Source of the DNA: an uncultured Gammaproteobacteria bacterium
Lineage (GTDB): Bacteria > Patescibacteriota > Microgenomatia > CAZXEC01
NCBI GenBank assembly: GCA_964639595.1
Contig: CAZXEC010000001.1
Location: 390,903 to 454,902 of the forward strand
Length of the DNA stretch: 64,000 nucleotides
Reading direction: 5' to 3'
Shown: piece after piece, positions 1 through 64,000 of the stretch
Layout: every line of letters begins with the position of its first letter
Position numbering within the stretch: the first letter of the stretch is position 1
Made by a program: the position numbers and the translations under genes
The notes under the pieces: generated by a model
The model's input: the letters and a program-made list of their open reading frames with translations, nothing else
Databases searched by the model: none
Told to the model about the DNA's origin: nothing

Positions 1-1
1 G

Positions 2-520
2 GTTCAGGTTAAAAAAAAGTACGATCTGTCTGGTCAGTACTTTTTGTTTGTGGGTGTGGGTATGAGAAAAAATTTAGCAATGGCTCGAAAGGTGATTATA
101 GAAAAATTTAAAGATTACCAATTGGTGGTAGTTGGCGCTAACATTGAAGAGAGACAACCATCTACGATTTTTTTGAATAATGTTTCGGCTGCTGATCTGG
201 CAACCCTGTATGCTGGCGCTCAAGCCCTACTTTACATTTCCTTTTATGAGGGTTTTGGCTTGCCCTTGCTGGAAGCTATGGCGGTAGGTTGTCCGGTTGT
301 TGCTTCTGATATCAATGTACTAGCAGAAATTTCCGGCGGAGCGGCTGTTTTGGTTGACTCTTATGACGAAGATAGTATTGCCTCAGGTGCAAGAAAAGCC
401 ATAGACTGTAAAGATGAATTGATAAAAAAAGGCTTTGACAGAGCCAAACAGTTTTCTTGGCAGGTATCCGCTTGGCAAACGCTGCAGGCTTATACTGAAG
501 TGTTTCAAGGAGGCAGTTGA
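2..520 (+). CDS. Glycosyltransferase family 1 (GT4-type), C-terminal part; 5' end lies outside the window
   Basis: The frame is open from position 2 (VQVKKKYDLSGQYFLFVGVG...). It carries the GT1 C-terminal motif EGFGLPLLEAMAVGCPVVASD. The stop overlaps the next start (ATGA at 517). Confidence 0.7.
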   Translation, partial: VQVKKKYDLSGQYFLFVGVGMRKNLAMARKVIIEKFKDYQLVVVGANIEERQPSTIFLNNVSAADLATLYAGAQALLYISFYEGFGLPLLEAMAVGCPVVASDINVLAEISGGAAVLVDSYDEDSIASGARKAIDCKDELIKKGFDRAKQFSWQVSAWQTLQAYTEVFQGGS

Positions 521-1692
521 TGATTATTGGGATTGATGCCAATGAAGCCAATCAAAATCAAAAGGTAGGCATTGGCCAGTATGCTTACTGGATTATAAAA
601 AGCCTTTACCAGCTTGATACTAAAAATAGTTATTTGATTTACCTCAAAAATAAATTATTGTCAGGGATGCCCCAGGCCCGCCCCAATTGGCAATATCGAA
701 TCATCGGCCCATCTTGGTTGTGGACTCAATGGAGGCTGCCATGGTCGCTGATAGCAGATCGCCCCCAGCCTGATGTTTTTTTGTCCTTGACCCATTATGC
801 TCCCAGGTTTTGTCCGGTTCCCTTATTGGTATCAGTGATGGACTTATCCTACTTAGAATTTGGTGACTACTTTAAGAAATCTGATTTATATCAGCTCAAA
901 AACTGGACCAAATATTCAGTCGAGAGAGCAAACACTATTATCGCTATTTCCCAATCTACCAAAAATGACATCACCAAACATTACAAAATTGAGCCAGACA
1001 AAATTCATGTGGTTTATCCGGGATACGATCGGGAGAAATTTATGGTTGCCAAGAATGATGATAAATTACAGCAAATCAAGACTAAATATGGCATAGCCGG
1101 CCCATTTATTATATCAGTGGGAACTCTCCAACCCAGAAAAAATTACCTCAAATTGCTCGAGGCGTTGGCTAGGGTGAAGGGTGAAGGATTAAGGGTTAAG
1201 GGACAGGTAGGTCATTCCCTGTCCTCTTCCCCTTTTTCCCTTGACGCTTTACGCTTAGTGATTGCCGGCAAAAAAGGCTGGCTATATCATGATATTTTTA
1301 GCAAAGTCAAGGAACTTGGGCTGGAGAGGGACGTTGTATTTACTGATTTTATTGCTGATGATGATTTGGCTGTACTTTATAATTGCGCCCAAGCTTTTGT
1401 TTTAGTTTCTTTGTATGAAGGTTTTGGAATTCCAGTGGTAGAGGCGATGGCCTGCGGTTGTCCGGTAGTTGTTTCTAACATTTCCAGTTTGCCGGAAGTG
1501 TCAGGCGATGCCGGAATTTTGGTTGACCCCAACTCTGCTGATAATATTGCCCAGGGTATCATTGAGGCTTTAGATAAAAGAGAGGATTTATCAGCCAAAG
1601 CTTTAGTACAAGCTCAAAAATTTGATTGGCAAACTTCGGCCCGGCAAGTGCTACTGTTGCTGGAGGCAACCAGTAGGAACAAATCTCCTTAA
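517..1692 (+). CDS. Glycosyltransferase family 1 (GT4-type), carrying a ~25-aa in-frame insertion
   Basis: Motifs KNYLKLLEA...LVIAGKKGW and EGFGIPVVEAMACGCPVVVSN are present. The segment RVKGEGLRVKGQVGHSLSSSPFSLDALR (nt 1171-1258) is extra relative to the usual GT1 spacing. A GGAGG Shine-Dalgarno lies upstream. Confidence 0.8.
   Translation: MMIIGIDANEANQNQKVGIGQYAYWIIKSLYQLDTKNSYLIYLKNKLLSGMPQARPNWQYRIIGPSWLWTQWRLPWSLIADRPQPDVFLSLTHYAPRFCPVPLLVSVMDLSYLEFGDYFKKSDLYQLKNWTKYSVERANTIIAISQSTKNDITKHYKIEPDKIHVVYPGYDREKFMVAKNDDKLQQIKTKYGIAGPFIISVGTLQPRKNYLKLLEALARVKGEGLRVKGQVGHSLSSSPFSLDALRLVIAGKKGWLYHDIFSKVKELGLERDVVFTDFIADDDLAVLYNCAQAFVLVSLYEGFGIPVVEAMACGCPVVVSNISSLPEVSGDAGILVDPNSADNIAQGIIEALDKREDLSAKALVQAQKFDWQTSARQVLLLLEATSRNKSP
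1171..1258. repeat. GC-rich imperfect palindromic element (G-arm/C-arm followed by CTTGACGCTTTAC), copy 1, in frame within a GT1 gene
   Basis: GGGTGAAGGGTGAAGG...GGGACAGG/CCTGTCC...CCCCTTTTTCCCTTGACGCTTTAC. It shares order and core with the copy at 26371-26430. Confidence 0.45.
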
Positions 1693-1749
1693 CATTCTTA
1701 CTGCACTTGATCTTTGATCCCTCTATCCGAGTTAGGCTATAATTAGCTT

Positions 1750-2352
1750 ATGCAAATTTTCCGCGACAAGGCTGGCAGGCCGCTGACTTTTCCTCAAGCC
1801 ACCCACAAAGGTGCCTCCAGAGCGGCTAGTTGGTTTCTGGATTTGGAGTTGTTACTCTTAACATGGACTGGCCTTGTGCCTTTACATTGGTTCAGGCTCC
1901 TAGCGTATTGGCTGGCTGGTATTCAAATAGGGCAAGGGTCAAGGATCCACATCGGTGCCAAGTTTTTTAATCCCTCTGGCATTAAGATTGGCCGTGATAC
2001 TATTATTGGCGACAATGTTTTTTTAGATGGCCGAGCTCCCCTTACCATCGGTAACCATGTAGATATAGCTTCACAGGTGCTGATTTATAATTCCCAGCAT
2101 GATATTGATGATGATCAGTTTGGTGCTGTTGATGGGTTGGTAGATATCGGCGATTATGCTTTTATCGGTCCCAGGGCCATCATCTTGCCCGGTGTGCAAA
2201 TCGGCCAGGGGGCAGTGCTAGCAGCCGGGGCAGTAGTGGCAGATGATGTGCTGGCATTTACGGTGGTAGGCGGTGTCCCTGCTAAGTTGATAAAAGAAAG
2301 AAATTTAAAAGATCCGCACTATGTGTTGGGGAGAGCCAGGCTGTTTCAATGA
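1750..2352 (+). CDS. Hexapeptide-repeat (left-handed beta-helix) acyltransferase, WcaF/sugar O-acetyltransferase-like, with N-terminal membrane segment
   Basis: Tandem hexapeptide repeats are visible (IGDNVFLDGRAPLTIGNHVDIASQVLIYNSQHDIDD... IGPRAIILPGVQIGQGAVLAAGAVV). It sits within the glycosyltransferase cluster. Confidence 0.6.
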   Translation: MQIFRDKAGRPLTFPQATHKGASRAASWFLDLELLLLTWTGLVPLHWFRLLAYWLAGIQIGQGSRIHIGAKFFNPSGIKIGRDTIIGDNVFLDGRAPLTIGNHVDIASQVLIYNSQHDIDDDQFGAVDGLVDIGDYAFIGPRAIILPGVQIGQGAVLAAGAVVADDVLAFTVVGGVPAKLIKERNLKDPHYVLGRARLFQ

Positions 2353-2945
2353 ATAAATTGATTCAAGTATTTTGGTTGCCAAAATTCGATAATAAAAAAA
2401 AATCTTGGTCTTTATTAGCCCTATTACTTATTATATTACTTTATCTTCTTTTACCACCGCCTAAAGTTATAAGTTTGCCTGATGCTACAGTTTCTGATGA
2501 GCCTGGCGACACCATTCAAATTCAAGGAGTATCAGCTTATTTTACTAATATGACTCAAGAACAGGTGATTGATTATTATGGCCGGGAGTTTAGTCATTCT
2601 TCCTGGCTGGGGATAGCTATGCCAACTTTAGTATTTTCCAGGCCTGTTCAGGAAGCACACCAGTTTATCAATGATCAACTAATCACAACTTACCTTTTTG
2701 AATTTATCCACCCTTTCAGGGAATCTGTTTATGTTAATGGTTGGGTAGAGGGCAAACTGCCTCCGGTCTATAGGAGATGGATCAATCACTCCATAAATCC
2801 CAAGGGCATCCACTTTGACTCAAAAGTCACTGTCAGGCGGGTCGACTCCAGTCTGCTGGCTAGAGTTTTGGTAATGGTGGCGTCCCTCTACGGTATATTA
2901 ATGCTGGTTCGTATTACCAAAATAGTATTCTCCAATAAAATATGA
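2349..2945 (+). CDS. Hypothetical membrane protein (N- and C-terminal TM helices)
   Basis: The ORF is translationally coupled inside the GT operon. Hydrophobic segments LLALLLIILLYLLL and VLVMVASLYGILMLV are present. No recognisable catalytic motif. Confidence 0.4.
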   Translation: MNKLIQVFWLPKFDNKKKSWSLLALLLIILLYLLLPPPKVISLPDATVSDEPGDTIQIQGVSAYFTNMTQEQVIDYYGREFSHSSWLGIAMPTLVFSRPVQEAHQFINDQLITTYLFEFIHPFRESVYVNGWVEGKLPPVYRRWINHSINPKGIHFDSKVTVRRVDSSLLARVLVMVASLYGILMLVRITKIVFSNKI

Positions 2946-3856
2946 CGGATTTATCTATCATCGTAGTCAGTTTTAATACTAAAAAATTACTGGAGGAATG
3001 TTTAAATAGTGTTTTTGATGATGCCCATGCTACTTCTTTAGAGGTTTGGGTAGTTGACAATGCTTCCACTGATGGTTCTGTCGAAATGGTGACACGGCGG
3101 TTCCCGCAAGTAAAAATTATTAAAAACGATCAAAATTGGGGATTTGCCAAGGCCAACAATCAAGCCATAACCAAGACCAGCGGCAGGTATATACTACTCC
3201 TAAACTCTGATACTGAAGTATTAGATGGTGCAATTGACAAAATGATCTTGTGGATGGATGCTCATTTACAGGTGGGTATATCTACCTGTCAACTGCTCAA
3301 TAGCGACCAGTCAATTCAGGCCTCTGGAGGGTTTTTCCCGACTATACCCAGGCTAATTTGTTGGATGTTATTTTTAGATGACTTGCCTGTTATCGGTAAA
3401 TTAATCAAGCCTTTCCATCCCCATTCTCCGGATTTTATATTTGCTGATGATCTGTACAATAAAGAGCATTTTCAGGATTGGGTCACAGGAGCTTTCTTTA
3501 TGGTGCGACGCGATGTGGTTGATAAAATAGGTATTCTGGATGATAATTTTTTTATGTATGTGGAAGAGATGGAGTACTGCTATAGAGCCAAACAAGCAGG
3601 TTTTGAGATTGCCTACGTTCCATTTGCCCAAATCCTCCATCATGGCGGAGGCAGTTCCGGCTTCTCGTCCAGAAATGCTATAGTGGGGGAGTATAAAGGC
3701 CTGGTGTATTTTTACAAAAAACATTTTTCTTTTTACACAACTGCCATTTCCGTGATATTTCTAAAATTAGGTGCAATTTTAAGATGGCTGATTTGGGGAG
3801 TTGCTTTAGGCCGCAAAGAAGCAAAGGAGGCTTATGGTCAAATCATATTTGGCTAG
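2942..3856 (+). CDS. Glycosyltransferase family 2
   Basis: N-terminal GT2 signature: IIVVSFNTKKLLEECLNSV...VVDNASTDGS...LLNSDT, with a DxD-type region. Confidence 0.75.
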   Translation: MTDLSIIVVSFNTKKLLEECLNSVFDDAHATSLEVWVVDNASTDGSVEMVTRRFPQVKIIKNDQNWGFAKANNQAITKTSGRYILLLNSDTEVLDGAIDKMILWMDAHLQVGISTCQLLNSDQSIQASGGFFPTIPRLICWMLFLDDLPVIGKLIKPFHPHSPDFIFADDLYNKEHFQDWVTGAFFMVRRDVVDKIGILDDNFFMYVEEMEYCYRAKQAGFEIAYVPFAQILHHGGGSSGFSSRNAIVGEYKGLVYFYKKHFSFYTTAISVIFLKLGAILRWLIWGVALGRKEAKEAYGQIIFG

Positions 3857-5270
3857 TTTGAATCTTGCCAACTGGTTAGTGGTAATTTTGTTAATATTTA
3901 TCCCGCTTTATCCCAAAATTCCCTTGTTCACAGTGCCGGGAACTTATGTCGCAATAAGGATTGAAGACTTCTTGATTATGGCGTCGTTTTTATTTTGGTT
4001 ATCCCTTTGTGGCGGGTTTAAGAAGCTTGGCCAAAACGATACACATTGGGCCATTTGGGCGTTTTTGGTGATTGGTATCATATCACTGTCTAGTGCTGTG
4101 TTGGTTACTGCGAGCATTGCTCCTCACCTGGGATTATTGCATTTCTTAAGAAGGGTTGAGTACCTGTTGCCTTTCTTAATGGTGGTGGGCAGCCTGACCA
4201 ATATCAAACAACTGGTAGCTTACCAGGTCGTTTTATTTACCGGTGTAGTAGGGGTTTGTTTGTATGGATTTGGGCAGAAATTTTTATCCTTTCCAGTTAT
4301 TTCTACCATGAATGAAGAGTTTTCTAAAGGTTTGATGCTTTCCTTAACCTCCAATGCCCGGGTCAATTCCACCTTCGCCGGCCATTATGATTTGGCAATC
4401 TACCTGGCGATGATGATTGTCTTAGGAATCAGTATCCTCTTGGCGCCAACGACTAAATCCATAAAAATTATTTTAAGTGCTGTTTTATTCCTATCTTTTG
4501 GACTGTTGTTGTTGACCGTTTCCCAGATTGCTTATCTGGCAACTTTTATAGGAGTTTTGTTTCTTCTGTATATGTACGGTAAGAAAAAAATAATTTTAGC
4601 ATTATTTATCGGTTCAATCATGATAGCCTTAGGCTTTGCTCCTTTAAGGCAGAGACTTCTAGACACGGCATTTGTTAACCTTAATTATTTTTCCAGCCGG
4701 TTTTTTGGCCAGTTGGTTAGCCCGCTGGTTGAACAGGAAGGCCAGCTTCCAACTGAAGCTCTGGTAACTTATCAGACAGTAGAAAAGTCCGCCACTCATT
4801 CATCCACTGTCGCTTCGGTTGCCAACATTAGTACACCTTTCGGACAACGACGCCCTGATTTGGGGGTAGTTTATTCTTCAGGAGTAAGATTTGATGTGGA
4901 ATGGCCAAGAGCCATAAGGGCCTTCTTGAAAAATCCACTACTCGGCACCGGTTATTCATCTTTAGGCTTGTCTACAGATAATGATTATCTTCGGGTTTTA
5001 GGGGAAGTTGGGTTACTGGGTTTTTGGGCTTTTTTGCTTGTGATTGCCAGCATTGCCAAAAAGGGTTGGGTAATGGTAAAAAGCCCAAATTGGCAGGTAA
5101 GAAGCCAGACGTTAGGATTATTAACAGTCGGGGTAGTGTTTTTTGTCGGGGCGATATTTATTGATGTTTTTGAAGCATCGAAAATTGCTATTATATTTTG
5201 GATGCTTGCTGGAATGTTAGTCGGGTTGTATAACTTAACAGTCAAGAATAACAACTGGCAAGATAATTGA
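3834..5270 (+). CDS. Polytopic membrane protein, O-antigen ligase/polymerase (Wzy_C)-like
   Basis: About 10-12 predicted TM helices with a large loop. Located within the GT cluster. Confidence 0.4.
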   Translation: MVKSYLASLNLANWLVVILLIFIPLYPKIPLFTVPGTYVAIRIEDFLIMASFLFWLSLCGGFKKLGQNDTHWAIWAFLVIGIISLSSAVLVTASIAPHLGLLHFLRRVEYLLPFLMVVGSLTNIKQLVAYQVVLFTGVVGVCLYGFGQKFLSFPVISTMNEEFSKGLMLSLTSNARVNSTFAGHYDLAIYLAMMIVLGISILLAPTTKSIKIILSAVLFLSFGLLLLTVSQIAYLATFIGVLFLLYMYGKKKIILALFIGSIMIALGFAPLRQRLLDTAFVNLNYFSSRFFGQLVSPLVEQEGQLPTEALVTYQTVEKSATHSSTVASVANISTPFGQRRPDLGVVYSSGVRFDVEWPRAIRAFLKNPLLGTGYSSLGLSTDNDYLRVLGEVGLLGFWAFLLVIASIAKKGWVMVKSPNWQVRSQTLGLLTVGVVFFVGAIFIDVFEASKIAIIFWMLAGMLVGLYNLTVKNNNWQDN

Positions 5271-5288
5271 CTATAAAAATGGCCTAGC

Positions 5289-6752
5289 ATGAAGAAATTA
5301 TTCATAAATTATTGGTTGATTTTGCTCTTGATTATTATTGCCGCCTTTTGGGTGCGCCAATACAGAATCAATATTCCTTTGGGGGATTGGCATTCCTGGA
5401 GGCAGGCAGATACTGCTGCTGTTTCCAGAAATTTTATCAAAGAAGGGTTTGACCTGCTGCATCCCAAATATGATGATATGTCTCCAGTATCCGAGGAATC
5501 ACTACCCAACCCGCAACATCTTCGCTTTGTAGAATTTCCTGTTTATAGTGCTTTGGTTGGTTTAATCTATGTGGCTTTGGGCCAAGTGGAAGTTATCTAT
5601 GGCAGGCAAACATCAGTAGTGTTTTCCTTATTTTCAATAGTATTTTTATATCTTTTGGTTAGGAAGTTTTTAGGCCAAAAAATCGCTCTGTTGTCAGCAG
5701 CGTTTTTTGCCTTCTTACCGTATAATATTTATTTTTCTAGAGTTTTTTTACCAGAGCCAATGATGATTTTTGCATCCCTGGCTGCTCTTTATTTTTTCAC
5801 TAAGTTTCTAGAGGTTGACATTAATACAGAGATCAATTTGCCCAAAACGGTATTTTTTATCTTGACAGTTATTTGTTTGGCTGTGGCATTTTTGACCAAG
5901 CCGTATATGCTTTATTTGGCTTTGCCAATGCTCTACTTGTCATACCATTATCAAGGTTTCAGAGTCTTTACCAATCCGTGGTTATATTTGTTAGCATTCT
6001 TATCGCTGGCGCCTCTTATGGCGTGGAGGTTATGGATCTTGCAGTACCCTGAAGGAGTCCCCAGAGCAGCTTGGCTTTTTAATGGTGATAATATTCGCTA
6101 TAAAGGGGCTTTTTTGTATTGGATAATTGGAGAAAGGCTAGGAAAGGAGATTTTGACAGTTGCCGGATTTGCCCTGGCTACTATTGGATCAGTTATTCGT
6201 CCAAAAACAGGGCAAACATGGGTTTTCCACTGGTGGCTGCTTGGGGTCATTTTGTATGTGATAATTGTGGCTCGTGGTAATGTGGAGCATGATTATTATC
6301 AAATTCCTTTGGTACCAATCCTGTCAGTAATGATGGCCAGAGGAGTGAATTTTCTGGTTTTTGATACAGGGCCATTGTTAGTTCGATGGATCTCAATTCC
6401 AGTGGCCATTTTCTTTATGCTTTTGACTTTTGCTTTGGGTTGGTATCAAGTCAGAGGATTTTATCAAATTAACCATGGAGAAATCATGCAGGCTGGGGAT
6501 GTAGCTCGCCAGATTTTACCAAAAGATGCCAAAGTCATTGCTCCTTATAATGGAGATACGGCATTTTTATATCAACTGGATCGTGTTGGCTGGCCTGTGG
6601 TCTACACTTCAATTGACGAGATGATCAAGCTGGGCGCGACCCATTATGTTTCAGTATCATATGACGCCCAAACCAATGAGATTATGAATAAATACCAAAT
6701 TATTCACCAGGCTTCTAATTTTGTCATAGTCGATTTGACGAAAACCAAGTAG
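5289..6752 (+). CDS. GT-C fold membrane glycosyltransferase, PMT/ArnT (GT39/GT83)-like
   Basis: The N-terminal loop HSWRQADTAAVSRNF resembles the PMT/ArnT-family Asp-containing first-loop motif. Multi-TM N-terminal half with a soluble C-terminal domain. Confidence 0.5.
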   Translation: MKKLFINYWLILLLIIIAAFWVRQYRINIPLGDWHSWRQADTAAVSRNFIKEGFDLLHPKYDDMSPVSEESLPNPQHLRFVEFPVYSALVGLIYVALGQVEVIYGRQTSVVFSLFSIVFLYLLVRKFLGQKIALLSAAFFAFLPYNIYFSRVFLPEPMMIFASLAALYFFTKFLEVDINTEINLPKTVFFILTVICLAVAFLTKPYMLYLALPMLYLSYHYQGFRVFTNPWLYLLAFLSLAPLMAWRLWILQYPEGVPRAAWLFNGDNIRYKGAFLYWIIGERLGKEILTVAGFALATIGSVIRPKTGQTWVFHWWLLGVILYVIIVARGNVEHDYYQIPLVPILSVMMARGVNFLVFDTGPLLVRWISIPVAIFFMLLTFALGWYQVRGFYQINHGEIMQAGDVARQILPKDAKVIAPYNGDTAFLYQLDRVGWPVVYTSIDEMIKLGATHYVSVSYDAQTNEIMNKYQIIHQASNFVIVDLTKTK

Positions 6753-6759
6753 TTTTTCT

Positions 6760-7953
6760 ATGAAGATTTTAATGATTACCCCCTATTTGCCATATCCCTT
6801 AGTATCAGGTGGCCAAATCAGAACCTATAATCTGCTAAAAAAACTCAAAGATAGACACGAGATCACCTTATTTGCCTTCATCCGTCGTCAGGAAGAAAGG
6901 CAACATGTCTCTCAGTTATCAAAATTTTGTCATAAGATAGTTTTAGTGGAAAGGCGGCCGGCTTGGTCGTTTTTCAATATTAGTATTGCCGGCTTTTCGC
7001 CCTTTCCGTTCATTATTGCCATCTACTACTCCAGGACTGTTAAGAAATTACTGACACAGGAATTAAAAGAGCGAGCTTATGATCTGATTCATGCCGAAAC
7101 GTTTTATACGATGCCTAATTTACCCCGATCAACTGTGCCGATTTTATTGGTTGAACAAACCATTGAATTTTTAGTCTATCAGCATTTTGTTGAGGAACTA
7201 AAAATTTTCTTCTTAAAACCACTGCTGTACCTTGATGTATTAAAAATTAAATTATGGGAAAAGTACTTCTGGCAAAAGGCCAGTCGGGTAGTGGCGATGT
7301 CTCAAGCAGACCAAGAAATTATGAAGCAGACCTCGCCAGGCCTGCAGGTGGATATTGTTCCCAATGGTGTTGATATAGAATTTTTTTCCAGCCAACATAA
7401 AGAAGAAGAGTCGCCCCCCATGATTTTATTTGTTGGCAATTTTAGTTGGTTACAAAACAGAGAAGCCGCTGTAGTGCTGGTTAAAGAGGTTTGGCCATAC
7501 ATTAAAAAGGAAATTCCCGAAGCCAAAATTTGGATTGTAGGCAGGAATCCCAGCGATTCTATCAAGAAATTAGCCAGCGATTCCGTAATTGTCGATGAAT
7601 CGCAAGAAGACATCAGACAAGCGTATAGAAGAGCGAGTATTTTAGTAGCGCCTATCAAAGGCGGAGGTGGAACTCGGTATAAGATTTTAGAAGCTATGGC
7701 ATCAAGGTTGCCTGTTATTACCACTTCCATAGGTATTGAAGGCCTGGATGCCAAGGATGGCAGGGAAGTTATCATTCGCGATGATGCAAAATTAATTGCT
7801 CAAGCAACTGTTGAATTATTAAAAGACAGGACAAAATACCAACAAATTGCCGATTCTGCTCACCTGTTTGTTGCTCAGAAATATAACTGGTCTAATATTG
7901 CCAATAAGCTTGATAGGATCTATCAGGAGGTAGCCAGTGGAAGGGATGCGTAA
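6760..7953 (+). CDS. Glycosyltransferase family 1
   Basis: C-terminal GT1 motifs: GGGGTRYKILEAMASRLPVITTSIGIEGL. The N-terminal half has a GT4-like fold. Confidence 0.75.
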   Translation: MKILMITPYLPYPLVSGGQIRTYNLLKKLKDRHEITLFAFIRRQEERQHVSQLSKFCHKIVLVERRPAWSFFNISIAGFSPFPFIIAIYYSRTVKKLLTQELKERAYDLIHAETFYTMPNLPRSTVPILLVEQTIEFLVYQHFVEELKIFFLKPLLYLDVLKIKLWEKYFWQKASRVVAMSQADQEIMKQTSPGLQVDIVPNGVDIEFFSSQHKEEESPPMILFVGNFSWLQNREAAVVLVKEVWPYIKKEIPEAKIWIVGRNPSDSIKKLASDSVIVDESQEDIRQAYRRASILVAPIKGGGGTRYKILEAMASRLPVITTSIGIEGLDAKDGREVIIRDDAKLIAQATVELLKDRTKYQQIADSAHLFVAQKYNWSNIANKLDRIYQEVASGRDA

Positions 7954-8842
7954 GTTAGCAGTAGTGATTGTTAACTATAAGGCGGGAGACATTCTCCAGG
8001 ATTGCTTAGAAGCTCTCGTAAGACCACAAACTAACCTTGATATGGAGATTTGGGTAGTTGACAATGCTTCCGGTGATGGCAGTCCGGCTATGATCAAAAA
8101 AAAGTTTGCCCAAGTGAAATTAATAGAGAACTCTAGTAACTTGGGTTATGCCAAAGCTAATAATATTGCCCTGAAGCAAATCGACGCCGAGTACGTGCTA
8201 CTTCTTAATCCTGACTGCGTCGTTGATGAAAATACTATATTTTTTATGCTGGGTTTTATGGACAAATACCCCAAAGTGGGCGCATCTACCTGTCTGGTGG
8301 TTTTGGCAGATGGTCAGATTGACTGGGCTTGCCATCGGGGTTTTCCTAGCCCTTGGGCAGCTCTGACATATTTTTTCGGGCTGGAAAGACAATTCCCCAG
8401 AGCCAAATTATTGAGCCAGTACCACCAAACTTATAAAAATCTTAACGAGATACACGAAATTGATTCACCATCAGGGGCGTTTTTTTTAATCAGGAAGCAG
8501 GTGATTGATCAAGTCGGCTTTCTTGATGAGGATTATTTTATGTATGGAGAGGACATTGACTGGTCGTTTAGGGTAAAACAAGCAGGATGGAGAATTATGT
8601 ATATTCCAGAAGTAAAAGCCACACACTACAAAGGTATTTCTTCAGGAATCAAACAACATTCACAGGAGCAATCAACAGCTGATGATGAAACTAAGGTAAG
8701 ATCGACCAAAGCATTCTATGAAGCGATGAAAATTTTTTATCGAAAACATTACCATTCCCGATACTTTTTTCTAGTTAATTGGTTAGTATACTTGGCTATT
8801 GATTATAAATTGAAAAAAGCTTTGTCTGAAATAAGGAATTGA
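7937..8842 (+). CDS. Glycosyltransferase family 2
   Basis: LAVVIVNYKAGDILQDCLEAL...VVDNASGDGS...LLLNPDCVV. An AGGAGG Shine-Dalgarno lies upstream. Confidence 0.75.
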   Translation: MEGMRKLAVVIVNYKAGDILQDCLEALVRPQTNLDMEIWVVDNASGDGSPAMIKKKFAQVKLIENSSNLGYAKANNIALKQIDAEYVLLLNPDCVVDENTIFFMLGFMDKYPKVGASTCLVVLADGQIDWACHRGFPSPWAALTYFFGLERQFPRAKLLSQYHQTYKNLNEIHEIDSPSGAFFLIRKQVIDQVGFLDEDYFMYGEDIDWSFRVKQAGWRIMYIPEVKATHYKGISSGIKQHSQEQSTADDETKVRSTKAFYEAMKIFYRKHYHSRYFFLVNWLVYLAIDYKLKKALSEIRN

Positions 8843-8851
8843 AAGATCCAT

Positions 8852-9994
8852 ATGAGAATTGGCATAGATGCTAGATTTTGGGGACCAGCAGGTACTGGTT
8901 TAGGTAAATATATAGAAAAATTAGTCCTTAACTTAGAAAAAACAGATCATCAGAATGACTATTTTGTTTTTTTAAGGAAAAATAATTTCGACCTGTTTGA
9001 GCCACGATCTAAGAATTTCCATAAAGTACAAGCTGATATTAACTGGTATAGCCTGGCAGAGCAATTATTTATGCCAGCTGTTATTAAAAGTGCCAATCTG
9101 GATTTGATGCATTTTGGGCACTTTAATGTACCGCTTTTTTATTTTGGCCGTTTTGTAGTCACAATTCATGACCTGATCAAAAGTGAATTTGCCCATAAGT
9201 CTGCCACAATCAGATCTCCGATCATTTATTATCTGAAGCATAAAGCCTACAATTTAGTTTTATCAAGAGCTATCTTATCATCTGCCAAGATTATCACTCC
9301 CAGCCAGTGGGTCAAAAAGAGAATCCTAGAAGAGTTTTCTGTGAACCCCGATAAAATAGTAGTTTGCTATGAAGCCACAGACGAAAAGTTACAGGATGAT
9401 GATCCAGACCCCCAAAAAATCAGCGAAACCCTCGATAGGTACCAAGTTTTAGGCCAGCAGTATCTTATTTATATAGGGAACATTTATCCGCACAAAAATA
9501 TTACTCGACTATTACAGGCGATCAAAATAATTGTTCAAAATCCAGCATTGTTTAATCTGAAGTTAATCATTGGTTGTCCGCGTGATGTTTTTTGGCAAAG
9601 ATTAGCTAGAGAGATCCTAGCTCTGGATTTGAGTCAAGTCATTATCACGCCCGGATATATACCGGCTGAAGATCTGGCTATCTTGTTCAGGTATGCCCAA
9701 GCTTACGTTTTTCCATCATTATCAGAAGGTTTTGGCCTACCAGGTCTTGATGCTATGCAGGCAGGTTTACCAGTTGTAGCATCAGACGCTTCATGCTTGC
9801 CAGAGATTTATCAACAGGCTGCACTCTATTTTGATCCGCTCTCGATTGATGATATAGCGGATAAAATAACCCAAATCCTGACAGATGAGAACCTACGTGG
9901 AAATTTAATCAAGGAGGGCTACAAAAGAGCTAAGCAGTTTTCTTGGAAGAAAATGGCTCAAGAAACTCTTGCGGTCTATCAAGATGTCATTTAA
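8852..9994 (+). CDS. Glycosyltransferase family 1
   Basis: SEGFGLPGLDAMQAGLPVVASDASCLPE near the C-terminus. Confidence 0.75.
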   Translation: MRIGIDARFWGPAGTGLGKYIEKLVLNLEKTDHQNDYFVFLRKNNFDLFEPRSKNFHKVQADINWYSLAEQLFMPAVIKSANLDLMHFGHFNVPLFYFGRFVVTIHDLIKSEFAHKSATIRSPIIYYLKHKAYNLVLSRAILSSAKIITPSQWVKKRILEEFSVNPDKIVVCYEATDEKLQDDDPDPQKISETLDRYQVLGQQYLIYIGNIYPHKNITRLLQAIKIIVQNPALFNLKLIIGCPRDVFWQRLAREILALDLSQVIITPGYIPAEDLAILFRYAQAYVFPSLSEGFGLPGLDAMQAGLPVVASDASCLPEIYQQAALYFDPLSIDDIADKITQILTDENLRGNLIKEGYKRAKQFSWKKMAQETLAVYQDVI

Positions 9995-11087
9995 ATATAG
10001 TGTAGCTTTAGTCCATGATGACCTAATTCAGGCAGGCGGTGCCGAGAAAGTATTTTTGGCCATCAGTGAGATTTATCCGCAGGCAAAATTATTCACTTCT
10101 ATTGCCAATGACCAATTTCCAATAGGCGACCGAACTCAATTCCAGGCATCGTTTATGCAAAAAATTCCACTGGCCCATAAGCTGTACCGCCTGCTCCTCC
10201 CCCTTTATCCGTTGGCTTTTGAATCTTTTGATCTGTCAGGCTTTAATATAGTAATATCATCCAGCAGTAGATTTGCCCATGGGGTAATAACTCATCCAGA
10301 TAGCTTACACGTCTGGTACTGTTATAGTCCTGCCAGGTATTTATATTTTCAAAAACATTCACTATTAATAAAACCCATAATTCGTGGGCTTGAAGCTTGG
10401 GATCAGGTGGCAGCGAATAGGCCAGATAAAGTGATAGTTATTTCTAATCATGTAGCCGATAGTTTTGAGAAAGTTTATGGTAAAAAACCGGACGGTGTGG
10501 TTTACCCGTTTGTAAATTGGCCGATGTTTCAAAATAAGACTGAAAGGCCAGAAACCCTACCGGCCGTACTGGATGATGTCGACTTTTTTCTAATAGTCAG
10601 CAGACTAGTTGCCTGGAAAAAGATCGAGTTGGCTATTATTGCCTGCAACAACTTAAGGATACCATTAGTCATAGCAGGGACTGGCCCAGACGCATCTCGT
10701 CTTAAATCGATCGCCGGCAAGACGATTTTCTTTACCGGTTATTTGACTGATGAAGAATTAGTTTGGTACTATCAACATTGCCAAGCTTTAGTGATGACCC
10801 AAGAAGAGGATTTTGGGATGGTAGCTTTGGAAGCACAGGCATCAGGCAGGCCAGTAGTGGCTTATCTGGCAGGTGGAGCCAAAGAAACAATTATTGATGG
10901 TAAGACCGGCTATTTTTTTTATCCGCAGACCGGTCAAGCCTTAGCAGATGCGCTAAAAAAATTCAATGCAAAAAGCTTTGATAGTGTAGAATGTAGGGAT
11001 AACGCATTAAATTTTAGCAAGGAGAAATTTCTAGATAATTTTAATGCCGCGTTAACGAATTTATGGCACAATCATCAAACGATCTGA
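9969..11087 (+). CDS. Glycosyltransferase family 1 (GT4)
   Basis: EEDFGMVALEAQASGRPVVAYLAGGAKETIIDGKTGYFF is a typical GT1 E-x7-E region. Confidence 0.7.
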   Translation: MRSIKMSFKYSVALVHDDLIQAGGAEKVFLAISEIYPQAKLFTSIANDQFPIGDRTQFQASFMQKIPLAHKLYRLLLPLYPLAFESFDLSGFNIVISSSSRFAHGVITHPDSLHVWYCYSPARYLYFQKHSLLIKPIIRGLEAWDQVAANRPDKVIVISNHVADSFEKVYGKKPDGVVYPFVNWPMFQNKTERPETLPAVLDDVDFFLIVSRLVAWKKIELAIIACNNLRIPLVIAGTGPDASRLKSIAGKTIFFTGYLTDEELVWYYQHCQALVMTQEEDFGMVALEAQASGRPVVAYLAGGAKETIIDGKTGYFFYPQTGQALADALKKFNAKSFDSVECRDNALNFSKEKFLDNFNAALTNLWHNHQTI

Positions 11088-12163
11088 AAATTGTCATTTT
11101 TTGTGGTGGCGGAGGAACCAGGATTTGGCCTATTAGTAGAAATGCCAAGCCCAAACAATTTCAGCCTTTAGTAGGAGAAAAATCAACTTTTCAAACGATG
11201 GTGGAAGATCTGCAAAGAGCTTTTTCACCTTCTGCCATATTCCCAATTACTAAAAAAGACTATGTTGACTTTATTGCCAGTCAAGCTCCTTTTATCCCCC
11301 ATGAAAATATTCTGATAGAACCTGACGCCAGAGATACTTTTGCGGCGGTGGGTTTTGCAGCCGCAATTCTAAATAATATGTTTGTCAATCCAACTATTGT
11401 ATCCCTCTGGAGTGATCATACGATTACCAATAAAGATAAATTCGTAGAGGTAATTGGTATCGCCGGAAAACTGGCGCAAGAAGAAAGCGCTTTGGTTGAT
11501 ATAGCAGCTCGCCCAACTTTTCCCAGCACCCAATTAGGGTATCTGCAGATAGGGAAAGCGGTCAGGCAAATCAATGGGATGGGAGTTTTTCAATTTGTCA
11601 GACAAGTGGAAAAACCAGATTATCAAAGAGCTCGCGAGATGCTCAAGCTATGGGATTATGTCTGGCATATTGGCTATAAAGCTTGGCAGGCAGAGGTGAT
11701 GTTGTCACTTTATCAACAATTACAACCAGATGCCTATCAACACTTACAAGCTATTGTTGGTGAGCGCCAACGCGGTGATGAACGTAAGGTGCTAAAAGAG
11801 TATAGTGCTATCCCAAAAAGTTCAGTGGACTATGCGATTTATGTAAAAGCTGATAAACAGAAGCATCTGGTAGTTTTAGCTGACTTGGGCTGGAGTGATA
11901 TTGGAGCATGGGATGTCTTGAAAGATGAATTATCAGAAAATAAGGAGGGGAATGTTGTTAGTGGAAATATTGAAATAATAGATTTGAAAGACTGTTTAGT
12001 TTATGGGCTGGAGCACCAGAAGTTGGTAGCAGCAATAGGACTGGAAGGCTTAGTCATTGTGGATACCCCCGATGTCTTATTGGTTTGTTCCAAAGATAGA
12101 GCCCAGGATGTCAAAAAAATGGTGGAAAAATTAAAAGAAGAAGGTAAGGATAAATATCTCTAG
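11063..12163 (+). CDS. manC: Mannose-1-phosphate guanylyltransferase (nucleotidyltransferase domain only)
   Basis: N-terminal IVIFCGGGGTRIWPISRNAKPKQF is the sugar-1-P nucleotidyltransferase G-x-G-T-R loop. It lacks a C-terminal PMI/cupin domain. Confidence 0.65.
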   Translation: MAQSSNDLKIVIFCGGGGTRIWPISRNAKPKQFQPLVGEKSTFQTMVEDLQRAFSPSAIFPITKKDYVDFIASQAPFIPHENILIEPDARDTFAAVGFAAAILNNMFVNPTIVSLWSDHTITNKDKFVEVIGIAGKLAQEESALVDIAARPTFPSTQLGYLQIGKAVRQINGMGVFQFVRQVEKPDYQRAREMLKLWDYVWHIGYKAWQAEVMLSLYQQLQPDAYQHLQAIVGERQRGDERKVLKEYSAIPKSSVDYAIYVKADKQKHLVVLADLGWSDIGAWDVLKDELSENKEGNVVSGNIEIIDLKDCLVYGLEHQKLVAAIGLEGLVIVDTPDVLLVCSKDRAQDVKKMVEKLKEEGKDKYL

Positions 12164-12203
12164 AGATATCAATAGGCCACTTGTTTATGGTAAAGTAACT
12201 GCC

Positions 12204-12827
12204 ATGCTTTATGAAGTGACAAAAAGAATAATAGATGTAATCCTGGCAATTGGGCTGGTGATTATTTTTTTACCAATAATGGTCATCACGGCCATCGCAA
12301 TTAAAATTGATTCCCCCGGTCCTATTATTTATAAACAGTTGAGAGTTGGTCGTGGAGGTCGCGAATTTTGGATTTATAAATTTCGCTCGATGAAGTCTAA
12401 TGCAGAAGAAATGCTTGCAAAAAACCCTCAACTGTTGGCCGCATTCAAGGAGGGAGATTGGAAATTAGGATTACATGAAGACCCGCGTGTGACCAGAGTT
12501 GGAAGATTCATAAGAAGTGTTACAATAGACGAGATGCCGCAATTCTGGAATGTTTTGGCAGGACAGATGAGCATTGTTGGACCGAGGGCCTATCGTCGGG
12601 AAGAACTAGCAGAGCAGCAAGACAAATATCCAGAAACAGTAGTTTATGTTGAACAAATTCTTAAAGTCAAACCGGGCATTACCGGGCCTTGGCAAGTATC
12701 AGGGAGGAATGAACTACCATTTGACCTAAGAACTCACATGGATGCTGAATATGCCCAGTCCAGGTCGCTTTTGAGGGACATTTTAATCATTTTTAAAACG
12801 CCGTTTGCTATGCTATCAAAATGGTAG
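12204..12827 (+). CDS. Initiating polyprenyl-phosphate sugar-phosphate transferase (bacterial sugar transferase, WbaP/PglC-like small form)
   Basis: KRIIDVILAIGLVIIFLPIMV...DSPGPIIYKQLRVGRGGREFWIYKFRSM...PGITGPWQVSGR is the hallmark of the Bac_transf family. Confidence 0.75.
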   Translation: MLYEVTKRIIDVILAIGLVIIFLPIMVITAIAIKIDSPGPIIYKQLRVGRGGREFWIYKFRSMKSNAEEMLAKNPQLLAAFKEGDWKLGLHEDPRVTRVGRFIRSVTIDEMPQFWNVLAGQMSIVGPRAYRREELAEQQDKYPETVVYVEQILKVKPGITGPWQVSGRNELPFDLRTHMDAEYAQSRSLLRDILIIFKTPFAMLSKW

Positions 12828-12839
12828 AATATTATAATT

Positions 12840-14801
12840 ATGGTAGATGATCTTAACAAAACCCTACAGCAGATTGATCAACCCCCATCGCCGGTTATTC
12901 CCGCTATTCAATCTAAAATCTCCAATCCGGTCAATAAACAATCCAGGTTTATTCCTAGATTGTCGATGTCGCCCAAAATGGCCAAAGTTGGTTTGGGCGT
13001 CTTGTTTGCTTGCGCGCTACTGTATCTGCTTTTAGTTCGGCCTTTTATCCAAGTAATAGCGTCAGCCAAACAAGCCAGCAACGAAGGTAAAAAAATTGTC
13101 ATCTCTCTTAAAAACCAAGATTTAGACGGAGCCAAAGCCGCTGTCGCTCCCACCAGGGAAAAATTGCGCCAAGTTGAAAAAAGTCTGGAATATTTTGCTT
13201 TCTTGAAAACAGTACCGTTTTTAGGGAGTTATTATAATGATGGTAGTCATGCTCTCAAGGCAGCATTTATTGGCTTAGATTCAGTTGGGATAATGATCGA
13301 TATAATCACCCCCTATTCTGACTTGTTAGGTTTGAAAGGACGTAGTAATTTTATGGGTGGTAGCCCGCAGGAGAGGTTTCAAAAAGTAGTCCAAACCATT
13401 GATAAAGTAATCCCCGATCTAGATAAATTAGCTCCCAAATTTCAGGAAATTAGAATAGAGGTAGATCAAATTGATCCTGGCAGATACCCGCAAGGCTGGT
13501 TTGGGTTAAGCATTAAGTCTCAAATCAGTTCGGTTATTACCCTAATACAACAAGTAGAGACTCTAGTGGTAGAAGCAAGGCCAGCTTTGGAAGTACTGCC
13601 GTCAATCATGGGCCAACCGACACCTAAGCGCTATTTAGTGCTTTTCCAAAATGATAAAGAGCTACGACCATCCGGGGGATTTTTAACAGCGTATACCTAT
13701 TTGATTTTTGACCGTGGTAAGATTCAGGCAACTGGATCTGATGATATTTATAACCTGGATACCAGGTTACATAATATTTGTTTGAGGAAGATCTGCCCCC
13801 TGGCTCCCCCAGCTCCAATCGTCAGGTATTTGCCGGAACCCGATGGCAAACCAAAAACAGCTTGGGATTCCCGTGATTCTAACTTATCTCCTGACTGGAA
13901 AGTTTCTGCTCAAAGTTTTGAGAGGTTTTATCAAATTATCGGCGGTCCTGCCGTAGATGGTATTATTGGGGTTGATACTAATGTTATAAAAGAGATCTTA
14001 GGAGTACTGGGACCGGTTAGGGTAGGCGGTTATTCGACAGTATTTACTAAAGATAATGTAGTTGATGAACTGGTGGATTATTCGACCATTGTCTTTAAAG
14101 GGTCATCTGGCAGGAAGCAAGTGCTGGGCGATTTGATGTATTCCATCATGCAGTATATTCTCCAATCTGGCAGAGATAAAATACCCAATTTGATCAACAC
14201 TGGTATAGAAATGGGGAATAAAAAGCACATTTTGGTTTACTTTCATGACGCAAAATCCCAAGAGGCGGCTGAAAAATTTAACTGGGCAGGTAGGATCGTT
14301 GATGCCAAGGGCGATTATTTAACTGTAGTTGATTCTAATTTCGCTGGCGGTAAAGCAAATCTTTTTGTGGTTGAAAAAGTGACCCAAGAAATTAATATTT
14401 TGCTCGATGGCACAATAGAAAAGACAGTTACTATAGATTATGACAATCCCCGGGCTTTTCATCCAGACCTTAATCCCACTTACCGGGATTGGGTCAGATT
14501 ATTTGTACCGGAAGGGTCAACATTGCTGGAGCAAAAGGGCAGCCAGCATAATATCGAAGTTGCCGCAGAGCTGGGCAAAACCGTTTTCAATGGGTACGTT
14601 ATCGTCCCACCACAACAAAAAAGGCAACTGGTGGTTAAATACCGACTGCCGTTTAAGACAGATGGCAATAAAACTTATAAACTATTGATTCAGAAACAAC
14701 CAGGTACAGAAGGAGTTGAGTATACGATCAAAATTAACGGCAGGCTTTGGGAAAAACCATTCAGGCTTGATAGCGATAGAAACCTGGATATTACTTTATA
14801 A
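12840..14801 (+). CDS. Hypothetical membrane-anchored protein (possibly DUF4012-like), glycan-cluster associated
   Basis: One N-terminal TM (VGLGVLFACALLYLLLV) followed by a large extracytoplasmic domain. The segment FQNDKELRPSGGFLTAYTY resembles the DUF4012 core. The start codon choice is uncertain. Confidence 0.35.
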   Translation: MVDDLNKTLQQIDQPPSPVIPAIQSKISNPVNKQSRFIPRLSMSPKMAKVGLGVLFACALLYLLLVRPFIQVIASAKQASNEGKKIVISLKNQDLDGAKAAVAPTREKLRQVEKSLEYFAFLKTVPFLGSYYNDGSHALKAAFIGLDSVGIMIDIITPYSDLLGLKGRSNFMGGSPQERFQKVVQTIDKVIPDLDKLAPKFQEIRIEVDQIDPGRYPQGWFGLSIKSQISSVITLIQQVETLVVEARPALEVLPSIMGQPTPKRYLVLFQNDKELRPSGGFLTAYTYLIFDRGKIQATGSDDIYNLDTRLHNICLRKICPLAPPAPIVRYLPEPDGKPKTAWDSRDSNLSPDWKVSAQSFERFYQIIGGPAVDGIIGVDTNVIKEILGVLGPVRVGGYSTVFTKDNVVDELVDYSTIVFKGSSGRKQVLGDLMYSIMQYILQSGRDKIPNLINTGIEMGNKKHILVYFHDAKSQEAAEKFNWAGRIVDAKGDYLTVVDSNFAGGKANLFVVEKVTQEINILLDGTIEKTVTIDYDNPRAFHPDLNPTYRDWVRLFVPEGSTLLEQKGSQHNIEVAAELGKTVFNGYVIVPPQQKRQLVVKYRLPFKTDGNKTYKLLIQKQPGTEGVEYTIKINGRLWEKPFRLDSDRNLDITL

Positions 14802-14817
14802 AACTTATAGCCTCCCC

Positions 14818-15474
14818 ATGCGTTCATACAAAGATGAAGGGATAGTTTTGGATAGGATCAACTTGGGAGAAGCCGACAGATTAGTAATAATTTTTTCCAA
14901 GCATCACGGCAAAATTAAAATCCTCGCCAAAGGAGCCAGAAAAATTACCTCGAGGCGAGCTGGTCACCTGGAGCCTCTCAATCACGTGGTGTTCTCTGTT
15001 TACAAGGGCAGACATTTTGACCATCTGCTGGAAGTAGAATCAAAGCACACCTTTGCTAATGTTAAGAATTTGTTGGCTAGGGTCGGCTACGGCTATTATC
15101 TGGCGGAGTTGGTTACCTGTCTACTTGCAGAAAACCAGCCGCAGCAGGATGTTTTTGATTTGTTGTACGAAACATTAAGACAGCTGTCCGTTAATCCCCG
15201 AAAAGTATATATTCGAGCATTTGAGGTAAAAATGCTAAAATTGTTAGGATTTTGGCCATCACAGCTCTTTAGGGAAGGTTGGGTAACAGACCATTTGTTA
15301 AATGACCTGGAGACAAAAGACTTTAATCAGTTGTCACGGCTTATTATTGACAAACGACATGATGTAGAATTAGAGGGGATGCTGAAAAGCTATATTGAAG
15401 CTATTTTGGAAAAGGAGCTAAAATCGCCCAGTTTGATTAAAAAAATTAGGAACCAAAAATACGATTTTAAGTGA
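14818..15474 (+). CDS. recO: DNA repair protein RecO
   Basis: MRSYKDEGIVLDRINLGEADRLVIIFSKHHGKIKILAKGARK matches the RecO N-terminal OB-fold. The ORF track's upstream start at 14716 overlaps the preceding gene, so the internal ATG was chosen. Confidence 0.7.
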   Translation: MRSYKDEGIVLDRINLGEADRLVIIFSKHHGKIKILAKGARKITSRRAGHLEPLNHVVFSVYKGRHFDHLLEVESKHTFANVKNLLARVGYGYYLAELVTCLLAENQPQQDVFDLLYETLRQLSVNPRKVYIRAFEVKMLKLLGFWPSQLFREGWVTDHLLNDLETKDFNQLSRLIIDKRHDVELEGMLKSYIEAILEKELKSPSLIKKIRNQKYDFK

Positions 15475-15478
15475 ATAT

Positions 15479-16822
15479 ATGGAAATAATGGACAAAATAG
15501 TATCTCTTGCCAAAAGACGAGGGTTTATCTATCCCGGGTCTGCCCTTTATGGTGGACTATCAGGAACTTGGGATTATGGGCCCCTGGGAGTAGAGCTGAA
15601 AAACAATATCAAGAGGCAATGGTGGAAGAGCATGGTTCAGCAGAGAGACGATGTTTATGGGCTTGATGCGGCCATTTTAATGAACTCACAGGCTTGGCAG
15701 GCTTCAGGACATGTGGAAGGTTTTGCGGATCAGATGGTTGATTGCAAAAATTGCCAAAAAAGGTTTAGAGTCGACCAGCTAGAATCTGGCCAGAGTAGAG
15801 CAGGCCATGATCATAATATAGACGAAAAACAAAAAAAATGTCCGGAGTGTGGAGGAGAGTTGACTGCTCCCCGGCCGTTCAACTTGATGCTCAAAACTTT
15901 TGTCGGTCCTCTGGAAGATGAGGCTGCCCAGACTTATCTGCGGCCGGAAACTGCCCAGGGTATTTTTGTTAATTTTGCCAACGTAGTTTCCTCGTTTCAT
16001 CCTAAACTCCCTTTTGGTATTGCTCAAATTGGTAAAGCGTTCAGAAATGAAATAACTCCCCGGAATTTTACCTTTAGATCTCGGGAGTTTGAACAGATGG
16101 AACTGGAGTTTTTCACAGAACCGCAAGATGATAAAAAATGGTTCGAGTTTTGGCGGCAAGAGCGCTTAAATTGGTATTTGAGCCTAGGTCTTGATCCAGA
16201 TCGTGTCAGGCTAAGAGATCAGAACAGTGAAGAGTTGGCTCATTATGCCAAGGGTGCTTGCGATATTGAGTATAATTTCCCCTTTGGCTGGTCTGAACTG
16301 GAAGGAATTGCCAATCGAGCTGATTTTGACCTGAAGCAGCATTCCCAATATTCAGGTGCAGATCTAAAGTTTGCCGACAGCAATGGCAAAAAATTCTTCC
16401 CGCATATCATTGAGCCTTCTGGCGGTGTTGATCGAGCAGCAGCCGCCTTTTTGATTGACGGCTATTGCGAGAAAGAAGATAAAGACGGCATCAGGACCAC
16501 TTTGGCCCTACACCCCAAGTTAGCACCTTATAAAGTGGCGGTTTTCCCGCTGGTTGCAAACAAGCCTCAATTGATGGGTAAGGCCCAGGAATTGTATAAG
16601 TTGCTGAAAGACAGATTTATGGTGGCTTGGGATGATATCGGTAATATTGGTAAACGTTATCGCCGGCAAGATGAGATTGGCACACCCTGGTGCGTCACTG
16701 TCGACTATCAAACTCTGGAGGATGACTCGGTAACTGTACGTGATAGGGATAATATGAAGCAGGATCGGGTTTCTAGCGGAGAACTTATTGAGCATCTCCA
16801 TTCCCATCTTAAAGCTGTTTAG
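15479..16822 (+). CDS. glyQS: Glycyl-tRNA synthetase (dimeric alpha2 GlyQS type)
   Basis: MDKIVSLAKRRGFIYPGSALYGGLSGTWDYGPLG and a class II core. A C4 zinc motif (CKNCQ...CPECGG) is also present. Confidence 0.85.
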   Translation: MEIMDKIVSLAKRRGFIYPGSALYGGLSGTWDYGPLGVELKNNIKRQWWKSMVQQRDDVYGLDAAILMNSQAWQASGHVEGFADQMVDCKNCQKRFRVDQLESGQSRAGHDHNIDEKQKKCPECGGELTAPRPFNLMLKTFVGPLEDEAAQTYLRPETAQGIFVNFANVVSSFHPKLPFGIAQIGKAFRNEITPRNFTFRSREFEQMELEFFTEPQDDKKWFEFWRQERLNWYLSLGLDPDRVRLRDQNSEELAHYAKGACDIEYNFPFGWSELEGIANRADFDLKQHSQYSGADLKFADSNGKKFFPHIIEPSGGVDRAAAAFLIDGYCEKEDKDGIRTTLALHPKLAPYKVAVFPLVANKPQLMGKAQELYKLLKDRFMVAWDDIGNIGKRYRRQDEIGTPWCVTVDYQTLEDDSVTVRDRDNMKQDRVSSGELIEHLHSHLKAV

Positions 16823-16920
16823 TCTGCCTGGTATTTTTAGCAAGTTTCCCCTTAAAAGTTCAGTTTTGAATCGTCTTCCTAAGTTTGAACCAGCTTCAAA
16901 TTCGGAGTATAATTTGCAAT

Positions 16921-17694
16921 ATGACAACGGGAAGGCGAGAGAGTGGAGGGGCACAACCAGAAGATAGAAGTCTGGTAGTTCGTTCTGAGCAATCAAGCTT
17001 GGAATCTTTTACTCAAACTCCTTTTCTTCAACAAGCTGGATTTAGTCCTCAATTCCCAGAAAGATTAATGAGATTAAATGATGTTTTATTCTCTCAACCA
17101 ATCAATAGCATTGGAATTAATCTCCAACCAGGAAGGATACCTCTTATCACAACTAGCATAGAACACAGTTCATCCACTGGATACCGAGTAAGAATCAATG
17201 CTGAACCTAAAGCTCGTATCGCAGAGATTACTGTCTATGGTAGAGGCAGGACAGTTACTATAGAAGATATAAAAGATTTCGTCAAAAGCACTTTCCCAGA
17301 AAATAAATCAATACTTCACGCTGAAGCAAGTCCACGTCTGATAGAACCACTCGAAGATTTCAATGGAGATTTACAGGAAGTAACTAGAGAGTTACTTAGA
17401 TCTTGGTTTGAAGAGAAACCTGCACATCCTTCATCTGTGATTAGTTACAGAGGACAAAACGTTGATTATCCTTATGAGTTTGATCTAGAAATTAGACTAG
17501 AGGGTCAAAATGAACCACTATTCCGCCTGTTATTAGGAATTAATTTGGCTACTACAGTAGGATGCGAGATAAAAGCTGATAGTTGGCCAGCTTTCTATTA
17601 TAAAGGTCAGTCACAAGATGTAGAAAGAGTGATTGACGGTTTAGTTAATTTATTTGGTAAATCAGAAAATTCACAAAATACCAAAGAAGATTGA
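16921..17694 (+). CDS. Hypothetical protein (no recognisable domain)
   Basis: The ORF is preceded by TATAAT (16908-16913) 7 nt upstream of the ATG. Composition and codon usage differ from neighbours (more A-rich, AGA/AGG Arg codons). Confidence 0.4.
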   Translation: MTTGRRESGGAQPEDRSLVVRSEQSSLESFTQTPFLQQAGFSPQFPERLMRLNDVLFSQPINSIGINLQPGRIPLITTSIEHSSSTGYRVRINAEPKARIAEITVYGRGRTVTIEDIKDFVKSTFPENKSILHAEASPRLIEPLEDFNGDLQEVTRELLRSWFEEKPAHPSSVISYRGQNVDYPYEFDLEIRLEGQNEPLFRLLLGINLATTVGCEIKADSWPAFYYKGQSQDVERVIDGLVNLFGKSENSQNTKED

Positions 17695-17715
17695 GTAATA
17701 GTATAAAATAAGATT

Positions 17716-18270
17716 ATGGAAAGTAAAATTTTGTATTTTGGTTATGGAGCAAATCGTGATCCAAAAATGATGGAATGGATTACTGGCAATAAAAATTTAC
17801 TTGGCAAACCAGGAATTTTAAAAGGATATGCCCTTTGTGTTCAAAGAAAAGATCAGGTGCCAGATGAAATCTTACCCACAGCACCTGCGCCATTGTCTGC
17901 AAGAAGGCTACTTGATAACTGGCCCGAAACTTTTGAAAGTTATACGATTAAAAAGGATCCAAACCAGGAAGTTTACGGAACTATTTGGGTTTTAACTCCC
18001 CAAGAAAGGGAGCTAGTTAGAGACTGGGAATTACTGGATTTTGGTTGGTATAAAGATATTGCTGCTAAAGCTCAAGCTGAAGATGGTCAAGTATTAGATG
18101 TACAAACAGAAGGCATGCGAGATGATCAGGAATTTGACAGAGAGGTTGATGGTAAAAATTATGAAACTTGGCTACAGCCATCTGAAGATTTTAAAAGGAT
18201 TGCTACAAAATCCAGACAGGAATACTTTGTCAGGATGGAAGGTTCTGCAAAAACTCTAGAGAAAGTTTAA
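17716..18270 (+). CDS. Gamma-glutamyl cyclotransferase (GGCT/AIG2)-like protein
   Basis: The N-terminus ILYFGYGANRDPKMMEWITG...GYAL matches the YGSN-type GGCT-fold start. Confidence 0.45.
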   Translation: MESKILYFGYGANRDPKMMEWITGNKNLLGKPGILKGYALCVQRKDQVPDEILPTAPAPLSARRLLDNWPETFESYTIKKDPNQEVYGTIWVLTPQERELVRDWELLDFGWYKDIAAKAQAEDGQVLDVQTEGMRDDQEFDREVDGKNYETWLQPSEDFKRIATKSRQEYFVRMEGSAKTLEKV

Positions 18271-18367
18271 CGCTTCAACCTGCTTGTTTAATAAATATAA
18301 TAATCTATAGCTTCTACATGCTCATCTTGGATGAGGCAAGACTCTCTCCCTATTGACAAGGTGAAAA

Positions 18368-18404
18368 AAGTGGTTCAAAATGGATATAAGTGGTGAAAAG
18401 TGGT
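18368..18404 (+). promoter_or_regulatory. Phased direct-repeat array (AAGTGGT x3 plus one degenerate copy at 10-bp spacing), candidate MraZ operator, with a TTGACA -35 at 18353-18358
   Basis: AAGTGGT occurs at 18368, 18388 and 18398, and AAATGGA at 18378. This matches the known architecture of MraZ-binding direct repeats upstream of mraZ. Confidence 0.45.
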
Positions 18405-18420
18405 GTCTGCCCAAAAACTT

Positions 18421-18816
18421 ATGTTTCTTGGGCAGTATCAACCGAATTTAGACCAAAAAGCCAGAATTATCTTGCCAAAAAAGATCAGGAAGGCAATTGA
18501 CGGTCGGGAAATAATAGTAGCCAGAGGATTTGAGCAGTGTATTTTTGGATTTGAAAAAAAAGTTTGGCAGGATCGGACCGACAAAGAACTTTTACAACCA
18601 ATCACTGATGCAACATCCAGGAATAACAGGCGATATCTTTTTTCCGGGGCCTCACTGGTGGAATTAGATCAGCAAGGGAGGTTTGTGATCCCGCGCAATT
18701 TAATAACCTTTGCTCATATTACTAAAGATGTGATGGTCATTGGAGCCGGAGATCATTTTGAGATTTGGGATAGTAAAACCTGGGAGAACTATCAGACCAG
18801 ACTGGAGCAATTATGA
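18421..18816 (+). CDS. mraZ: Transcriptional regulator MraZ
   Basis: MFLGQYQPNLDQKARIILPKKIRKAI...; first gene of the dcw cluster. The GTG start at 18400 in the ORF track was rejected in favour of ATG at 18421. Confidence 0.8.
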   Translation: MFLGQYQPNLDQKARIILPKKIRKAIDGREIIVARGFEQCIFGFEKKVWQDRTDKELLQPITDATSRNNRRYLFSGASLVELDQQGRFVIPRNLITFAHITKDVMVIGAGDHFEIWDSKTWENYQTRLEQL

Positions 18817-19694
18817 ATACTATCTTTCACCAGCCGGTGCTTTTGGCCGAGTCCGTTGACTACTTGAATGTGACAAAAGGTAGGCGATATATTGATGCCA
18901 CTTTAGGTGGTGGTGGGCATACTTGGGAGATTTTAAAAAGAGGTGGTTTGGTTTTGGGGCTGGATGTTGATGAGGCGGCAATCACCTACTGCCAGGAGAG
19001 GTTTGGGCAGGAGGAAAATTTAGTTGTAAAGCAGGGTAATTTTGCCAAGATCGCCGATATTGCTGGCTCTGCCGGTTTTGATCAAGTTGAGGGGATACTG
19101 TTTGATCTGGGTTTATCGTCGCATCAGCTTGGTGCGGCAGAAAGAGGATTTTCGTTTGCCAAAGACGGGCCTTTGGATATGCGGGCGGATTTGTCACTGG
19201 GAGTCAAAGCAGCTGATCTAGTGGGAGTGTTATCAAAAAAGGAGCTCTATGAACTTTTTCAAAATTATGGTCAAGATCCCAATTCTTGGAGAGTGGCTAA
19301 CTATATTGTTAGCCAGCGTCGAATAGAACAGATTATCTCAACCAGGCAACTGGCAGGGATAATTGAGACGGCAACTGGCAAGACCAGACGTAAAATTCAT
19401 CCGGCAACCAGAATTTTTCAAGCGCTCAGAATTGCTGTCAATGATGAGATTGGGAATCTGAAGTTAGGGCTAAGTGGCGCCATGGCAGTTTTAAAGAAAG
19501 ACGGCAAACTGGTGGTTGTTAGTTATCATTCGCTGGAAGATCGGGTGGTTAAGGATTTTTTCAAGAGTCAGAAAAATTTACGCATCGTCAATGAAAAACC
19601 AATTTTACCAACCCGTGAAGAAATTGAAATTAACCCCAGGTCAAGAAGCGCCAAGATGAGAGTAGCAGAGAAAATAATGATGAATGATGAATGA
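18813..19694 (+). CDS. rsmH: 16S rRNA (cytosine1402-N4)-methyltransferase RsmH (MraW)
   Basis: HQPVLLAESVDYL...IDATLGGGGHT...GILFDLGLSSHQL. The C-terminal MMNDE is contributed by a repeat element. Confidence 0.85.
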   Translation: MNTIFHQPVLLAESVDYLNVTKGRRYIDATLGGGGHTWEILKRGGLVLGLDVDEAAITYCQERFGQEENLVVKQGNFAKIADIAGSAGFDQVEGILFDLGLSSHQLGAAERGFSFAKDGPLDMRADLSLGVKAADLVGVLSKKELYELFQNYGQDPNSWRVANYIVSQRRIEQIISTRQLAGIIETATGKTRRKIHPATRIFQALRIAVNDEIGNLKLGLSGAMAVLKKDGKLVVVSYHSLEDRVVKDFFKSQKNLRIVNEKPILPTREEIEINPRSRSAKMRVAEKIMMNDE

Positions 19695-19735
19695 TGAATG
19701 ATGAAGGATAAAAGATAAAAAATAAAGGTTTACTG
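19674..19735. repeat. AT-rich 'ATGAATGATGAAGGAT' dispersed repeat family, copy at the rsmH/ftsL junction
   Basis: ATAATGATGAATGATGAATGATGAATGATGAAGGATAAAAGATAAAAAATAAAGG. Confidence 0.5.
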
Positions 19736-19738
19736 CCC

Positions 19739-20050
19739 ATGTATTTTGCCAAAACAGAAACAACCAAATCCGCACAGCACTACCTATTCATTTTACTAAT
19801 AGTATTAATGCTGATATTGTCATTTTTACAGCTTGTTTTGGCTAACCACCTGGCGACGCAAGGCAGAACCATGGCCAAAATTGAAGAGCAGGTTGGCATT
19901 TTAGAAGAAGAGAATCAAGAACTGCAAAATCAGAAAGCTAAAATTACTTCGATAGGTCACATAGCCCAAGAGAGTCAAAGATTAGGCTTTTACAAGCCTG
20001 GCTCTTTCCTGTATATTTCTTCTCAGACGGTTGTGGCTTTGGCTAATTGA
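19739..20050 (+). CDS. ftsL: Cell division protein FtsL-like (single TM plus coiled coil)
   Basis: Position between rsmH and ftsI; one TM (HYLFILLIVLMLILSFLQLVLA) followed by a leucine-zipper-like segment. Confidence 0.5.
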   Translation: MYFAKTETTKSAQHYLFILLIVLMLILSFLQLVLANHLATQGRTMAKIEEQVGILEEENQELQNQKAKITSIGHIAQESQRLGFYKPGSFLYISSQTVVALAN

Positions 20051-20076
20051 AAATTCTCGTACATTTCTTGTAACTT

Positions 20077-21804
20077 ATGTGGAGAATCAAGTTCCTCTTT
20101 TTTGCTATTGTAGTGGTAGGATTTTTGATCATTGCCAGATTATTTTTTTGGCAAGTATTATCACAGGATAAACTTCAAGCTAGAGCAGAACAGCAGCACT
20201 GGTTTATAAGGGAAATCGGTGCCAGCAGGGGAGAAATATTTGATAGAAATGGTGCCAAACTAGTGGGGAATGATTTGGCCTTTTTGGTGTATGCCAACTT
20301 GCCGGCGCTTGTCGAATCGCAAAAAGCAGAAATTGCCAGAGTCCTGGCGCCGGTTGTCTATCAAGGTAATGAAGCCACGGCCTCGGCAGTTGATTTGCCT
20401 GCTAGCAAGAATTTCCAAGAGGAGATTTTAGCAAAATTAAATCAATCCAATTTAATTTGGGTGCCTCTGGCGCGCAAAATTAGCCAGCAATCCAAAAAAA
20501 CTATTGAATCTTATAATTTTGACGGCATAAACTTTGAGCAAGACAACCAAAGATTTTATCCGGAAGCATCCATGGCAGCCCAACTCTTAGGGTTTGTCGG
20601 CTCTGACCAGGACGGTCGCGATAGAGGTTATTTCGGGCTAGAAGGATTTTACCACCAGGATCTTAAGGGTAAGCCGGGGGAAGTTCAACAAGAACGTGAT
20701 GCCCGTGGTCGGCCCATCCTGATTGGCGGGTATAAAATTGGCCAAGCAGAAGATGGCAGGAATTTACAACTCTACCTGGATCGTACTATTCAATATTTTG
20801 CAGAAAAACATTTGGCAGCAGGTGTTTTGAGATATGGGGCCAAATCAGGCTCGGTGGTGGTAGTGGATCCTCAAACCGGTGGGATATTGGCGATGGCTTC
20901 TTATCCGGCATATGATCCATTAAACTTTACCAAGTATCCGGCTGTCCTCTATAAAAACCCGCTGGTGGCTGATACTTATGAGCCAGGATCAACTTTTAAA
21001 GTGTTTATTATGTCGGCGGCGCTCCAGGAAAGTTTAGTAAAGCCGGACACCATTTGTCCTATCTGCCATGGACCTAAGAAAATTGGTGAGTATGCTGTCA
21101 GAACTTGGGACAATAAGTACAGAGCCAACTCTACCATGGCTGATGTTATCATACACTCGGATAACGTTGGCATGACCCATGTGGCTGACTTGTTGGGACT
21201 AGATAGGCTATATAAATATATTGAAAATTTTGGTTTCGGCCAACTGACAGGAATTGACTTGCAGGATGAAGCGGCAGCCCAGTTGCGCCCCAAAAGTGAT
21301 TGGTATCCGATTGATGTGGCAACTGCCTCATTCGGTCAAGGAGTAGCAGTGACTGCTATCCAAATGGTTAGTGCTGTATCAACACTGGCTAACGGTGGGA
21401 AATTAATGGAACCGCATGTGGTTGAAAAAATTATTGGGAGAGATAAAACAATCGAAATAAAACCTAAAATTATCAGGCAGATTTTAAGACCGGAAACAAC
21501 CAAGCAGGTGACTGAAATAATGGTGCAGGCAGTAGAAAAAGGAGAAGCCAAATGGACCAGGCTTTCTGGCTTTAGAATTGCCGGTAAAACCGGGACGGCC
21601 CAGATTCCCATTGCCGGGCATTATGATCCCAAAAAGACCATTGCTTCTTTTGTGGGATTTGCGCCAGCTGATCAGGCCCGCTTTGTGATGTTGGTCAGGT
21701 ATGATGAGCCAACCAGTTCTCCTTATGGAGCAGAAACCGCCGCTCCCACTTTTTTTGCCATTGCCCGCGATATTTTAGGCTATCTAAATATTGCCCCGCA
21801 GTAG
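20077..21804 (+). CDS. ftsI: Peptidoglycan D,D-transpeptidase FtsI (class B PBP)
   Basis: STFK (EPGSTFKVF), SDN (HSDNVG) and KTGT (AGKTGTAQ) motifs. N-terminal TM plus dimerisation domain. Confidence 0.85.
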   Translation: MWRIKFLFFAIVVVGFLIIARLFFWQVLSQDKLQARAEQQHWFIREIGASRGEIFDRNGAKLVGNDLAFLVYANLPALVESQKAEIARVLAPVVYQGNEATASAVDLPASKNFQEEILAKLNQSNLIWVPLARKISQQSKKTIESYNFDGINFEQDNQRFYPEASMAAQLLGFVGSDQDGRDRGYFGLEGFYHQDLKGKPGEVQQERDARGRPILIGGYKIGQAEDGRNLQLYLDRTIQYFAEKHLAAGVLRYGAKSGSVVVVDPQTGGILAMASYPAYDPLNFTKYPAVLYKNPLVADTYEPGSTFKVFIMSAALQESLVKPDTICPICHGPKKIGEYAVRTWDNKYRANSTMADVIIHSDNVGMTHVADLLGLDRLYKYIENFGFGQLTGIDLQDEAAAQLRPKSDWYPIDVATASFGQGVAVTAIQMVSAVSTLANGGKLMEPHVVEKIIGRDKTIEIKPKIIRQILRPETTKQVTEIMVQAVEKGEAKWTRLSGFRIAGKTGTAQIPIAGHYDPKKTIASFVGFAPADQARFVMLVRYDEPTSSPYGAETAAPTFFAIARDILGYLNIAPQ

Positions 21805-21808
21805 CTTG

Positions 21809-22510
21809 CTACCAAGCAGCGCTGGGATGCTCACGATCAATAATGAATTTCTTAAAATTACCCTGGCAGTATTTTTGGGCCAGTAGTTCAAATTCTGCCA
21901 TAGCCAGATCTAAATTTTGCCTATTTTCATCAGGAGATTCAAAAACCAAGATGGCATTTTTGGTCTGTTCTGTTAGTTTGGTCCTGTCGCCTTCTCGCCA
22001 ATTCCATCTTCTACAAACTGCACCACTGTTATCTTTATAAATAACTTCACCCACCACAGGCGGATCGTTGGCTGTTTGCCCTAAAGGGATAAACTCTTCA
22101 CGGCCGCTGGCAAAATTAAAGATTAGATCGCCGTCTATTTTATCAAGATCTTCTCCGCCGACTGCCAGCAGATATTTTAAGGAAATATAATTGTATAAGT
22201 CGACTAATTTGTTAATATGAGGCAGGGGGTTTTCTCTTGCAGCTCTTCTTACCAGTGCCTCGATTGAGCTTCTATAGTCATGAGGATCGCAACCAAATTT
22301 TCTATATATATTTCTCCAGGCAAGAATTGTGGGGTGTTCTGCCACAGATGCAAACTGGGAAAATGCTTGTCTGACCTCTCTTTCGGCTTGTCTTTGCAGG
22401 TTGCCAATTGTTACCTCATCGCCATTATTATCCAAATTAAATCCAACTATGGCGCCGATAGTAATATTGGCAAATGACTCAAAAATAGCGTCTGACACTA
22501 CTAATTTCAT
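21809..22510 (-). CDS. Stand-alone B3/4 (PheT tRNA-binding-like) domain protein
   Basis: PHINKLVDLYNYISLKYLLAVGGEDLDKIDGDLIFNFASG closely resembles the PheT B3/4 domain core. It is one of the few minus-strand genes. Confidence 0.5.
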   Translation of the reverse strand: MKLVVSDAIFESFANITIGAIVGFNLDNNGDEVTIGNLQRQAEREVRQAFSQFASVAEHPTILAWRNIYRKFGCDPHDYRSSIEALVRRAARENPLPHINKLVDLYNYISLKYLLAVGGEDLDKIDGDLIFNFASGREEFIPLGQTANDPPVVGEVIYKDNSGAVCRRWNWREGDRTKLTEQTKNAILVFESPDENRQNLDLAMAEFELLAQKYCQGNFKKFIIDREHPSAAW

Positions 22511-22576
22511 GACAAGAGTATATACAAAAAAAGTAGCAAATTACAACTGATTAAGATATAATTAGCTTCCAGATCA

Positions 22577-23797
22577 ATGCTACAGACTCTCAAAAACTGG
22601 TACCACTTGCTGCAAGCCTTAACAGCCTGTTTCTGGTTTGGTTTTCCTTCCGCCAGACTTCAGGTAATTGGCGTCACTGGCACTGATGGTAAGACCACCA
22701 CAGTCAATCTGATTTACCACATCCTCAGGCAAGCTGGTAAAAAAGTATCAATGGTGTCCTCAATCAATGCCGTGTTGGGCAACGAGGATTATGATACCGG
22801 CTTTCATGTGACCACCCCTGACCCTTATTTTTTGCAAAAATATCTTAAAATGGCGGCGGATGACGGTGCGGAATATATGATAGTGGAAGCCACTTCCCAT
22901 GGTTTGGACCAAAACCGCCTCTGGGGAGTAAAATTTAAGGCCGCGGTTGTTACCAATATTACTCATGAACACCTGGATTATCACAAGACTTACCAGAATT
23001 ACTTAAAGTCCAAGGCCAAACTTTTTACCAATGTTGATTTGAGTATTCTTAACTTGGATGATCAGTCTTATTGGGTACTAGCTAAATTAGCTGCCGGTAA
23101 AAAAATAACCTATTCCCTAAAAAATAATACTGCCGACTATACAGTTGATAAATTTCCCTTCCAGACCAAGCTGACCGGAGAGTACAATAAATATAATATT
23201 TTGGCAGCACTGGCCTGTTGTCGGGAGTTGGGAATTGATAAGCAGGCCATACGAGATGCCATTGCCGGCTTTTCGTCGTTGGCAGGCAGGATGGAAAAAA
23301 TTGACTTGGGGCAGGATTTTTCTGTGGTGGTTGATTTTGCCCATACACCAAATGCCCTAGGCCAGGCCTTAGGCGCACTGCGTTCAACTACCAAAGGTAG
23401 ATTGATGGCTGTTTTTGGCTGTGCTGGCTTGCGGGACAGGCAAAAAAGGCCGCTGATGGGACAGGTAGCAGGAAAACTGGCAGATCTGGCAGTAATTACC
23501 GCTGAAGATCCCAGGACTGAAGATGTCGGGCAAATTATTGATCAGATTGCCCAGGGCATGCAACAATCAGGGATGGAGGAATCAATGATGAATGATAAAG
23601 GATTAAGGATGAAAGGTTTTTATAAAGTGCCTGATAGAAAAGAAGCAATAGAGTTTGCCATCAATCTGGCGCAAACCGGTGATACAATAGGGATTTTTGG
23701 TAAAGGACACGAAAAATCTATGTGCTATGGTACGAAAGAATATTCCTGGTCAGATCAGGAGGCTGCTTACGCCGCCATCAGGAAAAGGTTATCATGA
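22577..23797 (+). CDS. murE: UDP-MurNAc-L-Ala-D-Glu:diamino acid ligase MurE, short form lacking the N-terminal domain; contains an in-frame repeat-derived insertion
   Basis: P-loop VIGVTGTDGKTTT at about residue 30, and DFAHTPNAL (MurE domain 3). The segment SGMEESMMNDKGLRMKG (23571-23613) coincides with a dispersed repeat. Confidence 0.7.
   Translation: MLQTLKNWYHLLQALTACFWFGFPSARLQVIGVTGTDGKTTTVNLIYHILRQAGKKVSMVSSINAVLGNEDYDTGFHVTTPDPYFLQKYLKMAADDGAEYMIVEATSHGLDQNRLWGVKFKAAVVTNITHEHLDYHKTYQNYLKSKAKLFTNVDLSILNLDDQSYWVLAKLAAGKKITYSLKNNTADYTVDKFPFQTKLTGEYNKYNILAALACCRELGIDKQAIRDAIAGFSSLAGRMEKIDLGQDFSVVVDFAHTPNALGQALGALRSTTKGRLMAVFGCAGLRDRQKRPLMGQVAGKLADLAVITAEDPRTEDVGQIIDQIAQGMQQSGMEESMMNDKGLRMKGFYKVPDRKEAIEFAINLAQTGDTIGIFGKGHEKSMCYGTKEYSWSDQEAAYAAIRKRLS
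23571..23613. repeat. Same repeat family, copy in frame inside murE
   Basis: …ATCAATGATGAATGATAAAGGATTAAGGATGAAAGG shares a 17-mer (AATGATAAAGGATTAAG) with the reverse complement of 30446-30462. Confidence 0.5.
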
Positions 23798-24540
23798 AAA
23801 TAGCTGGTATAATTTTAGCAGCCGGTAAAGGCACCCGTTTTAATAAAGGCGCGCCATCACGCCTGCCCAAAGTGTTATACAAAATTGGTGGTCGACCAAT
23901 GCTTGGTTATACTTTGGATATCCTCAAGCATTTAGGGGTTGAACCCCTCAATACAGTGATTGTGATTGGACATCAAGGCCACCTGGTCAGGCAATTTGCC
24001 GGCAGCCAATATAAATATGCTATTCAAAATCCACCCCTGGGAACAGGTGATGCCTTAAAGTGTGGACTTGGCCAAGTTCCAGCGGACTTTAATACCGTCC
24101 TTTGCTTAAATGGTGATGATAGTGCTTTTTATAAACCACAGACTATCAATAAGATTATAAAAATCCATTTCCAAGAAAAATCAACTATCACCTTTGTCAC
24201 ATTACAAAAAGAAAATCCTGTTGGCTTGGGAAGAATCATCAGGGATCAAGCCGATCACCTGCAGGGTATTATTGAAGAAAAAGATGCCACTGACAGAGAG
24301 AGACAAATCAAAGAAGTAAATGATGGATTATATATATTTGAAAAAAACTGGCTAACCGACAATATTGTTGACCTTCCACGCGGTCCACAAGGAGAATATT
24401 ATTTGGTAGACTTAGTAAAGATGGCGCTGGGCCAAAACAAGAAAGTGATTGCCTATAAACTGACGGATGCCAGCCAATGGTGGGGTGTTAATACCCCGGA
24501 AGAATTGATCCAGGCCAATCAACTGATGTCAAAGGAATAA
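23794..24540 (+). CDS. glmU: GlmU N-terminal domain homologue (GlcNAc-1-P uridylyltransferase) as a separate ORF
   Basis: MKIAGIILAAGKGTRF...LPKVLYKIGGRPMLGYTLD. ATGA overlap with murE. It ends at the position of the GlmU interdomain linker. Confidence 0.6.
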   Translation: MKIAGIILAAGKGTRFNKGAPSRLPKVLYKIGGRPMLGYTLDILKHLGVEPLNTVIVIGHQGHLVRQFAGSQYKYAIQNPPLGTGDALKCGLGQVPADFNTVLCLNGDDSAFYKPQTINKIIKIHFQEKSTITFVTLQKENPVGLGRIIRDQADHLQGIIEEKDATDRERQIKEVNDGLYIFEKNWLTDNIVDLPRGPQGEYYLVDLVKMALGQNKKVIAYKLTDASQWWGVNTPEELIQANQLMSKE

Positions 24541-24543
24541 TCA

Positions 24544-25215
24544 ATGAATTTAAAATTTCCGGACTGGGAGAGATCACAGAAGAAAATTGACCAACTTCAG
24601 TCTGCCGGGGTGCGCTTTTATCAACCTGGTAGTTGTGTGGTGGCAGAGAAGGTACAAATCAAATCAGGTACAGCAATTTTACCCAACTGCCGCATTTTAG
24701 GGAAAACCACGATTGGTAAAAATTGCCAGATAGGACCGGATTGCTTAATAGATAATTGCCAAATTGGTGATGATTGCCAGATTGTCGCGTCTTGCTTGGA
24801 AGAGGCGGTCATTGAAAGTAGTGTTGATATTGGCCCGTATTCTCATATTAGAGAGGGCACGGTTATTAAAAAAAGCGCTCATATTGGAAATTTTGTAGAA
24901 ACAAAAAATACCGAAATTGGCCAAAGTACCAGAGTTGGACATATGTCATATCTTGGTGATGCGACAGTTGGCCAAGATGTCAATGTGGGAGCAGGGGCTG
25001 TTGTTGCTAATTTTGACGGACAAAAAAAATATCAAACTAAAATTGGATCAGGAACTCAAGTTGGGTCAGATACCATCCTTGTTGCTCCTGTTTCTGTGGG
25101 ACGGAATGCCAAAACTGGTGCCGGAGCAGTGGTGATTGAAGATATTCCCGATGATGCCTTGGCAGTCGGAGTGCCGGCCAAAGTTATCAAAGTGAGAGGG
25201 GTAAGAATTAAATGA
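24544..25215 (+). CDS. glmU: GlmU C-terminal domain homologue (GlcN-1-P N-acetyltransferase, LbH) as a separate ORF
   Basis: HMSYLGDATVGQDVNVGAGAVVANFDGQKKYQTKIGSGTQVGSDTILVAPVSVG matches the GlmU acetyltransferase core. Confidence 0.6.
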   Translation: MNLKFPDWERSQKKIDQLQSAGVRFYQPGSCVVAEKVQIKSGTAILPNCRILGKTTIGKNCQIGPDCLIDNCQIGDDCQIVASCLEEAVIESSVDIGPYSHIREGTVIKKSAHIGNFVETKNTEIGQSTRVGHMSYLGDATVGQDVNVGAGAVVANFDGQKKYQTKIGSGTQVGSDTILVAPVSVGRNAKTGAGAVVIEDIPDDALAVGVPAKVIKVRGVRIK

Positions 25216-26393
25216 GATTGTATGAATTTGAAGCCCGCCAACTCTTAAAAGATCAAGGAGTGAACGTCCCTGATGGGAAACTTATCACCAGTGTCGAAGA
25301 CCTTAAAAAATTACCCGCAGATTATTTGGTTGTCAAAGCGCAAGTATTGACAGGCGGCAGGCAAAAAGGCAATCTGGTGAGAATCAGAGATAATGCCGGT
25401 CAAGTAGCTGCCGACGTTAAAGAATTATTATCTGAAAAAGATGATTATGTTTCCTCTATATTGGTTTGTCAAAAAATTACTTCACAAAAAGAATATTATG
25501 TTAGTTTTTCTTATGATACTTCCAGCCGAACTCCGGTGTTAGCTTTTTCTGATCAGGGAGGCGTTGATATTGAAGATGCCAAAAAGGTGAAAATTTATCC
25601 GATTGATCCATTGACTGATTTTGATCCGTCAGCTTTACCGATTCCGAAGGATTTAGTTGACACAGTGGCCAAACTATATCAGGTTTTTGTCAAATATGAT
25701 TGCGAGCTGGTGGAAGTAAATCCCCTGGTGGTTGATACTGCAGGACAAATTCTGGCGCTTGATGCCAAGATTATTTTGGATGATGATGCGGACTTTCGCA
25801 GAGAAGCAAACCCCGATTTAATCGGGGTAAAATTCCCGGAAAGAAATTTATTTGGCAGAGCTTCAACAGAAGCAGAAATTGAGGCCAGAACTATTGATGA
25901 GGGAGATCATCGAGGCACAGCCGGTTCTGTTTATTGGGATCTACCAGGTGACATTGCAGTGCTGGCTGCCGGCGGCGGCGGTTCTATTGTCTGCATGGAT
26001 GCTTTAATCGCCTTGGGAGGCAAACCTGCCAATTATACCGAGCATTCCGGCAATCCGCCTCGAGAAAAAATTAAACAGCTGACTAAAATAATTCTTGCCA
26101 AAAGTGGTTTGAAAGGTTGTTGGGTGGTAGGCGGCACCGCTAATTTTACAGATATTTATGAAACCTTGATGGGTTTTGTGGAAGGTTTAAGAGAAACCAG
26201 CCCCAAGCCTGGTTATCCGATTGTGATCCGTCGCGGCGGCCCCAGGGATCGTGAAGCTTTTGAGGCGCTAAAAGAAATTGGTAAAAAAGAAGGCTATGAT
26301 TTTCATATATATGGTCGGGAAACACCCATGACAGCGACAGCCAAAACAATAGTGGAACTGGCTTATGGCAAAGGGGAAAGGGGTAAAGGGTGA
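25212..26393 (+). CDS. SucC-like ATP-grasp subunit (succinyl-CoA synthetase beta, citryl-CoA synthetase large subunit, or ACL beta-like)
   Basis: MRLYEFEARQLLKDQGVNVPDGK... aligns with SucC throughout (…GGKPANYTEHSGNPP…). The C-terminal GKGERGKG tail is contributed by a GC-rich repeat element. Confidence 0.7.
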   Translation: MRLYEFEARQLLKDQGVNVPDGKLITSVEDLKKLPADYLVVKAQVLTGGRQKGNLVRIRDNAGQVAADVKELLSEKDDYVSSILVCQKITSQKEYYVSFSYDTSSRTPVLAFSDQGGVDIEDAKKVKIYPIDPLTDFDPSALPIPKDLVDTVAKLYQVFVKYDCELVEVNPLVVDTAGQILALDAKIILDDDADFRREANPDLIGVKFPERNLFGRASTEAEIEARTIDEGDHRGTAGSVYWDLPGDIAVLAAGGGGSIVCMDALIALGGKPANYTEHSGNPPREKIKQLTKIILAKSGLKGCWVVGGTANFTDIYETLMGFVEGLRETSPKPGYPIVIRRGGPRDREAFEALKEIGKKEGYDFHIYGRETPMTATAKTIVELAYGKGERGKG

Positions 26394-26430
26394 AGAAAAT
26401 CTTTCCCCTAAACGCTTGACGCTTTACCCT
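26371..26430. repeat. GC-rich palindromic element copy 2 at the sucC-like/sucD-like junction
   Basis: AAGGGGAAAGGGGTAAAGGGTGAAG...CTTTCCCC...CTTGACGCTTTACCC. The stems GGGGAAAG/CTTTCCCC and GGGTAAAG/CTTTACCC pair. Confidence 0.45.
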
Positions 26431-26435
26431 AACTA

Positions 26436-27347
26436 ATGATTTTAATAAACGAAAAAACTAAAGTTTTGGTACAGGGGATCACTGGTAAAGAAGGTTCCAA
26501 AGTGGCTTTGCAGATGCAAAACTATGGCACTAAAGTCTTGGCCGGAGTCACTCCGGGAAAAGGCGGAGAAGAAGTACATGGAGTACCAGTATATGACACA
26601 GTCGCCCAAGCTCTAAAAAACCACCCAGGTATTAATGCTTCGTTTGTGGCAGTACCTAATTTTGCCGCCTTATCAGCAGTTAAAGAAGCAGCAGTAGCCA
26701 AAATTGGGCTGATTAATGTTTTAACTGAACATGTACCGGTTCATGATACGGCTGTGATGATTGCCTTGGCCAAACAAAATAACGTCTGTTTGGTTGGCCC
26801 CAGTTCAATCGGGATTATCGCACCCGGAACTGGTAAAATTGGTTCAATCGGCGGAGATGACCCGCGGGGGGTATTTAGTCCAGGGGTGGTAGGTGTAATT
26901 TCCAAAAGCGGCGGCATGGCCTCGGAGATTTCCTGGATTTTAACAACAGCCGGTCTGGGGCAGTCAACAGTAGTGGGAATTGGCGGCGATATTTTAATAG
27001 GTAGCAATTTTGCCGATCTTTTATTACAATTCGATGGAGATGATCAAACCCGGGTGGTGGTGTTGTTTGGAGAAATTGGCGGTACTTACGAAGAGGAAGC
27101 AGCAGAATATATAAGTGGTAAGGGGAAAGCGGGAAGGGGAAAGTTTAGTAAACCAGTGGTGGCTTTTGTGTCCGGTTTATTTGCAGAAACCTTGCCTTCT
27201 GGTACCAAACTGGGGCATGCCGGAGCGATAGTTTACGGTAATAAAGGAAGTTATCCATCTAAGGTAGAGGCGCTCAAGAGAGCTGGAGTAGTGATGGCCA
27301 AGACCCTGGATGAAATCCCGACTTTGGTAAAAAAGGAGCTAAAATAA
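26436..27347 (+). CDS. SucD-like CoA-binding subunit with phospho-His loop
   Basis: KVLVQGITGKEGS (CoA-binding Rossmann) and TKLGHAGAIV (SucD catalytic His loop). Confidence 0.75.
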   Translation: MILINEKTKVLVQGITGKEGSKVALQMQNYGTKVLAGVTPGKGGEEVHGVPVYDTVAQALKNHPGINASFVAVPNFAALSAVKEAAVAKIGLINVLTEHVPVHDTAVMIALAKQNNVCLVGPSSIGIIAPGTGKIGSIGGDDPRGVFSPGVVGVISKSGGMASEISWILTTAGLGQSTVVGIGGDILIGSNFADLLLQFDGDDQTRVVVLFGEIGGTYEEEAAEYISGKGKAGRGKFSKPVVAFVSGLFAETLPSGTKLGHAGAIVYGNKGSYPSKVEALKRAGVVMAKTLDEIPTLVKKELK

Positions 27348-27352
27348 CAATT

Positions 27353-28117
27353 ATGGATAAGCAAAGCTTTTCTTCGAATAAAAGGTGGAAGACAGCCATT
27401 TCCGCAATAATTGACGGCCAACCTCACATTAGGGGCTATAAACTGGCAGATCTGGTGGATAAACTTACCCTTACCGAGGTGATCTTTTTGGAACTTAAAG
27501 GAGAATTACCGACAGGTAGCCAGCGCCAGATGATGGATGCTATTTTAATCTCCACTGTTGATAATGGTTTGGGCCCGCCGTCTGTTACTAACGCCCGAAA
27601 CTCGGCATCAAGTGTCAATCCGATGCAAGCATCAGTGGCTGCCGGAATTTTAGGTATCGGGGAGGCACATGGCGGGGCTATTGAGGAAGCAGCCCACCTA
27701 TTGCAGATGGGATACGCGGCTCCAGTTCTGGTAGAAAAAATTTTAGGCAAAGGCGATAGGATTCCCGGCTATGGCCACAAAGTCTATGATATTGACCCCA
27801 GAGCAACCCAGCTTTTGGACAAAGCCCAACAACTGGGATTTTATGGCGAGTACTGCACTTTGGCCAAAGAGGTAGGCAACGAACTGGAAAAGCAAAAAGG
27901 CAAGAAAATTCCCCTCAACGTTGATGGGGCTATTGCCGCCATTGTGTCTGATATGGGTTTTGACTGGCGTCTGGGCAAGGGCTTTTTCATAATCGGCAGA
28001 ACAGTCGCTTTGGTGGCTCACAGTTTTGAGGAGACAACCAGAGAAAAACCTTTCCGAAGAATTAGCGATGAAGATATTGAATACGACGGTCCTAACCCAA
28101 GAAAACTACCGCGTTAA
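27353..28117 (+). CDS. Citrate-synthase C-terminal-domain-like protein (citryl-CoA lyase-like, ~254 aa)
   Basis: All three citrate-synthase catalytic positions are conserved: HGGAIEE, GYGHKVYDIDPRA and NVDGA, plus GRTVALVAHSFEE. The size matches stand-alone Ccl. Confidence 0.55.
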   Translation: MDKQSFSSNKRWKTAISAIIDGQPHIRGYKLADLVDKLTLTEVIFLELKGELPTGSQRQMMDAILISTVDNGLGPPSVTNARNSASSVNPMQASVAAGILGIGEAHGGAIEEAAHLLQMGYAAPVLVEKILGKGDRIPGYGHKVYDIDPRATQLLDKAQQLGFYGEYCTLAKEVGNELEKQKGKKIPLNVDGAIAAIVSDMGFDWRLGKGFFIIGRTVALVAHSFEETTREKPFRRISDEDIEYDGPNPRKLPR

Positions 28118-28119
28118 TA

Positions 28120-29367
28120 TTGAAATTTAATATGTCTAATTCCCCAGAAGTTTTACATTTTATTGGTATTGGTGGTAGTGGTGCCTCGGCAGTGGCTGCT
28201 CTTGCTCAAGCCGCTGGATATCAAGTTACCGGATGCGATTTGGATACCAGCTCCAACTACTTAAAAGATTTGTCAACCATAGCAATCAGCCAAGGACATG
28301 CTCCCGCGCATATAAATAAGGTAGATCTGGTGGTAGTTTCGCCGGCGATTTTAAGCCTTGATGCTGATAACGAGGAACTCAAAGCAGCACACAATAAAAA
28401 AATTCCGCTGATGACCTGGCAGGAATTTATGGGTAAATTTTTGCAAAAAGACAAATTTGTGATTGCTGTTGCCGGCACTCACGGCAAATCAACCACTTGC
28501 GCCATGATCGGAATGATTTTGGAAGCGGCCGGCCTTGACCCAACAGTGGAAGTTGGAGCAATTGTCAGACAGTGGGGTAAAAATTATCGTCTTGGCCAGG
28601 GCAAATATTTTGTCTGTGAGGCCGATGAGTTTAATGATAATTTCTTAAACTACTATCCTGACCTGGCTGTTATTACCAACATTGAGTTTGACCATCCGGA
28701 ATATTTTCAAAATGAGCAGCAACTCCAGACTAGTTTTGCCAAGTTTATCAGCCAAGTCAAGTCTGGCGGTAGAGTGCTTCGTACCAGTGAAGTTGCTAAA
28801 GTTAAATATAATTTATCTATACCGGGTGAGTTTAATCAGGATAATGCCAGCCTGGCTGCAGCTTGCGCTCAACAACTTGGCATTGATGAGCTAGTTATAA
28901 AGAGCGCTTTGGAAAATTTTTCCGGAGTTGGCAGGAGATTTGAACAGGTGGGAGAAGTTGACGGTGTCAAAGTTTTTGACGATTATGCCCACCATCCCAC
29001 CGCCATTGTCAAAACACTGCAGGCTTTCAGGCAAAAATTCTCTAATGAGAAAATCTTTTGTGTTTTTCAGCCGCATATGTTTTCCCGCACCCGAGCTTTA
29101 TTTGATGATTTTGTTAAGGCTTTCCAAAATGCGCCGGTGGATGAAGTGATAGTTGTTGATATTTTTGCATCCCGCGAAAAAGCTACCGGCAGGGTGACCA
29201 GCCGTCAATTAGTCGAGGCTATAGGCAAAGATCATGTCAAATACTTATCCAGCTTAGAGGCTGCCTATAATTGGCTAAAAAGCCGGCTAGTTCCTGGTAG
29301 TATTGTGGTATGCATGGGCGCGGGTGATATTAATAAATTATCAAGAAAACTAGTTAATAATGAGTGA
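28120..29367 (+). CDS. murC: UDP-N-acetylmuramate--L-alanine ligase MurC
   Basis: HFIGIGGSGASAVA (domain 1) and VIAVAGTHGKSTT (P-loop). Confidence 0.85.
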   Translation: MKFNMSNSPEVLHFIGIGGSGASAVAALAQAAGYQVTGCDLDTSSNYLKDLSTIAISQGHAPAHINKVDLVVVSPAILSLDADNEELKAAHNKKIPLMTWQEFMGKFLQKDKFVIAVAGTHGKSTTCAMIGMILEAAGLDPTVEVGAIVRQWGKNYRLGQGKYFVCEADEFNDNFLNYYPDLAVITNIEFDHPEYFQNEQQLQTSFAKFISQVKSGGRVLRTSEVAKVKYNLSIPGEFNQDNASLAAACAQQLGIDELVIKSALENFSGVGRRFEQVGEVDGVKVFDDYAHHPTAIVKTLQAFRQKFSNEKIFCVFQPHMFSRTRALFDDFVKAFQNAPVDEVIVVDIFASREKATGRVTSRQLVEAIGKDHVKYLSSLEAAYNWLKSRLVPGSIVVCMGAGDINKLSRKLVNNE

Positions 29368-30436
29368 TCAATACAAAATAATTATAGACGAGTTGGGCAA
29401 AGATCACCTTTTGCAAGATGAGCCAATGGCCAGGCATACCACCTTTGCCATTGGCGGGCCGGCGGATTTGTTTTATGTAGCGCAAACCGCAGATGAGCTT
29501 ATTGGCGCTGTCAATTTAGCCAAAGCACGAAAAATTCCTTATTTTATTTTAGGTGGCGGATCAAAGATTTTGGTGGGGGATAAAGGTATCAGAGGACTGG
29601 TAATTCATAATAAAACTGTTGTAGTGGAAGTCATTAATTCATCCTTCATCATTCATCCCTCATCATTAACTAAGACGCAGCCGCGTTTTGGTCAGGCCGA
29701 TGAGGATCAGTTCATCAAATTTAATGATCTGGACTATGATGAATCAAAATATGACCGGGTGTTGGTCAAAGTTGATTCCGGAGTTATGGTGCCGGTGCTG
29801 ATTACTAATTTAATTAGCCAGGATATAACTGGCTTGGAGTGGTTTGCCAGAATCCCGGCATCAGTTGGTGGTGCAATCTATATGAATATGCATGGTGCTA
29901 ATCGTTTTTTGGGAAACTTAGTGGTGTCTGCCAGAATTCTTGATGCAGCCGGTAATATCAAAACTGTTGACCAATCTTATTTTCAATTTGATTATGATTA
30001 TAGTATTTTGCACAAGACCCTTGAGGTAGTACTTGATGTGACCCTAGCCTTGTATAAAGGAGACAGGCAGAAAGCATTAACTATTGCCACTGAGTGGGCC
30101 AAGAGAAAAAGTAAGGTTCAAACACCAACTTCTGCCGGTAGTATTTTCCGCAATCTTTCTGTGGTTGATATGACGAGACTTAAACTGCCCACTCCTGCTG
30201 CTGGCTATGTGATTGATCACCTGCTTGGTCTGGCAGGCACCAAAATCGGACAAGCCCAAATTTCTACTAAACATGCCAACTTTATAGTTAATTTAGGTGG
30301 AGCAAAAGCTACCGATGTGCTAGAATTGGTGAAGCTTTGCCAAGAGCAAGCCCAGCAAAAATTGGGTTTGGAACTGGCAGAAGAACTGCTCTACGTAGGG
30401 GAGTTTGGTAAGCAGATGGATGGTGAGATGAATTAA
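29360..30436 (+). CDS. murB: UDP-N-acetylenolpyruvoylglucosamine reductase MurB with an in-frame repeat-derived insertion
   Basis: An FAD-binding N-terminus (TTFAIGGPADLFY) and GSIFRN. The segment INSSFIIHPSSLTKTQ (29631-29675) coincides with the dispersed repeat in reverse orientation. Confidence 0.8.
   Translation: MSDQYKIIIDELGKDHLLQDEPMARHTTFAIGGPADLFYVAQTADELIGAVNLAKARKIPYFILGGGSKILVGDKGIRGLVIHNKTVVVEVINSSFIIHPSSLTKTQPRFGQADEDQFIKFNDLDYDESKYDRVLVKVDSGVMVPVLITNLISQDITGLEWFARIPASVGGAIYMNMHGANRFLGNLVVSARILDAAGNIKTVDQSYFQFDYDYSILHKTLEVVLDVTLALYKGDRQKALTIATEWAKRKSKVQTPTSAGSIFRNLSVVDMTRLKLPTPAAGYVIDHLLGLAGTKIGQAQISTKHANFIVNLGGAKATDVLELVKLCQEQAQQKLGLELAEELLYVGEFGKQMDGEMN
29631..29675. repeat. 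Same repeat family, reverse orientation, in frame inside murB
   Basis: Reverse complement = CTTAGTTAATGATGAGGGATGAATGATGAAGGATGAATTAATGAC. Confidence 0.5.
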
Positions 30437-30482
30437 CAAGATTCATTAATCTTTAATACTTAATCCTTTATCATTAACTAAT
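30416..30482. repeat. Same repeat family at the murB/murA junction, ending at the murA ATG
   Basis: Reverse complement contains ATTAGTTAATGATAAAGGATTAAG. Forward sequence reads …CCTTTATCATTAACTAAT-ATG. Confidence 0.5.
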
Positions 30483-31769
30483 ATGGCTAAATTTGAAATC
30501 ACTGGCGGCAGGCCCTTAATCGGACAGATTAATGCTGGAGCCAACAAGAATGGAATCTTACCGGTAATGGCTGCCAGCTTGTTAACGGATGAGGATTGTA
30601 TTTTAGAAAATGTACCTGATATAGGCGATGTTAAAGTATTGGGCCAAATCCTGCGGGAATTAGGTGCGGTAGTGGAAAAGCAGGGCGAGGATACACTCAA
30701 AATCAATACTTCAAAAGTTACTAAACATCAATTATCATCAGAACTGGTAGCTCAATTGAGAGGTTCTGTTTTACTTTTGGGGCCACTGGTCAAAAGACTG
30801 GGTAAGGTAAAAATGCGCCACCCCGGTGGAGACATTATCGGACGCAGGTCGATTGATGTCCATTTAGATGCTCTGTCTCAACTAGGAGTCAGCGTTAAGG
30901 TTGATGATAATAGTTACGAATTATCTGCTGGCAAATTAACCGGAGTTCCGGTGTTTTTAGTTGAGTCATCGGTCACAGCTACAGAAAATGTTATCATGGC
31001 AGCAGTTCTGGCAGAAGGAACTACGGTTATCAAACATGCTGCTTCCGAGCCGCATGTGGCTGATTTGTGTAAATTCTTAAATAAAATGGGTGCCAAAATA
31101 TCAGGAGTTGGTTCAAACCTGCTGATGGTGGAAGGCGTCTCAAGATTAAGAGGAATAACACACAGAATTCCCTCTGATCATATTGAAGTAGGCACTTTTG
31201 CCGTGGCTGCTGCTGTTACCCAGGGAGATATTACCATCAATGATGTGCAACCGGAAGATATGGACATGATTGTGACTTATCTGAAAAAAATGGGAGTTGA
31301 TATCAAGTTGGTTGCCAATAATTCGTCAGAACATAACCAGTCTCCATGGAGTCTGCAGGTGAAATCATCAAAACTGACGGCAATTCGTAAAATCGATACT
31401 GACCCATGGCCAGGATTCCCGACTGATTTGACGTCTGTATTTACTGTTTTGGCAACCCAAGCTGCAGGAACTACGTTGGTTCATGACTGGATGTACGAAG
31501 GCAGAATGTTTTTTGTGGATAAACTGATTAACATGGGCGCCAACATCATCTTATGTGATCCCCATCGGGCAGTGGTGGCTGGGCCGACTAAGCTGGTCGG
31601 CAGAGAACTGGATAGTCCGGATTTGAGAGCCGGTATGGCCCTGGTTTTGGCAGCCTTGGCAGCTGATGGTAGAAGCACCATAGATCGGATAGAACAGGTG
31701 GAAAGAGGTTACGGGGATGTGGAAAAAAGATTCAAAAGCCTGGGCGCGGCTATTAAGAGGGTAGACTGA
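30483..31769 (+). CDS. murA: UDP-N-acetylglucosamine 1-carboxyvinyltransferase MurA
   Basis: MAKFEITGGRPLIGQINAGANKNGILPVMAA... with typical MurA N-terminus and length. Confidence 0.85.
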   Translation: MAKFEITGGRPLIGQINAGANKNGILPVMAASLLTDEDCILENVPDIGDVKVLGQILRELGAVVEKQGEDTLKINTSKVTKHQLSSELVAQLRGSVLLLGPLVKRLGKVKMRHPGGDIIGRRSIDVHLDALSQLGVSVKVDDNSYELSAGKLTGVPVFLVESSVTATENVIMAAVLAEGTTVIKHAASEPHVADLCKFLNKMGAKISGVGSNLLMVEGVSRLRGITHRIPSDHIEVGTFAVAAAVTQGDITINDVQPEDMDMIVTYLKKMGVDIKLVANNSSEHNQSPWSLQVKSSKLTAIRKIDTDPWPGFPTDLTSVFTVLATQAAGTTLVHDWMYEGRMFFVDKLINMGANIILCDPHRAVVAGPTKLVGRELDSPDLRAGMALVLAALAADGRSTIDRIEQVERGYGDVEKRFKSLGAAIKRVD

Positions 31770-31845
31770 TAATGATTAAGGATGAATGATGAATTACAAA
31801 ATAAATTTAATCATTAATAGTTGATCTTTTATCATTAACTAATGT
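31770..31845. repeat. Same repeat family at the murA/glmS junction (forward and reverse half-copies forming a hairpin)
   Basis: TAATGATTAAGGATGAATGATGAAT…TTAATCATTAATAG…CTTTTATCATTAACTAATG. TAATGATTAA (31770-79) pairs with TTAATCATTA (31808-17). Confidence 0.5.
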
Positions 31846-33621
31846 ATGTGTGGGATTTTTGGCTATGTCGGAACCAACGATGATGCTGCTGAAAAAGTCT
31901 TACAAGGACTGAAAAGATTAGAATATCGCGGTTATGATTCTTGGGGAATCGCTGTTTTAAATGGTAAAATAAAGTTGAGCAAAAAAGTTGGGGCAATAGG
32001 AGATATTAATGGCCAAACAAGCCTGCCTCGATCCTCAATCGGTATTGGACATACTCGTTGGGCTACACATGGAGGAATAAATGAAATTAATGCTCACCCA
32101 CACCTCTCTTCTGATAGGAGCTTTGCCCTTGCTCAAAATGGTATTGTAGAAAACTATCTGGAGCTCAAAAAAGAACTATTAAAGAAAAACTTCAAATTTA
32201 ACTCCGAAACAGACACCGAAGTAATTGTTAGGTTAGTTGAGCAGGAACTAAAGCATAGCAAAAACCTGATTGATGCGATACGTTTGGCGTTTTTGAAATT
32301 AAAAGGAAGAAATACGGTAATTATTTTAACACAAGATGGCCGGATGATTGCCGCTCGTAATGGCTCACCTTTGGTTGTTGGTCTAAATAAGAAAGATCGT
32401 GAAATATATTTGTCTTCCGATACTTTATCTTTTGCTCCATTTGTTCAGAAGATGATAGTTGTAGAAAATAGTCAGCTGGTTTACTGCCAAGACGGGAATA
32501 TAAAATTAATGGATATTAAATCAGGCAGGAATCGATCATATATACAAGAAAATGTTGATCTTGACAATAATACTATCGATAAAGAAGGGTATCCCCACTT
32601 CATGGTTAAGGAGATACACGAAGGCCCATATGTCATAAGACAATTGCTGAATCAAGATATAAAAATTTATCAACAACTGGTAAATGCCATCAAGAAAGCC
32701 AAAAATGTCTATACTATCGCATCTGGGACAACCGGTATAGCAGCCTCTCAGATAGCATTTTATTTGAGAATTTATACTAAAATTAAAGTAACCAGCTTAA
32801 TAGGTGCCGAAGCTCTGGATTATTATGATCTGTTCTCTAAAGGAGATTTGATTATTGCCCCATCCCAAAGCGGTGAAACAGCAGATGTGTTGGAGGTTCT
32901 GGAAGTTGCCAAAAAGAAAGGGGTTAAAATTGCCTCTTTTGTTAATATGTCAGGATCCACCATGACCAGAATGTCAGATATTAAATTTATGACCCAATCC
33001 GGTCCGGAGGTTTGTGTGATGTCTACTAAGGTGTTCGTTTCACAAATTGCCTGGGGTTATCTGATTGCCAAAATTGCTCAAGGTAAACTCAAAGAAGGGG
33101 TTAGAAATTTGAATGATCTAGCTTATCAAATGGATAAGTACTTAAAAGATAGAAAAAATCATAAGGCTATAAAATTGATAGGGAAAAAGTTGATCAAAGC
33201 AAAAAATATTTTCCTTTTAGGAAAATATCAAAATCTAAATATTATCAAGGAAGGTATGGTTAAAATTATTGAAGGCACGTATAAACATGCTCATGCTATC
33301 CCTGCTGGGGACTTAAAACACTACGCCATAACTCTAATAGAAAAAGGCGTTCCGGTTATTTCAGCTGTTTCTTGTGATGTGGCAGAGAGAGATATTCTCA
33401 ACGCTGTCAATGAGGTAAAAGCCAGAGGTGCTACAATTATAGGGATATCACCAAAACCTCATCAAAGCTTTGATTTTCACCTCCAAGTTCCTGACACGAA
33501 AGAAACCTCGGCTATTATGAATATTATTCCACTGCAGTTGCTATCTTATTATATGACTGTTGAACTTGGTCATAATGTAGATAAACCTAGAAATATTGCC
33601 AAAAGCGTGACAGTTAAATAA
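31846..33621 (+). CDS. glmS: Glutamine--fructose-6-phosphate aminotransferase GlmS
   Basis: MCGIFGYVG (Ntn Cys) plus two SIS domains. Confidence 0.9.
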   Translation: MCGIFGYVGTNDDAAEKVLQGLKRLEYRGYDSWGIAVLNGKIKLSKKVGAIGDINGQTSLPRSSIGIGHTRWATHGGINEINAHPHLSSDRSFALAQNGIVENYLELKKELLKKNFKFNSETDTEVIVRLVEQELKHSKNLIDAIRLAFLKLKGRNTVIILTQDGRMIAARNGSPLVVGLNKKDREIYLSSDTLSFAPFVQKMIVVENSQLVYCQDGNIKLMDIKSGRNRSYIQENVDLDNNTIDKEGYPHFMVKEIHEGPYVIRQLLNQDIKIYQQLVNAIKKAKNVYTIASGTTGIAASQIAFYLRIYTKIKVTSLIGAEALDYYDLFSKGDLIIAPSQSGETADVLEVLEVAKKKGVKIASFVNMSGSTMTRMSDIKFMTQSGPEVCVMSTKVFVSQIAWGYLIAKIAQGKLKEGVRNLNDLAYQMDKYLKDRKNHKAIKLIGKKLIKAKNIFLLGKYQNLNIIKEGMVKIIEGTYKHAHAIPAGDLKHYAITLIEKGVPVISAVSCDVAERDILNAVNEVKARGATIIGISPKPHQSFDFHLQVPDTKETSAIMNIIPLQLLSYYMTVELGHNVDKPRNIAKSVTVK

Positions 33622-33625
33622 TAAT

Positions 33626-34303
33626 ATGAAGAGGCTTATTTTTGATATCGAAACAGTCGGGCAGAAATTTTCCAAACTTGACCGGGAGCAGAAGAAGTAT
33701 TTAACCCGTTTTGCCAAAGATGAAAAAGAATTGCTGTCTGCCAAACAATCAACCGCGCTTTATCCGGTGACTGGTTTTGTTTTTGCCATTGGCCTGTTCT
33801 CGCCGGATTATCCTGATTTTGGCAAAGTGTATTACCTGAGTCCACTGGATAAGACTGCCCAAACTGATCAGAAGAAAAAAGTAGTTTATGAACCTTTCGC
33901 AGATGAAGCGCAGCTATTGGAAAAATTCTGGCAGGCAGTTGCCAATTTTGAGCAAGTTGTCACTTTTAACGGCCGGGCTTTTGATGTGCCGTTTTTGATG
34001 ATCAGGTCCGCTGTCAATAAAGTTAAAGTAACCACCGCTCTGATGGGCAACCGCTATGCTGCCCGGCATGTAGATTTGGCAGACCAGCTAAGTTTTTTTG
34101 GTGCCTCCAGAAAATTGTCTTTGGACATGTATTGTAAGGCATTTGGTATAAAAAGTCCCAAAGCTCAAGGCATCACCGGCCTGGACGTGTCAAGGCTGTA
34201 TTATAAGAAGAAATATTTGGACATTGCCCAGTATTGCTGGGGCGATGTGGTGGCCACTTACCAACTTTATCAGTACTGGCACGACTTCATGATGGTAGAA
34301 TAA
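33626..34303 (+). CDS. Predicted DEDDy-type 3'-5' exonuclease (RNase H-like fold)
   Basis: FDIET (Exo I), FNGRAFDVPFL (Exo II) and YCWGDVVATYQLY (Exo III, Y-x3-D). Confidence 0.4.
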   Translation: MKRLIFDIETVGQKFSKLDREQKKYLTRFAKDEKELLSAKQSTALYPVTGFVFAIGLFSPDYPDFGKVYYLSPLDKTAQTDQKKKVVYEPFADEAQLLEKFWQAVANFEQVVTFNGRAFDVPFLMIRSAVNKVKVTTALMGNRYAARHVDLADQLSFFGASRKLSLDMYCKAFGIKSPKAQGITGLDVSRLYYKKKYLDIAQYCWGDVVATYQLYQYWHDFMMVE

Positions 34304-34307
34304 AGAT

Positions 34308-35582
34308 ATGGCGGCCTGGTTCAAGACGATCTTATACTTTCCCATAGCTTATTACTTTAGATTTTTTGCCGGTATTCAATTAAAAATCTGGCATCCTAGA
34401 GTAATCGTAGTGACAGGGTCTAGCGGTAAAACTACCCTGTTGCATTTAATCGAATCACAACTAAGAAGCCAAGCTAAATATTCCCACCATGCCAACAGTT
34501 CCTATGGGATACCTTTTGATATTTTAAATCTGCATCGCCGTAGCCTGACTATTATTGAATGGCCAGGACTTTTTTTACTGGCCCCGTTTAGGGCTTTTAA
34601 AAAACCTTATCCGCAAAAAATTTATATAGTTGAGGCTGATTGTGATCGACCGTTTGAAGGTAAGTTCTTAGCATTGCTGCTTAGACCGGAAGTGACTTTA
34701 TGGACGAGCGTTTCCCGGACTCACAGTAAAAATTTTGATAAGTTAGTCAAAAACAAAAAATATTATTCACTGGAGGATGCCATTGCTTATGAGTATGGCT
34801 ATTTTCTGGAGTATACATCAGATTTGTCGATAGTGGATGGAGATTCTGCATTTATCACAAAGCAACTATCCAGGACCACCTCTCAGGTGAAGCTGGCTAC
34901 TATTGCAAATCACCTTCAGGATTATCAAGTTTCGCTTAGTCAGACTAGATTTAAAATTGATGATAAACTGTATACTTTTAATTTTTCTCTACCAAGGGAG
35001 ACCTCCTATAATATTTTTATGTGTCTTGGGCTTCTTGCTTATCTTGGTCATCCAGTTGATGATACATTTGCTCATTTTTATCTTCCTCCCGGTAGAAGCT
35101 CAGTATTTCCTGGGGTAAATGATATCACCATTATTGATAGTAGTTACAATGCCAATTTATCTTCCATGGAAGTAATCCTGGAAATGTTTTCCAGAATTCC
35201 CGCCCAAACCAAATGGGCAGTAATTGGCGATATGCTGGAACAAGGAGCAGGTGAGGGTTATGAGCATGAACAACTTGCCCAAATTATAGCTAAACTAGAG
35301 CTAAAAAAAATTATTTTATTTGGTCCTCGCACATCACAGTATACTTTCCCTCAATTACAAAAAATGATTGGGGACAAAACGGATGTTCAAAAATTTATGA
35401 ATCCTCGGGAAGTGCTGGACTATTTACAAAATACAATTTCCGGCGGTGAAGTTATTCTATTTAAAGGAGCTCGTTTTTTAGAAGGAGTTATCGAACATCT
35501 GCTTTGGGATAAAAATGATGCACAAAAATTGGCCAGACGGGAAAAAGTTTGGCAAATAAGGAGAAAACACTGGGGGCTATGA
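34308..35582 (+). CDS. murF: UDP-MurNAc-tripeptide--D-Ala-D-Ala ligase MurF, short form lacking the N-terminal domain
   Basis: VIVVTGSSGKTTLL P-loop at about residue 33, and IIDSSYNANLSSM (the MurF DDSYNANP motif). Confidence 0.7.
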   Translation: MAAWFKTILYFPIAYYFRFFAGIQLKIWHPRVIVVTGSSGKTTLLHLIESQLRSQAKYSHHANSSYGIPFDILNLHRRSLTIIEWPGLFLLAPFRAFKKPYPQKIYIVEADCDRPFEGKFLALLLRPEVTLWTSVSRTHSKNFDKLVKNKKYYSLEDAIAYEYGYFLEYTSDLSIVDGDSAFITKQLSRTTSQVKLATIANHLQDYQVSLSQTRFKIDDKLYTFNFSLPRETSYNIFMCLGLLAYLGHPVDDTFAHFYLPPGRSSVFPGVNDITIIDSSYNANLSSMEVILEMFSRIPAQTKWAVIGDMLEQGAGEGYEHEQLAQIIAKLELKKIILFGPRTSQYTFPQLQKMIGDKTDVQKFMNPREVLDYLQNTISGGEVILFKGARFLEGVIEHLLWDKNDAQKLARREKVWQIRRKHWGL

Positions 35583-36292
35583 ACAAAATTTTTATTCTAC
35601 ACGGATGGACGTACTCAAATGTGAATATAGATCCTCTTAAGAAATGGGATCTGTTTATAAAATTTATGGCTTCAAAAGGAACGAATCCTGTTTTACTGCG
35701 TATTCCCGGTTTAACAACAGCAATAGATCAAGTTTGGAATCTGGAAGAATATGTTAAATGGCTCAAAAAAATAACCGACGATGAAAAAGGGAAAGTTATA
35801 TTAATAGGTCATTCAAATGGAGGACGCATCGCGTTTAGTTTTGCTGAAAAATATCCAGATAAAATTAGTCAACTGGTTTTGATAGACAGTGCAGGTGTTT
35901 ACCACAATGAATTACCAATTCGTATTAAAAGATTTATCTTTGGGAATATGGCTAAGTTAGGGAAAAAAATAACCACCTCTGAAACTCTTAAAATTTTACT
36001 CTATAAATTAGCCCGCGAAGGAGATTATGGAAATGCTCTGCCAGCTCAACGACGAACGATGTTAAATTTAATCAGCACTGATTTAACTGGAATACTGAGC
36101 AAAATTCAAGTACCGACACTAATTATTTGGGGTCAGGAAGATACCACTACTCCTCTTGAGGATGGTAAATTAATGCACAGTTTAGTTAAAGGTTCAAAAT
36201 TATACGTTGTTAAAGGTGCCGGGCATTCACCTCAATTTACTCATACAAAAGAAGTGGCTGACCTCATCATAAAAGAATTGCCAGTTGTATGA
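35579..36292 (+). CDS. Alpha/beta-hydrolase fold protein
   Basis: GHSNGG nucleophile elbow and a GAGH motif near the C-terminus. ATGA overlap with murF. Confidence 0.55.
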   Translation: MNKIFILHGWTYSNVNIDPLKKWDLFIKFMASKGTNPVLLRIPGLTTAIDQVWNLEEYVKWLKKITDDEKGKVILIGHSNGGRIAFSFAEKYPDKISQLVLIDSAGVYHNELPIRIKRFIFGNMAKLGKKITTSETLKILLYKLAREGDYGNALPAQRRTMLNLISTDLTGILSKIQVPTLIIWGQEDTTTPLEDGKLMHSLVKGSKLYVVKGAGHSPQFTHTKEVADLIIKELPVV

Positions 36293-37488
36293 GTATTTTT
36301 AATTCCTTAGGCTCAAATTACTCTGCAGATTTTGTATTGAAAGCTATATTTGCTCCAAATAATCAGCAACATCAGGTAGATTTAAAAAATATGCTGGAGC
36401 AAAGATACGGAGGCCAAGTACTACTATTTTATAAAGCCCGTGAAGCTTTGAAGTCAGCATTAATGCTACTGGGATTGGACTTGTCCGCCACTGTCGCTGT
36501 TTGCGGCTTTACTTGTTATGTAGTATACCAGGCAGTCACAGAAGCGGGGTTAAAGGTTGAGTATTTGGATATTGCCGATGGCGGCTTAAACTTTACAGCA
36601 TCACAGCTGGAGGAAAGATTAAAGACGAATCCCTCCATCAAAGTAGTAATAATACAAAATACTTTAGGTTATCCTTGCGAGATTAGAGAAATAAAAAAAC
36701 TATGCGTTGATAACCAATTAATATTGATTGAGGATTTAGCTCATAGTGCCGGGCTAGTTTATCTTAATGGTCAGGAAGCTGGCACGATGGGTGATTTGGC
36801 AGTGCTATCTTTTAGCCAAGACAAAATTATCGATGGAATATCTGGAGGAGCATTGATTATAAGAAACAAAAAATTATTTCCTCTTTTTTCAATAAAATTT
36901 ACCAACCTAAACCTCCGGCAACAGCTGCTTGATAGGATGTATCCCATGTTTACGTTTTTGATTAGAAATAGTTATGATTTGGCTATCGGGAAGATTTTGC
37001 ATCTTGTCCTCAAGCAAGCAGGCTGGTTGTCATCAACAATTAATACCGCAGGGATTTTAACGATTCACTCGCTCCCATTTTGGTATTGTTATTTAATTAA
37101 ATTACAGATGGAGCATTTGGATATGAACCTTAAACATAGAAGGGAAATAGCCCGCATTTATACCAGGTATCTTGACAAAAAAATGCTTTCTTCTGCCCTA
37201 ATTTCCCAGATTAATAACTCTACTCATGTCAGATTTCCTATTCTGGTAGATAAAAGAGACAGTTTAATAACTTATCTGACCAAGCGTGGCATTCATCTGG
37301 CAGATATTTGGTATGATGCCCCGATTGCGCCTGGCAAATATCTGCAGATGACTAATTATCAATCTCAGTGTCCGGTAGCAGAAAAAATTTCCTCGAGGAT
37401 AGTTAATTTACCGACTCATGGTTACGTCTCGGGGAAATATGCCCGAAGGATTACCAACCTAATTAACCAATGGCAACTATCACAGTAA
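36289..37488 (+). CDS. DegT/DnrJ/EryC1/ArnB-family PLP-dependent (sugar) aminotransferase
   Basis: LIEDLAHSAGLVYLNGQEAGTMGDLAVLSFSQDKIIDGISGGALI matches the DegT core, including the PLP lysine. Confidence 0.55.
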   Translation: MSIFNSLGSNYSADFVLKAIFAPNNQQHQVDLKNMLEQRYGGQVLLFYKAREALKSALMLLGLDLSATVAVCGFTCYVVYQAVTEAGLKVEYLDIADGGLNFTASQLEERLKTNPSIKVVIIQNTLGYPCEIREIKKLCVDNQLILIEDLAHSAGLVYLNGQEAGTMGDLAVLSFSQDKIIDGISGGALIIRNKKLFPLFSIKFTNLNLRQQLLDRMYPMFTFLIRNSYDLAIGKILHLVLKQAGWLSSTINTAGILTIHSLPFWYCYLIKLQMEHLDMNLKHRREIARIYTRYLDKKMLSSALISQINNSTHVRFPILVDKRDSLITYLTKRGIHLADIWYDAPIAPGKYLQMTNYQSQCPVAEKISSRIVNLPTHGYVSGKYARRITNLINQWQLSQ

Positions 37489-38495
37489 AAAATATTAACG
37501 ACAAAAATATTTGGGAGAATTTCATCAGTCAATACCCGGAGGCTAATTTTTTACAATCCTGGAGTTGGGGAGAATTTCATCAAAACCTGGGAGCTACCAT
37601 TTTTAGAACCGGTTTTTTCCAAGACGAAAAATTAGCTGGAGTGATGCTATCAATAGTAGAAAAGGCAAAGCGAGGCCGCTACTTAACAGTTCCCGGCGGT
37701 CCTATTCTTAATTGGGATAATCAAGAGTTGGTAGACCATTTTGTACAACAACTTAAAAAATTAGCCCAAATCCAAAAATGTGTTTTTGTTCGCGTCCGGC
37801 CGCAACTTATAGCCAATACTTTTGCTAAAGAATTGTTTTCTTCTCATGGTTTTATCAATTCTCCAATGCACCTACATGCGGAACTGACTGTCCAATTAAA
37901 TCTCACCCAATCAGAAGGGGAATTATTGAAGCAGATGAGAAAAAACACCCGTTACGAAATTAAAAAAGCCGAATCTATAGGAATTGAAATAACTACCAGT
38001 CAAAAACCCGATTCGATTAAAGATTTTTACAATCTACAAATTATTACTGCCAAAAGACATCATTTTGTACCATTTTCTTTTGGTTTTCTACATGAACAAT
38101 TCCGTGTTTTTGCCCGGAATCAGCAAGCGCTGCTTTATCAAGCCAGCCTAAAAGGTCAGGTATTGGCGCAAGCCATGGTTATTTTCTGCGGATCGGAAGC
38201 TGTTTATCATTATGGGGCTAGCACAGAAGCAGGTCGAAAATATCCCGGTTCATATCTGATTCAGTGGGAGGCAATTAAGGAGGCTAAAAAAAGAGGTATA
38301 AGACGATACAATTTATGGGGGGTATCTCCCCTCAACCAAACAAAGCATAGATTTTATCGAATTTCTTTGTTTAAACGTGGCTTCGGTGGTGAAGAGATTG
38401 AATATCTTCATGCGCAAGACTTAGTCATCAACCGGGTCGGATACTGGGTTAACTATTTGGTAGAAACAATTAGAAAGATAATAAGGGGTCTCTAA
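37470..38495 (+). CDS. FemAB/FemX-family aminoacyl-tRNA-dependent peptidoglycan peptidyltransferase
   Basis: N-terminal NFLQSWSWGEFHQNLG and a GNAT-like duplicated fold. Adjacent to murF. Confidence 0.6.
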   Translation: MATITVKNINDKNIWENFISQYPEANFLQSWSWGEFHQNLGATIFRTGFFQDEKLAGVMLSIVEKAKRGRYLTVPGGPILNWDNQELVDHFVQQLKKLAQIQKCVFVRVRPQLIANTFAKELFSSHGFINSPMHLHAELTVQLNLTQSEGELLKQMRKNTRYEIKKAESIGIEITTSQKPDSIKDFYNLQIITAKRHHFVPFSFGFLHEQFRVFARNQQALLYQASLKGQVLAQAMVIFCGSEAVYHYGASTEAGRKYPGSYLIQWEAIKEAKKRGIRRYNLWGVSPLNQTKHRFYRISLFKRGFGGEEIEYLHAQDLVINRVGYWVNYLVETIRKIIRGL

Positions 38496-38513
38496 TTACA
38501 ATTGTGGTAAATC

Positions 38514-38912
38514 TTAACTGGTTTTTGGCAACAGCTCTTCTTTTTTGAGGTTGTCGCCGGCAGAATGAATAGTCACACTGCCGATGTATGGCATAAGAAA
38601 ACCTGTGATATTGCCTTGGGCGTCTCTGGAAAAACTATGATGAAAGTCCAGATTAGTGCCAGTTATAGTCAAATCCTTATCAGCTTCTTTCTCTTGCCAA
38701 AGTCGCCAGCCCTCTGGTGTTCTTCTAGCAATCCAGCCTAAATAAATGGACAAGAACCCCTTTTCTCCCGGACTTTTTTGATCTTTGGCTATTTCTACAT
38801 TAACAATAGGACCCCGAAAGATCTCTCCTGCCTCATGCTGTTCCAGATCCCGGCCCACCAGGCCTCGCAGCTCTTCTGTGATATTGGCCCTGTTCTCTAT
38901 TGTTGGATCCAT
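38514..38912 (-). CDS. Hypothetical protein
   Basis: ORF only; no recognisable motif. Confidence 0.3.
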   Translation of the reverse strand: MDPTIENRANITEELRGLVGRDLEQHEAGEIFRGPIVNVEIAKDQKSPGEKGFLSIYLGWIARRTPEGWRLWQEKEADKDLTITGTNLDFHHSFSRDAQGNITGFLMPYIGSVTIHSAGDNLKKEELLPKTS

Positions 38913-38952
38913 CAGACTTGATGATAGCTTCGCTGGTGCGCCTGTGTCAAAT

Positions 38953-38981
38953 TTTGCCTTTGCTTAAGCTTTAGGTATAAT
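38953..38981 (+). promoter_or_regulatory. Sigma70-like promoter (TTTGCC-N17-TATAAT) ending 8 nt before the dgkA ATG; leaderless-type
   Basis: TATAAT at 38976-38981; ATG at 38990. Confidence 0.4.
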
Positions 38982-38989
38982 ATAAATAC

Positions 38990-39376
38990 ATGATCAGGCG
39001 CGTGTTCCATCGGGTGCGCCGGCATACCATTTCTTTCCAAAATGCCTTCTCAGGCTTGTGGTATGCCTATTCCACCCAGCCTAATTTTGCTGTTCATACT
39101 ATCGTGGCGATACTGGCGATTTTTTTGGGCTGGCGGTTGGCAATTGGTGAAACCGAGTGGTTGATTTTGACTTTTACCATAGTTTTAGTATTTGTGGCAG
39201 AAATGATCAATACTGCCCTGGAGTCAATCTGTGATCTGGTAACCCAGGAATGGCGGCAAAGCGCCAAAATTGCCAAAGATATATCAGCAGCCATGGTGCT
39301 GGTTGTTGCCATTGGCGCAGTCGTTGTGGGACTGGTTATTTTCGGAAAATATATAATGCTAATTCTTAATTCATAA
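38990..39376 (+). CDS. dgkA: Diacylglycerol/undecaprenol kinase DgkA
   Basis: Aligns with E. coli DgkA (EMINTALESICDLV, AKDISAAMVLVVAIGAVVVG). Three TM helices. Confidence 0.75.
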   Translation: MIRRVFHRVRRHTISFQNAFSGLWYAYSTQPNFAVHTIVAILAIFLGWRLAIGETEWLILTFTIVLVFVAEMINTALESICDLVTQEWRQSAKIAKDISAAMVLVVAIGAVVVGLVIFGKYIMLILNS

Positions 39377-39398
39377 TTCTGGATTCTTAATTATAAAT

Positions 39399-40436
39399 AT
39401 GTTCGAACTTTTAAGCGTGGTTATTTTATCATTTGTTATTACTTCAATCTTGATTGTTCCCTATATTAATTTACTTTATAAATGGAAATTCCAAAGACGG
39501 GCCCAGACAACCTTGGATGTTTTCGAAAATCCCACGCCGATTTTTGACCGTCTGCATGCCTGGAAAAAAGGCACGCCGGTGGGTGGCGGATTGGTGGTAA
39601 TTTTGGTGGTGTCACTCTTGTCAGTCTTTAGTTTGCTACTTTTACAATCCCAGGAAAATCTGATCACTTCCCTGTATCCGTTTTGGAAAGAAACTTTATT
39701 ACTATTTTTTACCTTTATCTCATTTGGACTGTTGGGCCTTTATGATGATTTGATAAAAACTTTCGGTTTTACCAGGACCATGTTTTGGGGTTTGAGAATG
39801 CGTCATAAGCTAATTCTTCAAGTGGTCTTGGCGGTGTTTATTGCTTGGCTGTTGTATGCCGGGCTGGGGATAAATTTAGTGAATGTTCCCGGCTTTGGCC
39901 CGGTGGTATTGGGCCTCTGGTATATTCCCTTGGCTGCCTTTATCATTATTGCTTTTGCCAATGCTTTTAATATTACCGATGGTCTGGATGGGCTGGCTGC
40001 CGGCCTGTTGCTGATTTGTCTGGTGGTATTGCTGATTTTATCAAATACGGTTCTGGATACTGTGCTGTCTATTTTTATCGGAGCTTGGTTGGGATCTCTG
40101 GTGGCGTTTTTATATTTTAATGTCTACCCGGCCAGAATTTGGATGGGTGATGTGGGAGCGATGGCCTTCGGCGCCACCCTGGGGTTATTGGGCCTGCTGT
40201 TGGGTAAAGTTATTGCTTTGGCGGTGGTTGGCGGAGTTTTTATTGTTGAGGTTGGTTCATCTCTATTGCAGCTTTTGTCTAAAAAATTTCTTGGCAAGAA
40301 ACTTTTTCCGGTGGCTCCGGTTCACATCCTGTTCCAAAACATGGGTTGGGAAGAGCCCAAAGTGGTCGCCAGATTTTGGCTGGCAGGCTGCATGTTTGCT
40401 ATTTTGGGATTATGGCTGACGCTGTTGAAAGGATAA
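39399..40436 (+). CDS. mraY: Phospho-N-acetylmuramoyl-pentapeptide transferase MraY
   Basis: NAFNITDGLDGLAAG and typical 10-TM topology. Confidence 0.9.
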   Translation: MFELLSVVILSFVITSILIVPYINLLYKWKFQRRAQTTLDVFENPTPIFDRLHAWKKGTPVGGGLVVILVVSLLSVFSLLLLQSQENLITSLYPFWKETLLLFFTFISFGLLGLYDDLIKTFGFTRTMFWGLRMRHKLILQVVLAVFIAWLLYAGLGINLVNVPGFGPVVLGLWYIPLAAFIIIAFANAFNITDGLDGLAAGLLLICLVVLLILSNTVLDTVLSIFIGAWLGSLVAFLYFNVYPARIWMGDVGAMAFGATLGLLGLLLGKVIALAVVGGVFIVEVGSSLLQLLSKKFLGKKLFPVAPVHILFQNMGWEEPKVVARFWLAGCMFAILGLWLTLLKG

Positions 40437-41816
40437 ATGGGCTTTGCTGGTAAAAAAGTAGCAGTTTTAGGTTTAGGAATAGAAGGCCTTTCCACTGTGG
40501 AGTGGCTGCAAAAACAGGGAGCTGATATCACAATACTTGATCAGAAGACAGAAGATCAATTAGCAGGAAATGTGGGGGAAAAAATAACCAGTTGGAAGTT
40601 AGAGCCTATTCTGGGACCTAAGTATTTAGATAGTTTAGACCAATTTGATGTGATTGTCAGGTCCCCCGGCATCAGACCGGATTTGCCACCTCTTTTGGCA
40701 GCAGCCAAAAAAGGAGTAAAGATCACCTCTCAAACAAAATTATTTTTCGATTTATGTCAGGCACCGATTATTGGGGTGACAGGTACCAAAGGTAAGGGCA
40801 CCACGGCCACTTTAATTTACGAAATATTAAAAGCCGTCGGTAAAAAAGTTTTTTTAGGCGGAAATATTGGCCGGCCGCCGCTGGATTTTTTGGATGATGT
40901 GACAGGAGATTCCTGGGTGATTCTGGAATTATCCAGTTTTCAGCTGATGGATCTGACCAAAAGCCCCCATATAGGGGTGGTGCTAATGGTGACTAGCGAA
41001 CACTTAGACTGGCATAAGAATACTCAAGAATATTTATCGGCCAAAGAGCCAGTTGTTTCCTACCAGACAAATAACGACTTTGCGGTAATTGCCCAGGATT
41101 ATCCCAACAGTATGTATTATGCTTCCCAAACCAGAGGACAAGTTTTTATCTTTTCCCGCCTTGCCAAAGTTGACCATGGAGTATGGGTAGAAAAAGACAG
41201 TTTTTGGTACAGTGATGGTGATATTAAGCAAAAAATCATGCCGATTGGCGGCGTGGCATTACCGGGCCGACATAATTGGGATAATGTGGCAGCCGCCATT
41301 TGCGTGGCTAAGATTTTATCGATTGACAATAAAGTAATTGGTCGGGCCATTGCCAATTTTAAGGGCTTGGAGCATCGGCTGGAAAAAGTGGCAGAGGTCG
41401 CCGGCGTTACTTATTATAATGATTCTTTTTCCACCACTCCGGAAACTACCATTGCCGCCATTGCCGCTTTTGATCGGCCGGAGATTCTCATTTTAGGCGG
41501 CTCATCCAAAGGATCAGATTTTAGAAAATTAGGTCAGGTTATCAAAAACAGTCAGAACGTCAAAGCCATCATCGGCATAGGAGTGGAATGGCCCACAATT
41601 AAAAAAGCAGTCAGCAGTCAGCTACCAGCTATCAGCTTTATTGAAGATTGCAAAGATATGAAGCAAGTAGTCCAGGCCGCCTCTAAAATTGCTCAACCTG
41701 GCGACGTGGTGTTGCTGTCTCCGGCTTGCGCCAGTTTTGACATGTTCAAAAACTATAAAATTAGGGGTGAACAATTCAAAGAAGAAGTTTTATCATTGAA
41801 GAAGATAAAATCATAG
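40437..41816 (+). CDS. murD: UDP-N-acetylmuramoylalanine--D-glutamate ligase MurD
   Basis: VAVLGLGIEGLS (domain 1) and GVTGTKGKGTT (P-loop). Confidence 0.85.
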   Translation: MGFAGKKVAVLGLGIEGLSTVEWLQKQGADITILDQKTEDQLAGNVGEKITSWKLEPILGPKYLDSLDQFDVIVRSPGIRPDLPPLLAAAKKGVKITSQTKLFFDLCQAPIIGVTGTKGKGTTATLIYEILKAVGKKVFLGGNIGRPPLDFLDDVTGDSWVILELSSFQLMDLTKSPHIGVVLMVTSEHLDWHKNTQEYLSAKEPVVSYQTNNDFAVIAQDYPNSMYYASQTRGQVFIFSRLAKVDHGVWVEKDSFWYSDGDIKQKIMPIGGVALPGRHNWDNVAAAICVAKILSIDNKVIGRAIANFKGLEHRLEKVAEVAGVTYYNDSFSTTPETTIAAIAAFDRPEILILGGSSKGSDFRKLGQVIKNSQNVKAIIGIGVEWPTIKKAVSSQLPAISFIEDCKDMKQVVQAASKIAQPGDVVLLSPACASFDMFKNYKIRGEQFKEEVLSLKKIKS

Positions 41817-41825
41817 ATTAAATAT

Positions 41826-43313
41826 ATGGATCAAATAAAAACTGAAACAACAGAAGTGCAACAGCCAACAGTCGAAGCTTCAAAAGCCTCTGTTGTCGGT
41901 ATTGGTGAGCAGTTTTTGAAAGACCTGCAGGAAAAAGGCTTAGCCTTGCAAACTCCCCTTGAAGTAGTGGGGGAGATTGCTAAGGATTATGCTACTAATG
42001 AGACCGGATCTCCTTCGCTGTTTGAAAAAATCCAGAGCCAAAAAGAAGCGCCTGATGGTTATCTGGTAGGTATTGGCGCCGGCAATGTTTTTTCTATGCT
42101 GGAAGCTTTTCCTGAAGGTCAATTACCCAAGGCCATCTTGCTATTTGATATAAATTATGAGGCAGTCGCGTCCGGTCAGGCATTAATTGAGAAATTAAAG
42201 CGCGGTGAGCCATGTCCTTATACTTCAGCAGTAACTTATACCAATATTGATAAGAATGTTTTTACCGAAGATCTCCCTGCCAATATTAAATTCGCCTGGA
42301 TAAAATATTGGCCTACTCTTACCAAACTTGCTCAAGCAGGAAACCTAGCGATTGCTCAAGTAGATTTTGCCAATCCGGAACTGATGAATCTATTGGCAAA
42401 CCTGCCGCAATTTAAAGATTCCAACAATGTTGTCTATCTTTCCAATATTGCGGATCATATTTGGAGAAGAAAGCCGGTTGTTGTACCTGATCTTGGCTTC
42501 TTAAGGATACTAACGCCTGATTTTCCCCATAACAACTATTATATTGATACTTTACTCTCCAGCCTAGATTATCGCTTAAGAGCCAGTACCCATCCTCCAG
42601 AATTTTCCCGGACTGATTTTTCCGACTTTTTCCAGCCGGTCAGGTTCCAAACCAGGCCGATTGATGAAGTTGATGGCCCTGTTCAAGAAAATCCACTGCG
42701 GGACGATTTACAGTCGTGGACCCTTGAGCATTTGGTTGGTTCGTATACCAGCTTAGATAATTCTAAACGGCACCAAGCGAGGAAGGAATTTATCGGCCGT
42801 CGTATTAGTGAAATGAGGAACAACACCAGAGACACATATGATGAATACAAAAAGCGTCCGCAGTCGGGAAAAGTAACAGATAACATTGAAATAAAATATC
42901 AGTTCCCTGCGGGTCCCGAGGAAGAAGCAAAACTTTTAGAGGAGCTAAGGCAGCCTTACAATTATGATTGCGATTTCATCCCATTTTTAGCAAACTATTT
43001 TTGGGCCAATGCCCAAAGTCCCGAAGAATTTATGATAGAAAAATTACCAGAAGTTTTCTTTAAAGATAGCGCCAGCGGTGCCAGCTATTATATTTACGAT
43101 CCCAGAGCTAGTCAAAAAGGCCGGGTGGAGATAGGTTTGCTTAGAAGCGGTATATATTATGAACAGTTGGCGATGGCCAAAATTTATCAGGAGGTCAAAA
43201 AAAGAGTACTGCAAAAAAATCCCGATATTGATGTATCCGGGAAAACTTTTCCGGAACTGGTTGACCGGCTGCAATTTGGCCGACCGGCCAAAGCTGGGGC
43301 ATCTATGCTATGA
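41826..43313 (+). CDS. Hypothetical 495-aa soluble protein inserted between murD and ftsW; weak Rossmann/SAM-MTase-like N-terminal motif
   Basis: The GYLVGIGAGNVFSML...ILLFDINYEAV pattern resembles MTase motifs I/II. The remainder is unrecognised. Confidence 0.35.
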   Translation: MDQIKTETTEVQQPTVEASKASVVGIGEQFLKDLQEKGLALQTPLEVVGEIAKDYATNETGSPSLFEKIQSQKEAPDGYLVGIGAGNVFSMLEAFPEGQLPKAILLFDINYEAVASGQALIEKLKRGEPCPYTSAVTYTNIDKNVFTEDLPANIKFAWIKYWPTLTKLAQAGNLAIAQVDFANPELMNLLANLPQFKDSNNVVYLSNIADHIWRRKPVVVPDLGFLRILTPDFPHNNYYIDTLLSSLDYRLRASTHPPEFSRTDFSDFFQPVRFQTRPIDEVDGPVQENPLRDDLQSWTLEHLVGSYTSLDNSKRHQARKEFIGRRISEMRNNTRDTYDEYKKRPQSGKVTDNIEIKYQFPAGPEEEAKLLEELRQPYNYDCDFIPFLANYFWANAQSPEEFMIEKLPEVFFKDSASGASYYIYDPRASQKGRVEIGLLRSGIYYEQLAMAKIYQEVKKRVLQKNPDIDVSGKTFPELVDRLQFGRPAKAGASML

Positions 43314-43369
43314 AGACAAGGAAAGAGATTACTTCTAATTTTGTTGTTTACGCATTCCTTATTTTATTC

Positions 43370-43398
43370 TTGCTCAATTTTAACCATAGTACTATAAT
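43370..43398 (+). promoter_or_regulatory. Sigma70-like promoter (TTGCTC-N17-TATAAT) with the ATG 6 nt downstream; predicted leaderless
   Basis: TATAAT at 43393-43398; ATG at 43405. Confidence 0.4.
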
Positions 43399-43404
43399 AT
43401 TGTA

Positions 43405-43791
43405 ATGAGTAAGAAGTCATCTAGCTCATGTTGTTTAGATGTTATTGATTACAATAAGAATAGGATTATATTTCATGAAAAACGCCGTAAGGAAAAAGCG
43501 AATACACACGTAGATTTAGATGATTTAAGTCCGAATGGATTTGTTAAGAAAAGCATACCAGAAGCATTGGTAGATCCAGATGTAATTTGGGAAGACTTGA
43601 CAAACCCCAAGATAAGGAATTATTATAAACTTAACTATTATCAAAAAACAAGATTCTCCAGGTTTAATTTATATACGAAAGTAGTTGTTGGAACATGGGA
43701 CAAACCATGGTTTATATTAACTGCATACCAACCTCAAAACATAAAAGAAGAGAAGGGAGATACTAAAAAATGTCTATACCAAAAGCAATAA
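43405..43791 (+). CDS. Hypothetical small protein in low-GC islet (ends ...WFILTAYQP, reminiscent of small toxin-like families)
   Basis: GC about 30% against ~43% background. It overlaps the next ORF by 22 nt. Confidence 0.35.
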   Translation: MSKKSSSSCCLDVIDYNKNRIIFHEKRRKEKANTHVDLDDLSPNGFVKKSIPEALVDPDVIWEDLTNPKIRNYYKLNYYQKTRFSRFNLYTKVVVGTWDKPWFILTAYQPQNIKEEKGDTKKCLYQKQ

Positions 43792-44213
43792 ACATTATTC
43801 AAAAACTTAATCCTAAAAAACTTAGGGAGAGTATCTATAGGCTTCCAAATATAGCTAGGGAAGAAAAGTGGAGATTATCATATGATAAGTTGATAGATGC
43901 TTTATATTTCACTCCTTCTATTGTTGCCCGAGACGCTGTGTTATTCAATGTAACCAATGAATTTGCTATTTATGTTAATAAAAATTCTAAAATTGAAGGA
44001 TTATTCATTGAAAATTTTAAGGCAAACTTTGTCCGACATAATGCTTCCTTTGAAGAACTACTTGAGGTATTAAACAAAAATATTGATGATATTTATGTTG
44101 CAAGAGATAAAAATAGATCAGAGTTATATGAAAAAGCATTAGAAGCGAATTTTCTAGAACTTATAAATAACAACAATAATTTGTTAACAGGAGCTAAATT
44201 TTTGAGCACATGA
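43770..44213 (+). CDS. Hypothetical protein in low-GC islet
   Basis: Overlapping (coupled) with the upstream ORF; no motif recognised. Confidence 0.35.
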   Translation: MSIPKAINIIQKLNPKKLRESIYRLPNIAREEKWRLSYDKLIDALYFTPSIVARDAVLFNVTNEFAIYVNKNSKIEGLFIENFKANFVRHNASFEELLEVLNKNIDDIYVARDKNRSELYEKALEANFLELINNNNNLLTGAKFLST

Positions 44214-44310
44214 AGACATTCTCTCAATTGAGGAAAAAAGATAACGGATGGAAAGCCTGATTTGAAAAAGGTAGTTGTGATGGTTCTAAAAGGGGTTTAC
44301 AATAGCTTCT

Positions 44311-44499
44311 ATGAAAGTAGATTTTGGATGGCAAATCTTTAGATTTATATTCTTCATATTTTGCTTATTTTTAGGCTATCTGCTTTTAAGAACCTATCAC
44401 GATTCAGGATCTCAAACTGTTATCACTATAGTTTTTGCCTTTGCTTGGCTATATTTCTGGTTAAAAGCCTTCCAGTACATTTCCTACAAAAATCCTTAG
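44311..44499 (+). CDS. Hypothetical small two-TM membrane protein
   Basis: 62 aa with two hydrophobic helices; located in the low-GC islet. Confidence 0.25.
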   Translation: MKVDFGWQIFRFIFFIFCLFLGYLLLRTYHDSGSQTVITIVFAFAWLYFWLKAFQYISYKNP

Positions 44500-44534
44500 T
44501 CGCCACTTTTCCTAAACTTTTTCATTTCTAGCTC

Positions 44535-44563
44535 TTGACAAGGTTTTTAGTCAGTGATATATA
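44535..44563 (+). promoter_or_regulatory. Sigma70-like promoter TTGACA-N17-TATATA
   Basis: TTGACA at 44535-44540 and TATATA at 44558-44563. It is followed within ~40 nt by a terminator hairpin. Confidence 0.4.
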
Positions 44564-44600
44564 AATATTCGACCAAAGCTGGGCAACCAACTTTGAGTCA

Positions 44601-44640
44601 AGAAGCCCATGCGCCTCTAAGGAGTGTGGGCTTCTTTTTT
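44601..44640 (+). terminator. Rho-independent terminator-like hairpin plus T-tract
   Basis: Stem AGAAGCCCA (44601-09) pairs with TGGGCTTCT (44627-35), followed by TTTTTT (44635-40). Confidence 0.45.
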
Positions 44641-44690
44641 GCCTCAAATCCCTAGATTTTAGTATAATAGTTTGGTTCAACAAACCAGCT

Positions 44691-45806
44691 ATGCAATTTT
44701 CCAGACGCAAAAGCCCAAAGTCAGAGCCCAAATTTGCCAAGTCCGCTGACAGCTGGCTGATTGCCTCGGCCTTGGTTTTGACAATATTCGGTCTGGTGAT
44801 GATTTATGACTCTTCTGTGGTGGCGGCACAACGGGATTTTGGCGACCAATACTGGTATGTTAAAAATCAGGCAATTTGGAGTGTGCTGGGAGCCTTGGCT
44901 TTAATTTTAGGTGCTAAAATAGATTATCATCTGTGGAGGAGATGGGCCCTGCCGATTGTGGGTCTGGCCCTGGTGTTACTTTTGGCAGTCCTTATCCCTA
45001 GTCTGTCTTATAGCGCTTATGGCGCTTCCAGGTGGTTAGATTTAGGCGTGGTAAAGTTCCAGCCTTCAGAACTTATTAAAATTGCCTCTATTTTTTACCT
45101 GGCGGCAATATTTGAAAAACGGACCCGCGTTGGCCCATTTATGCTGCTTATTATTTTAGTTACTTTTGTTACTGCCATCCTGCAAAAAGACTTGGGTACT
45201 ACTTTGATATTTTTGTCCATTGCTGCTACTGTCTATTTCATAGCTGGAGCTCCATTATGGCATTTTGCTGTTATGATTCCTTTTGCTCTGGTGACAATTT
45301 TTGGTTTGATAAAATTATTCCCGCATCGTTTGTTGCGCATCACTACTTTTTTTAACAGTTCATCTGATCCTCAAGGGGCCTCATATCACATCAATCAGAT
45401 TTTGATCGCTTTGGGTAGTGGTGGTATATTCGGACTAGGGTTAGGGCAGTCCAGGCAGAAGTTTGGTTATTTACCGGAAGCAACCACTGACTCTATTTTT
45501 GCCATTGTGGCAGAAGAGCTGGGATTTGTTGGCGCCTCGCTGATAATTGGCGTATTATTATTTTTGATTTTTAGAGGATTTATTATAGTCATGAGCGCTC
45601 CAGATAGGTTTGGCAGGTTATTAGGGGCAGGAATAATCAGCTTAATTGGTTTTCAAACCATGATAAATTTATCATCGATGGTGGCACTGGTTCCTCTAAC
45701 CGGGGTGCCTCTGCCATTTATATCATACGGGGGATCAGCTTTGGTTGTTAACCTGGCTGCAGTCGGGATACTGGCTAATATCTCCAAGCAGAAAGAAATT
45801 TCATGA
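44691..45806 (+). CDS. ftsW: SEDS peptidoglycan polymerase/lipid II flippase FtsW
   Basis: Typical SEDS topology and motifs; located between murD and murG. Confidence 0.85.
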   Translation: MQFSRRKSPKSEPKFAKSADSWLIASALVLTIFGLVMIYDSSVVAAQRDFGDQYWYVKNQAIWSVLGALALILGAKIDYHLWRRWALPIVGLALVLLLAVLIPSLSYSAYGASRWLDLGVVKFQPSELIKIASIFYLAAIFEKRTRVGPFMLLIILVTFVTAILQKDLGTTLIFLSIAATVYFIAGAPLWHFAVMIPFALVTIFGLIKLFPHRLLRITTFFNSSSDPQGASYHINQILIALGSGGIFGLGLGQSRQKFGYLPEATTDSIFAIVAEELGFVGASLIIGVLLFLIFRGFIIVMSAPDRFGRLLGAGIISLIGFQTMINLSSMVALVPLTGVPLPFISYGGSALVVNLAAVGILANISKQKEIS

Positions 45807-46930
45807 AGGTCCTTATAACAGGAGGGCATGTCACACCGGCGCAAGCTGTCATTGAACAGCTAAGAAAAAAGCAGGGCGTGGATATTGCTTATGTGGGTAG
45901 AAAGTCGACGATGGAAGGTGATGAGTCTGACAGTTATGAATATCAAGTTATCCAAAAATTAGGCATTCCATTTTTTAATTTAATCACCGGCAGACTGCAA
46001 AGAAAGCTGACACCCTATACTTTATGGTCATTGATAAAAATTCCGGTCGGCCTCATACATTCGTTGTCAATCATTATTCAGGTAAAACCAGATGTGGTCT
46101 GCGCCTTTGGCGGATATCTATCAACCCCGATCTGCTTTTGGGCCTATCTTTTTCATATCCCAATTGTTATTCATGAACAAACACAGACAGCCGGTTTTGC
46201 CAACCGGATAAATTCTTTATTCGCCGCCAAAATAGCCGTCTCTTTTACATCATCCCTGCCATATTTTGCAAAAGGCAAAACTGTCCTGACTGGAAATCCC
46301 CTAAGAAGCGCGATTTTTTCTCATCAAATTACATCACCGGAAATACAAGAATTCTCAAATAATAATTTGTCAGTTCCCAAGATCTATGTTACCGGTGGTA
46401 ATCAAGGCAGTCATATCATCAACCAGGTTATTTTTAAGTCTCTGCCAAGACTAGCGGCAGAGTTTGCCATCATCCATCAAACAGGTGACCAGAAGTCAAC
46501 CGGTGATTTTGACATGGCGCAAAACATCAGATTACATTTGCCTAGCAAACAGCAAGACCGCTACCTGCCTATTAAATTTATCTATGATGACGATATTGGC
46601 GGAGTATTAAATTTGGCTGATTTGGTTATCTGTCGCTCTGGAGCCAATACCGTGTTGGAGTTGGCGGCCTTGGGCAAAAAAGCTATTCTTGTCCCGCTTG
46701 GCATCTCGGCTCAAGGTGACCAAGCCAAAAACGCGCTGCTATTGCAAAAAATTAGCGGCGCCGAAATTATTTTGGAGAATGACTTAAACGAGAAGTTGTT
46801 AGTTAGCAAAATAACACTACTTTTAGGACAGGTAGTGGATGATTTTAAACTAAAGGCTCAACAATATATCCATCCCACTGCCGCCTCGGATCTGGCAGAG
46901 CTAGTTATCGCTCAAACTAAATTAAATTAA
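45803..46930 (+). CDS. murG: UDP-GlcNAc:MurNAc-pentapeptide GlcNAc transferase MurG
   Basis: MKVLITGGHVTPAQAV (GT28 N-terminus) and GGYLSTP... dcw context. Confidence 0.85.
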   Translation: MKVLITGGHVTPAQAVIEQLRKKQGVDIAYVGRKSTMEGDESDSYEYQVIQKLGIPFFNLITGRLQRKLTPYTLWSLIKIPVGLIHSLSIIIQVKPDVVCAFGGYLSTPICFWAYLFHIPIVIHEQTQTAGFANRINSLFAAKIAVSFTSSLPYFAKGKTVLTGNPLRSAIFSHQITSPEIQEFSNNNLSVPKIYVTGGNQGSHIINQVIFKSLPRLAAEFAIIHQTGDQKSTGDFDMAQNIRLHLPSKQQDRYLPIKFIYDDDIGGVLNLADLVICRSGANTVLELAALGKKAILVPLGISAQGDQAKNALLLQKISGAEIILENDLNEKLLVSKITLLLGQVVDDFKLKAQQYIHPTAASDLAELVIAQTKLN

Positions 46931-46932
46931 CC

Positions 46933-47760
46933 ATGTTTGCCAAAAGGAGACGACTACAAATTCGTAGAAACAGATTAATTCTGCCGCTGAAAAATGTGGT
47001 AGTAGTGCCGTTCAAGAAGTTTTGGTTAGTTAGTGTGGTAGTGCTACTTGCTGCAGTTGTCTACTTATTTTTTCGTTCGGATCTGTTTTTAATTCATCAG
47101 ATTAAAGTGCAATCTTCCAGCCAATGTGTCAGTGAAGATCAGATCAAAGATGCTGCCGGTGCTTGGGGAAAAAGTTTTTTTACTATCGACACGAGCGATC
47201 TTTCCCAAAAAATCCTCAACAAGTTTATAGTTATTAAATCAGTTGAAATTAAAAAAGATTGGCCGGATCAGTTGATTTTGACAGTCGAATGTAGAAAACC
47301 TCTGCTCCAGGTGATTAAAGCCAACCTACCAGGGTTAAATATCAAAGAAGCCTCAAGCTCTGCCGATATTGTCATACCCGGCAACCCAGGCGCTGTTTTG
47401 TTAGCTGATGTACAGGGGGTTATTTTTAAGACTCAACCAAACCTGGATTTGAGCTTGCCGGTATTTTTAATCGAAGAGGAACTTAGCATAGGATCTAAAC
47501 TAGATAGTATTGCCCAAAAGGCGGCAATTGATGCTATTGAAACGAGTCAACAAGAAGGGTTTTTTAGCCAGTCAGTAGTGTTTTTGGATGATCTTATTCA
47601 GGTTAACTTCAGTAATGGTATGATAGTGAAAATGAATAAGGCACCCTTGCCAAATAAGTTATCTGATCTTGATTTAATCCTCAAAAAAATCAAGCTAGAT
47701 GGTAAGCAAGTTAGGCTGATAGACCTGCGTTTTGACAAACCGATTATAGTATATCGCTAA
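46933..47760 (+). CDS. ftsQ: Cell division protein FtsQ (TM plus POTRA)
   Basis: One TM followed by FIVIKSVEIKKDWPDQLILTVECRKPL (POTRA-like). Located between murG and ftsA. Confidence 0.6.
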   Translation: MFAKRRRLQIRRNRLILPLKNVVVVPFKKFWLVSVVVLLAAVVYLFFRSDLFLIHQIKVQSSSQCVSEDQIKDAAGAWGKSFFTIDTSDLSQKILNKFIVIKSVEIKKDWPDQLILTVECRKPLLQVIKANLPGLNIKEASSSADIVIPGNPGAVLLADVQGVIFKTQPNLDLSLPVFLIEEELSIGSKLDSIAQKAAIDAIETSQQEGFFSQSVVFLDDLIQVNFSNGMIVKMNKAPLPNKLSDLDLILKKIKLDGKQVRLIDLRFDKPIIVYR

Positions 47761-47823
47761 ATTACGGCGGCTCAATTGTAAATATGTCATTTGGCCTGTG
47801 AGGCATCCTTGAATAGTTCATGA

Positions 47824-47852
47824 TTGACTCATTTTTTAGCTTGACGTATACT
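47824..47852 (+). promoter_or_regulatory. Sigma70-like promoter TTGACT-N17-TATACT, 11 nt upstream of the ftsA ATG
   Basis: TTGACT at 47824-29 and TATACT at 47847-52; ATG at 47864. Confidence 0.5.
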
Positions 47853-47863
47853 CAAAATTATAA

Positions 47864-49171
47864 ATGGCTAGAGATCGTATAGTTTGCGGCATTGATATAG
47901 GTTCTTCTAAAATAACTACCGTTATCGCAACTGTTGTTCAAGATACACAGGCAGTTAATGTTATCGGAGTCTCGACGATTCATTCTAAAGGAATGCGTAA
48001 GGGGCAAGTAGTCAATATTGATGAGATAGTATCGGCTATTACTGAAAATTTAGAGGCAGCGGAGAGAATGGCAGGCTGCACAGTGTCATCTTGCTATGTT
48101 TCAATTGGCGGTTCTCATATCGCTTCCCAAAATTCCCATGGCGTAGTAGCAGTTTCTCAACCCGATCATGAAATAGGCGAAGACGATGTCAGACGAGTAA
48201 TTGAGGCGGCTCGAGCAATATCATTGCCGTCATCCCGCGAAACAGTTCATGTGATCCCACGCTGGTTTGTGGTGGATGGGCAAGAAGGCATTGCTGACCC
48301 TATTGGTATGACGGGAATTCGCCTGGAGGTAGACACCCACATCATATCAGGATCAACTACTTCTATGAGAAACTTAGCCAAGGCAGTGGGGGAAGTTGGC
48401 GTTGACGTAGATGGTCTGGTTTTTTCAGGTTTAGCTTCAGCAGAAGCTGTCCTGTCTGATACAGAAAAAGAGTTAGGAGTAATTGTAGTTGATATTGGCG
48501 GAGGAACAACTGATATTTGCATGTATGTGGAAGGTGCTTTGGCCTACTCATCGGTTTTACCAGTGGGTGCCAAAAATATTACCAATGATATTGCCATTGG
48601 TTTAAGGATCTCTCTGGATAGTGCTGAAAAAATTAAAATTTCTTTGTCTGCTCCTCCAAAGTATGCAGTGGGCATTGATGAAGAAGTAGCAATTCCTTCT
48701 CACCACGCCGATGATAAAAGAAGAAGAGAAGATGAGATTGACCTGACTAATTTGGGCTTACAAGAAGAAATAAAAAGCGCGTCTAAGAAAACCTTGGTAG
48801 ATGGCATTATCAGACCGCGCTTGGACCAGATATTTGAATATGTGGGCTTAGAAATTAAAAGGTCTGGTCTAGTTGGCCAAACCCCCGCCGGTTTAGTATT
48901 AACCGGAGGAGGATCTCAAACTGTTGGTATAGTTGAGTCAGCCAAAAAAGAATTAGCATTACCAGTCAGAATCGGCACACCCACTGGCCTGTCAGGTTTA
49001 GTTGATGAAATTTTATCTCCGGCTTACGCTACCAGCGCTGGCTTAGTTGTCTATGGAGCTCGTACCCAACATGAAGAAAAATCACGTAATGTTATACCAA
49101 GAGTAGGCAATATCCAATTTAAGGGTTTATTGTCTCGCGGTATGGATTTATTAAAATCTCTTCTGCCATAG
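47864..49171 (+). CDS. ftsA: Cell division protein FtsA
   Basis: Actin-fold motifs: VCGIDIGSSKI and DIGGGTTD. Confidence 0.85.
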   Translation: MARDRIVCGIDIGSSKITTVIATVVQDTQAVNVIGVSTIHSKGMRKGQVVNIDEIVSAITENLEAAERMAGCTVSSCYVSIGGSHIASQNSHGVVAVSQPDHEIGEDDVRRVIEAARAISLPSSRETVHVIPRWFVVDGQEGIADPIGMTGIRLEVDTHIISGSTTSMRNLAKAVGEVGVDVDGLVFSGLASAEAVLSDTEKELGVIVVDIGGGTTDICMYVEGALAYSSVLPVGAKNITNDIAIGLRISLDSAEKIKISLSAPPKYAVGIDEEVAIPSHHADDKRRREDEIDLTNLGLQEEIKSASKKTLVDGIIRPRLDQIFEYVGLEIKRSGLVGQTPAGLVLTGGGSQTVGIVESAKKELALPVRIGTPTGLSGLVDEILSPAYATSAGLVVYGARTQHEEKSRNVIPRVGNIQFKGLLSRGMDLLKSLLP

Positions 49172-49186
49172 GGTTTACTTTTTTGC

Positions 49187-49214
49187 TTGACACGAAGGTG
49201 TCGTATGTTATACT
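49187..49214 (+). promoter_or_regulatory. Sigma70-like promoter TTGACA-N16-TATACT, 13 nt upstream of the ftsZ ATG
   Basis: TTGACA at 49187-92 and TATACT at 49209-14; ATG at 49228. Confidence 0.5.
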
Positions 49215-49227
49215 TCTGTGTAAATTT

Positions 49228-50367
49228 ATGTTGATTAAGCCGGAAGTGAGACCTTTTGCCAAGATTAAAGTCATTGGACTGGGAGGTGCTGGTTGTAATG
49301 CCTTAAACTCCATGATTTCACTATCACAAATCCAGGGAGTAGAATTTATTGCCGTCAATACTGATGCTCAAGCACTCTTAACCTGTCAAGCTCCCACTAA
49401 AGTTCAAATCGGAGAAAATTTAACCAAAGGTTTAGGCAGTGGGGCTGATCCGGAAATAGGCCAAAAAGCGGCAGAGGAATCGACTGAAAAACTCCATGAC
49501 ATTTTATCCGACGCTGACATGGTGTTTGTCACCGCCGGCATGGGAGGAGGCACTGGGACTGGTTCTGCTCCGATAGTGGCCTCAATTGCCCGGTCACAAA
49601 AAGCCTTGACAGTGGCAGTGACTACTAAGCCATTTGCTTTTGAAGGAACTCGAAGAATGATGATAGCAGAACAGGGCATATCAACACTCAAAGATAAGGT
49701 TGATGCCTTAATTGTTATTCCCAACCAGCGGATTCTGGACGTAGTTGATGCGAAGATGTCCATTATTGAGGCTTTTAAGGTGGCTGATTCAGTGCTATCC
49801 CAGGGTGTGCAGGGCATTGCTGATTTGATTACCATGCCGGGACTGATTAATGTGGACTTTGCCGATGTCAGGACTATTATGACCGGTGCTGGTTCTGCTT
49901 TGATGGGTATTGGTGTTGGGCAAGGAGAAAATAGAGCAGTGACTGCTGCTAGGATGGCGATTGCCTCGCCCTTATTGGAGGTATCCATTGATGGCGCCAG
50001 AGGGGTATTGTTTAATATTATCGGCGGGCCGGACTTGGCCATGTCAGAAGTTGATGAGGCTGCTAAAATTATTGCCGGCGCAGCTGATGCTGATGCTAAT
50101 ATTATCTTTGGGGCCACCATTGATGAGAAAATGGTAGACCAGATCAAAATTACTGTTATTGCCACTGGTTTTGATGCCACCAGAAGGCGGTTGAGGGAGC
50201 TAACCAGAAGAGACACCAGTCAGATTCAAAACCAGATGGGCGACCCATGGCTAAATTCTTCAACAGGCGATATACCGCTTACTCCAGCATCGACAGTTCC
50301 AATTATTGATGAAAATATATTTACCGATGATGATTTCGACACTCCGGCCTTTTTGAAAAAACACTAG
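49228..50367 (+). CDS. ftsZ: Cell division GTPase FtsZ
   Basis: IKVIGLGGAGCNA and the GGGTGTG (T7-loop region). The internal ATG was chosen over the ORF-track start at 49183 because it fits the promoter. Confidence 0.9.
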   Translation: MLIKPEVRPFAKIKVIGLGGAGCNALNSMISLSQIQGVEFIAVNTDAQALLTCQAPTKVQIGENLTKGLGSGADPEIGQKAAEESTEKLHDILSDADMVFVTAGMGGGTGTGSAPIVASIARSQKALTVAVTTKPFAFEGTRRMMIAEQGISTLKDKVDALIVIPNQRILDVVDAKMSIIEAFKVADSVLSQGVQGIADLITMPGLINVDFADVRTIMTGAGSALMGIGVGQGENRAVTAARMAIASPLLEVSIDGARGVLFNIIGGPDLAMSEVDEAAKIIAGAADADANIIFGATIDEKMVDQIKITVIATGFDATRRRLRELTRRDTSQIQNQMGDPWLNSSTGDIPLTPASTVPIIDENIFTDDDFDTPAFLKKH

Positions 50368-50666
50368 TTTGCCACTTCCATGACAGAGGTTGTTGAACAA
50401 ACACCGCCAAATCATGCAAAGTGGCCTGAAAAATTAAAGGTCAGTTATCGCTACTCCGGCTTTTCTAAGAAATAGCAGGTAACATCCAGAGCCTAAGATT
50501 TGATTATCAACTGCATGAGTAGTTTAATATAAAAGATGGACACAGTGGACACAGAAAAAACACCCTCCCTCCCCCGCCTTTCACAAAAAAGAAAGGCCGG
50601 GTTCTTTCCCGAACATCTTCTGCCATTTGTTCCCTGGCGTGGTGAAGTAGAAGACGAGAAGTGTAC

Positions 50667-51447
50667 ACATCACACCCTTAGGGTGTGATGTATTTGATGG
50701 TCTAGTGATCCTCATTCTATTAGAAGGTGTTTTAGTTGATCTAATTGTCTTTGGTAGCCGATTTGGTCTTCTGTGAATTTGATAAATTCTTGGGTAGAAG
50801 TAAAATATTTTAAAACAAGATCTTTATTGATGATATCTAAATTATGCTTACCAATGTAGGTAGGAAAAGATGACCATGGATAGTTTTCTAATTGTTTGAT
50901 ATCACTTAAAATAAAAGCAGTAGTAGGGTTTAAATGTATATATCTTACAACATGAATCAATTGGTCACCGCTTTTAATTAATTTTGCCTTGAACATAGTT
51001 TTGAATAAACTTCCGTCACGAGCCGTCCTAACATTAAAATATTTAGCATAGCTGTTCTGAAAGTTACTCATAAAAGTTGATATTCCCCTTGCTCTTACCT
51101 CTTTGATTAGGAAATGGATATGATTTGGCATAAGACAGAAAGCAAGTAACTCTATTTGTTTTTGGCCATTTTTTCTTAAGTTATCCATAAAATCATTTTT
51201 TTGCAAATCAGATAAACGTTTAAAGTAGGAGAACCGTATCTTTACACCTACATAGCTGTAGAATACTAAGACTTGTAAAGCTCTTTGATAGTCCTGCTTA
51301 GTTAAGAATATAGACTGTTGAGCAATACCTCTATTAAATACATGATATATTTGGTCAATCACTAAAGGGGGATTCCTGTATGTCATGATTTAATACTATC
51401 ACACCCTTAGGGTGTGATAGGGGTGTATAGGGTGTGATAGTATTGTC
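50667..51447 (-). mobile_element. Y1-HUH (IS200/RAYT-type) transposase gene bracketed by identical palindromes (REPtron-like unit)
   Basis: Palindrome ACATCACACCC-TTA-GGGTGTGATGT at 50667-50691. Palindrome TATCACACCC-TTA-GGGTGTGATA at 51397-51419, with a partial third copy at 51421-51440. They flank a 224-aa ORF. Confidence 0.55.
50712..51386 (-). CDS. REP-associated tyrosine transposase (RAYT)/IS200-family Y1 HUH transposase
   Basis: N-terminal YHVFNRG (RAYT-type YHV..RGN), the HUH motif LMPNHIHFLI, and the Tyr motif VRYIHLNP. Confidence 0.6.
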   Translation of the reverse strand: MTYRNPPLVIDQIYHVFNRGIAQQSIFLTKQDYQRALQVLVFYSYVGVKIRFSYFKRLSDLQKNDFMDNLRKNGQKQIELLAFCLMPNHIHFLIKEVRARGISTFMSNFQNSYAKYFNVRTARDGSLFKTMFKAKLIKSGDQLIHVVRYIHLNPTTAFILSDIKQLENYPWSSFPTYIGKHNLDIINKDLVLKYFTSTQEFIKFTEDQIGYQRQLDQLKHLLIE

Positions 51448-51487
51448 AACTTGTCCCCAAGCTGGATTTTTAGGTACAATATCATTG

Positions 51488-54409
51488 ATGTTTAAACCAG
51501 TTTCTACCAAGATGGATTTTATTGACATGGAGCATAAGCTCCTGGATTTTTGGTATTCCCAGGGGATTATTAAGAAATATTTGGCCAAAAATAACCAGTC
51601 ACAGTCCAAATTCTCCTTTTTAGACGGCCCGATTACTGCCAATAATCCCATGGGAGTGCACCATGCCTGGGGCAGAACTTATAAAGACCTCTGGCAACGC
51701 TTTTTTACTATGCTAGGTAAAAAACAACGTTATCAAAACGGTTTTGATGAACAAGGGCTTTGGGTAGAGGTAGAAGTTGAGAAAGAGCTGGGCTTAAAAA
51801 GTAAAAAAGATATTGAGAATTTGGTTCCCGGTGATAAATTCAAAAGTCTGGAAAAATTTATCAACCTGTGCCAGGATCGAGTCAAAAAATTTTCCGCCAT
51901 CCAAACGGAACAATCCCAGAGACTGGGCTACTTCATGGATTGGGATAATTCTTATCACACTTCCTCGGAAGAGAATAACTACACGATTTGGCGTTATTTG
52001 GCAACTGTTCATAAAAAGGGTTGGTTGTATAAAGGCAGGGATTCTGTGCCATGGTGTCCCAGATGCGGAACAGCCATTTCTCAACATGAGATTTTAACTG
52101 AAGAATATCAAGAACTTACCCATAAAACAGTCGTATTTAAGCTTCCTCTAAAAGGGAAAAAGAATGAATACCTTTTAGCTTGGACGACAACTCCGTGGAC
52201 GATACCAGGAAATGTAGCTCTAGCCGTAGACCCAGATCGTTCATATTGGAAGATGACTAATAATAAAGGAGAAAAAATAATACTTATCAATCCTACAGCA
52301 AGTGGAAATGTTGAGAAGGAGGCAATGCTTGTTGAAAGATTGGATTTGACTAAAGGTTGGGTGAAGCATCAGGGAGGAGAAATAAAAGGTAAAGATTTAA
52401 TTGGGCTAGAATATGAGGCGCCATATAATCATCTACCAGCTGTTAAAAAAACTTTAGGGAAATACCAGCATCAGGTAGTTTCAGCAGACCCAAAGATATT
52501 GGCAATTAATCCAGCTGAAGGTACAGGAATTGTTCATATAGCACCTGGTGCTGGAGCCGAAGATTTTAGGCTAGGTATTAAAGAAAAAATACCCTCAATT
52601 GAAGAAATTGATGAGACGGGAATATTTCTAGAAGGATTTGAATTTTTAAGTAGTCTTGATGTCAACGAAGCCTCAAAGAAAATACTGGAAGATCTCAAGA
52701 ATCGTAATTTAGCTTTTAAGATCGCTGATTATACTCATCGATACCCCACATGCTGGCGATGTAAAACAGAACTGGTCTGGCGGGTAGTAGATGAGTGGTA
52801 TATAGCGATGGACCATCCTTCGCGCAAGGCTTCGGATGGCAAGCAAACCTATCGACAAATGATGATGGAAGTGGCAAAAAAGATTGACTGGATTCCAGAG
52901 TGGGGATTGGATCGGGAACTGGATTGGCTCAAAAATATGCACGATTGGTTAATCTCCAAGAAAAGATACTGGGGTTTGGCCCTGCCTGTTTGGGAATGTC
53001 ACAAATGCGGAAATTTTGAAGTTATTGACAGCAGGGATGAATTACAAAAAAAAGCTGTAGCGGGCTGGGATCAATTTACTGGACATTCGCCTCATCGGCC
53101 TTGGATAGATCAAATAAAAATCAAATGCTCAAAATGTAATGAAAGTATCTTAAGAATTCCGGATGTGGGCAACCCTTGGCTTGATGCCGGGATAGTGCCT
53201 TTTTCGACCATGCCAGAAGATTGGTTTCCGGCAGATTTTATTACGGAATCTTTTCCTGGTCAATTTAAAAACTGGTTCTATTCGTTAATTGCCATGAGCA
53301 CTGTCTTAAAAAACACTAATCCATTCCAGGCGGTGTTAGGCTTTGCGTCGGTCAGGGATGACAGGGGAGAGGAAATGCACAAGTCCAAAGGCAATGCTAT
53401 TGAGTTTGGCGAGGCGGCAGACAAGATTGGCGTGGATGTGATGCGGTGGATTTATAGTATTCAAAATCCGGAACAAAATCTTAATTTTGGCTATCATACG
53501 GCAGACGAAACCAGGCGGAGATTTTATTTAATTCTGTGGAATGTTTACAGTTTCTTTGTAACATATGCCAACCTTGATAAATGGACTCCACCGGCAAAAT
53601 TTTCCCAACACTCTCAATCTGCTAATATACTTGACCGTTGGGTACTTACTAAATTATATCGATTGGTTGAGCTGGTAACTAGTTCACTGGCAAGCTATGA
53701 TGCTATGACTGCCTCTCGGGCAATTGAAGAGTTTGTTGTTGATGATCTTTCCGGATGGTATATCAGACGCAGCCGTGATCGGGTGGGGCCCACTGTTGAT
53801 GATAGTCAAGACAAAGATGCCTTTTATCAGACATGCCATGAAGTTTTGGTGAAGTTATCAAAAACTCTGGCCCCTTTTATACCATTTATTGCTGAAGAGA
53901 TTTACCAGAATCTGACTGGCGAGGAATCAGTCCATTTGTCTGATTGGCCAAAACCAGATAGCAAACAGACTATTGGGGGTATTGATCTAAACATGTCTGA
54001 TGCCATTAAACTTGCTTCTGTTGTCCATGCTTTTCGCAAGACTGCTGGCGTGAAAGTGAGAATTCCATTCAAAAAACTGCATTATTCAGGTTCAAAAATA
54101 CCAGATGAGATACTTAAAATAGTTGAGGATGAAGTTAATGTTTACCATTTAGAGTATAGAGGCAGGAATGAAGATTTTCAGGTGGATGGTGACATATCGG
54201 TTGCCAACCAAGATTTGCAAGCAGGACAGGCCAGGGAACTAATAAGAACAATTCAGGAAAAGAGAAAAGAAGCAGGCTGCGCTTTAGACGAGTTGATTGA
54301 AATAGTTGTTCCAAATTGGCCTGCTAGCTTCGAAAAAGACATTCTCAAGCAGACACTAGCCAAAAGCATAACCTCTGGACCAGAGTTGTCCGTGGTGAGA
54401 ATTTCATAA
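51488..54409 (+). CDS. ileS: Isoleucyl-tRNA synthetase (archaeal/eukaryote-like type)
   Basis: Class I HIGH-variant (PMGVHHAWG), KMSKS-variant (HKSKGN), and the zinc/editing region VPWCPRCGTAIS. Start 51488 was chosen because TACAAT (51475-80) lies 7 nt upstream; 51512 is possible. Confidence 0.7.
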   Translation: MFKPVSTKMDFIDMEHKLLDFWYSQGIIKKYLAKNNQSQSKFSFLDGPITANNPMGVHHAWGRTYKDLWQRFFTMLGKKQRYQNGFDEQGLWVEVEVEKELGLKSKKDIENLVPGDKFKSLEKFINLCQDRVKKFSAIQTEQSQRLGYFMDWDNSYHTSSEENNYTIWRYLATVHKKGWLYKGRDSVPWCPRCGTAISQHEILTEEYQELTHKTVVFKLPLKGKKNEYLLAWTTTPWTIPGNVALAVDPDRSYWKMTNNKGEKIILINPTASGNVEKEAMLVERLDLTKGWVKHQGGEIKGKDLIGLEYEAPYNHLPAVKKTLGKYQHQVVSADPKILAINPAEGTGIVHIAPGAGAEDFRLGIKEKIPSIEEIDETGIFLEGFEFLSSLDVNEASKKILEDLKNRNLAFKIADYTHRYPTCWRCKTELVWRVVDEWYIAMDHPSRKASDGKQTYRQMMMEVAKKIDWIPEWGLDRELDWLKNMHDWLISKKRYWGLALPVWECHKCGNFEVIDSRDELQKKAVAGWDQFTGHSPHRPWIDQIKIKCSKCNESILRIPDVGNPWLDAGIVPFSTMPEDWFPADFITESFPGQFKNWFYSLIAMSTVLKNTNPFQAVLGFASVRDDRGEEMHKSKGNAIEFGEAADKIGVDVMRWIYSIQNPEQNLNFGYHTADETRRRFYLILWNVYSFFVTYANLDKWTPPAKFSQHSQSANILDRWVLTKLYRLVELVTSSLASYDAMTASRAIEEFVVDDLSGWYIRRSRDRVGPTVDDSQDKDAFYQTCHEVLVKLSKTLAPFIPFIAEEIYQNLTGEESVHLSDWPKPDSKQTIGGIDLNMSDAIKLASVVHAFRKTAGVKVRIPFKKLHYSGSKIPDEILKIVEDEVNVYHLEYRGRNEDFQVDGDISVANQDLQAGQARELIRTIQEKRKEAGCALDELIEIVVPNWPASFEKDILKQTLAKSITSGPELSVVRIS

Positions 54410-54412
54410 AAT

Positions 54413-55486
54413 ATGCCTTTTTCTAAAATTGATGGTGTTTTAACACTCTGCGCAGTTTTTTTATCGCTGTTTGGGCTGGCCATGATTGGGTCTGTGGCGC
54501 CGAGTTTATTCTTACAACAACTGGCATTTTTTGGTGTCGGGTTTTTGTTATATTTATTATTCTCTTCTTTCGACTACCGAATTTTTCGCCATTTGGCGCC
54601 GTTGCTTTATTTGATGACCATGCTGTTTTTGATTTTTACTTATTTTTGGGGATTGACCGCCAGAGGATCAGTGAGATGGTTAACAATCGCAGATTTTAGA
54701 TTGCAACCCTCGGAGATAGCTAAAGTGGTATTGATAATAACCGCGTGCTCCCTGTTGTTGAAGTTTAGAAAAAATTTTCCTGTGGCGCTAATCTTGTCCC
54801 TGACTGCAATGCTCTTACCCATGTTACTAGTTTTTCTGCAGCCAGATCTTGGATCAAGCATGGTGATTGCGTCTATCTGGTTGAGTATTATCCTGGCATT
54901 TGGGGTACCAAAAAAGTATTTGATGATGGGAATATTAGGACTGGCATTAGTCATTCCCATTTCTTGGAATGTGCTTCATGATTATCAAAAACAGCGACTG
55001 GTTACGTTTGTTAATCCCTATCTTGATCCGCTTGGTTCAGGATATCACGCTATCCAATCGACTATCGCAGTAGGGTCTGGGCAATTTTGGGGTAAGGGTT
55101 TTGGCAAAGGTACTCAAAGCCACCTGCAATTTTTACCTGAACAATACACTGATTTTATATTTGCCACTTTAGCTGAAGAATTCGGCTTTGTGGGGTCGAT
55201 GATTATAGTGGCACTGTTTACGATTTTATGTTTAAGGCTAATTTTTATTGCCCAACACGCGCCGGATTTATTTGGCTGCCTAATAGTGGTTGGGGTTTTG
55301 GTAATGATTTTGGTACAGACTGTAGTTAATATTGGCATGAATGTCGGCTTATTACCAATAACCGGTATTACTCTGCCTTTGGTGTCGTACGGCGGCAGCT
55401 CTTTGATATCAACCCTGATTGCCCTGGGGATAGCCTCATCAGTAGCAGTCAGGTCAAAATCGATTCGCTGGCAAGGGAAAAGCTAA
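54413..55486 (+). CDS. rodA: SEDS family protein RodA (second SEDS paralogue)
   Basis: SEDS topology and motifs (GSGYHAIQSTIAVGSGQFWGKGFG). Confidence 0.8.
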   Translation: MPFSKIDGVLTLCAVFLSLFGLAMIGSVAPSLFLQQLAFFGVGFLLYLLFSSFDYRIFRHLAPLLYLMTMLFLIFTYFWGLTARGSVRWLTIADFRLQPSEIAKVVLIITACSLLLKFRKNFPVALILSLTAMLLPMLLVFLQPDLGSSMVIASIWLSIILAFGVPKKYLMMGILGLALVIPISWNVLHDYQKQRLVTFVNPYLDPLGSGYHAIQSTIAVGSGQFWGKGFGKGTQSHLQFLPEQYTDFIFATLAEEFGFVGSMIIVALFTILCLRLIFIAQHAPDLFGCLIVVGVLVMILVQTVVNIGMNVGLLPITGITLPLVSYGGSSLISTLIALGIASSVAVRSKSIRWQGKS

Positions 55487-55508
55487 GCTGTCGCAAGGAA
55501 CAGTCACG

Positions 55509-55538
55509 TTGACTTGACCAGCCCCAATAACGTAAAAT
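55509..55538 (+). promoter_or_regulatory. Sigma70-like promoter TTGACT-N18-TAAAAT, 7 nt upstream of the rplU ATG (leaderless-type)
   Basis: TTGACT at 55509-14 and TAAAAT at 55533-38; ATG at 55546. Confidence 0.45.
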
Positions 55539-55545
55539 CAAGCCC

Positions 55546-55920
55546 ATGGAATATGCCATTGTTGAAGCTGCCGGAAAGCAATATCGAGTTCAAAAGGGGG
55601 ATCTGGTGGTGCTTGATAGCCAAAACCAGGCAGTAGGATCAAAGATAGTTTTTGATAAGGTATTACTGTGGGTAAACAACAGTAATGCCTTGATTGGCCA
55701 GCCGTACCTTGATGGTGTCCAGGTCGTGGCAAGTGTCCAGAAAGAGCAAAAAGGCACCAAAATCAGAGTTGCCAAATTTAGGGCCAAATCAAACTACCGG
55801 CGCCTTCATGGCCACCGCCAACTGGAAACCCTGTTGAAAATAGAAGACATCAAATCTAGCGCTAGCTCTCAAACCAAAACCGCTAAACCACCAACCAAAT
55901 CCAGGAAGAAAAGTGCCTAG
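55546..55920 (+). CDS. rplU: 50S ribosomal protein L21 with Lys-rich C-terminal extension
   Basis: MEYAIVEAAGKQYRVQKGDLV. Confidence 0.85.
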   Translation: MEYAIVEAAGKQYRVQKGDLVVLDSQNQAVGSKIVFDKVLLWVNNSNALIGQPYLDGVQVVASVQKEQKGTKIRVAKFRAKSNYRRLHGHRQLETLLKIEDIKSSASSQTKTAKPPTKSRKKSA

Positions 55921-57088
55921 ATACATTTTTATATCTGGTAATACACCCACACTTTCCCAAGCAGAACAAGAAGCCATCTTGTCGTTTGATGGCATAGACT
56001 ATAAAGCAACCCACTTTAGTAATTTTTCTCTAGTTGAGGTTGTCAACCAATTAAATGTCAAAAATTTAATATTACGACTTGGTGGTACAGTTAAAATTGG
56101 TCAAGTGCTGTATGATCGGGATGATACCAGCCTACAAGATAAGATTATGCAAATTATTGTTGAGGATCTGATAAGTCAAGGAAAAAACAGTAAACGGTTG
56201 GTGTTCGGTGTTAGTGTCTTAACACCTAGTTACCAAAATTATCAGAAAAAGATTTGCCAAGGTGTTAAAGAATTACTTGAAGAAGATAGGATCTCTTCCC
56301 GTTATATTTTGGGTAAAAGTGCCCTACTGTCCAGTGTGGTAGTAGTAAAACAGCAAGTTTGTGAGTACCTGGTGGTGCTAGAGCCCCTGGTGATTGCCAA
56401 AACAGTAGCAGTCCAGGATTTTGCAGACTGGTCAAAAAGAGATTGGGGCAGACCAGCTGTTAGGCCTAAAACCGGTATGTTGCCGCCCAAGGTTGCCAGG
56501 ATGATGGTAAATATCGGAGTGGGCCAATTCAGAGCTCTGGGCTCTGGGCCAGTACTATACGATCCTTTTTGCGGTTGCGGAACTATCTTAAATGAATCTC
56601 GCGCCTTAGGCTATCAGTTTTTTGGATCAGATATAGATGTCAATTCAGTTACTTCAGCCAAAAAAAATTTAGATTGGCTTGAAACCAGCTATAAATTAGA
56701 CAAAACCGGCAGTCAGGCTATCTTCGTTCATGATGCAACCAAGCCATTTCCTAAGCTTGCTCCCGCGCCTGTTATTACAGTAACAGAAGGAGATCTGGGG
56801 CCACCCCAGCGACAAATCATGTCGCATGGCCATACCATTGAGTTGCTTAGCCGGCTTAATGAGATGTATGCAAAATATCTGATCAATCAATCTAAAACCT
56901 TGCCACAAGTCCAAGTGGTGGTTTTGGCTCTGCCGATGATTGTTGATCGAGACGGTCATACTCACCATCTTGAGTTGGTTGACAATTGTGAAAAGTTTGG
57001 TTATACTCTGCATGAAACTTTTAAATATTCACGACCAAGAGCTTTTATTAAAAGAGAAATAGCTGTACTTATAAAAAAAGAAGTTTAA
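55913..57088 (+). CDS. Putative class I SAM-dependent methyltransferase (RlmL/Trm11-like, DPFCGCGT motif I) between rplU and rpmA
   Basis: [22 protein letters not shown] (substrate-channel motif of the RlmL/Trm11 family) and [14 protein letters not shown] (motif I). Confidence 0.45.
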
Positions 57089-57090
57089 TT

Positions 57091-57336
57091 ATGGCTCATA
57101 TTAAAGCAGGAGGAGTTGCCAGAGGGAATAAAGATTCCCAGTCTAAACGTTTAGGCGTTAAAAGGTACGATGGCCAAAAAGTGATTTCCGGCAATATTAT
57201 TGTCAGACAGCGTGGCACTAAAATTCACCCGGGACAGGGCGTGGGAATAGGCAAAGACTACACGATTTTTTCCTTAAAACAAGGTGTAGTGAAATTTGGT
57301 TTGAGAAAAGGTAATAAAATAGTCAGCGTTATCTAA
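57091..57336 (+). CDS. rpmA: 50S ribosomal protein L27
   Basis: [31 protein letters not shown]. Confidence 0.9.
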
Positions 57337-57338
57337 TT

Positions 57339-58244
57339 ATGGACGACAATACCACTCAACTGGACACTGATCTGCTCCAACCAAATCCTCTCCAGCCTCG
57401 CGGCCTAATTAGCCCGGACTCTTTAGCGGAACTGGCAGCTTCCATCCGTGAACACGGTATACTGGAGCCTTTGGTGGTGGCCAAGACTCCTGCTGGCTTC
57501 CAAATCATTGCAGGCGAGAGGAGGTGGAGAGCGGCAAAACTAGCTGGCCTCAAACAAGTGCCGGTGGTTGTCAGAGAAACATCTCCCCAGGGAATGTTGG
57601 AGATGGCTATTGTGGAAAATGTCCAAAGGATTGATCTAAACCCTCTGGAAAGGGCCCAAGCGTATAAAAGACTAATGGATGAATTTGGATTAACCAATAG
57701 TGAAATTGCCCGTCGAGTTAGCAAAAGCGCTCCATTTATATCCAATAGCATTAGGCTGTTAACCTTGCCTGATGCTCTAAAAGATGGCCTATTGTCAGGG
57801 ATGACAACAGAAGGCCATATTAGAGCTTTGGCAGCCATTGAGGACCCGGCGTTGATGATTGAGGCGTATAAAGTCTGCTTAAGGGAAAATCTATCTGTTA
57901 GAGGGGCAGAGGAGCTAGCAAGAAAAGTTAAAGCATCCGGAGTGGTCACTACTGATAAGGTGGATGCAGCCAAACCGCGTAAAACCGTGGCTGAAATAAA
58001 CCAAGAAGGGTTGACGGTGTTGGAAAAGGAAATAGAGAATATCTTGTTGAAAAAGGTCAAAAAAGTCAGTGTCAAAATTACCCAATCCAGAATTCAAGCG
58101 AGGGTACTCATTTTAATAAATGGCAAGCGTGACATCACCATGCCATTAGTGCAAGAACTCTATGAGGCCATGGCCAAAATGGGAGATGAGGTAAAATCTA
58201 GATCGGCTACAGCTGATAGTGTTGGATTGACTGCCAGCGAGTAA
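57339..58244 (+). CDS. parB: ParB/Spo0J-family partition protein
   Basis: ParB box GERRWRAAKLAGL, HTH, and the N-terminal LQPNPLQPRG. Confidence 0.75.
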   Translation: MDDNTTQLDTDLLQPNPLQPRGLISPDSLAELAASIREHGILEPLVVAKTPAGFQIIAGERRWRAAKLAGLKQVPVVVRETSPQGMLEMAIVENVQRIDLNPLERAQAYKRLMDEFGLTNSEIARRVSKSAPFISNSIRLLTLPDALKDGLLSGMTTEGHIRALAAIEDPALMIEAYKVCLRENLSVRGAEELARKVKASGVVTTDKVDAAKPRKTVAEINQEGLTVLEKEIENILLKKVKKVSVKITQSRIQARVLILINGKRDITMPLVQELYEAMAKMGDEVKSRSATADSVGLTASE

Positions 58245-58764
58245 TTGGCCAATAGATCACAAAAGCCTTGCCGACAATACTTTTTTTGGAAACTGCACCC
58301 CAGCTTCTGGAATCACTGCTGACACTTCTGTTGTCTCCCATAACAAAATACTCATCTTGGCCTAACGATACTGTTGAATTGTCTTTCAAAAAGGTACTGC
58401 CGTTACTAGTTTTATCGGACAAATACGGCTCATGAAATAGCTGGTTGTTAATGTAAACCGCTCCACCCTGTAAAGTTATAGTTTCATAAGGGAGACCGAT
58501 TACTCTTTTAATAAAGTCTCTCTTTTCAGGATCATGCGGGGCATGAAAGACAACTATGTCTCCCCGATTGATAGGGTTAAATGCATAAGATATCTTGTCC
58601 GTTAATATGACATCATCATGTAGTAGCGTAGGTTGCATAGACGGCCCATCTACTTTGTGAGGCCTGGCGATAAAAGCAATTATTATCACCAAAATGACTA
58701 AGGAAATAGCAATAGTCTCTACCACGTCGAGAAAAAAATCAGTAAAATTATGCCAAGCAGACAT
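58207..58764 (-). CDS. lepB: Signal peptidase I
   Basis: DGPSMQPTL (Ser nucleophile box) and VMGDNRSVSSDSRSWG. Start was trimmed to the internal Met (MSAWHNF...) so it does not overlap the tRNA. Confidence 0.7.
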   Translation of the reverse strand: MSAWHNFTDFFLDVVETIAISLVILVIIIAFIARPHKVDGPSMQPTLLHDDVILTDKISYAFNPINRGDIVVFHAPHDPEKRDFIKRVIGLPYETITLQGGAVYINNQLFHEPYLSDKTSNGSTFLKDNSTVSLGQDEYFVMGDNRSVSSDSRSWGAVSKKSIVGKAFVIYWPITRWQSIQHYQL

Positions 58765-58860
58765 GTCCCCAGTATAAATGAAGCTCAATTGCCAGACAAG
58801 TCTGAATATTGGTAAAATAGGCCCATTGCTGCTGGTTATAAAAAACCATTGGCAATATCT

Positions 58861-58935
58861 GGACAAGTAGCTCAGTTGGTCAAGAGCGTCGCATTCACAT
58901 TGCGAAGGTCACAGGTTCGAATCCTGTCTTGTCCA
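58861..58935 (+). tRNA. tRNA-Val (anticodon CAC)
   Basis: Cloverleaf read by hand. Acceptor GGACAAG/CTTGTCC plus discriminator A, D-arm GCTC/GAGC, anticodon stem TCGCA/TGCGA with loop TTCACAT, T-arm ACAGG-TTCGAAT-CCTGT. No encoded CCA. Confidence 0.8.
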
Positions 58936-58962
58936 CATTTTTAATAAGCCTGCCTTCAAGAG

Positions 58963-59868
58963 ATGTCTCATCAGATGTCAAAATTAGCTAAAATATTTAT
59001 TATCATACTTAGTTGGAATGGCAAGGATGATACGCTCACCTGCCTCGCATCATTATCAAAAATAAATCAGGATGGTATTAAAGCACATATAGTAGTGGTA
59101 GACAACGGCTCAAGTGACGGCTCGGCGAGAGTCATCAAAAAACAATTTCCCCAAGTTATTCTTTGCCAAAATAAAACTAATTTAGGTTTTGGCGCCGGAG
59201 CCAATCAAGGAGCAAAATTTGCTCTGGATAATGGGGCAGATTTTTTGCTGTTTTTGAATAATGACACCACAGTTGAGAAGGATTTTTTAATAAAACTGTG
59301 GGAATTTTGTGTAGCTTGCCAAAAAGAGGTGGTTTCACCCTACATTTATTACCACAATAGTCGTCAGCTGTGGTACTGTGGCGGTAGGGTGGTTTGGCCG
59401 ATTGCTAGAATTGAGCCAATAAAATGTTCCATGAGAGATAATTTTTACCCAGCCGAATTATTATCAGCCTGCTGTCTGCTGGTATCAAAAAAAGCTTGGC
59501 AGATGGTGGGTGAATTTGATGAAAGGTATTTTTTTGGTCTGGAAGATGCTGATTGGTGTTTGAGGGCCAAGCAAAAAGGAATTTCTTTGTGGGTCAATCC
59601 GAGATCTAAGATATGGCATAAAGTATCAGCATCAGTTGGCGGCAAAAATAGCCCCTTGGCGATTTATTATTTGCTAAGGAACAATCTTATTTTTATCAAA
59701 GATTATTATCCCGCCTATTTTGCCCTTCCATATTTATATGTGTTGCTCTTAGGAGCCAAAATCGCCACCAAAATGCCCCAAGTAGCAATTATTAAAGCTA
59801 TTTGGTGGGCTTGGACAGATTTTTTTGGTGGGAAATCATCTAGTTTTAGGCATGACTTTAATGAATAA
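58963..59868 (+). CDS. Glycosyltransferase family 2
   Basis: IFIIILSWNGKDDTLTCLASL...VVVDNGSSDGS...LFLNNDT. Confidence 0.7.
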   Translation: MSHQMSKLAKIFIIILSWNGKDDTLTCLASLSKINQDGIKAHIVVVDNGSSDGSARVIKKQFPQVILCQNKTNLGFGAGANQGAKFALDNGADFLLFLNNDTTVEKDFLIKLWEFCVACQKEVVSPYIYYHNSRQLWYCGGRVVWPIARIEPIKCSMRDNFYPAELLSACCLLVSKKAWQMVGEFDERYFFGLEDADWCLRAKQKGISLWVNPRSKIWHKVSASVGGKNSPLAIYYLLRNNLIFIKDYYPAYFALPYLYVLLLGAKIATKMPQVAIIKAIWWAWTDFFGGKSSSFRHDFNE

Positions 59869-61000
59869 AAAAACCATACTTTTTATTGACCATGCGCCAT
59901 TTGTGGGCGGTGCCCAAAAAATATTGCTGGCCCATATTAAACAGCTAGTGGCAGATGGTTATTTGCCAATTGTTGTACTTGGACCAAACCCTTATTTGGA
60001 AAAAAAGTATACTGAACTGGGAGTTTGCTTAACTGTGGTTCAATTTAATAAATTAAAGAAATTCTCACCCACTGCAGTTTTTTATTTAGTCGACGGACTT
60101 CGGAAAATCGCCAAAATAGCACGAGCAGATAGGGTCGACTTGATATGTACCAATACTGTCAGGACTCATATTATGGGGTCTATTGCGGCCAAATTAGCCG
60201 GCAAGAAGATAATCTGGTTGTTGAGGGATTACACTTTTCCTGTCAATCTAGTCAGGATACTTAGTAACATTGTAGACTATTCCATATGCGTTTCCGCTTC
60301 AATTGCTACTTACTATTTTGGTTCAAACTGGCAAGCCAGACCAGTTGAAGTTGTTCATGTAGCCAGCGATATTAAAAACGAGCTAGCTAAGGTTACCCAA
60401 GAGGCTATTGAAAAAGAAAAGCAAGCATTAGGTATTGGCAGTGATGATTTTGTGATTGGTTATGTTGGCAGGCTGATTAAATGGAAAGGAGCGCAAGTAT
60501 TGGTTAAAGCTGCCAGAATTTTAATTGAACAACACAAAAAGATTAAAGTGATAATTGCCGGTAGTGATGATGGCCAGGGTGAGCAGTGGCAAGCTTACTT
60601 AGAAAGACTCATAAATGAAAATAACTTAAGCCAGTACGTTAAATTAGTGGGCTGGCAGGAAAATGTAGCGTTGATTTATAAATGTCTTGATTGTTTTGTT
60701 TTGACCTCTATTGAGAGAGAACCTTATGCCACTTCCGCAATTGAAGCCATGATGGCCAAGGTGCCTGTAGTAGGCACAAATATTGGTGGAACTAGTGAGG
60801 CGATCCATAATTATCAGACCGGATTGCTTATTAACCCAAACGATGCCCGCCAATTAGCAAAGGCCATTGACTTTATTGCCAAAAATAAAAATAAAGCTGC
60901 CCAAATGGCCCAAAAAGCCTATGATCAGGTGATAAAATACAATCAGGAGAGCTATGCCACCGAACGTTTACTGGGTATTTATAAAAGAGTTTTAGCATGA
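59861..61000 (+). CDS. Glycosyltransferase family 1
   Basis: REPYATSAIEAMMAKVPVVGTNIGGTSE (GT1 E-x7-E region). The internal ATG at 59861 was chosen. Confidence 0.7.
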   Translation: MNKKTILFIDHAPFVGGAQKILLAHIKQLVADGYLPIVVLGPNPYLEKKYTELGVCLTVVQFNKLKKFSPTAVFYLVDGLRKIAKIARADRVDLICTNTVRTHIMGSIAAKLAGKKIIWLLRDYTFPVNLVRILSNIVDYSICVSASIATYYFGSNWQARPVEVVHVASDIKNELAKVTQEAIEKEKQALGIGSDDFVIGYVGRLIKWKGAQVLVKAARILIEQHKKIKVIIAGSDDGQGEQWQAYLERLINENNLSQYVKLVGWQENVALIYKCLDCFVLTSIEREPYATSAIEAMMAKVPVVGTNIGGTSEAIHNYQTGLLINPNDARQLAKAIDFIAKNKNKAAQMAQKAYDQVIKYNQESYATERLLGIYKRVLA

Positions 61001-62238
61001 ATTTTATCAAGGTGCCATCTGCAAAATCAATCATCCAAAAGCTGATACTATTAAATTTATTAGCTTTAGCAGCAGGACAAATCTTAAAACTCCCAACAGG
61101 TTCCAATTCCATTAGCATCTATTTTCATGATATTTCACTAGTAGTCCTGTGGTTTTTTTATCTGGTAACTGCCAGGAAAAATCCCTTCAGCACCTCAACT
61201 CCTTTAACAAAGCCCATCATCATATTTATAGCAACCATGCTTCTTTCATTGGTTGCCAGCCTATTTATTTATCAGCCATCTGAAGTTGTAGTGGGATTTT
61301 TCTACTTGGTCAGGTTTATCTTATATACTGGATTATTTTTCATAACTTATTCATACCTTGATAATAGATTTTCCAGCATACTACAAGATTTTGTGGTCAT
61401 TGCTGCTTTAGTGGTAGCTGTACTTGGGCTCTTACAATTAATTTTTATTCCAGATTTTACTTTTATGGCTCAATTTGGCTGGGATCCGCATTATGGCAGA
61501 ATGGTTTCAACTTTTTTTGACCCGAATTTTAGCGGTGGACTCTTGAGCTTAATTTTTATTCCCACCATGGCGATGTTTTTGACTGCAAAAAGCAACAGAC
61601 TGGCCATCCTTTTATCTTTAGTAATAATTTATACAGCCCTATCCCAGACCTATTCCCGTTCATCATATCTAGCCTTTTCTTTTTCAATGGTAATCTTTTC
61701 TTATATCTTAAAATCATGGAAAGTGGCCCTAGCAAGCCTTATAATGATTGTTTCTTTGCTTGCTTTGACCTTTCCCAGACAGCAATTGGAAACAAACAGA
61801 GGGATTGATCGGCAAGTTAGCGCCAGAGCCAGATTATCTTCCTGGCAGCAGGGTTTGACAATAGTCAGAGATTATCCGATTCTAGGGATAGGATTTAATA
61901 ATTATCGGCTGGCGCAAAAACACTACGGCTTTTTATCAGCAGCAGAAATTGACAGGCATTCCGGATCAGGCAATGATTCAGGATTAATGTTTGTTTTAGC
62001 AACAGGCGGCATAGTTGGTTTTTTAGCATACGCTTACCTGTTGTTTAGTATTTTTAAATTATGCTTTATGGGACTGCCAAATAACATATTAAAATTGGCT
62101 GTTGGTTGCGGCTTGGTAGGTTTACTTGTCCATGGCCAGTTTGTTAATTCTATGTTCTTCGTCCCGATTGTGGGAGTAATTTGGTTGCTTTTGGCTCAAG
62201 TCGCGTATTATAAAGAAAGCAATGGTAGACTCAAGTAG
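60997..62238 (+). CDS. O-antigen ligase/polymerase (Wzy_C)-like polytopic membrane protein
   Basis: Multiple TM helices. The Wzy_C-type motif TYSRSSYLAFS sits before a large periplasmic loop. Confidence 0.5.
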   Translation: MNFIKVPSAKSIIQKLILLNLLALAAGQILKLPTGSNSISIYFHDISLVVLWFFYLVTARKNPFSTSTPLTKPIIIFIATMLLSLVASLFIYQPSEVVVGFFYLVRFILYTGLFFITYSYLDNRFSSILQDFVVIAALVVAVLGLLQLIFIPDFTFMAQFGWDPHYGRMVSTFFDPNFSGGLLSLIFIPTMAMFLTAKSNRLAILLSLVIIYTALSQTYSRSSYLAFSFSMVIFSYILKSWKVALASLIMIVSLLALTFPRQQLETNRGIDRQVSARARLSSWQQGLTIVRDYPILGIGFNNYRLAQKHYGFLSAAEIDRHSGSGNDSGLMFVLATGGIVGFLAYAYLLFSIFKLCFMGLPNNILKLAVGCGLVGLLVHGQFVNSMFFVPIVGVIWLLLAQVAYYKESNGRLK

Positions 62239-63322
62239 AACCGGCAAGCGGTTAATAACTCTTTTTGTTACTTGGAAAACGACTTTATTTTTAGTGTCTG
62301 CCTGCGCTATTTTACTATCACAAAACTCCAAAGCGTTCAATCATTTTTTTGACTATTGGCTGATGTGGGATGGCCTGCATTATTGGCAAATTACCAAAGA
62401 TGGCTACACCTCATTACAAGAGACCGCCTTTTTCCCATTACTACCCTTGCTTACCAAAGCTTTATATACCATTTTCCCATTTGGCAATATCCTATTTTGG
62501 GGCTTGGTGCTAGTCAGCTTATCAACTGTTGGCCTGGTTGTTGTTTTTTACAGGTTGATACGTCTCGATTATGAGGAAGATATAGCTTTCAGAAGCTTGG
62601 TGTTATTATTAACTTTCCCTTCAGCTCTTTTTTTGAGCGCCTTTTACACAGAAAGTTTATTTTTATTCTTGACAGTTTCCAGTTTTTATCTAGCTCGGCA
62701 AAAACACTGGTTTTGGGCCAGTTTTGTTTGTGCTCTGGTTACTGCCACCCGGCCCATTGGCATAGTTTTGGCAGTGGCGTTAATTGTGGAATATCTGATG
62801 TCTGTTAAATTTAGACTAAAAAGAAAAAATTATTCCTGGCTGTGGTTGCTGGTTGCTCCTCTGGGTTTGGTGGCATATAGTAGTTATCTAACTTTCGCCT
62901 TTAAGAACCCCCTGGCTTTTTTTATAGTTCAATCAGATTGGCAAAGAGGTTTGTCAGACTATCCCTGGCAAATAATTTATCAAGATATTATCCAAATTTT
63001 TCAAATGAACCCGCCCGCCCCATTCCTGTTATCAAAACTGGCGGATTTTATCTCCAGTATCTTGTTTTTAGCTTTGCTGGTGCCGGTATTTAGGAAATTA
63101 AGGCTGTCTTATTTTATTTATGCTTACGGTGTGCTGATGGTACCCTTGCTGACTGGAGTTACCACCAGCATGTTTAGGTTTGTGTTGGCTGCCTTTCCGA
63201 TGTTTATCATTGGCGGAATTTTGGCAAAAGACGAACTCTTTTATACCGGGATGTTACTGGTAAACATCTCGCTTTTGGTTATTTTTACCGTGCTTTTTAT
63301 CAGTGGCTATTGGGTAGCTTGA
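62222..63322 (+). CDS. Polytopic membrane protein, PIG-V/DUF2029-like GT-C glycosyltransferase
   Basis: WDGLHYWQITKDGYTSLQETAFFPLLPLL resembles the PIG-V/GT-C first-loop motif. Confidence 0.35.
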   Translation: MVDSSRTGKRLITLFVTWKTTLFLVSACAILLSQNSKAFNHFFDYWLMWDGLHYWQITKDGYTSLQETAFFPLLPLLTKALYTIFPFGNILFWGLVLVSLSTVGLVVVFYRLIRLDYEEDIAFRSLVLLLTFPSALFLSAFYTESLFLFLTVSSFYLARQKHWFWASFVCALVTATRPIGIVLAVALIVEYLMSVKFRLKRKNYSWLWLLVAPLGLVAYSSYLTFAFKNPLAFFIVQSDWQRGLSDYPWQIIYQDIIQIFQMNPPAPFLLSKLADFISSILFLALLVPVFRKLRLSYFIYAYGVLMVPLLTGVTTSMFRFVLAAFPMFIIGGILAKDELFYTGMLLVNISLLVIFTVLFISGYWVA

Positions 63323-63325
63323 GTT

Positions 63326-63955
63326 TTAAGGATTATAAACAACAGTTCTTTCATGGACTGTCTTATTGCCGGCATCATCAGCAGCAGTGATGCTAATTTT
63401 ATTTTCTCCTTGTGCCAGCTTCAAATTATAGCTGAATGTACCATCAGAGAGTAATGTCGCCCAAAAGCCGCCAACGGTGACTTGGGTGGCTCCTTCGGCT
63501 TTTCCAAACACCTGAATTTCTGATGTTGATCCGGAGAACGTTGACCCCTCGGCTGGTGTATTAACGATGATCTTGGGAGCTTTATTTTTAAGCATGATGG
63601 TGGCAGTGGGAGATGGCTGGCTAGTTTCTCCCTTGTCGTTTGTGGCAATAGCGTTAATTCTGTTTTCTCCCTCCTGTAATGTCAAGTTGGGGAATTCAAA
63701 ATTGTTATCCTTGGCGACCAGCTTTTTACCCACTGTTTGACCGTTTAAGAATAATTCTACGTTAGAGCCGGGGGTGGCAAATCCATAAATTGTAATTTGG
63801 GCGCTATTGGTAGCATTGGGCAGGCTATCTAGTCTTGGCGGGAATAAGGGTAGGTTATTGGTGATCGGCGTCTGCCTGCCGCCTCTTAAAATATCCCAGG
63901 CATCGGCGATCCCCACCAGTAATCTAATCCCCCAGTTCAATATCACAAACAGCAA
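63326..63955 (-). CDS. Hypothetical secreted/anchored protein with tandem Ig-like beta-sandwich segments
   Basis: An N-terminal hydrophobic anchor followed by repeated segments such as GENRINAIATNDKGETS and GENKISITAADDAGNKT. Confidence 0.35.
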   Translation of the reverse strand: MLFVILNWGIRLLVGIADAWDILRGGRQTPITNNLPLFPPRLDSLPNATNSAQITIYGFATPGSNVELFLNGQTVGKKLVAKDNNFEFPNLTLQEGENRINAIATNDKGETSQPSPTATIMLKNKAPKIIVNTPAEGSTFSGSTSEIQVFGKAEGATQVTVGGFWATLLSDGTFSYNLKLAQGENKISITAADDAGNKTVHERTVVYNP

Positions 63956-64000
63956 CAGAAGTGATAAAATGGTGCTGATAAGAATACGCTTATAGATGCG

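Follow-up and report, generated by a model that had tools for sequence, protein, structure and literature searches.

Between ftsZ and ileS of the 64-kb stretch of DNA analysed here (the window) lies a gene for a protein of the Y1 HUH type, with a palindrome on either side. The preliminary description read this arrangement as an inserted mobile element, which raises the question whether the gene is a recent arrival or an old resident, and what its hairpins are for. We consider it probable that the locus holds a sedentary, vertically inherited ("domesticated") RAYT/TIRYT-class (class 2 TnpA-Y1) HUH nuclease that has been kept together with two cognate hairpins. The features on which the argument draws are as follows.

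49228-50367, plus strand: ftsZ, conserved neighbour, convergent with the Y1 gene
50564-50612, no strand assigned: bidirectional intrinsic-terminator-like hairpin between ftsZ and the Y1 gene, GCCTTTC...GAAAGGC, with T-runs on both strands
50667-50691, no strand assigned: downstream palindrome ACATCACACCCTTAGGGTGTGATGT, 12-bp stem, 20 nt beyond the Y1 stop
50712-51386, minus strand: Y1 HUH (IS200-like/RAYT-like) ssDNA nuclease gene, 224 aa, ATG start, single-copy in the window
51393-51401, minus strand: putative extended -10 of the Y1 gene, TGaTAGTAT on the gene strand, geometry conserved in homologues
51396-51420, no strand assigned: palindrome CTATCACACCCTTAGGGTGTGATAG upstream of the Y1 gene, with a stem of 12 bp; it lies in the 101 nt between the divergent ileS and Y1 genes, and 9 nt separate it from the ATG of the latter
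51421-51444, no strand assigned: extra right-arm repeats; the plus strand from 51409 reads AGGGTGTGAT, AGGGGTGTAT, AGGGTGTGAT and AG in succession
51488-54409, plus strand: ileS, conserved neighbour, divergent from the Y1 gene; its start (MFKPV) is that of the source record and is kept in relatives

The Y1 protein

The minus-strand ORF of 224 aa with the motifs YHVFNRG, NHIHF and RYIHLNP, from which the preliminary description had argued, was borne out at 50712-51386. IYHVFNRG occupies aa 13-20, the HUH motif is contained in PNHIHF (H89-I-H91), the predicted catalytic tyrosine is Y149 inside RYIHLNP, and a PWSS motif is present in the tail. The stretch R-Y149-I-H-L-N153-P154 corresponds to the class-2 Y motif (Y-x-x-x-N-P) and is invariant: H89, H91, Y149, N153 and P154 are retained throughout 35 sequences of 52-77% identity and 20 with identities down to 36%. 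The ORF is intact and has the full set of catalytic residues. At one motif position the window protein reads LFK, while the family consensus is LFQ.

The Pfam model Y1_Tnp (PF01797) passed with 37.7 bits against a gathering threshold of 23 (E 2.6e-9). Its alignment is restricted to aa 74-151 because of a family-specific insert of about 27 aa (approximately aa 42-68), which forms two extra helices. The top NCBIfam model was REP_Tyr_transpos (NF047646), at 46.6 bits and thus under its cut-off of 80, with an HMM alignment that leaves out the N-terminal YHVFNRG; strict RAYT membership, as first proposed, is therefore not upheld. The NCBIfam model transpos_IS200 failed (12.9 bits versus a cut-off of 55).

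The AF2 model of the protein (pLDDT 80, pTM 0.79) was compared with the PDB by Foldseek, where ranks 1-30 are Y1 transposases without exception. The E. coli TnpA-REP structure 4ER8 is the best of these in TM-score, rmsd and coverage (TMq 0.47, rmsd 4.4 Å, 171 aligned columns). A sequence search of the PDB with the single protein gave no significant match; profile searches gave marginal matches to ISDra2 TnpA and to 4ER8, the latter with E-values of 0.003-0.07. A C-terminal HTH domain (Bac_DnaA_C, HTH_23, HTH_28) was absent in the Pfam search, and the C-terminus of the model is a single long helix (198-223) in place of an HTH/DnaA_C-like domain. The HUH Y1 superfamily is characterised by a metal-binding HUH motif and one catalytic tyrosine, placed on the C-terminal helix, in a ferredoxin-like beta-sheet fold. 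By its motifs, its domain score and its modelled fold, the ORF product is a Y1 HUH protein, and the transposase-type assignment of the preliminary description stands.

The flanking hairpins

Both palindromes are 25 nt long and share an identical core of 21 nt, to which the distances of 21 and 11 nt from the gene given in the preliminary description refer; the full palindromes lie 20 and 9 nt away. They follow the pattern [AT]TCACACCC-N3-GGGTGTGA[AT], and the hairpin form in single-stranded DNA is ATCACACCCTWAGGGTGTGAT. The two outermost stem pairs are unlike between the copies, each copy being still fully paired, so that the change is compensatory. With their 12-bp stems the palindromes are the longest perfect hairpins of the window, the runner-up having a stem of 10 bp. 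ssDNA folding yields about -11.5 kcal/mol for each (z about -5.3), and dinucleotide shuffles of the window gave zero palindrome matches at up to 3 mismatches. The feet are ACAT/CTAT, and the loops of the two copies have a direct orientation in the window and an inverted one in many relatives.

An additional copy was correctly reported beside the upstream palindrome, but it is not degenerate: positions 51428-51440 repeat the right arm, TAGGGTGTGATAG, without a mismatch. The right arm is present three times with a period of 10, and an alternative 16-bp stem may form in which an outer arm at 51429-51444 pairs with 51392-51407. Searches of the 64-kb window for further palindrome copies (with 3 mismatches, with the arm only, with CACCC..GGGTG cores and among all perfect hairpins) returned none beyond the two flanks, and the arm is not above chance. 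The REP population expected from the preliminary description is thus not visible in 64 kb, and because this stretch holds no hairpin away from the gene, an action of the protein on dispersed REPs in this genome stays hypothetical.

The pairing of gene and hairpin recurs across the family. Of 79 related loci, 60 have up- and downstream flanks with a common word of 12 nt or more (median 17 nt), while in a mismatched control, in which flanks were paired between different loci, 1.7% share such a word (median 8 nt). The stems themselves vary and include CACACC, TTCCACC, TCAAAGC, CTGCTACCC and others. Each gene of the family is therefore bracketed by a locus-specific hairpin, so that the protein and its hairpin change in step. 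In 53 of 60 related loci the flanking copies are the only ones within about 8 kb. Relatives further display imperfect terminal inverted repeats of about 35 nt around the hairpin-gene-hairpin unit, a GTAGC 3' of the hairpin on the gene strand, which is a non-canonical position, and a GACAC box that is mirrored downstream of the Y1 gene. The REPtron-like unit of the preliminary description is accordingly real as a layout and, judged by these repeats, is REPtron/TIRtron-like family-wide.

Dispersed copies are found in other genomes. Another Daviesbacteria genome, E14 (JAUSHL01), has the same palindrome at 12 sites; 9 lie clear of all ORFs of at least 100 aa, only 1 lies beside a Y1 gene, and the dispersed copies have A/T-rich feet. 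Woesebacteria, Saccharibacteria and other bins have several palindrome sites, and at L012, L019, L030 and L049 a Y1 homologue has the same stem on both sides.

The upstream hairpin abuts the putative promoter of the gene. The extended -10 is made partly from the right arm of the hairpin and ends 6 nt ahead of the ATG, a position from which the Y1 mRNA would be leaderless. An exact TTGACA is located 5-7 nt past the hairpin in 27 related loci, where a -10-like hexamer follows 17-18 nt after it, the commonest distance from its end to the ATG being 6-7 nt. For the Y1 strand of the window, a standard promoter scan gave no -35/-10 match. In the sublineage formed by the window and its 77% relative, about 30 nt including the conserved TTGACAC box have been lost and the stem has become longer. 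Given this position next to the promoter of a putatively leaderless transcript, binding of the Y1 protein to the upstream hairpin could autoregulate the gene; both promoter and autoregulation are suggestions drawn from consensus geometry.

At the other end, the gap of about 340 nt between ftsZ and the Y1 gene contains no counterpart of the small ORFs of 36-181 aa that lie between Y1 and ftsZ in relatives. An Rfam scan of 50200-51600 gave sub-threshold noise on the palindrome only, and no known RNA in the gap. The downstream hairpin would be part of the Y1 3' UTR, with a separate terminator following it. The preliminary description had considered the palindrome as a terminator for ftsZ, which we reject: it lacks a T-tract, and the separate bidirectional terminator-like hairpin at 50564-50612, about 70 nt beyond the downstream palindrome, is more likely to terminate both of the convergent genes.

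These positions could be taken to mean that the palindromes serve mainly in cis-regulation: one would be the operator of the diverging ileS and Y1 promoters, the one behind Y1 and ftsZ would stabilise or terminate RNA, and the Y1 protein would either bind them as a repressor only or have nothing to do with them. The overlap of the upstream hairpin with the putative -10, 9 nt from the ATG, would fit such a role, as would its abutting the conserved TTGACA at fixed spacing in relatives, the restriction to two gene-flanking copies in most loci and the location of the downstream copy in a likely 3' UTR. We nevertheless regard a mainly regulatory role as unlikely. The same hairpin is scattered over gene-less sites of other genomes, the HUH and tyrosine residues are invariant although a mere repressor would not need them, the GACAC box is mirrored 3' of the gene, where a promoter role is impossible, and the palindrome has no T-tract of its own, the terminator-like site being further on. 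The regulatory and nuclease-substrate roles of the hairpins are not mutually exclusive.

Residence between ileS and ftsZ

The Y1 gene adjoins ileS, in divergent orientation, in seven relatives of 52-77% identity (L052, L054, L137, L139, L142, L143 and L144). In six of the seven ftsZ is found on its other side; the exception is L143, which has other genes in place of the ftsZ side. For L052, L054, L137, L139 and L142 the identity of the Y1 protein to that of the window is 52-66%, compared with 53-60% for IleS (L137: 32%), 67-76% for FtsZ and about 56% for FtsA. The divergence of the Y1 protein is therefore about equal to that of IleS, FtsZ and FtsA. Judged by synteny and divergence, the gene is a long-standing resident of the ileS-ftsZ slot and not a recent insertion, and the "inserted" element of the preliminary description has to be given up. 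As evidence against itself, that description had named palindromes absent elsewhere together with an ORF conserved in synteny; half of this combination was encountered, yet synteny is published behaviour of RAYTs (PMC5581495).

The locus might alternatively be an autonomous IS200/IS605-type IS that entered the ftsZ-ileS interval recently and whose left and right ends are the hairpins; this reading is largely refuted by the synteny, and we rate it as highly improbable. It would account for the Y1_Tnp domain and fold, for the imperfect terminal inverted repeats around the unit in relatives, for the replaced ftsZ side of L143 and for the distant homologues in other settings, such as between recA and recX in L140 or beside neither ftsZ nor ileS in L057. 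Against it stand the occupation of the slot in relatives down to 52% identity with a housekeeping-like divergence, and the presence of a single Y1 copy in the 64-kb window, with no accompanying tnpB. The class-2 Y-x-x-x-N-P motif (PMC6006769) and the low score of the IS200 model likewise argue against it, and the ends are identical perfect palindromes, not distinct LE and RE hairpins. Chance palindromes beside a decaying, functionless transposase remnant, for which nothing speaks except the lack of extra palindrome copies in the window, can practically be dismissed in view of the zero shuffle matches, the intact ORF with complete catalytic residues, the recurrence of hairpin flanks in 60 of 79 related loci and the compensatory outer stem pairs.

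Given its very long stay between ileS and ftsZ, the gene is best seen as a resident that has been tamed, of a kind already known, and not as a newly inserted jumping gene. For the domesticated nuclease that we prefer, E. coli TnpA-REP and IS608 TnpA suggest a mechanism by analogy. On DNA in single-stranded form, such as the lagging-strand template, the enzyme would bind the hairpin and then cut and rejoin beside it. Such cutting and rejoining may now and then seed or remove hairpin copies, the Y1 gene itself being immobile.

It is possible, though we propose it with clear reservation, that the proteins of about 224 aa are a subclass of their own within the class-2 Y1 HUH nucleases, centred on the CPR and so far unclassified, in which a perfect hairpin and a GACAC box co-evolve with the protein, the gene is fixed at one site over very long times, and the hairpins are mainly promoter-adjacent self-targets and not proliferating REPs. 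If true, this would represent a state of "sedentary nuclease plus private hairpin", distinct from IS200 elements and from REP/REPIN systems.

Relation to known systems

What had been read as a rare mobile element, inserted into a streamlined genome, is accordingly better read as a domesticated Y1 nuclease of long residence whose hairpins are private to it. Nor are Y1 genes of this type rare in CPR bacteria, as the preliminary description had assumed; they are common, the family comprising about 1,000 clusters at 50% identity, with CPR bacteria as the named close relatives. The dozens of natural protein-hairpin pairs with differing stems provide a data set for the way in which Y1 HUH proteins read hairpin DNA, and the same pairs can be used for picking orthogonal HUH-tag/hairpin pairs.

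With the IS200/IS605 TnpA proteins (IS608, ISDra2; subclass 1.1) the window protein shares the HUH/Y1 fold and the hairpins at both gene ends, and presumably also the chemistry, ssDNA hairpin recognition followed by tyrosine-mediated cleavage and ligation. Class 2 TnpA-Y1 proteins are separated from IS200 by Y-x-x-x-N-P in place of Y-x-x-x-Q (PMC6006769), and the window protein has YIHLNP. It is also longer (224 aa versus about 150 aa), and its gene is syntenic and single-copy in the window, not multi-copy or patchy, and lacks tnpB. Its two hairpins are identical palindromes, by contrast to the distinct LE and RE ends of IS200/IS605 elements.

The E. coli TnpA-REP/RayT (YafM; Group 2, subclass 2.2; 4ER8) is the best structural match and has the class-2 Y-x-x-x-N-P motif, and its REPtron (PMC6006769) resembles the locus in being single-copy (here within the window), vertically inherited and bracketed by cognate hairpins. 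This agrees with RAYTs in general, which are single-copy and vertically inherited with cognate repeats at their flanks (PMC5581495, PMC6006769). The window protein differs in staying below the REP_Tyr_transpos cut-off and in its marginal profile E-values to 4ER8. The palindromes lack the 5' GT[AG]G foot of classical REPs; neither bulged long REPs nor BIME/REPIN doublets are present, and while E. coli REPs number hundreds of copies, the window has none extra and the best related genome about 12.

The motif signature fits the low-copy branch that was described as Group 1 RAYT (Bertels et al. 2017) and as TnpA-Y1 subclass 2.1 (Quentin et al. 2018, PMC6006769), and which largely equals TIRYT/"TIRtron" (Di Nocera et al. 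2013). Subclass 2.1 is characterised by NH[VYF]H, W[EQ] or FQ, YIELNP or Y[IV]HLNP, a tail with "SS" and about 238 aa (Table 1 in PMC6006769); the window protein has NHIH, YIHLNP, PWSS and 224 aa (against the median of 238 aa), with FQ in the family consensus. A tblastn search against plasmids yielded distant matches only, annotated "transposase", of 23-34% identity; a P. aeruginosa plasmid protein with NHVH, LWE, YIELNP and PWSS has 27% aligned identity to the window protein (tblastn E 9e-15). The repeats are also comparable. TIRYT genes have low-copy inverted repeats at their flanks, some of them self-complementary (PMC3733652), and those of the window are likewise low-copy, inverted, partly self-complementary and G-rich (GGGTG..., compared with the GGGGWSAS motif of TIRs, PMC3733652). 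The low to moderate copy number of the flanking repeats is shared with Group 1 RAYTs (PMC5581495).

Within this branch the family has features of its own. The insert of about 27 aa is absent from both the Pseudomonas and the Collinsella comparators. The C-terminal HTH of subclass 2.1 is lacking, while the Collinsella comparator shows weak HTH matches; a heterogeneous C-terminal tail is known from subclass 2.1.2 (PMC6006769). The hosts are CPR/Patescibacteria, a group that finds no mention in published surveys of complete genomes, and no paper describing the family was found in the literature on RAYT/REPIN in Patescibacteria or CPR. RAYT/TIRYT-type systems are thereby extended to a phylum-level group unmentioned in those surveys. 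REP-like hairpins were not found beside subclass 2.1 genes by Quentin et al. (PMC6006769), whereas perfect hairpins and the GACAC box are the rule in the present family, which suggests that an association with hairpins does, contrary to that survey, extend to Group 1-like proteins. The locus belongs to a known kind and, within it, to a large CPR family.

The Y1 gene and its flanking palindromes

The preliminary description of an ORF for a RAYT-like Y1 HUH protein ("Y1"), bracketed by two palindromes between ftsZ and ileS, is structurally correct: the feature is real, and both ORF and repeats are confirmed. Y1 is probably a domesticated, vertically inherited Y1 HUH ssDNA nuclease of the RAYT/TIRYT type (REP-associated tyrosine transposases and related genes flanked by terminal inverted repeats), retained together with its cognate hairpins.

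Features around the Y1 gene (window coordinates)
49228-50367, ftsZ, neighbour of Y1
50564-50612, bidirectional terminator-like hairpin between the convergent ftsZ and Y1
50667-50691, perfect palindrome of 25 nt, ACATCACACCCTTAGGGTGTGATGT
50712-51386, minus strand, Y1 ORF, 224 aa, ATG start
51396-51420, perfect palindrome of 25 nt, CTATCACACCCTTAGGGTGTGATAG
51488-54409, ileS, neighbour of Y1

A single Y1 copy is present in the window. Nearly all long ORFs of the window (1-64000) lie on the plus strand, Y1 being among a mere handful of minus-strand genes. The protein carries IYHVFNRG close to its N-terminus, the HUH motif PNHIHF and the tyrosine motif RYIHLNP, and the proposed Y1_Tnp domain is borne out by a Pfam match above threshold (37.7 bits vs 23). 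Across 35 relatives of 52-77% identity, and across 20 sequences down to 36%, residues H89, H91, Y149, N153 and P154 do not vary. Matches of the Y1_Tnp and REP_Tyr_transpos HMMs begin no earlier than residue 74 because of an insertion of ~27 aa at ~aa 42-68 (from the alignment with a Pseudomonas plasmid homologue), which forms two additional helices in the AlphaFold model (pLDDT 80, pTM 0.79). The best 30 PDB matches to this model are Y1 transposases only, and among the PDB matches E. coli TnpA-REP (4ER8) has the top TM-score (0.47), the lowest rmsd (4.4 Å) and the longest alignment; by sequence alone, the links to solved structures are marginal.

Both palindromes share an identical 21-nt core and are the longest two perfect hairpins of the 64 kb, with stems of 12 bp. 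Their outermost two stem pairs differ between the copies, yet are complementary within each. As ssDNA each folds at ~-11.5 kcal/mol (z ~-5.3), and dinucleotide-preserving shuffles of the window yielded no match to the palindrome with up to 3 mismatches allowed. A further copy, previously taken as degenerate, does exist, but is an exact additional right arm (51428-51440); this arm occurs three times in all, with period 10 (51409-51444), and the outer arm can pair with 51392-51407 as an alternative 16-bp stem. Arm-only tandem repeats likewise adjoin the hairpins at L014, L019, L031, L048 and L050; among the dispersed palindromes of Daviesbacteria E14 (JAUSHL01), arm and flank are duplicated with period 20-24. 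These repeats could stem from slippage or represent a nuclease footprint.

An orphan second copy of the ftsZ 3' end was observed as well (50336-50481). The window FtsZ ends in FDTPAFLKKH (50336-50367), and a 76%-identical segment 112 nt downstream (50448-50472) reads VIATPAFLRNSR before a stop, in another frame and behind a stop codon. Because the FtsZ of all relatives ends in EIPAFLRSNR, the orphan segment appears to be the ancestral C-terminal peptide, and the present end its replacement.

Residence beside ileS

A word-indexed search for the Y1 family returned 489 matches, almost all of ~224 aa, with named sources annotated as Daviesbacteria or Gottesmanbacteria "transposase"; an exhaustive profile search gave 1,005 clusters (50% identity) at E <= 1e-30. 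This is a large CPR family, apparently undescribed. In seven independent relatives Y1 adjoins ileS in divergent orientation.

Related loci with Y1 next to ileS (Y1 identity to the window; ftsZ on the other side)
L143, 77%; no
L144, 71%; yes
L137, 66%; yes
L139, 66%; yes
L052, 61%; yes
L054, 58%; yes
L142, 52%; yes

The preliminary description had interpreted the unit as a mobile element inserted between ftsZ and ileS. A recent insertion is contradicted by the synteny with ileS, and mostly also with ftsZ, in relatives with Y1 identities of 52-77%. In L052, L054, L137, L139 and L142, identities to the window are 52-66% for Y1, 53-60% for IleS (L137 32%), 67-76% for FtsZ and ~56% for FtsA. Y1 identities are comparable to those of its neighbours, and Y1 therefore evolves as a resident gene. 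More distant relatives occur in other settings: at L140:3806-6199, from another lineage, a 56%-identical Y1 with hairpins lies between recA and recX, all in the same orientation. The low identity of the syntenic L137 IleS (1335-4199) suggests a replacement by a different IleS type; an additional 215-aa ORF separates ileS and Y1 in this locus.

Hairpins and expression signals across the family

We compared 80 further metagenome loci and several genome loci. Most display an identical perfect hairpin on both sides of Y1, which differs from locus to locus (e.g., CACACCTCCAAGGTGTG, TTCCACCTCTAAGGTGGAA, TTCAACACCGGGTGTTGAA, CTGCTACCCTCAGGGTAGCAG, TCAAAGCTAAGCTTTGA), with loops in direct as well as inverted orientation. 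Both flanks have a word of 12 nt or more in common in 60 of 79 loci (median 17), compared to 1.7% of mismatched flank pairs from different loci (median 8). Hairpins are a trait of the family that co-varies with the Y1 protein. By analogy with E. coli TnpA-REP and IS608, and given this covariation, Y1 would act on its hairpins. The main value of the family lies in this natural collection of co-varying nuclease-hairpin pairs.

Within ~8 kb, 53 of 60 related loci show no copies besides the flanking ones. The window likewise has no third copy in its 64 kb, although at JAUSHL01 density zero in 63 kb is uninformative. Among species-representative genomes, ATCACACCC-N3-GGGTGTGAT was found in 50 stretches clustered in a few genomes: 12 sites in JAUSHL01 (9 outside ORFs of at least 100 aa, only one adjoining a Y1 gene) and several in Woesebacteria, Saccharibacteria, Omnitrophota and other bins. 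Four palindrome-rich genomes possess a Y1 homologue 36-40% identical to that of the window and flanked by the same stem. Because of these dispersed sites and the matching homologue, the palindrome behaves there like a modest REP family. Near-identical palindrome flanks are shared by L017 and L026, from the "uncultured Gammaproteobacteria" MAG CAZSXP01 and the Woesebacteria MAG JAUYMM01, which suggests that CAZSXP01 is a mislabelled or chimeric CPR bin.

Most relatives have a conserved TTGACAC(C) box 5-7 nt past the upstream hairpin; the TTGACA is exact in 27 loci. Another 17-18 nt on there is a -10-like hexamer, whose commonest end lies 6-7 nt ahead of the ATG, which implies a leaderless Y1 mRNA. 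In the downstream flank a mirrored GTGTC box precedes the hairpin; the ends of the unit therefore form imperfect inverted repeats (~35 nt), and the box is not solely a promoter element. L143, the relative closest to the window, and the window itself have longer stems and are missing ~30 nt, the box among them; the right arm there runs directly into TGaTAGTAT, followed after 6 nt by the ATG. L012, L019 and L049 show this short layout too. A consensus scan of the Y1 strand in the window revealed no -35/-10 promoter, and from its geometry TGaTAGTAT is a candidate Y1 promoter, with possible autoregulation. ileS likewise appears leaderless: in 51451-51490 the promoter-like TTGTCC-18-TACAAT stops 7 nt ahead of its ATG at 51488. 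A terminator role suggested for the palindrome is not upheld, as it has no T-tract and is absent from the terminator-like sites scanned in the window, which include the separate hairpin at 50564-50612. Rfam gave nothing significant in this region.

Relationship to known RAYT and TIRYT systems

In the tabulated criteria of Quentin et al. (PMC6006769), Y-x-x-x-N-P distinguishes class 2 (RAYT sensu lato) from IS200, which places Y1 in class 2 by its motif. The earlier RAYT identification holds in this respect and in the top NCBIfam model, the RAYT equivalog REP_Tyr_transpos, but its 46.6 bits stay below the cut-off of 80; the IS200 equivalog reaches 12.9 bits (cut-off 55). The motif set (NHIH, the family consensus FQ, Y[IV]HLNP, a tail "SS") and the length of ~224 aa fit subclass 2.1, i.e., Group 1 of Bertels (PMC5581495). 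According to Quentin et al. (PMC6006769), this subclass largely corresponds to the TIRYTs described by Di Nocera et al. Those genes have low-copy terminal inverted repeats at their flanks; the repeats carry a G-rich GGGGWSAS motif, and some of them are self-complementary (PMC3733652). Y1 aligns at 27% identity with a plasmid protein of P. aeruginosa that has the signature NHVH / LWE / YIELNP / PWSS (tblastn E 9e-15). A Collinsella plasmid homologue of 270 aa (L146:583-1395) has weak HTH matches in its tail and has lost the second HUH histidine (NHVR) and the catalytic tyrosine (RSVHADP), and is apparently a DNA-binding derivative that has become inactive.

We found no paper joining RAYTs or REPINs with Patescibacteria, and the CPR hosts of Y1 are unmentioned in these published surveys of complete genomes. 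In contrast to subclass 2.1, the Y1 family has the ~27-aa insert, lacks a C-terminal HTH domain and is accompanied by perfect hairpins, where Quentin et al. found none that were REP-like (PMC6006769). Its hairpins further differ from known RAYT/REP systems in having no 5' GT[AG]G foot, and the family might deserve the status of a subclass.
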